Shown: positions 1-35,195 of the stretch, one piece after another
How positions within the stretch are numbered: position 1 is the stretch's first letter
Layout: every line of letters begins with the position of its first letter
Assembly: GCF_001194135.2 (NCBI RefSeq)
Contig: NC_068991.1
Location: 45,397,774 to 45,432,968 of the forward strand
Direction: 5' to 3'
Origin: Octopus bimaculoides
Taxonomy: Eukaryota
Length of the DNA: 35,195 nucleotides
Position numbers and translations under genes: made by a program
The notes under the pieces: generated by a model
Databases searched by the model: none
Told to the model about the DNA's origin: nothing
Seen by the model: the letters and a program-made list of their open reading frames with translations, nothing else

Positions 1-10694: not shown

Positions 10695-12744
10695 NNNNNN
10701 NNNNNNNNNNNNNNNNNNNNNNNNNNNNNNNNNNNNNNNNNNNNNNNNNNNNNNNNNNNNNNNNNNNNNNNNNNNNNNNNNNNNNNNNNNNNNNNNNNNN
10801 NNNNNNNNNNNNNNNNNNNNNNNNNNNNNNNNNNNNNNNNNNNNNNNNNNNNNNNNNNNNNNNNNNNNNNNNNNNNNNNNNNNNNNNNNNNNNNNNNNNN
10901 NNNNNNNNNNNNNNNNNNNNNNNNNNNNNNNNNNNNNNNNNNNNNNNNNNNNNNNNNNNNNNNNNNNNNNNNNNNNNNNNNNNNNNNNNNNNNNNNNNNN
11001 NNNNNNNNNNNNNNNNNNNNNNNNNNNNNNNNNNNNNNNNNNNNNNNNNNNNNNNNNNNNNNNNNNNNNNNNNNNNNNNNNNNNNNNNNNNNNNNNNNNN
11101 NNNNNNNNNNNNNNNNNNNNNNNNNNNNNNNNNNNNNNNNNNNNNNNNNNNNNNNNNNNNNNNNNNNNNNNNNNNNNNNNNNNNNNNNNNNNNNNNNNNN
11201 NNNNNNNNNNNNNNNNNNNNNNNNNNNNNNNNNNNAAGGAAAGAAATTAGAAACATTCGCAAGTAATTTGACATTGAGAATTTATCTTCTTTTCTTTACA
11301 TCTCTTACAATACGTTTTAAAACAAAGAAAAAAAAATAACATTCTCTCTTAGTTTTTTTCCCCTGTTGTCGTCTATCGGGCCATTGCGCTCGATGAACTC
11401 AATCTTGACAATGAATACAGGTTGAATTTACAATTTCCACGTTTCGTCTATAAGATAATTTTTGTTTAAAATAGAATACAATCTTGGCACAACACAACCA
11501 ACCAGGCACAAAACAACTCACACAACATTACATGACACAGTTAAACATAACACAAGATAACGTCGTTTAGCATCACAGTACAACGCTATGCGATACTACA
11601 ACTTAACACAATAAACACAATACAACACAACACAATATAATACAACATAATATATAGCACTACATCAAACAACGATACACGAAAATTCAAAAAGAAAACA
11701 AATTCAACAGAGCACAAAAGTGTAATATAACAACGTAGTACAACATAACGCATGCAACAAAAGAAATATCGCACAACACGAGTACAACACAGCAAAGCAA
11801 ACTCAGTGACACAACACAACGCAACACGAGAACTTAACATAACAGAACGTAATATAAAATACAATATGTATATCATAAAAGAAAACAACATCACGTAATG
11901 CAACAACGAATAGCATGTGACAGCTGATTATAGCATAACAATGCAAGATAGCATAACAATGAAAGGCGGTATAACATTGAAAGACGGTATAACACAACAT
12001 GATATTTGGTATTTGTATTTGGTTTACAAGATCCTTAATGGGAAGTCGTATATTAAAAAAGACTTCTTTGTATCTCGGGAGGGTCATTAGGTCAATACTA
12101 AACACATGCCTCGGTTCAACTTCACTTCTATGTTATTATTCATCAGTTGTTAGCTACTCAACGAACTAACCTATTTATCAGTCGGTTAATCAATCAATCA
12201 GTTGTGTTTGGCATATGTTGGTGGATGAATTCCATAAAGTTGTTTCTTCTCGTAATGTGAGGGCGAGTTCCTACGTTCACGTAGTTAACACCCAAGTTCA
12301 CATCAAGAATCTTGGGGAAAAAATTAGAAAACGAAATATTCTAAGCTCTAATCAAGGTACCATGACGCTGAAAAACATTGTGTTCTGCTGTCTCAAGATC
12401 GAAATAACCATCCAACAGTTTCACTTCATATATAAAAAGAAAAATGCATCAAGTCCACGTTGCTTACCAAATCCATCAATTCGGTGGTACGACGGTTGAA
12501 ACTCACGAAATATCGAGTTAGAAAATTAAAACGTACAATATTGTTAAAACATCGAACAGAAAATTCAACGGAAATCAGCCAGTGTCAAAAGGGAAAGACG
12601 ATTCTCCTACATGAACTTAGAAACACCCTAAGGGAAGAAGACTCATAGAAGTCATCCAATATGAAACAACACAACACAACACAACACAACACAATACAAA
12701 ACACGTCACACAGAATACAACACAGCGTTGTATACCAGATCCTT

Positions 12745-13157
12745 TCATCTGAAACAAATCGGTGGACCGCAGCCGTAGTGGGGTACCGCCTTGAAGTCAA
12801 ATGAATCAACCTCAGTACTTATTTTGTAAGCCTGGTCCTTATTCTATCGGTCTCTTATGTCGAACTGCTAACTTACGGGGTGGGGCGTACACATATCAGC
12901 AGTAGCTGTCCTGTTGTCAAGCGATGGCAGGACACAATATACACACTCTCCCGAGCACGCAGACACGCACGCACGCGCGCACACACACGCTCATACGCAC
13001 GCACACACACGGCGGCCTTCTTACACCTAGCATCTTCCAAATCCACTCTCCATGCTATAGTAGAAGACATTTGCTCAAGGTGTTGCACGGTAGGACTGAA
13101 ACCAGAACCATGTGGTTGGGAAGCAAGCTTCTTGCCACACAGCCAAGCCGGCGCCTA
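12745..13157 (-). mobile_element. tRNA-derived SINE (family A here), near full length
   Basis: Reverse complement of the head 'taggcg..ggctgtgtgg.aagaagcttgcttcccaaccacatggttc', a central CA-rich tract, and the 3' block 'agaccgatagaataag'. Confidence 0.85.
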
Positions 13158-13384
13158 TCACAACATAACGCAACAGATTATAATATAATCAGTATAAGGA
13201 ATGTAACACTGTTCGACACACCAGGCCATACCACGAAAGGAAAAGCACGGAATGATATAGCGTTCTCACAACATAACACAATATAACAATACAAAAAATA
13301 TAACTTGACGAAAGGTAAGACAACAGAATATGGCATAATATAACATAAGAGATCGCAGCGTTACACAATACATATACCTAGCAC

Positions 13385-13722
13385 TAACTGGTAGTCCGTC
13401 GGTTACGACACCGAGGGTTCCAGTTGATCCGATCAACGGAATAGTGCTCAGCCACATGCTCGTGAAATTAACGTGCATGTGGCTGAGTCCTCCACAGACA
13501 CAAGTACTCTTAACGTAATTCTAAGAGAGATTCAGCATGACAGAGAATGTGACGAGGCCAGCCCTTTGAATTACAGGCATTACTCATTTTTGCAAGCTGA
13601 GTAGACTGGAGTAACGTGAACTAAAGTGTTTTACCCGAGGACACAACGCGTCACCGGGAATCGAACTCACGACCTTATGGGCGTAAACTGAATACCCTTG
13701 CCACTATGGCACGCTCCTTCAC
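13385..13722 (-). mobile_element. tRNA-derived SINE (family C), near full length
   Basis: Minus-strand head GTGAAGGAGCGTGCCATAGTGG...GAGTTCGATTCCCGG has A and B boxes. Confidence 0.85.
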
Positions 13723-14111
13723 ATTCCATATACCGTACAGTAAAAGATAGAGCTGCAATTCTTAACAGCTTCAACAAGATAGCTTATTCCAACTAAAAAG
13801 GTACGAAAGCCCAGCAATATAGGGAGCAAGGGAGGTCACTCCAACACTCGAGGAGAGAATGAGAAACATAATAGGTCGTGTAGTGTTATGACTAATCGTA
13901 TGATTCGGCGCGGGACATTTTCAAATTTTGTCAGAAAACAGAATTATTCAGTGATATTCATGATAATAACACTATAGATTTCTTGTGTTGAAGTTAATTG
14001 TAATCATTTTCTGCGTTTTTCAGCTCTGATGGTGGCTGGTAGAATTTATAGAATAAAATTGTTAAAGTGGGTACACATTCTAAGGCTTGAAAAAGGGGGA
14101 GCAACGTGTAA

Positions 14112-14325
14112 GGATAAGGAAAGTTAAGATGGAGGAGGAGCACATATTGTAGGAAGTGGGAGAAGAGGAGTGGGAGAAGAGGGATAAGGAAAGTTGGGAT
14201 GGAGGCGGAGAAGCACATATTGTAGGAAGTGGGAGTAAGGGTGGGTGAAAAGATGCTCATTGTAAGGGCAAGGAGAAGGTGGTACAGATTGTAGGGGCGA
14301 GAAACGTGTGCATATTGTAGGACTG
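14112..14325. repeat. Purine-rich minisatellite (about 71-bp unit x2, plus degenerate ATTGTAGG units)
   Basis: 'ggataaggaaagtt..gatggagg.ggag..cacatattgtaggaagtgggag' at 14112 and 14183. The attgta(g/a)g core recurs five times. Confidence 0.7.
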
Positions 14326-15669
14326 GCCCAGCTCGCCGAATATCTTGGCACCTGTCCTGACACCGCATCATTACGCAACACATGACAGCAACGTTACAGA
14401 AACTACAGCGCAGCACACATAAAATAATATACGGTAAAATAACGCATAATATATCAGAATATAGCACAAGACTACCTACGACAACAGAACAACATATATC
14501 GCATCACGACACAGCTGATCTTTCAACGAAATAAATTGAATCTTGGGTTATCTACCCTACATTTTCAGGGGAGATAACCCAGTTAAATTGGATTAAACAA
14601 GGAAACCAATAAAACAGTTTATGAGAAAAATATTTAAATGTACTTTTGCCTTAAATTTTATAGCAACGAAACTATTAAAATCTAATATTTATTAAATTTT
14701 ACGGTGGCATACATCGATGACACAAAGTGACATACAAAAAATTCCAGCGCTCACTTTGGCTCGTGAATCTTCTTTTGTCATTCTTTTGTAGTTTACAATC
14801 ACACATAGACTCGCTATCACTCCCTCTCTTTCTCTTTCCCATATGCACTCACACATACGCACACACGCACACACATACGCCCGCGCGCAGGTAGATAAAA
14901 AGATTGGATGGATGGATGGATGAATGGATGGATGGACAATCTCACATTTTGCATTTACCATTTTTTAAATTATTTTATACTATGACTGTGTCAACATGCG
15001 TGTGTGCGCGGGCACGTGTATACTTTCGTGTATGTATAATCTTGGCATATATATGATTACAAGGGCATCTAATTTTCAGTTTGTAAGGGAATTAGAATAT
15101 TTTTGCATTTAGTCAATTTACTTCCCTTGAATACTTTGTCTTTTAAGAGTAGTTTCCCTTTGTCACGTTTAGTTTCTGTGCGAGTCAATTAAGTCACTTG
15201 AGTGTTAGAAATAATAGCCAAAATCACTCAGAGAGGTTTTAAATCAGATAACTCAGGATAGTAAAGTCCAGAATATACTATGCCTGAAAATATATTATAG
15301 AACACCTTTGATCGTAAAGCTGCTCGTTTAGAGCCAACATGCTGCTCAACAACATCAATCTTAACATAGTTCTAAGCTGATGCAATATCAATCGACAATT
15401 TCTAATAATAATGGTCTTATTACATACAGTGCTCAGGTGTACTACAACCTGTTAGGAAAGTGAAAAAGATGGGACAGAAAGTAGCAAGTAAAGAAAGATC
15501 GTAATGATACGTAAATGGGCAAAGTAAACAATAAAAGAGCCAATAAAACGAAAAGGGTGCATGTGTATGCCAAGAGAATTTTTTGCTAGTTTCGGGATGA
15601 ATAGAATTTTTGAAGGACGCAGTGTACTGAACGCTAACAATTTGACAATTCTGAACATGAGAAAATATA

Positions 15670-15835
15670 TAGGCGTGGCTGTGTGGTAAGAAGCTTGCTT
15701 CCCAACCACGTTGTTCCAGGTTCACTCCCACTGCATAGCACCTTGGGCAAGTGTCTTCTGCTATAGCTTTCGGCCGATCAGAGCCTTGCGAGTGGATTTG
15801 GTAGACGGAAATTGAAAGAAGCCCCTCGTGTGTGT

Positions 15836-15866
<31 letters not shown>
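15670..15866 (+). mobile_element. SINE family A, 5' half running into an N gap
   Basis: 'taggcgtggctgtgtggtaagaagcttgcttcccaaccac...gagtggatttggtagacggaa' followed by (TG)n. Confidence 0.85.
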
Positions 15867-16989
15867 NNNNNNNNNNNNNNNNNNNNNNNNNNNNNNNNNN
15901 NNNNNNNNNNNNNNNNNNNNNNNNNNNNNNNNNNNNNNNNNNNNNNNNNNNNNNNNNNNNNNNNNNNNNNNNNNNNNNNNNNNNNNNNNNNNNNNNNNNN
16001 NNNNNNNNNNNNNNNNNNNNNNNNNNNNNNNNNNNNNNNNNNNNNNNNNNNNNNNNNNNNNNNNNNNNNNNNNNNNNNNNNNNNNNNNNNNNNNNNNNNN
16101 NNNNNNNNNNNNNNNNNNNNNNNNNNNNNNNNNNNNNNNNNNNNNNNNNNNNNNNNNNNNNNNNNNNNNNNNNNNNNNNNNNNNNNNNNNNNNNNNNNNN
16201 NNNNNNNNNNNNNNNNNNNNNNNNNNNNNNNNNNNNNNNNNNNNNNNNNNNNNNNNNNNNNNNNNNNNNNNNNNNNNNNNNNNNNNNNNNNNNNNNNNNN
16301 NNNNNNNNNNNNNNNNNNNNNNNNNNNNNNNNNNNNNNNNNNNNNNNNNNNNNNNNNNNNNNNNNNNNNNNNNNNNNNNNNNNNNNNNNNNNNNNNNNNN
16401 NNNNNNNNNNNNNNNNNNNNNNNNNNNNNNNNNNNNNNNNNNNNNNNNNNNNNNNNNNNNNNNNNNNNNNNNNNNNNNNNNNNNNNNNNNNNNNNNNNNN
16501 NNNNNNNNNNNNNNNNNNNNNNNNNNNNNNNNNNNNNNNNNNNNNNNNNNNNNNNNNNNNNNNNNNNNNNNNNNNNNNNNNNNNNNNNNNNNNNNNNNNN
16601 NNNNNNNNNNNNNNNNNNNNNNNNNNNNNNNNNNNNNNNNNNNNNNNNNNNNNNNNNNNNNNNNNNNNNNNNNNNNNNNACCACCACCACCACTACCACC
16701 ACTACTACTACTACTACTAGGAAATGTGTGGCCTTGTAACAATGTTAGAAATCTATGTTCTAATTTCAAAGATCAATTTTGCTTTTCATTGTTGTGGAGT
16801 TGGTAAAATAAAGTATCAAGGACTGTGGTTGATGTATTTACTCCCCAACAAAGTGTGTTATTCTGAGAAAGTTAAAACTACTTTTGCTTTTGACCAGAGT
16901 GTCAGCTGTGCCTATACAGCTCTAGTTACACTGCATTTCTATTTTCATTTGATTTTGCCCTTCTCTTCTATTGAAGCCTGAATTGTTTG

Positions 16990-18170
16990 ACTGTGTCTTC
17001 TTATCATTTCAGAGATCCTCTAAGTTGTTTCTTTGAATCTTTCAGATGCCACTCAACAACTGTGCAGATCCGTCTGTTATCTATGAACCTTGCAACACGT
17101 CTAGCCCAGTGAAACTTGTATTTTCTGTATTCTGCTGTTACATCATTCACTCCATTCTGTTTTCAAATACTCTCATTTCAGATATGCCCACAATGATGTT
17201 TCTAGCATGGATCTTGTCATGGTCCTTTGCGTCATATCTAGTCACTATTCTTTCTTTTTCACAGTAGCTTGCATCTAACTTGCATATAAGAGTATACGTA
17301 GGACTATATTATTGAAAGTGAATGATCCATAAGGTTTTGTTCAGTTGTGCTTTGAACACATCTTTTGATTGAAGGAAGCAAACATCTATTCTGCTTTTAC
17401 TCTGAACAAGATTTCAGCATTCATGTCTCAGCTTCAATGCTGTCAAGAACTTGATGTAATAAGCCAAGAAATTTTAATAGATTAATATTATAGCTTAAGC
17501 AAAGTGAATGGCAATTTTCTAAAAGACTAATTCTGGTAAGAACAAAAAATTGTAGGGGAGGCTGTAAAAGACAATGAAACTCCCAACATAGGTATCATCC
17601 AACTATCATTGTTCTTCAGTAATTTCAATAAAAATGATGCTTTTCTATAAGAAGCACAGATATGCCCATCAACTATTCGAAGATTGGGAAAGGATATAGA
17701 GACTATGGATTTTATGAAGAAATCCATGGTCCCCACATCAACTTAAGTAAAAACATTCTTGCTAAGTTGGTTGCATAATATAAACACTCCCCAGACCATC
17801 ATCAAAGCATTTATCAAGGTAAGCTGCAACTGCAGCGCTTCTATTTTGCAGTTCCATTATTTATTTTTCCATGATGATAACTGATAATACAACAGAGTTT
17901 AAACAACTGAGTTCTTCAGAGAATTTATTAACGTAGTTTTTCCTCAGCAAGTAATTATTGGGAGCAGTTTCTGCAGTGAAATATATTCTGTGTCTATTTT
18001 GTAAATGAAAGTCCGTTTGTTGAACTGGAAGATAGCATTTATAAATAGATAAGTCAAATGTTCTCTAATAGCCACATTCTTATTAATAATTGTTCCATAA
18101 AAAACTGTGTGATTTCATCAAGAAAAGCGCATTGTTGGACAGCGAACATTGCTTGCATTGGAACCCTTGT
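16990..18170 (-). mobile_element. Old RTE-clade LINE remnant
   Basis: Minus-strand peptide KFHWARRVARFIDNRRICTVVEWHLKDSKKQLRG at about 17010-17120 resembles the RTE C-terminal WAGHVAR..DNRW...EW.P motif. The upstream part is heavily decayed, so the right boundary is uncertain. Confidence 0.55.
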
Positions 18171-18179
18171 AGACATATA

Positions 18180-19445
18180 ATTTTTTATCCAACTATCATG
18201 TGGGCTTTTTTTTTATACTTCTTGTATTTTTCGAGATTAAGATACACTAAGTTCTTCTTTAATCTAAAATATACTCTTCCATCTGGCTGGTAGACTTGCT
18301 AGGTCCCTCTTCCAAAATTACTTGTCTGTGATATAAAATACTCCTTCAGTACTGTTCTAACCTCATCTACAAAATTCATATTTTTTTATGTCCAAATGAT
18401 TTTGAAGACTGTGGAATAAATGATAGTCAGATAAGGCAATGTCCGGAAAATATGGTGAGTGGGGCATTGTTCCCCATTCAAACTGCTCCAGCGTTTGGAA
18501 TTCATCTTCACTGTATGTGGCTGAGCATTATCCTGATGGAAGACCATCTTTCATCTTGAAACCAAATATTGCCGTTTTTCTTCTAGCGCTGATTTAAGCC
18601 ACTCAAGCTGCTCACAGTAGATCTCCTTTGTTATCATTTGATTTGGGTTTAAAAGTTCAAAGTGGACTAAACCTTCCATATCCCACCAAACAGATAACAA
18701 CTGATGTGGGTGAAGTCCTTCTTTAGCCTGGGGTGCTGGTGTTTCTTCTTTCCCAAATCACTGCCTTCGGAGCTTGACATTTTTATAGAGAACCTATTTC
18801 TCATCAACAGTCACTATTTGGTCCAAAAAAGGTTCTTTTGTGAGACATGACAGCAAAGAAGAGCATACATTCACATTCTGCGCATGATTAGACATAGTAA
18901 GTTTGTGAGGAATCCATTGACCCAATTTGCTGACTTTTCTGATGGCACACAGGTGTCGATGAATGGTGGAATGAACAAATCCAAGTTTCTCTGTAGTTCC
19001 TCAACAGTTACAATGGGATTTTGTTCCACCAGGGTTTGAAGGATGTCCTCGTTGAGCTCTACAGATCTTCCAGGACAAGGCCCGTCTTCTAGGCTGTAGT
19101 TTCCGGCTCAGAATTTATGGAGCCACTGTTGACACTGGCTTATGCGTATTGTCTGATCTCCATAAACTGCATTAATATTCCTTGCCCTTTCTGTTGCGTT
19201 GTTGCCTTTATTGAACTCATAAAGCAAAATATGCCAAATATGCTCCTTTCTGACTTCCATTATAACTTTGGAAAAATAACTGTTAAAATTGAACTGCATT
19301 CTTTAAGACTTTCACTAAGAATAAGGACAAGGTAAGATTATTACCTGCTTTTATAGCAAGTTTACGCAGGTAGCTTATCCCGTTCCTCTCTTACTTTTAG
19401 TTCATGCAATTGAAAACACTGCATTATTTACGGGAGAACCCAATA
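18180..19445 (-). mobile_element. Near full-length decayed mariner transposon (DD34D)
   Basis: Minus-strand MEVRKEHIWHILLYEFNKGNNATERARNINAVYGD...SLEDGPCPGRS...WIPHKL...VTVDEK...VWWDMEG...HQDNAQPH...PHSPYFPDIALSDYHLF. D2-D3 spacing is 34 after correcting one frameshift. Terminus ...GGAGAACCCAA|TA near 19443. Confidence 0.9.
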
Positions 19446-19624
19446 TTTATGTGTGAGTGTGTGTATGTTTGTGTTTCCTTTTCTTGACGTTGCATGATTG
19501 TTGCAAATGAATTTCAATAATTTCCAATATTCCGTGAAAACATGTCTTACCAGCGAGAAATATTACCATTCTTAATTGTTGGCAAAAGGAGGAGCTTTGT
19601 TATAAAGAGATGACATTGGTTTCA

Positions 19625-19822
19625 TATTTTGGCACAAGGCCCATAATCTTGGGGAAGCAGGTAAGTTGATTTGACCAACCCCCAGTGCTTAACTGATCCT
19701 TATTTTATTCACCCTAAAAGGATGAAGGGCAGTGGGATTTGAACTCAGAATATAAGGATGGATGAAATGCTGCTAAGCATTTTGCCTGGCATGCTAACGG
19801 ATGCTGCTAGCTTGTTGCCTTA
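19625..19822 (-). mobile_element. SINE family B, CpG-decayed
   Basis: Collinear with 7490-7697, with CpG replaced by TpG/CpA. Confidence 0.75.
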
Positions 19823-19844
19823 TTTATCTTTTGCTTGTTGCAAT

Positions 19845-20035
19845 CATTAGACTGTTAGAGTGTGACCATGCTGTGGCATGAAGTAGTTTTAGTCGAATAA
19901 ATTGACCCTAGTACTTATTTATTTTAAGTCAGGTATTTATTCTATTGATTCCTTTTGCCAAACCACTAAGCTGGAGAGATGTGAACACACCAACAGTGGT
20001 GCCAAGCAATGGTCAAACTCAAACACACACACATG

Positions 20036-20098
<63 letters not shown>

Positions 20099-20447
20099 AA
20101 AAATAAATGAGTATATGCATATATACCTACAAGTATGTGCATACCTACGTCTACCTGTATATATAGGTGCATATCTGGGTACAGGACGTTGCAAACAAAA
20201 CGTAGACAAAAAAATAATAATAACCAGAGTACATAAAACACACAGGCCACATAGAGAACATTTTCCTTCATCAGCTGCCACCATTCTAGCACAGGCGTTT
20301 CGAAGAGTTAGCTGGCTTCTTTCAGTTTCCCTCTACCAAATACACCCACAAGGCTATAGTAGAAGACATTTGACCAAAGTGCCATGCAGTGGGATCGAAC
20401 CTGGAATCATGTGGTTGGGAAGCAAGCTTCTTATACTCCCATGCCTA
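19845..20447 (-). mobile_element. SINE family A, split by an expanded (TA)n tract and an inserted fragment (about 20100-20312)
   Basis: 3' block at 19845-20035 and 5' head block at 20313-20447, same orientation and correct order. Confidence 0.7.
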
Positions 20448-20525
20448 AAAAAAAAGAGAGTATTAGGAAGAGATGATGATGATGAGGATGAGGATGATGA
20501 GTTAGTAATAAAAACAGGATAATGC

Positions 20526-20527
<2 letters not shown>

Positions 20528-20582
<55 letters not shown>

Positions 20583-21096
20583 TGGGAAGATACTGAAGAG
20601 GAAAAAAAACAGTTTTACTGATGGATTAAGAAAAATAAGAAAATAACAGAAAAAATAACAAATAGAAAAAGTAAAGAAGATAAACACTGATACTATATTA
20701 CGTGTATGTATATGTATATATATTATATAGAGAGGGAGATAAAAAACATAGATAGATATGTACATATCTATCTGTCTATGCATATGTGTGTATGTGTGTG
20801 TGTGTGCATATATACATGAGGACGAGTCAAAAGTAATGGAAATCTTATTTACATTATTCCCTGATTCACCTTTCTATGTAGATAGAGAGAGAGAGAGAGG
20901 GGGAGAGAGAGAGGGAGAGAGAGAGAGAAACGACTTTGATTTTAATGTGCTTGCATGTCAGAGAGAGAGAGAGAGAGAGAGNNNNNNNNNNNNNNNNNNN
21001 NNNNNNNNNNNGGTGGGAGAGAGAGGGAGAGAGAGAGAGGGGGGGAGAGAGAGGGAGAGAGAGAGAGAAACGACTTTGATTTTAATGTGCTTGCAT

Positions 21097-21136
<40 letters not shown>

Positions 21137-21240
21137 GAAGAGATATAAAGAGAGAGTGAAACGGAGTGAGAGAGTGAGAGTAAATTAAGGGCAGATAAAA
21201 CTAGAGGAAGACAGAGAAAAGAAAGAAAGAGAGAGCAGAG
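20528..21240. repeat. (GA)n-rich tracts directly upstream of the promoter
   Basis: Direct reading: blocks at 20528-20579, 20881-20981 and 21012-21240. Confidence 0.9.
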
Positions 21241-21269
21241 AGCATTAGCATGTGAAAATCGACCTCGCT

Positions 21270-21315
21270 GAACTCCAGTGCGCATGCCTGAAATCTAGCG
21301 GGAAATATCAAACAG
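21270..21315 (+). promoter_or_regulatory. Putative promoter: NRF1-like TGCGCATGC (21279-21287) and E2F-like GCGGGAAA (21298-21305)
   Basis: Motifs read directly, in a locally CpG-containing patch about 115-140 bp upstream of the first coding ATG. The motif-to-factor assignment comes from known consensus sequences. Confidence 0.6.
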
Positions 21316-21419
21316 TTTTATTTTTCGTACAGTTTATTAATGTCTTGATGCTTCGTTAATATTTACATTGTACAACACAGACTTGTACATAATTTTTGAC
21401 TCTAGATTGTAGCCCAGTG

Positions 21420-21446
21420 ATGATGGACAGCGAAATGTCGCAGACG
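21420..21446 (+). CDS. Coding exon 1 (MMDSEMSQT) of an acidic, Claspin-like gene
   Basis: ATG ATG GAC AGC GAA ATG TCG CAG ACG|GTATGT. Strong donor, phase 0, matching the next exon. The second ATG has good Kozak context (A at -3, G at +4). Confidence 0.65.
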
Positions 21447-21734
21447 GTATGTATATAGTAATTATATTACATTCATCGATGTCCCGTATTCGTTCTTGTT
21501 GTTTAGCACCAATCCCGTGCCCTTTAAGCATACCTATACTCAAAGGCTCTCTAGCCATGATCATCCCGTCTTTTTAATCGGTATCATGTATTCTAATACT
21601 ACATTATCTGTTGTAATTTTAGATGTCTTTCATTTATTTTTTGGAAGATGGCAGGGGGCAAGTTAGTAAAATCAAAACTGCTATTTCTAGCACGTCGAGT
21701 AACATTGTACAATCTGTTGACGAGTGTTGTTAAT

Positions 21735-22058
21735 CTTTTGGCGACGTATTAATGTTTTTCAATATCTTTCTCTCCCCATAGACACATTTGTCTATTGTAG
21801 GGATTTAAGCCAAAAAAATCGGACTGTCCATATTTTAAACTAATATTTTAAAAAAATTTGTTTTAAATTTCGAAACATTAAAAATTTTTTTCGAACATTT
21901 AAGAAATATTTGTTTTAAATTTCGAAACATTAAAAAAAAAAATGTTTATAATCGTATGAATTCCCGTATGTAGAACACAAATTCACAAAAATTTTCTGAA
22001 AATTCCCCAAAATAAAAGTTTTGAGGGGTTATATGCCATGCATAAAGCAGAATTCCGC
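21735..22058. mobile_element. Truncated MITE-like element, same family as 33554-34031 in the opposite orientation
   Basis: 'gtagaacacaaattcacaaaaattttctgaaaattcccc...gaggggttatatg...gcagaattcc' is the reverse complement of the 33554 left arm. Internal duplication 'atttgttttaaatttcgaaacattaaaaa' occurs twice. Confidence 0.65.
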
Positions 22059-22204
22059 CAATCTTTTTATACACTTACGGTATGTGTGATTTTATCTGTT
22101 TGTCCACACGGGTACTCTTATACAGGTATGCCTTATGTGTGAATTCTGTAATTCTGGACAAAAACAATGACATGCACACATACACACATGTATGTATGTG
22201 TGTA

Positions 22205-22500
22205 GCTTGTTTTAGTCAATGAATTGCGCCCATGCTAGGTGCCCGCCTTGAAGGGTTTAGTCGAACAAATCGATTCCAGAACTTTTTTTCTTCAATCTGG
22301 TGCTTCTTTTGGTCTCTTTCGTTCAACTGCTTGCTTACGGCAATGTGAATAAACTAACTTAGCGGTTCGGCAAAAGAGACCGATAGAATAAGTATTAGGC
22401 TTACAAAAAATAAGCCTTGGGGTCGATTTGCTCGACTAAAAAAGGTGGTGCTCCAGCATGGCCGCAGTCAAATGACTGAAACAAGCAAAAGAGTAAGAGT
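22205..22500. mobile_element. Two SINE-A 3' halves in inverted orientation
   Basis: 22205-22350 is a degenerate minus copy. 22355-22500 is a well-preserved plus copy ending 'gactgaaacaagcaaaagagtaagag'. Confidence 0.7.
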
Positions 22501-22509
22501 ATATATATA

Positions 22510-23121
22510 CAGGGTGCAATGGGTAAATTGTTACTGTTTTATATTTTTAATTTTGCACAGGCACATTGCTTTTGATTTTGTCAACTACACAGTACAGAAG
22601 GGTCAGTTGAGCACCAACTCTGAGAAAAACAGCACCATGACACAGTTCACTCTGCCAGAAATTTGGACACAACATGCTATACTGATTGGCATTGATGCTG
22701 GAAGTTCCAATATGAACATTTCAAAATATTTGGGTGTCAATCTGAGGACATGCACCAAGAGTAATAAAATCAAACATCTAGTCAACATCATGGTGTTTGG
22801 AGTGATCACTAGTGATGGTGATGTTATACCTCCATTCATCTTCCCACACGACCTCTGACTTAACAGGGAGGCCTACATCAAGTGCCTGGAGGAGATAGTG
22901 CTGCCTTGGGTCAAGAGGGTGGCTGCTGGAAGACCCCAATGTCTGGCAACTGGACTCTGCACCATGCCACACAAGCAGGAGAACCCAGTCATGACTGTCA
23001 GACAATTTCTGCGACCACATCACCCCTAACATCTGGCCACCTAACTCCCCAGACTTCAACCTCCATAATTATTATGTGTGGGGCGCAGTTGAGTGAGAGA
23101 CCAATAAAACCCTTTGCAACA
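22510..23121 (+). mobile_element. Internally deleted DD37D (maT-like) Tc1/mariner copy running into an N gap
   Basis: TA|CAGGGTGC terminus. MTQFTLPEIWTQHA...GVNLRT is joined directly to KIKHLVNIMVFGVITSDGDV...WQLDSAPCH...WPPNSPDFNLHNYYVW, with 37 residues between D2 and the (mutated) D3. Confidence 0.85.
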
Positions 23122-24818
23122 NNNNNNNNNNNNNNNNNNNNNNNNNNNNNNNNNNNNNNNNNNNNNNNNNNNNNNNNNNNNNNNNNNNNNNNNNNNNNNN
23201 NNNNNNNNNNNNNNNNNNNNNNNNNNNNNNNNNNNNNNNNNNNNNNNNNNNNNNNNNNNNNNNNNNNNNNNNNNNNNNNNNNNNNNNNNNNNNNNNNNNN
23301 NNNNNNNNNNNNNNNNNNNNNNNNNNNNNNNNNNNNNNNNNNNNNNNNNNNNNNNNNNNNNNNNNNNNNNNNNNNNNNNNNNNNNNNNNNNNNNNNNNNN
23401 NNNNNNNNNNNNNNNNNNNNNNNNNNNNNNNNNNNNNNNNNNNNNNNNNNNNNNNNNNNNNNNNNNNNNNNNNNNNNNNNNNNNNNNNNNNNNNNNNNNN
23501 NNNNNNNNNNNNNNNNNNNNNNNNNNNNNNNNNNNNNNNNNNNNNNNNNNNNNNNNNNNNNNNNNNNNNNNNNNNNNNNNNNNNNNNNNNNNNNNNNNNN
23601 NNNNNNNNNNNNNNNNNNNNNNNNNNNNNNNNNNNNNNNNNNNNNNNNNNNNNNNNNNNNNNNNNNNNNNNNNNNNNNNNNNNNNNNNNNNNNNNNNNNN
23701 NNNNNNNNNNNNNNNNNNNNNNNNNNNNNNNNNNNNNNNNNNNNNNNNNNNNNNNNNNNNNNNNNNNNNNNNNNNNNNNNNNNNNNNNNNNNNNNNNNNN
23801 NNNNNNNNNNNNNNNNNNNNNNNNNNNNNNNNNNNNNNNNNNNNNNNNNNNNNNNNNNNNNNNNNNNNNNNNNNNNNNNNNNNNATATATATATATATTT
23901 ATAAACATAATTAAGGGATCAGCAAACATTTGCTTCACCACATACTGAAGTTCAGAAATAGCAGCTAATACCGAAGGGCTTGGTAAAAATTATTAATTGT
24001 TGATTTATTAATAAATTGATAAACCTTTACCCTTTTAATTATATATATATATATACCTATATATTTTTTATTTATGGGTTAAGGCTACCATTGGTTTTAT
24101 GTTCAGAGAAGTCCCTCAGCAATCGTCAAACCTGTCACATGGAACATCTGTGTTCTTCTCTATTTTGGATTAATCCAATGGTAGCCTTAACCCATAAACA
24201 AATAATTTTTATCCACCATTGTTCAATATTAACATGTGTATATATGTGTGTATGTTTGTGTGTTTTTGGCTGTAAAGTTAGGTAATTGATTCAAGGAGTG
24301 ATGGTTTCATGCATTGCTCTCATATATGCATGTGTGAAACTTGGTACAAAGTCTTTGATGCAGTCTATTAAGTCTCCTCCCACATATCCAACTGATTCAA
24401 AGCTATTTCATACACGCATGGGTTGGACTGGTTTTCTTCAGTACATCATCTCATCACTTATGATCCCTTTGCAATTTCCTTTGTGAGTTTCTGCCTCTTG
24501 AAATCAACTTTTCTCCACTTACGTCTTTTTTGTTTTTCCTATTCTACAGATTCCTTTCACTTGAATCTCTTGACCCTATTTTCATGCAACTCTCATCCTT
24601 TATGCGTATTACATATCTTTCAAACTACAGCCAATTTCTTTCTTATTCTGTTTCTTTCTTAGCTTCTTTGTACTCCTCTCTTCAAGTTTACTGTCATGAT
24701 GCATTCATTGGAGCATAGTTCTCTATTTACTTTCCAGCTTTCACACATCCTCTACACTTATTGCTCATATTTCACTGCAGTAGTGTATTTACTTTTCTTT
24801 TTTTTTAATTTTTTACAG

Positions 24819-24924
24819 CTCATTCTGGGCACTGATATGGAAATGTCCAAGGAAGAAAACAGTGAAAAGGATTCTGGTATTGAAGAAGTTTCACCACAAC
24901 ACAAAACACTATCATTTACTGAAG
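24819..24924 (+). CDS. Coding exon 2 (LILGTDMEMSKEENSEKDSGIEEVSPQHKTLSFTE), Claspin-like
   Basis: Long polypyrimidine tract ...TTTTACAG| acceptor, 106 nt open, GAAG|GTACAT donor, phase 0 to 1. Confidence 0.8.
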
Positions 24925-24959
24925 GTACATTAAATTATTATTGTTATAAGTTAGGGGAA

Positions 24960-25170
24960 AAGGCATTAAGCTAGCTGAATTGTTAAACCATTAGAAGAAA
25001 TACCTTGCAGTATTTCTTCCTCCTCAGAGTTCATTCTGAGTTCAAATCCCACCAAAGCACATTTTACCTTTTATCCTAAAGTCAGAAGCAAAACAGAAAT
25101 TCCCAGTCAAATACTTGGTGTTGGGGTGAGTGGGGGCAATAATTTCGGCTAAACCCTTCCCTCAAAATTG
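24960..25170 (+). mobile_element. Degenerate SINE family B
   Basis: 'aagctagctgaattgtta...ttctGAGTTCAAATcccacc...ttttatcc'. Confidence 0.55.
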
Positions 25171-25439
25171 TGGTCAGTGATCAAATTTGATAGAGTTGTG
25201 GGGAATCTATTCAGTGGTATTTGTAATGTAGGAGACTAGAGGATCATATTATTAACTCCACTCCAGTGTTTCTCAAAGTGGGTGGGGTCTATGAAGATTG
25301 AAAAGTGGGAGTGGACAGATACCCAGGCTTAATAAAGTTATCATACACTGAGTTTTAACCCTAGCTATGCATTATTTTGTTGCTTTGAGATTTCAATGAT
25401 GTAATTGTTTATTTTTAGAATGATATTGTTGGGTAGTCA

Positions 25440-25905
25440 GACCCTGTAGCAAATTCAATAAATGAATTTAGATATGACTTGGAAGAAAGAGTCACCTCGA
25501 GGCATATTACCAAAGATTTGAACAAATTTTTGAAAAAGAATGCCAAAACTGGATGGATGAGATGAAAACTGGTGACACTAGAGCATTAAAATACTGTAAC
25601 TTTATATTGTCTAAAAAAAAGTTTTTGACACAAATTTCATGGACACAATTGATATTTTATGTAGGATGTTGAGAAAAAAAACATTGTTGTTCAACACAAG
25701 TTGGAAGTGTTTGAACACTGAGAAAAACAATGACGAAGATTTTGCCACATATGCAGGTAGAGTGAAGAGAGAGTGTGAGAGATTTAAACTGGATAAACTA
25801 ACCCCAGACTCGTTCAAGTGCCTGATTTTTGCTCAGGGATTTACTGCTAAAAAGGATGCGGAAGTCAGGACAAAAATTCTCACAAAGTTTACATCGCTAG
25901 ACCAT
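25440..25905 (+). mobile_element. Gypsy/Ty3 LTR-retrotransposon gag remnant
   Basis: NSINEFRYDLEE...LLFNTSWKCLNTEKNNDEDFATYAGRVKRECERFKLDKLTPDSFKCLIFAQGFTAKKDAEVRTKIL resembles gag of invertebrate Gypsy (K02A2.6-like) elements. Frameshifted; no LTR or pol recognised. Confidence 0.7.
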
Positions 25906-26118
25906 TGAAAACTCATAATCTGGCACTTTCAGTGCTAGAGGTGGCAGGGATTTATCTCCCTGCTAGTTATATAAACAAGAGTACATTTTGCACCAAAAAG
26001 CCAATGTGAGAGCTTCTCTCATGGAAACTGTTGCAGTATAGTTTGTTCTAAGAGAGCATCCATGTTTAAGTGGGGATAAATATTACCCCTCAGTATTGAA
26101 ACTGTCTTTGTTGCTAAT

Positions 26119-26614
26119 ATCATCATCATCATCATCATCATCGTTTAACGTCCGCTTTCCATGCTAGCATGGGTTGGACGATTTGACTGAGGACTGGTGA
26201 AACCGGATGGCAAGACCAGGCTCCAATCTAATTTGGCAGAGTTTCTACAGCTGGATGCCCTTCCTAACGCCAACCACTCAGAGAGTGTAGTGGGTGCTTT
26301 TACGTGTCACCCGCACGAAAACGGCCACGCTCGAAATGGTGTCTTTTATGTGCCACCCACACAAGCCAGTTCAGGGGCACTGGCAACGATCTCACTCGAA
26401 AATCCTACGGGAGCCAGTCAGGCGGTACTGGCAACGGCCACGCTCAAAATGGTGCATCTCATGTACCACCCGCACAAGAGCCAGTCCAGGGGCACTGGCA
26501 ACGGCCACGCTCAAAATGGTGCATCTGATGTGCCACCCGCACAAGAGCCAGTCCAGGGGCACTGGCAACGATCTTACTTGGCTTGCCGGGTCTTCTCACG
26601 CACAGCACATTTCC
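26119..26614 (-). mobile_element. RTE LINE 3' end: last codons, 3'UTR and (GAT)n tail
   Basis: Minus-strand WKCAVREKTRQAK* followed by a 3'UTR with about 67-bp subrepeats, ending 'gcatggaaagcggacgttaaac(gat)n'. Confidence 0.85.
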
Positions 26615-27289
26615 ATATATATATATATTTATTTATACACACACACACATATCTTAAACAGGCTAACTGGCTAATTGCAACACCAATGCCTGTTCTGGTA
26701 CTGTCAATCTCTATATCGCTGGCAAGGAGGTGAGTCACTGCTGTCTCTAGTGGTTGATGTCTGTCATTAACAACACCAAACAAGGTCAAATGGATGTGAT
26801 CTGGTGGCCTTGGAGCTGGGTGTAGTGGGGGTTCATCTACCTGCAAGTGATAGAAACAAGAGTGCATTTTGCACCAAAAGCCAATATGAGTTTCTCTCAT
26901 GGTAGCTACTGCAGTATAGTGTGTTCCAACAGAACATCCACATTTATGCAGGCATAAATATTACCTTGCAGGATTTGTTCCATCCCTTTGTGTTCTGCAG
27001 TCATCTTTACCTTACACCTTTCAAGATTCATAGAATAAAATACTTGTTAAATATGGATTTTTTCCTTCACTTACAATTTTAGACCTTGTGTCTATAATAG
27101 AAATTATTATTATTATCATAATTTCATGATGCGGTCAAGATGGTGGATGACAGAATTTGTAGAGAACAGGACAAAACATTTTAAGGTTTCTTTTACATAT
27201 ATTCTGAATTCAAATCCAGCCAAAGTCATCTCTATATTTTCTCCTCCTGGTGTTGATTTACTAATTTTCCCCTCATCCAAAATGTTGCA

Positions 27290-27632
27290 TCTTATGTCAT
27301 CATCATTTAACATCTGTTTTCCATGGGTTAGATAGTTTCATTGGGATTGGTAAGCTCGAGAGCTGCATCAGGGTCCAGTCATCTGTGTTGGCTTGGTTTC
27401 TACTGCTGGATGCCCTCCCTAACGCCAACCACTCTACAGAGTGTAGTGGGTGCTTTTTACATGTCACCGGCATTGATATTGATCATGATTCACTCAGCTT
27501 GACGTGTCTTCTCAAGCACAGCAAATCACCAGAAATCTCGGTCACTTGTCATTACTTCAACAACTGAAGATCATATTTCACCACCTTCTTCCACGTCTTC
27601 CTGGATCTATTGCTTCCACAGGTTCCCTCCAC
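27290..27632 (-). mobile_element. Older RTE LINE 3' end
   Basis: Minus-strand VEGTCGSNRSRKTWKKVVKYDL, plus the 'ctggatgccctccctaacgccaaccac' block and a (GAT)n tail. Confidence 0.75.
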
Positions 27633-27910
27633 AATTAGAGATCAGCACAGTCTTAGAAATTTTATTATGTGCAAAGTAATGGCTTGCTTGGCAGAGCATC
27701 AGACAAAATACCTGGTGACAGTTATGTTCTGAGTTCAAATCCTGCTGAAGTTGATAAAATGAACACCATTGGGGATTGATTAAGTCAACTGTGCCTTTCC
27801 CCAATATATTTGCATTAGAAATCTTCATTGTACAACCAATCTTATTAGTTGCATTCAGTGATTGGTCAAGGCATGTCCAAATAAACATTCTACATTTCTT
27901 TTGTTTGTAG

Positions 27911-27960
27911 AGAGCGACAGTGAAGACGATGACTTCTGTGCCAAGTTTTCTCGGAAACAG
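27911..27960 (+). CDS. Coding exon 3 (ESDSEDDDFCAKFSRKQ), Claspin-like
   Basis: TTTCTTTTGTTTGTAG| acceptor, 50 nt, CAG|GTAAAT donor, phase 1 to 0, in frame with exon 2. Confidence 0.8.
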
Positions 27961-27989
27961 GTAAATATTTAAAAAAAATTTTATTTATG

Positions 27990-28285
27990 GTTCCAGATTC
28001 AGTCACATTGTGGCACCTTTGGCACCCCAGACCAACCAAAGCCTTGTGAGTGGATTTGATAGATGGAAACTAAAAGAAGCATGGTTTTGTGTATCTGTAT
28101 GTGTCCTTGTGTTTGTTCCCTACCTTCCACTGCTTGACCACTTGTGTTGGCTTGTTTATGTCCCTGTAACTTAGCGGTTCAGCGAGAGGGACTGATAGAG
28201 TAAGTACCTGTATTTTAAAGGAAATAATATGTACTGGGGTTGATTTGTTCAACTGAAGCTTTCAAGACAGTGCCCCAGCATAGTA
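27990..28285 (+). mobile_element. Degenerate SINE family A
   Basis: 'ccaaagccttgtgagtggatttg...gtccctgtaacttagcggttc'. Confidence 0.7.
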
Positions 28286-28367
28286 TAACCTTTACACTGT
28301 GCTTGAAGTAATTACAAATCATTAAATATGCAAGATGTATTTATTGGTGTAGGAGATCTTCATACAC

Positions 28368-28641
28368 CATCATCATCATCATCGTTTAACGTCCGCTTTC
28401 CATGCTAGCATGGGTTGGACGATTTGACTGAGGACTGGTGAAACCAGATGGCTACACCAGGCTCCAATCTGATTTGGCAGAGTTTCTACAGCTGGATGCC
28501 CTTCCTAACGCCAATCACTCTGAGAGTGTAGTGGGTGCTTTTACGTGCCACCGGCACGAAGGCCAGTCAGGCGGTACTGGCAATGGCCACGCTCAAAATG
28601 GTGTATTTTACGTGCCACCTGCACAGGAGCCAGTTCGGCGG
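28368..28641 (-). mobile_element. RTE LINE 3'UTR fragment (young)
   Basis: Near-identical to 26119-26340 and to the reverse complement of 29668-29924. Confidence 0.85.
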
Positions 28642-29123
28642 CCATTAAATATTATTTAGAGGAAAATAAGATTCAGACACTGTCCACATGAAAAGACCTC
28701 AACTAATATTTTCCTCCTCACAATGCTGACACCAACTTAACTATTTCTTTCTTTTGCAGATAACATCTCTGAATTTTTGAATCTCTAAACATATTGTGGT
28801 CTTTTTTTTTTTCTTTTGTATTTTGTTTAGCTCTGGATAAGATCCGGTCAGTGTTACTCCAGCCATGACCATCTCATGTTTTCTTTTCTCTTTAGACACA
28901 GTTTCTAAGACTACAGTATCTAATATGCCAATGTGTCCTTCCTCACTGTTATCTGAATGAGATTTAGCTGATATTTCTAGCAGATAGGATCACCCATAAG
29001 AAGCCCCTTTTGTTCATAAAGACTAATCACACACTGACATTGATTCAGTTGGCTATGTTCTTTCTCTACCAATTTGTGGCCAACGTGCAAAATCATTTTT
29101 ATAATTTTTATTTTTACACTTAG

Positions 29124-29271
29124 ACTGCTGTTATTAATGATGATGATAGTGATGATGATGACAATGCTGGTGATGGTGATGACAATGCTGCTGTTACTGA
29201 CAATGACGACAATCATAGAAATGCTGTTAGTGAGCCTGTTCGAAACTTACTTCTGCCAGATATTGAATATG
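29124..29271 (+). CDS. Coding exon 4 (TAVINDDDSDDDDNAGDGDDNAAVTDNDDNHRNAVSEPVRNLLLPDIEY), Claspin-like
   Basis: TTTTTATTTTTACACTTAG| acceptor, 148 nt (49 codons + 1) open, TATG|GTAAAT donor. Phase 0 to 1 exactly bridges exons 3 and 5. Confidence 0.8.
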
Positions 29272-29589
29272 GTAAATATATCTTTGCTCTTTTCTGACTC
29301 TCATTTTCTTTCTCACTTTCTCTCTGTTCCCTCTTTCTGCCTTCATTCTTATCATCATTGTTTAATGTCCATTTTCCATGGCATAGGTTGGACAGTTTGG
29401 CAGGAACTGGCCAGTCAGGGAGCTGTCCAGACTGCAATTGTCTGTTGTGGCATGGCTTCTACAGCTGGATGCCTTTCTTAATGCCAATCCCTTCCAATGT
29501 GTTGCAGATGATTGTAAATTCCAGGGTGGCAGCACTAATCAGTGATGTGTATAAATGCAAGATTATTACCAGTTCAAATATACTCCAGG

Positions 29590-29924
29590 CACCTGTGCCC
29601 AGTGTCGCCTTTCTGGCACTTGTGCCCGTGGCATGTGTAAGGACTTTCGACCGAGATCGTTGCCAGTGCCGCTGGACTGGTTCCTGTGCATGTGGCACGT
29701 AAAATACACCATTTTGAGCGTGGCCGTTGCCAGTACCGCCTGACTGGCCTTCGTGCCGGTGGCACGTAAAAGCACCCACTACACTCTTTGAGTGGTTGGC
29801 GTTAGGAAGGGCATCCAGCTGTAGAAACTCTGCCAAATCAGATTGGAGCCTGGTGTAACCATCTGGTTTCACCAGTCCTCAGTCAAATCGAATGGAAAGC
29901 GGACGTTAAATGATGATGATGATG
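29590..29924 (+). mobile_element. RTE LINE 3'UTR fragment (young), plus orientation
   Basis: Ends 'gaaagcggacgttaaatgatgatgatgatg'. It is the reverse complement of 28368-28641. Confidence 0.85.
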
Positions 29925-30033
29925 AAGGTGGTGAGCTGGCACAATTGTTAGCATGCTGAATAAAATGCTTAGCAGAATTTCATCCATCTTTATGTTCTGA
30001 GCTTAAATGCCTCCCATCCTTTTGGGGTCTCAC

Positions 30034-30433
30034 TTTACTTTTTTACTTGTTTCAGTCATTTGACTGTGGCCATGCTGGAGCACCGCCTTTAGTCGAGCAA
30101 ATCAACCCCAGGACTTATTCTTTAGAAGCCTAGTGCTTATTCTATCGGTCTCTTTTGCCGAAATGCTAAGTTACAAGAACGTAAACATACCAGCATCGGT
30201 TGTCAAGCAATGTTGGGGGGACAAACACAGACACAAACATATACACACACACATATGTATACATATATACGACGGGCTTCTTTCAGTTTCCGTATACCAA
30301 ATCCATTCACAAGGCTTTGGTCGGCCCGAGGCTACAGTAGAAGACACTTGTCCAAGGTGCCACGCAGTGCGAATGAACCCGGAGCCATGTGGTTGCTAAG
30401 CAAGCTACTTACCACACAGCCACTCCTGCACCT
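30034..30433 (-). mobile_element. SINE family A, full length
   Basis: Complete head, central microsatellite and 3' block in reverse complement. Confidence 0.9.
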
Positions 30434-31073
30434 CCTGGGTCAATAAAATAAAATACCAGATGGCCACTAGNNNNNNNNNNNNNNNNNNNNNNNNNNNNNN
30501 NNNNNNNNNNNNNNNNNNNNNNNNNNNNNNNNNNNNNNNNNNNNNNNNNNNNNNNNNNNNNNNNNNNNNNNNNNNNNNNNNNNNNNNNNNNNNNNNNNNN
30601 NNNNNNNNNNNNNNNNNNNNNNNNNNNNNNNNNNNNNNNNNNNNNNNNNNNNNNNNNNNNNNNNNNNNNNNNNNNNNNNNNNNNNNNNNNNNNNNNNNNN
30701 NNNNNNNNNNNNNNNNNNNNNNNNNNNNNNNNNNNNNNNNNNNNNNNNNNNNNNNNNNNNNNNNNNNNNNNNNNNNNNNNNNNNNNNNNNNNNNNNNNNN
30801 NNNNNNNNNNNNNNNNNNNNNNNNNNNNNNNNNNNNNNNNNNNNNNNNNNNNNNNNNNNNNCCGATGCTAGTGTGTTTACGTCCTCGTAACTTAGCGGTT
30901 CAGCAAAAGAGACCAATAGAATGTGAGATGGACTTTCGTGGTTGAGGAAATAAGTACCAGTCGAACACTGGGGGCTAATTAAATAAAGCAACTCCCTTCC
31001 CCAAAATTGCAGGCCTTGTTCCTGTTACAGAAAGGATTATTATTATTATTTCTTCCATTTTTTTCTCTCACAG

Positions 31074-31174
31074 GTTCCCTTGAGATATTGGAGAATGAAA
31101 ACCACATTAACAGTGATGATGATGATGATGACGATGACGACGACAAGAAATTTAATATCATCAAACGGAAAAAG
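31074..31174 (+). CDS. Coding exon 5 (GSLEILENENHINSD10KKFNIIKRKK), Claspin-like
   Basis: TTTTTTTCTCTCACAG| acceptor, 101 nt, AAG|GTCAGA donor, phase 1 to 0. Confidence 0.8.
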
Positions 31175-31427
31175 GTCAGAGAGCTTGTATGACTTGTCTT
31201 CTTACATAGGCACAAAGCCACCTGTTTTTAAGGGAGAAAGATTTACTGTTGTTTAAGCTGATATCCTCAGCGAATATCTGCATTTATTTCATTGAGAGTG
31301 GATAGGCAAAGTTTGTACAATCAGTGTTAAGGGTCCATATGAGATTTTGCTATTAAAATTTATCTGCAATAAACTGGTTATGCTTCTATAATGCATGAAA
31401 TATTTTAATTTTTTTTATTCAATTCAT

Positions 31428-31589
31428 AGGTGTAGGTGTGGCTGTGTGATAAGAAGCTTGCTTCCCAACCACATGGTTCTGGGTTCAGTCCCACTGCATG
31501 GCACCTTTGGCAAGTGTCTTCTTTTATTGCCTTGGACTGACCAAAGCCTTGTGAATGGATTTGGTAAACAGAAACTGAATGAAACCTGT

Positions 31590-31623
<34 letters not shown>

Positions 31624-32279
31624 GATACATATGTGTGTATTTGTGTCTGACCCTTGCCACAAACCGGTGTTGGTGTGTTTATGTCCCTGTCACTTAGTGG
31701 TTTGACATAAGAAGCTTGCTTCCCAACCACATGGTTCCGGGTTCAGTCCCANNNNNNNNNNNNNNNNNNNNNNNNNNNNNNNNNNNNNNNNNNNNNNNNN
31801 NNNNNNNNNNNNNNNNNNNNNNNNNNNNNNNNNNNNNNNNNNNNNNNNNNNNNNNNNNNNNNNNNNNNNNNNNNNNNNNNNNNNNNNNNNNNNNNNNNNN
31901 NNNNNNNNNNNNNNNNNNNNNNNNNNNNNNNNNNNNNNNNNNNNNNNNNNNNNNNNNNNNNNNNNNNNNNNNNNNNNNNNNNNNNNNNNNNNNNNNNNNN
32001 NNNNNNNNNNNNNNNNNNNNNNNNNNNNNNNNNNNNNNNNNNNNNNNNNNNNNNNNNNNNNNNNNNNNNNNNNNNNNNNNNNNNNNNNNNNNNNNNNNNN
32101 NNNNNNNNNNNNNNNNNNNNNNNNNNNNNNNNNNNNNNNNNNNNNNNNNNNNNNNNNNNNNNNNNNNNNNNNNNNNNNNNNNNNNNNNNNNNNNNNNNNN
32201 NNNNNNNNNNNNNNNNNNNNNNNNNNNNNNNNNNNNNNNNNNNNNNNNNNNNNNNNNNNNNNNNNNNNNNNNNNNNNNN

Positions 32280-32332
<53 letters not shown>

Positions 32333-32540
32333 ATATGTTTGTGTCTGTGTTTATCCCCCCAACGCACCGATGCTGGTGTGTTTACGTCCCTGTAACTTAG
32401 CGGTTTGGCATAAGAGATCGATAGAATAAGTACTAGGCTTCGAAAGAATAAGTCCTGGGATCGATTTGCTCGACTAAAAGGCGGTGCTCCAGCATGGCCG
32501 CAGTCAAAATGACTGAAACAAGTAAAAGAGTAAAAGAGTT
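31428..32540 (+). mobile_element. Two SINE-A copies: 31428-31705, and a second head at about 31706 whose 3' part reappears after the N gap and ends at 32540
   Basis: Head 'taagaagcttgcttcccaaccacatggttc' at about 31450 and again at about 31709. 3' end 'gactgaaacaagtaaaagagtaaaagag' at 32511-32538. Confidence 0.8.
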
Positions 32541-33042
32541 ATAAAAATATAATATGATTCTTTTAAACAGTGAATGGCTAGGAGGGTCCATCCAGATAAA
32601 ATAGGAAACAAAGGGGTCCATATGCAAAAGATGGTTGAGGAACACTGCCATAAAGACATCCAAGTCTGATGCTGTAATACTTTGCTTCAGACACTATTAT
32701 CCTGTATATCATTATTATCATAATTTATGCAGTTGCTCTTCCATAAGTTGAGACATGGTTGGATGATTTTTATCATTCAGCTTCTAAGGTATCCTCATAT
32801 GACAGACCATCTTGTATTGTCCTGTCTTGCTGCTTTGTTCCTGTGTCTATATGGAACATTTTTATGAAACTGGTGAGGTATATACATCAGTTGGTTTCTA
32901 AATATATAAGCATTTTCCCTGGCATGCTAATGATTCTGCCAGCTTGCTGCTTTTATTACTACTACTATTACCAGCCATAAATGTACATTGATATCTTTAC
33001 TCCATCATTTCCAGCCGTAATTCTTGATCTCTATTTTTCTAG

Positions 33043-33085
33043 ACATCATCACAGAAAAAAGCCAAGAACAGTTTCCATGACAACG
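33043..33085 (+). CDS. Coding exon 6 (TSSQKKAKNSFHDN); the gene continues beyond the window
   Basis: CTCTATTTTTCTAG| acceptor, 43 nt, ACG|GTGAGT consensus donor, phase 0 to 1. Confidence 0.8.
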
Positions 33086-33553
33086 GTGAGTTGATTATGT
33101 TAACCTTGTTGTTGTTAAATGCAATTCTTACATACACAACTTTTTTTTCTTTTTATAATGGTTTGGTTGTTTGATGTTCCAATGGCCTTTACAGGCCTTC
33201 CACAACCTGTCAGATATATGCAGCAGATGTTCTCCTTGATGGTCATATCAAAAGCATGACCATGAATGTAAATTCCAGTGAATAGGGTTCTGGAGGGAAA
33301 GGGCTAGGCAGAATAGTTAATAAGGGCAAGGTGGGATGGAGTGGGAGGAGGAATGCAGCAAGTTGGTAAGGTCTGAATGGAGGTAACAGCCTATAAGCCT
33401 TCTTTGGCAAACAGTGGCAACTTTAGTTGACCTCACGGGGAGACAGCACATCTATGGGCCAAAGTATGGAGTGTGTTGTATAGCTTCAGACACATGTTTG
33501 TTGTTGTGATAAGCTAGTTTCAAGAGTCCTAGAAATGTTAAGGTTTTTTAAGC

Positions 33554-34031
33554 CAGTGGAATTCTGGTTTAAGCATCCCATATGACCCCTTGTAATCTTT
33601 GTATTTTTTGGGAATTTTCAGAAAATTTTTGTGAATTTGTGTTCGACGCACAGGAATTCATATGATTATTAAAAAGAAATTTTTTTTAAGCTCACCCCAC
33701 ATAAATCTTAAAATTTCCAGTCTTTTTTGAATTTTTGTTTTGAAATCAGTTAAAGAATATGGGATTTGATTAAATCTCAGCAATGGACCATTGAATGTGT
33801 TTATGAGGAGAAAGATACTGCAAAACATATAGGTCAGGGTGACAAAGAAACATGGAAGGTATCAGGTGGTTGTGAGATGTGCTAAATCACCCACAAATCA
33901 CACAAAAAATATTTCATTTTGCATAATCATTTTAATTCTGGTGTGTAGAACACAAAATTGCAAAAATTTTCTGAAAATTTCAAAAATCAAAAAGTCGAAG
34001 GGTTAAATGGGTGCTTAAACCAAATTCTGCC
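33554..34031. mobile_element. MITE-like non-autonomous element with about 110-bp imperfect terminal inverted repeats
   Basis: Left arm 'aattctggtttaagcatcccatatgaccc...aattttcagaaaatttttgtgaatttgtgttc...tgatta' aligns to the reverse complement of the right arm at about 33923-34026. Confidence 0.7.
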
Positions 34032-34329
34032 TTTAAGCCTTTAAATCTACTCTTGTAAATTGTTATCTTGTATGAGAGGGTAGATGGTGAAGACAAGAAG
34101 TTATCAGATTACAGCAGACAAGGAACAAAGCAACTGGCATCATCATTTTAGTATCCACTACCATTCTTGCATAAGCGAAACAGAATTTGCTGAAGCTGGA
34201 TGCCCTTCCTGTTGCCAACCTACTTCTTTCCAGGCGAGCTATGTTTTTGCTCAATGTTGAAAATAAAAAACAATGACAATCATTTGCAATTATCACATGA
34301 TGTCAAAACAAAGAGAGACATACACACAC

Positions 34330-34470
34330 ACAGACACATGCATGCTTCTTTTAGTTTCTATCCACAAATCCACTCAAATGGCTTTGAATAGCCTATGACA
34401 GAAGATACTTGCTCAAGGTGCCACACAGTGGGATGAACCCCAGAACCATGTGGTTGAGAAACAAGCACTA
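34330..34470 (-). mobile_element. SINE family A 5' fragment
   Basis: 'caaatccactca...gaagatacttgctcaaggtgccacacagtgg...agaaccatgtggttg'. Confidence 0.7.
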
Positions 34471-34922
34471 CATAAGAATGTTATGAGCAGAAATATGAAT
34501 TTGTGTTCATGTAAACAAATATTTAGCCTTGCTGTGAAGAAAAGGAAATTACACACACCACTTCAAGTTTGTCCAGATTGGTGTATTCTATGAATAACTT
34601 TATACTGCTAGTCTCTATGGGACCAAATTATAATTGATCTTTGGTGATAATGCTTTATCAAAATCTGAAACTGTTCTAATCAACCTCTTCTTCTGACCAC
34701 TGAGAAAGAGTCCTTTCCCCACTGCTTTATTGGTTACTCCTAGTCTTTACCTTTCCACCGAGACTAAATGTGTGTTTACTAAAAAGGCATACTTGTAAAT
34801 TTATTTTACACTTCCATGCCACCATAGATGAGCGTTAAATGATGATATATAGATATATATATTTGACAGGAAGGACAACAAAAGAAAGAAAGAGACCTCG
34901 ATATTATGCAAATAGAGGAATT

Positions 34923-35114
34923 TATCTGTAAAAATATGTGACACTTATTCAGTAGCCATGATAAAACTCCAAGTTTCGGATGCCAGGGTGGGAGCCCACG
35001 CCAACATCTCTTCAGTTTTCTGGCCAATTGAAAATTCCTGTGAAAAATGACTGGCATCCGAAACTCGGAGTTTTATCATGGCTACTGAATAAGTGTCACA
35101 TATTTTTACAGATA
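34923..35114. mobile_element. Young 192-bp foldback/MITE: 64-bp arms with one mismatch and a 64-bp spacer
   Basis: 34923-34986 equals the reverse complement of 35051-35114 except one A/G position. The outermost bases on each side are TA. Confidence 0.8.
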
Positions 35115-35127
35115 TATATATATGAAC

Positions 35128-35195
35128 ATTGGGCCTCACCGAGGCGATGACTACTGACCGAGACCTTTGGAAATGTGCTGTGCGTGAGAAGACCC
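35128..35195 (+). mobile_element. RTE LINE 3' end, running off the window
   Basis: Translates LGLTEAMTTDRDLWKCAVREKT, the same C-terminus as the 26574-26614 copy. Confidence 0.8.

What the first reader, a model, noticed from the sequence alone, without database searches (positions are those of the whole stretch)
21420..33085. Six-exon gene missed by the ORF track, with a Claspin-like N-terminus
Seen: six exons with canonical AG/GT sites whose phases chain exactly (0, 0-1, 1-0, 0-1, 1-0, 0-1) into one open frame: MMDSEMSQT-LILGTDMEMSKEENSEKDSGIEEVSPQHKTLSFTE-ESDSEDDDFCAKFSRKQ-TAVINDDDSDDDD...PDIEY-GSLEILENENHINSD10KKFNIIKRKK-TSSQKKAKNSFHDN. Known, from memory: human Claspin begins with a DSGQGS degron followed by [25 protein letters not shown]. 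My recollection, which needs checking, is that it also has a short first exon of about 8 codons and a phase-1 intron just before the acidic motif. Inference: this is the Claspin ortholog. The similarity is low-complexity, so the name is a hypothesis while the gene itself is well supported.
Basis: partly seen in the sequence, partly recalled or inferred. Interest (0 to 1): 0.7.

Follow-up and report, generated by a model that had tools for sequence, protein, structure and literature searches.

The report
Octopus Claspin gene's missing 5′ end
The six exons are real and form the beginning of the octopus Claspin gene (a replication-fork and checkpoint protein); public annotation splits it off as a separate, misnamed small gene because an assembly gap interrupts the locus, so this is an annotation repair and not new biology.

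Summary
Six exons (27, 106, 50, 148, 101 and 43 nt) with AG/GT sites chain in phase into a 158-aa peptide. The three N-gaps lie inside introns 1, 4 and 5, at least 212 nt from any exon.

The window is Octopus bimaculoides chromosome CM046611.1. The peptide is 100% identical to two public models, XP_014775358.1 ("protein PFC0760c", 164 aa) and A0A0L8H534 (179 aa). They end in different short terminal exons.

The Claspin reading is supported.
- About 6 kb downstream on the same strand, beyond a 1338-N gap that starts where the window ends, lies XP_014775357.1 "claspin". It is 5′-truncated and starts at an internal Met.
- An older model starts exactly at the gap edge and matches human CLASPIN (E=1.7e-19).
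- A profile of nine mollusc Claspin N-termini aligns collinearly with the peptide at 22.9 bits. None of 5000 shuffles reached that score; hhalign gives E=8.7e-5.
- The first three introns match gastropod and bivalve Claspin genes in position and phase. The first two also match a bird gene.

The exon(s) carrying the DLFDAE/DEGFD motifs are missing, presumably in the gap. No transcript data could be checked. The result is ordinary: a known gene split by an assembly gap.

The parts
21298..21305 (-). E2F-type site TTTCCCGC (read GCGGGAAA on the + strand), 115 nt upstream of the ATG; a possible cell-cycle promoter element
   Evidence: It is the only TTTSSCGC match in the 35-kb window (1.25 expected per window). 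That it works as a promoter element is inference.
21420..21446 (+). Coding exon 1, 27 nt, phase 0>0, MMDSEMSQT
   Evidence: an in-frame stop lies at 21390-21392; the donor is CG|GTATGT. The length equals the 27-nt first coding exon of Gigantopelta claspin; Sinanodonta has 30 nt and the bird 21 nt.
24819..24924 (+). Exon 2, 106 nt, phase 0>1; carries SEKDSGIEEVSP, the beta-TrCP-degron-like DSG motif at aa 27-29
   Evidence: It aligns to EK-x-DSGM[DE][DE] of mollusc claspins, where DSG lies at aa 24-35 in 8 of 9. The orthologous exon has the same 0>1 phases in Gigantopelta, Sinanodonta and the bird.
27911..27960 (+). Exon 3, 50 nt, phase 1>0; (E)SDSEDDDFCAKFSRKQ, the first half of the acidic-basic-acidic motif
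   Evidence: Orthologous exons of 53-62 nt with phases 1>0 occur in Haliotis, Gigantopelta and Sinanodonta.
29124..29271 (+). Exon 4, 148 nt, phase 0>1; TAVINDDDSDDDD..., the second half of the motif followed by an acidic linker
   Evidence: The phase-0 intron that splits the motif between K-K-K/Q and hydrophobic-hydrophobic-DDDD is shared with all three mollusc genes. Haliotis has a 144-nt exon here.
31074..31174 (+). Exon 5, 101 nt, phase 1>0; (G)SLEILENENHINS-D10-KKFNIIKRKK
   Evidence: It aligns to EEVLDAIL...acidic...KKNTIKRKK of mollusc claspins. The phase-0 intron after KRKK is shared with Gigantopelta and Haliotis.
33043..33085 (+). Exon 6, 43 nt, phase 0>1; TSSQKKAKNSFHDN; the last exon with good support inside the window
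   Evidence: Donor CG|GTGAGT, acceptor tract 85% pyrimidine. No specific similarity to relatives was found for this exon.
33195..33259 (+). Terminal exon of the UniProt model A0A0L8H534 (...GLPQPVRYMQQMFSLMVISKA*); probably a prediction artefact
   Evidence: Acceptor tract only 60% pyrimidine. It has no counterpart in the relatives examined and differs from the RefSeq terminal exon.
33750..33769 (+). Terminal exon of the RefSeq model XP_014775358.1 (...VKEYGI*); probably a prediction artefact or a minor alternative 3' end
   Evidence: Acceptor tract 60% pyrimidine; ATTAAA at 33769.
33086..35195 (+). Intron 6, open-ended: it runs to the end of the window, where a 1338-N gap begins. The claspin exons resume beyond the gap at window-equivalent 36535-36567, 37404-37500, 38823-38946 and 39856-40905.
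   Evidence: No convincing phase-1 exon and no DLFDAE/DEGFD motif were found in the sequenced DNA here.

Best explanation
The six exons are the 5' end of the single Octopus bimaculoides Claspin (CLSPN/Mrc1) gene.

Structure of the locus. Transcription probably starts shortly upstream of 21420. The six exons encode the disordered N-terminal regulatory region. The gene continues through a 1338-N assembly gap that begins where the window ends. That gap probably hides the exon(s) carrying the DLFDAE and DEGFD motifs and the start of the ...LTAKLKAKLKK exon. Beyond the gap come the exons for the TIMELESS-binding site, the MCM-binding helices, the Chk1-binding LCSGQF motif and the conserved C-terminal region. 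Gene predictors could not bridge the gap. They closed the upstream piece with an invented terminal exon ('protein PFC0760c', 164 aa) and restarted the downstream piece at an internal Met ('claspin', 1087 aa).

How the in-window part likely works (inferred from the family, not shown here). DSGIEE at aa 27-32 would be a beta-TrCP phosphodegron controlling Claspin turnover at mitotic entry and checkpoint recovery. In molluscs the second phosphoserine position is replaced by an acidic residue. The acidic-basic-acidic motif and the basic KRKK runs belong to the charged N-terminal segment. In human Claspin that segment takes part in an intramolecular interaction with the C-terminal acidic patch.
For: 1. 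Identity and place. The window is 100% identical to CM046611.1 of GCA_001194135.2. The peptide equals XP_014775358.1 and A0A0L8H534 over all 158 aa.

2. Neighbour. The next called gene on the same strand is XP_014775357.1 'claspin'. It starts at an internal Met inside a 1050-nt exon that opens upstream at an acceptor in phase 2. The older model P0003 begins at the first base after the gap. It matches human CLASPIN 7PFO_Q at E=1.7e-19: octopus residues 8-75 align to human 266-330, which include TIMELESS site 1 (residues 284-319 per PMC8634136), and octopus 389-551 align to human 513-669.

3. The downstream protein is a Claspin. 486 hits at E<=1e-3 were found, and the best full-length ones are named claspins of molluscs and vertebrates. 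It carries one LCSGQF motif.

4. N-terminal homology. An HMM of nine mollusc Claspin N-termini gives 22.9 bits in one collinear domain, octopus 15-147 against profile 14-129.
   - 0 of 2000 global shuffles reached that score (maximum 7.9).
   - 0 of 1000 local shuffles reached it at each of three window sizes (maximum 14.8).
   - The reversed sequence scores 3.5.
   - The listed top-scoring exon orders all keep exons 2-3-4 in order.
   - hhalign gives E=8.7e-5, octopus 24-77 against profile 25-76.

5. Gene structure, as nt and phases.
   - Octopus: 27(0>0), 106(0>1), 50(1>0), 148(0>1), 101(1>0).
   - Gigantopelta: 27(0>0), 82(0>1), 62(1>0), 61(0>1) ... 74(1>0).
   - Sinanodonta: 30, 94(0>1), 53(1>0), 55(0>1).
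   - Haliotis: 151(0>1), 59(1>0), 144.
   - Bird: 21(0>0), 142(0>1), then phase-1 entry.
   - After the gap the octopus exons (..>0), 97(0>1), 124(1>2) match (..>0), 94-100(0>1), 118(1>2) in all three molluscs.

6. Length. Molluscs have 189-275 aa upstream of HSE[ST]QR. The octopus has 158 + about 33 + the gap content.
Against: - No transcript evidence could be consulted, so the physical link across the gap is inferred.
- Two annotation pipelines each end the upstream model with a stop codon inside the window.
- Exon 6 leaves in phase 1, whereas the corresponding Gigantopelta exon leaves in phase 0. The exon 4/5 boundary is phase 1, against phase 0 in Haliotis. Conservation is therefore not perfect after intron 3.
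- The peptide is strongly low-complexity (HMMER bias term 33.6 bits). It has no Pfam hit. Alone it finds nothing in the PDB set containing human CLASPIN.
- No other cephalopod protein matching the six-exon peptide was retrieved. The only other cephalopod-like sequence found covers just the large downstream exon (P0004).
Confidence: 0.9

Rival explanations
1. The six exons plus a short terminal exon form an independent small gene, as in RefSeq and UniProt. It would encode a 164-179-aa acidic protein unrelated in function to the neighbouring claspin gene.
For: Two public models close the reading frame inside the window. ATTAAA lies at 33769 and AATAAA at 34262.
Against: - The two models use different terminal exons, both with weak acceptors (60% pyrimidine, against 75-90% for exons 2-6).
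- Neither terminal exon has a counterpart in the relatives examined.
- The peptide has the motifs, their order, their distance from the N-terminus and the intron phases of Claspin N-termini.
- The neighbouring claspin model lacks exactly this part.
Confidence: 0.05
2. The locus makes both products: full-length Claspin, and a short N-terminal-only isoform produced by alternative termination in intron 6.
For: The same public models as above. Poly(A)-like signals lie downstream of both terminal exons.
Against: No evidence for expression was available. The terminal exons are short, have weak acceptors and could not be shown to be conserved.
Confidence: 0.04
3. The chain is a chance alignment of open segments and splice-like sites in low-complexity, GAT-rich DNA and is not a gene.
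For: Exon-like segments at the same thresholds are common: 20 on the + strand and 12 on the - strand. GAT-type repeats give long chance ORFs elsewhere in the window.
Against: - The profile score exceeds all 5000 shuffles.
- The first three intron positions and phases are shared with the mollusc genes, and the first two also with the bird gene.
- The chain lies directly upstream of a 5'-truncated claspin model.
Confidence: 0.01

Closest known systems
Claspin (CLSPN) of metazoa, ortholog of fungal Mrc1; closest sequenced relatives are the mollusc claspins of Haliotis, Gigantopelta, Sinanodonta, Mizuhopecten and Patella
   Same: - The N-terminal motif order is the same: DSG motif near aa 27, then an acidic-basic-acidic motif, then EEVLDAIL-like...KRKK.
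- The first three introns agree in position and phase.
- Beyond the gap the octopus has the [17 protein letters not shown] TIMELESS site, regions aligning to the human MCM-binding helices, an LCSGQF Chk1-binding motif and the conserved C-terminus.
   Different: - The octopus reads DSGIEEVS; other molluscs read DSGM[DE][DE] and vertebrates DSGQGS.
- Only one LCSGxF motif is in the current octopus model, against two in other molluscs and three in the bird.
- The DLFDAE/DEGFD exons are not in the sequenced DNA.
- No Pfam family matched any of the octopus models, so the fungal Mrc1-like family PF09444 is not hit.
RefSeq XP_014775358.1 / UniProt A0A0L8H534 ('protein PFC0760c', uncharacterized protein) of O. 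bimaculoides
   Same: Identical over all 158 residues and all six exons.
   Different: These models add 6 or 21 residues from two different terminal exons and treat the piece as a whole gene. From my own knowledge, not tested here, the name PFC0760c comes from a Plasmodium falciparum low-complexity protein and so reflects composition, not ancestry.

Membership tests
Claspin/Mrc1 | TIMELESS/Tof1-binding site 1: helix plus LPYH plus a short hydrophobic helix (human 284-319) | tested here: met
   The post-gap exons read [35 protein letters not shown]. They align to human 266-330 within an overall E=1.7e-19 (site defined in PMC8634136). This lies outside the window, on the same strand 2.2-3.8 kb beyond its end.
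Claspin/Mrc1 | MCM6- and MCM2/TIMELESS-binding helices (human 525-540 and 592-618) | tested here: met
   P0003 residues 389-551 align to human 513-669. Outside the window.
Claspin/Mrc1 | Chk1-binding repeats ExxxLC(S/T)GxF | tested here: met
   There is one copy, MDDVIGLCSGQFAE, at residue 676 of XP_014775357.1. Other molluscs have two and the bird three. Outside the window.
Claspin/Mrc1 | Conserved C-terminal region (Mrc1-like, histone-binding part) | tested here: met
   Residues about 650-1086 of XP_014775357.1 align to the C-termini of named claspins at E down to 6e-101. No Pfam family matched, so PF09444 is not hit; that model is annotated among fungi (PMC11380579).
Claspin/Mrc1 | N-terminal beta-TrCP degron DSGxxS near residue 30 | tested here: inconclusive
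   DSG is at aa 27-29, against human 29-31, but the sequence is DSGIEEVS: Glu stands at the second phospho-position and the next Ser is at +7 from the Asp (+6 from the first Ser). Eight of nine mollusc claspins have DSGM[DE][DE/G] at aa 24-35. Binding to beta-TrCP is not testable here.
Claspin/Mrc1 | N-terminal acidic-basic-acidic motif after the degron (human [25 protein letters not shown]) | tested here: met
   The octopus reads ESDSEDDDFCAKFSRKQTAVINDDDSDDDD. hhalign against the mollusc profile gives E=8.7e-5 and the HMM gives 22.9 bits, above all shuffles. The human sequence was read from 7PFO_Q.
Claspin/Mrc1 | Shared intron positions and phases at the 5' end of the gene | tested here: met
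   Introns 1-3 agree with Gigantopelta and Sinanodonta. Introns 2-3 agree with Haliotis. Introns 1-2 agree with the bird. The three introns after the gap agree with all three molluscs. Later in-window introns agree only in part.
Claspin/Mrc1 | The six exons and the Claspin body lie on one transcript | not testable with these tools
   This needs RNA-seq or cDNA, or a gap-closed assembly. It is inferred from adjacency, shared strand, the complementary truncations and the relatives' gene structure.

The most novel reading that the evidence does not exclude
Besides full-length Claspin, the locus really produces the annotated 164-179-aa product by terminating in intron 6. This would be a free N-terminal fragment carrying the DSG degron-like motif and the acidic-basic-acidic motif, but none of the replisome- or Chk1-binding parts. 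Such a fragment could compete for beta-TrCP or for whatever binds the N-terminal motifs.
Probability: 0.05. Interest if true: 0.4.

Novelty: already known. Interest (0 to 1): 0.13.

Why it matters
The value is practical. Two O. bimaculoides gene models, XP_014775358.1 'protein PFC0760c' and XP_014775357.1 'claspin', should be merged into one Claspin gene. The 1338-N gap after window position 35195 should hold the missing DLFDAE/DEGFD exon(s).

The result also documents two things. The extreme 5' architecture of CLSPN is shared from molluscs to birds: a 7-10-codon first exon, then a degron exon, then a phase-1 intron. And mollusc claspins carry an acidic variant of the degron, DSG[MI][DE][DE].

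None of this changes what is known about Claspin.

Tried and rejected
- Searching the 158-aa peptide in the 5.8-billion-protein set returned only its own cluster. No other cephalopod ortholog of the N-terminus could be retrieved. The second search found only the octopus model and one exon-sized Logan fragment.
- Pfam gave nothing meaningful for the peptide, P0003 or P0005.
- The peptide alone and the mollusc N-terminal profile find nothing in the PDB sequences, which include human CLASPIN.
- Look-ups of the Mizuhopecten protein and of bird isoform X2 failed. Haliotis, Gigantopelta, Sinanodonta and bird isoform X1 worked.
- A scan of 33086-35195 for a further phase-1 exon with good splice sites gave only an implausible hydrophobic segment.
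- A motif scan for DLFD/EGFD between exon 6 and the GATKQ exon found nothing credible.
- Independent small gene: considered and rejected as the main reading.
- Chance ORF chain: rejected.
- Duplicated 5' fragment with the true 5' end hidden in the gap: the nominal gap of 1.3 kb is too small for six exons with introns, but gap sizes are estimates.
- No tRNA-like elements are in the window.

Full report
WHAT IS THERE

The window is eukaryotic, AT-rich and broken by ten N-runs. The exon edges were then read directly:
- 21420-21446, 27 nt
- 24819-24924, 106 nt
- 27911-27960, 50 nt
- 29124-29271, 148 nt
- 31074-31174, 101 nt
- 33043-33085, 43 nt

Each internal exon is preceded by AG and each exon is followed by GT. 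The phases run 0>0, 0>1, 1>0, 0>1, 1>0, 0>1. The joined 475 nt give a 158-aa peptide without a stop. The ATG at 21420 is the first in frame after a stop at 21390-21392.

THE GAPS

The three N-runs inside the finding lie in introns 1, 4 and 5. The closest exon edge is 212 nt away, so no splice site or codon depends on unread sequence. The same N-runs are in the public chromosome record. A hidden exon with a length that is a multiple of three cannot be excluded from sequence alone. The mollusc Claspin genes show no exon at the places corresponding to introns 1 and 5. Haliotis spans the intron-4 region with one 144-nt exon, much like the octopus 148-nt exon 4.

IS IT MORE THAN CHANCE?

All six donors match at least 6 of 8 consensus positions, which 5.4% of GTs in the window do. 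Four of five acceptors have at least 80% pyrimidines, which 1.6% of AGs do. The same thresholds still yield 20 exon-like segments on the + strand and 12 on the - strand. Exons 4 and 5 are partly GAT-repeat coding, and such repeats make long chance ORFs elsewhere in the window. On pattern alone the chain is only moderately convincing. The case rests on what follows.

WHERE IT COMES FROM AND WHAT IS ALREADY ANNOTATED

The peptide is 100% identical over its full length to two Octopus bimaculoides models:
- XP_014775358.1, 'protein PFC0760c', 164 aa
- UniProt A0A0L8H534, 179 aa

The encoding locus L001 (CM046611.1 of GCA_001194135.2) is base-for-base identical to the window, with window coordinate = L001 coordinate + 11419. 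The gene was therefore not missed by public annotation.

The two models end differently. RefSeq adds VKEYGI* from 33750-33769. UniProt adds 21 residues from 33195-33259. Both terminal exons have weaker acceptors, 60% pyrimidine. The window ends exactly where a 1338-N gap begins.

THE NEIGHBOUR

The next called gene on the same strand is XP_014775357.1 'claspin', 1087 aa. Its start is an internal Met within a 1050-nt exon, which opens upstream at an acceptor in phase 2.

An older model (P0003, 562 aa) begins at the very first base after the gap. It reads LTAKLKAKLKK | [33 protein letters not shown] | [11 protein letters not shown].... It matches human CLASPIN (PDB 7PFO chain Q) at E=1.7e-19:
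- Octopus 8-75 align to human 266-330. This includes TIMELESS-binding site 1, defined as residues 284-319 in PMC8634136.
- Octopus 389-551 align to human 513-669, covering the MCM6 and MCM2 sites.

A full HMMER scan with the 1087-aa protein found 486 relatives at E<=1e-3. The best full-length ones are named claspins of Sinanodonta, Mizuhopecten, Patella, Haliotis, Gigantopelta, Physella and Plakobranchus, and of vertebrates. The protein has one Chk1-binding-type motif, MDDVIGLCSGQFAE.

The downstream gene is therefore a true Claspin that lacks its N-terminus. Human Claspin has about 265 residues before site 1, and molluscs have 189-275.

DOES THE SIX-EXON PEPTIDE BELONG TO IT? TWO INDEPENDENT TESTS

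1. Sequence. An HMM was built from the N-termini of nine mollusc claspins, cut 35 residues before HSE[ST]QR so that nothing matching the post-gap exons was included.
   - It aligns the octopus peptide in one collinear domain, octopus 15-147 to profile 14-129, at 22.9 bits.
   - 0 of 2000 global shuffles reached this score (maximum 7.9).
   - 0 of 1000 local shuffles reached it at each window size of 8, 12 and 20 residues (maximum 14.8).
   - The reversed peptide scores 3.5.
   - Among the 720 exon orders the native one ranks 21st, and the listed top-scoring orders all keep exons 2-3-4 in order.
   - hhalign gives E=8.7e-5 for octopus 24-77 against profile 25-76, that is at the same distance from the N-terminus.
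   - Three motifs are shared, in this order: SEKDSGIEEVS with EK-x-DSGM[DE][DE]; ESDSEDDDFCAKFSRKQTAVINDDDSDDDD with SDSDDE-x-V-I-x-K-x-x-KK-x-x-I-L-DDDD; and SLEILENE...D10KKFNIIKRKK with EEVLDAIL...KKNTIKRKK.

2. Gene structure. The N-terminal exons of four Claspin genes were mapped exactly onto their genomic loci.
   - Gigantopelta: 27(0>0), 82(0>1, DSG), 62(1>0), 61(0>1), ..., 74(1>0, ends KKNTIKRK), ..., 107(1>0, ends RLKAKLLKMK), 100(0>1), 118(1>2).
   - Sinanodonta: 30, 94(0>1), 53(1>0), 55(0>1), ..., 107(1>0), 94(0>1), 118(1>2).
   - Haliotis: 151(0>1), 59(1>0), 144, 70, 80(1>0), ..., 140(1>0), 100(0>1), 118(1>2).
   - Bird (Lagopus): 21(0>0), 142(0>1, DSGQGS), then phase-1 entry into DSEEEIFVSRKAKGKKVLQDSESED.
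   - Octopus: 27(0>0), 106(0>1), 50(1>0), 148(0>1), 101(1>0), 43(0>1), gap, (..>0), 97(0>1), 124(1>2).
   - The first three introns agree with the molluscs in position and phase, the first two also with the bird, and the three after the gap agree again.
   - The intron that splits the acidic-basic-acidic motif is shared by all four mollusc genes. This directly supports the exon 3/4 junction.
   - Agreement is imperfect later. The exon 4/5 junction is phase 1, against phase 0 in Haliotis. Exon 6 leaves in phase 1, against phase 0 in Gigantopelta.

WHAT IS MISSING

Mollusc claspins have DLFDAE and DEGFD motifs between the KRKK exon and the ...LKAKLKK exon. Neither motif occurs in any frame of the sequenced DNA between exon 6 and the GATKQ exon. 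No credible phase-1 exon lies in 33086-35195. The simplest reading is that these exons sit in the gap.

- The human degron DSGQGS at aa 29-34 is confirmed by PMC6721324.
- The human sequence [41 protein letters not shown] was read from the PDB chain.
- The short first exon and the phase-1 intron before the acidic motif are confirmed in a bird and in molluscs. Human was not checked.

HOW IT LIKELY WORKS (INFERENCE FROM THE FAMILY)

The in-window exons encode a disordered regulatory head.
- A beta-TrCP degron-like DSGIEE lies at the conserved position. In molluscs an acidic residue replaces the second phosphoserine.
- Charged motifs follow. They belong to the N-terminal segment that in human Claspin interacts with the C-terminal acidic patch and masks DNA and PCNA binding (PMC4945878).
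- The only E2F-type site in the window lies 115 nt upstream of the ATG. From my own knowledge, CLSPN is an S-phase, E2F-regulated gene, so this fits. It is weak evidence.

VERDICT

The result is ordinary: a known gene whose 5' end was split off and misnamed because of an assembly gap.

I put 0.9 on the merged-gene reading. The remainder is shared between an independent small gene, a genuine short isoform, and chance.

Noticed in passing
window 22750-23121 (+) and 722-1092 (-): Two decayed copies of one Tc1/mariner-like transposon, 85% identical over 375 nt. The first lies in intron 1 and is cut by the gap. A stitched translation with stops and frameshifts matches Pfam DDE_3 at E=1.9e-5 (25 bits, below the 28.6 cut-off).
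   Followed up: partly
window 26120-26319 / 28360-28560; 28420-28642 / 29668-29890; 30253-30433 / 31428-31608; 19887-20089 / 32280-32479: Pairs of about 200-nt interspersed repeats, 79-96% identical, lie mostly inside the introns of the gene. The first pair is direct and the other three are inverted. No tRNA-like part was detected.
   Followed up: partly
window 1827-5374: Very long trinucleotide-type arrays give poly-Asp/Glu/Ser 'ORFs' of up to 693 aa running across an N-gap. Nothing here suggests a gene. They show how easily acidic open frames arise by chance in this genome.
   Followed up: no
window 24897-24920 (exon 2, aa 27-34); mollusc claspins P0006-P0016: Eight of nine mollusc claspins read DSGM[DE][DE/G] at aa 24-35, and the octopus reads DSGIEE, where vertebrates read DSGQGS. 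An acidic residue stands at the second phosphoserine position of the beta-TrCP degron. Solemya lacks DSG altogether.
   Followed up: partly
window 21298-21305 (-): The only TTTSSCGC (E2F-type) match in the window lies 115 nt upstream of the start codon.
   Followed up: partly
L001 28437-29486 and XP_014775357.1: The RefSeq claspin model has one LCSGxF Chk1-binding motif where other molluscs have two. Its sequence around residues 470-500 (VCTNSFPFFSFSALFVPCYPWLSRPK) looks unlike the acidic region of the relatives at that place. The downstream model may therefore have further local errors.
   Followed up: no
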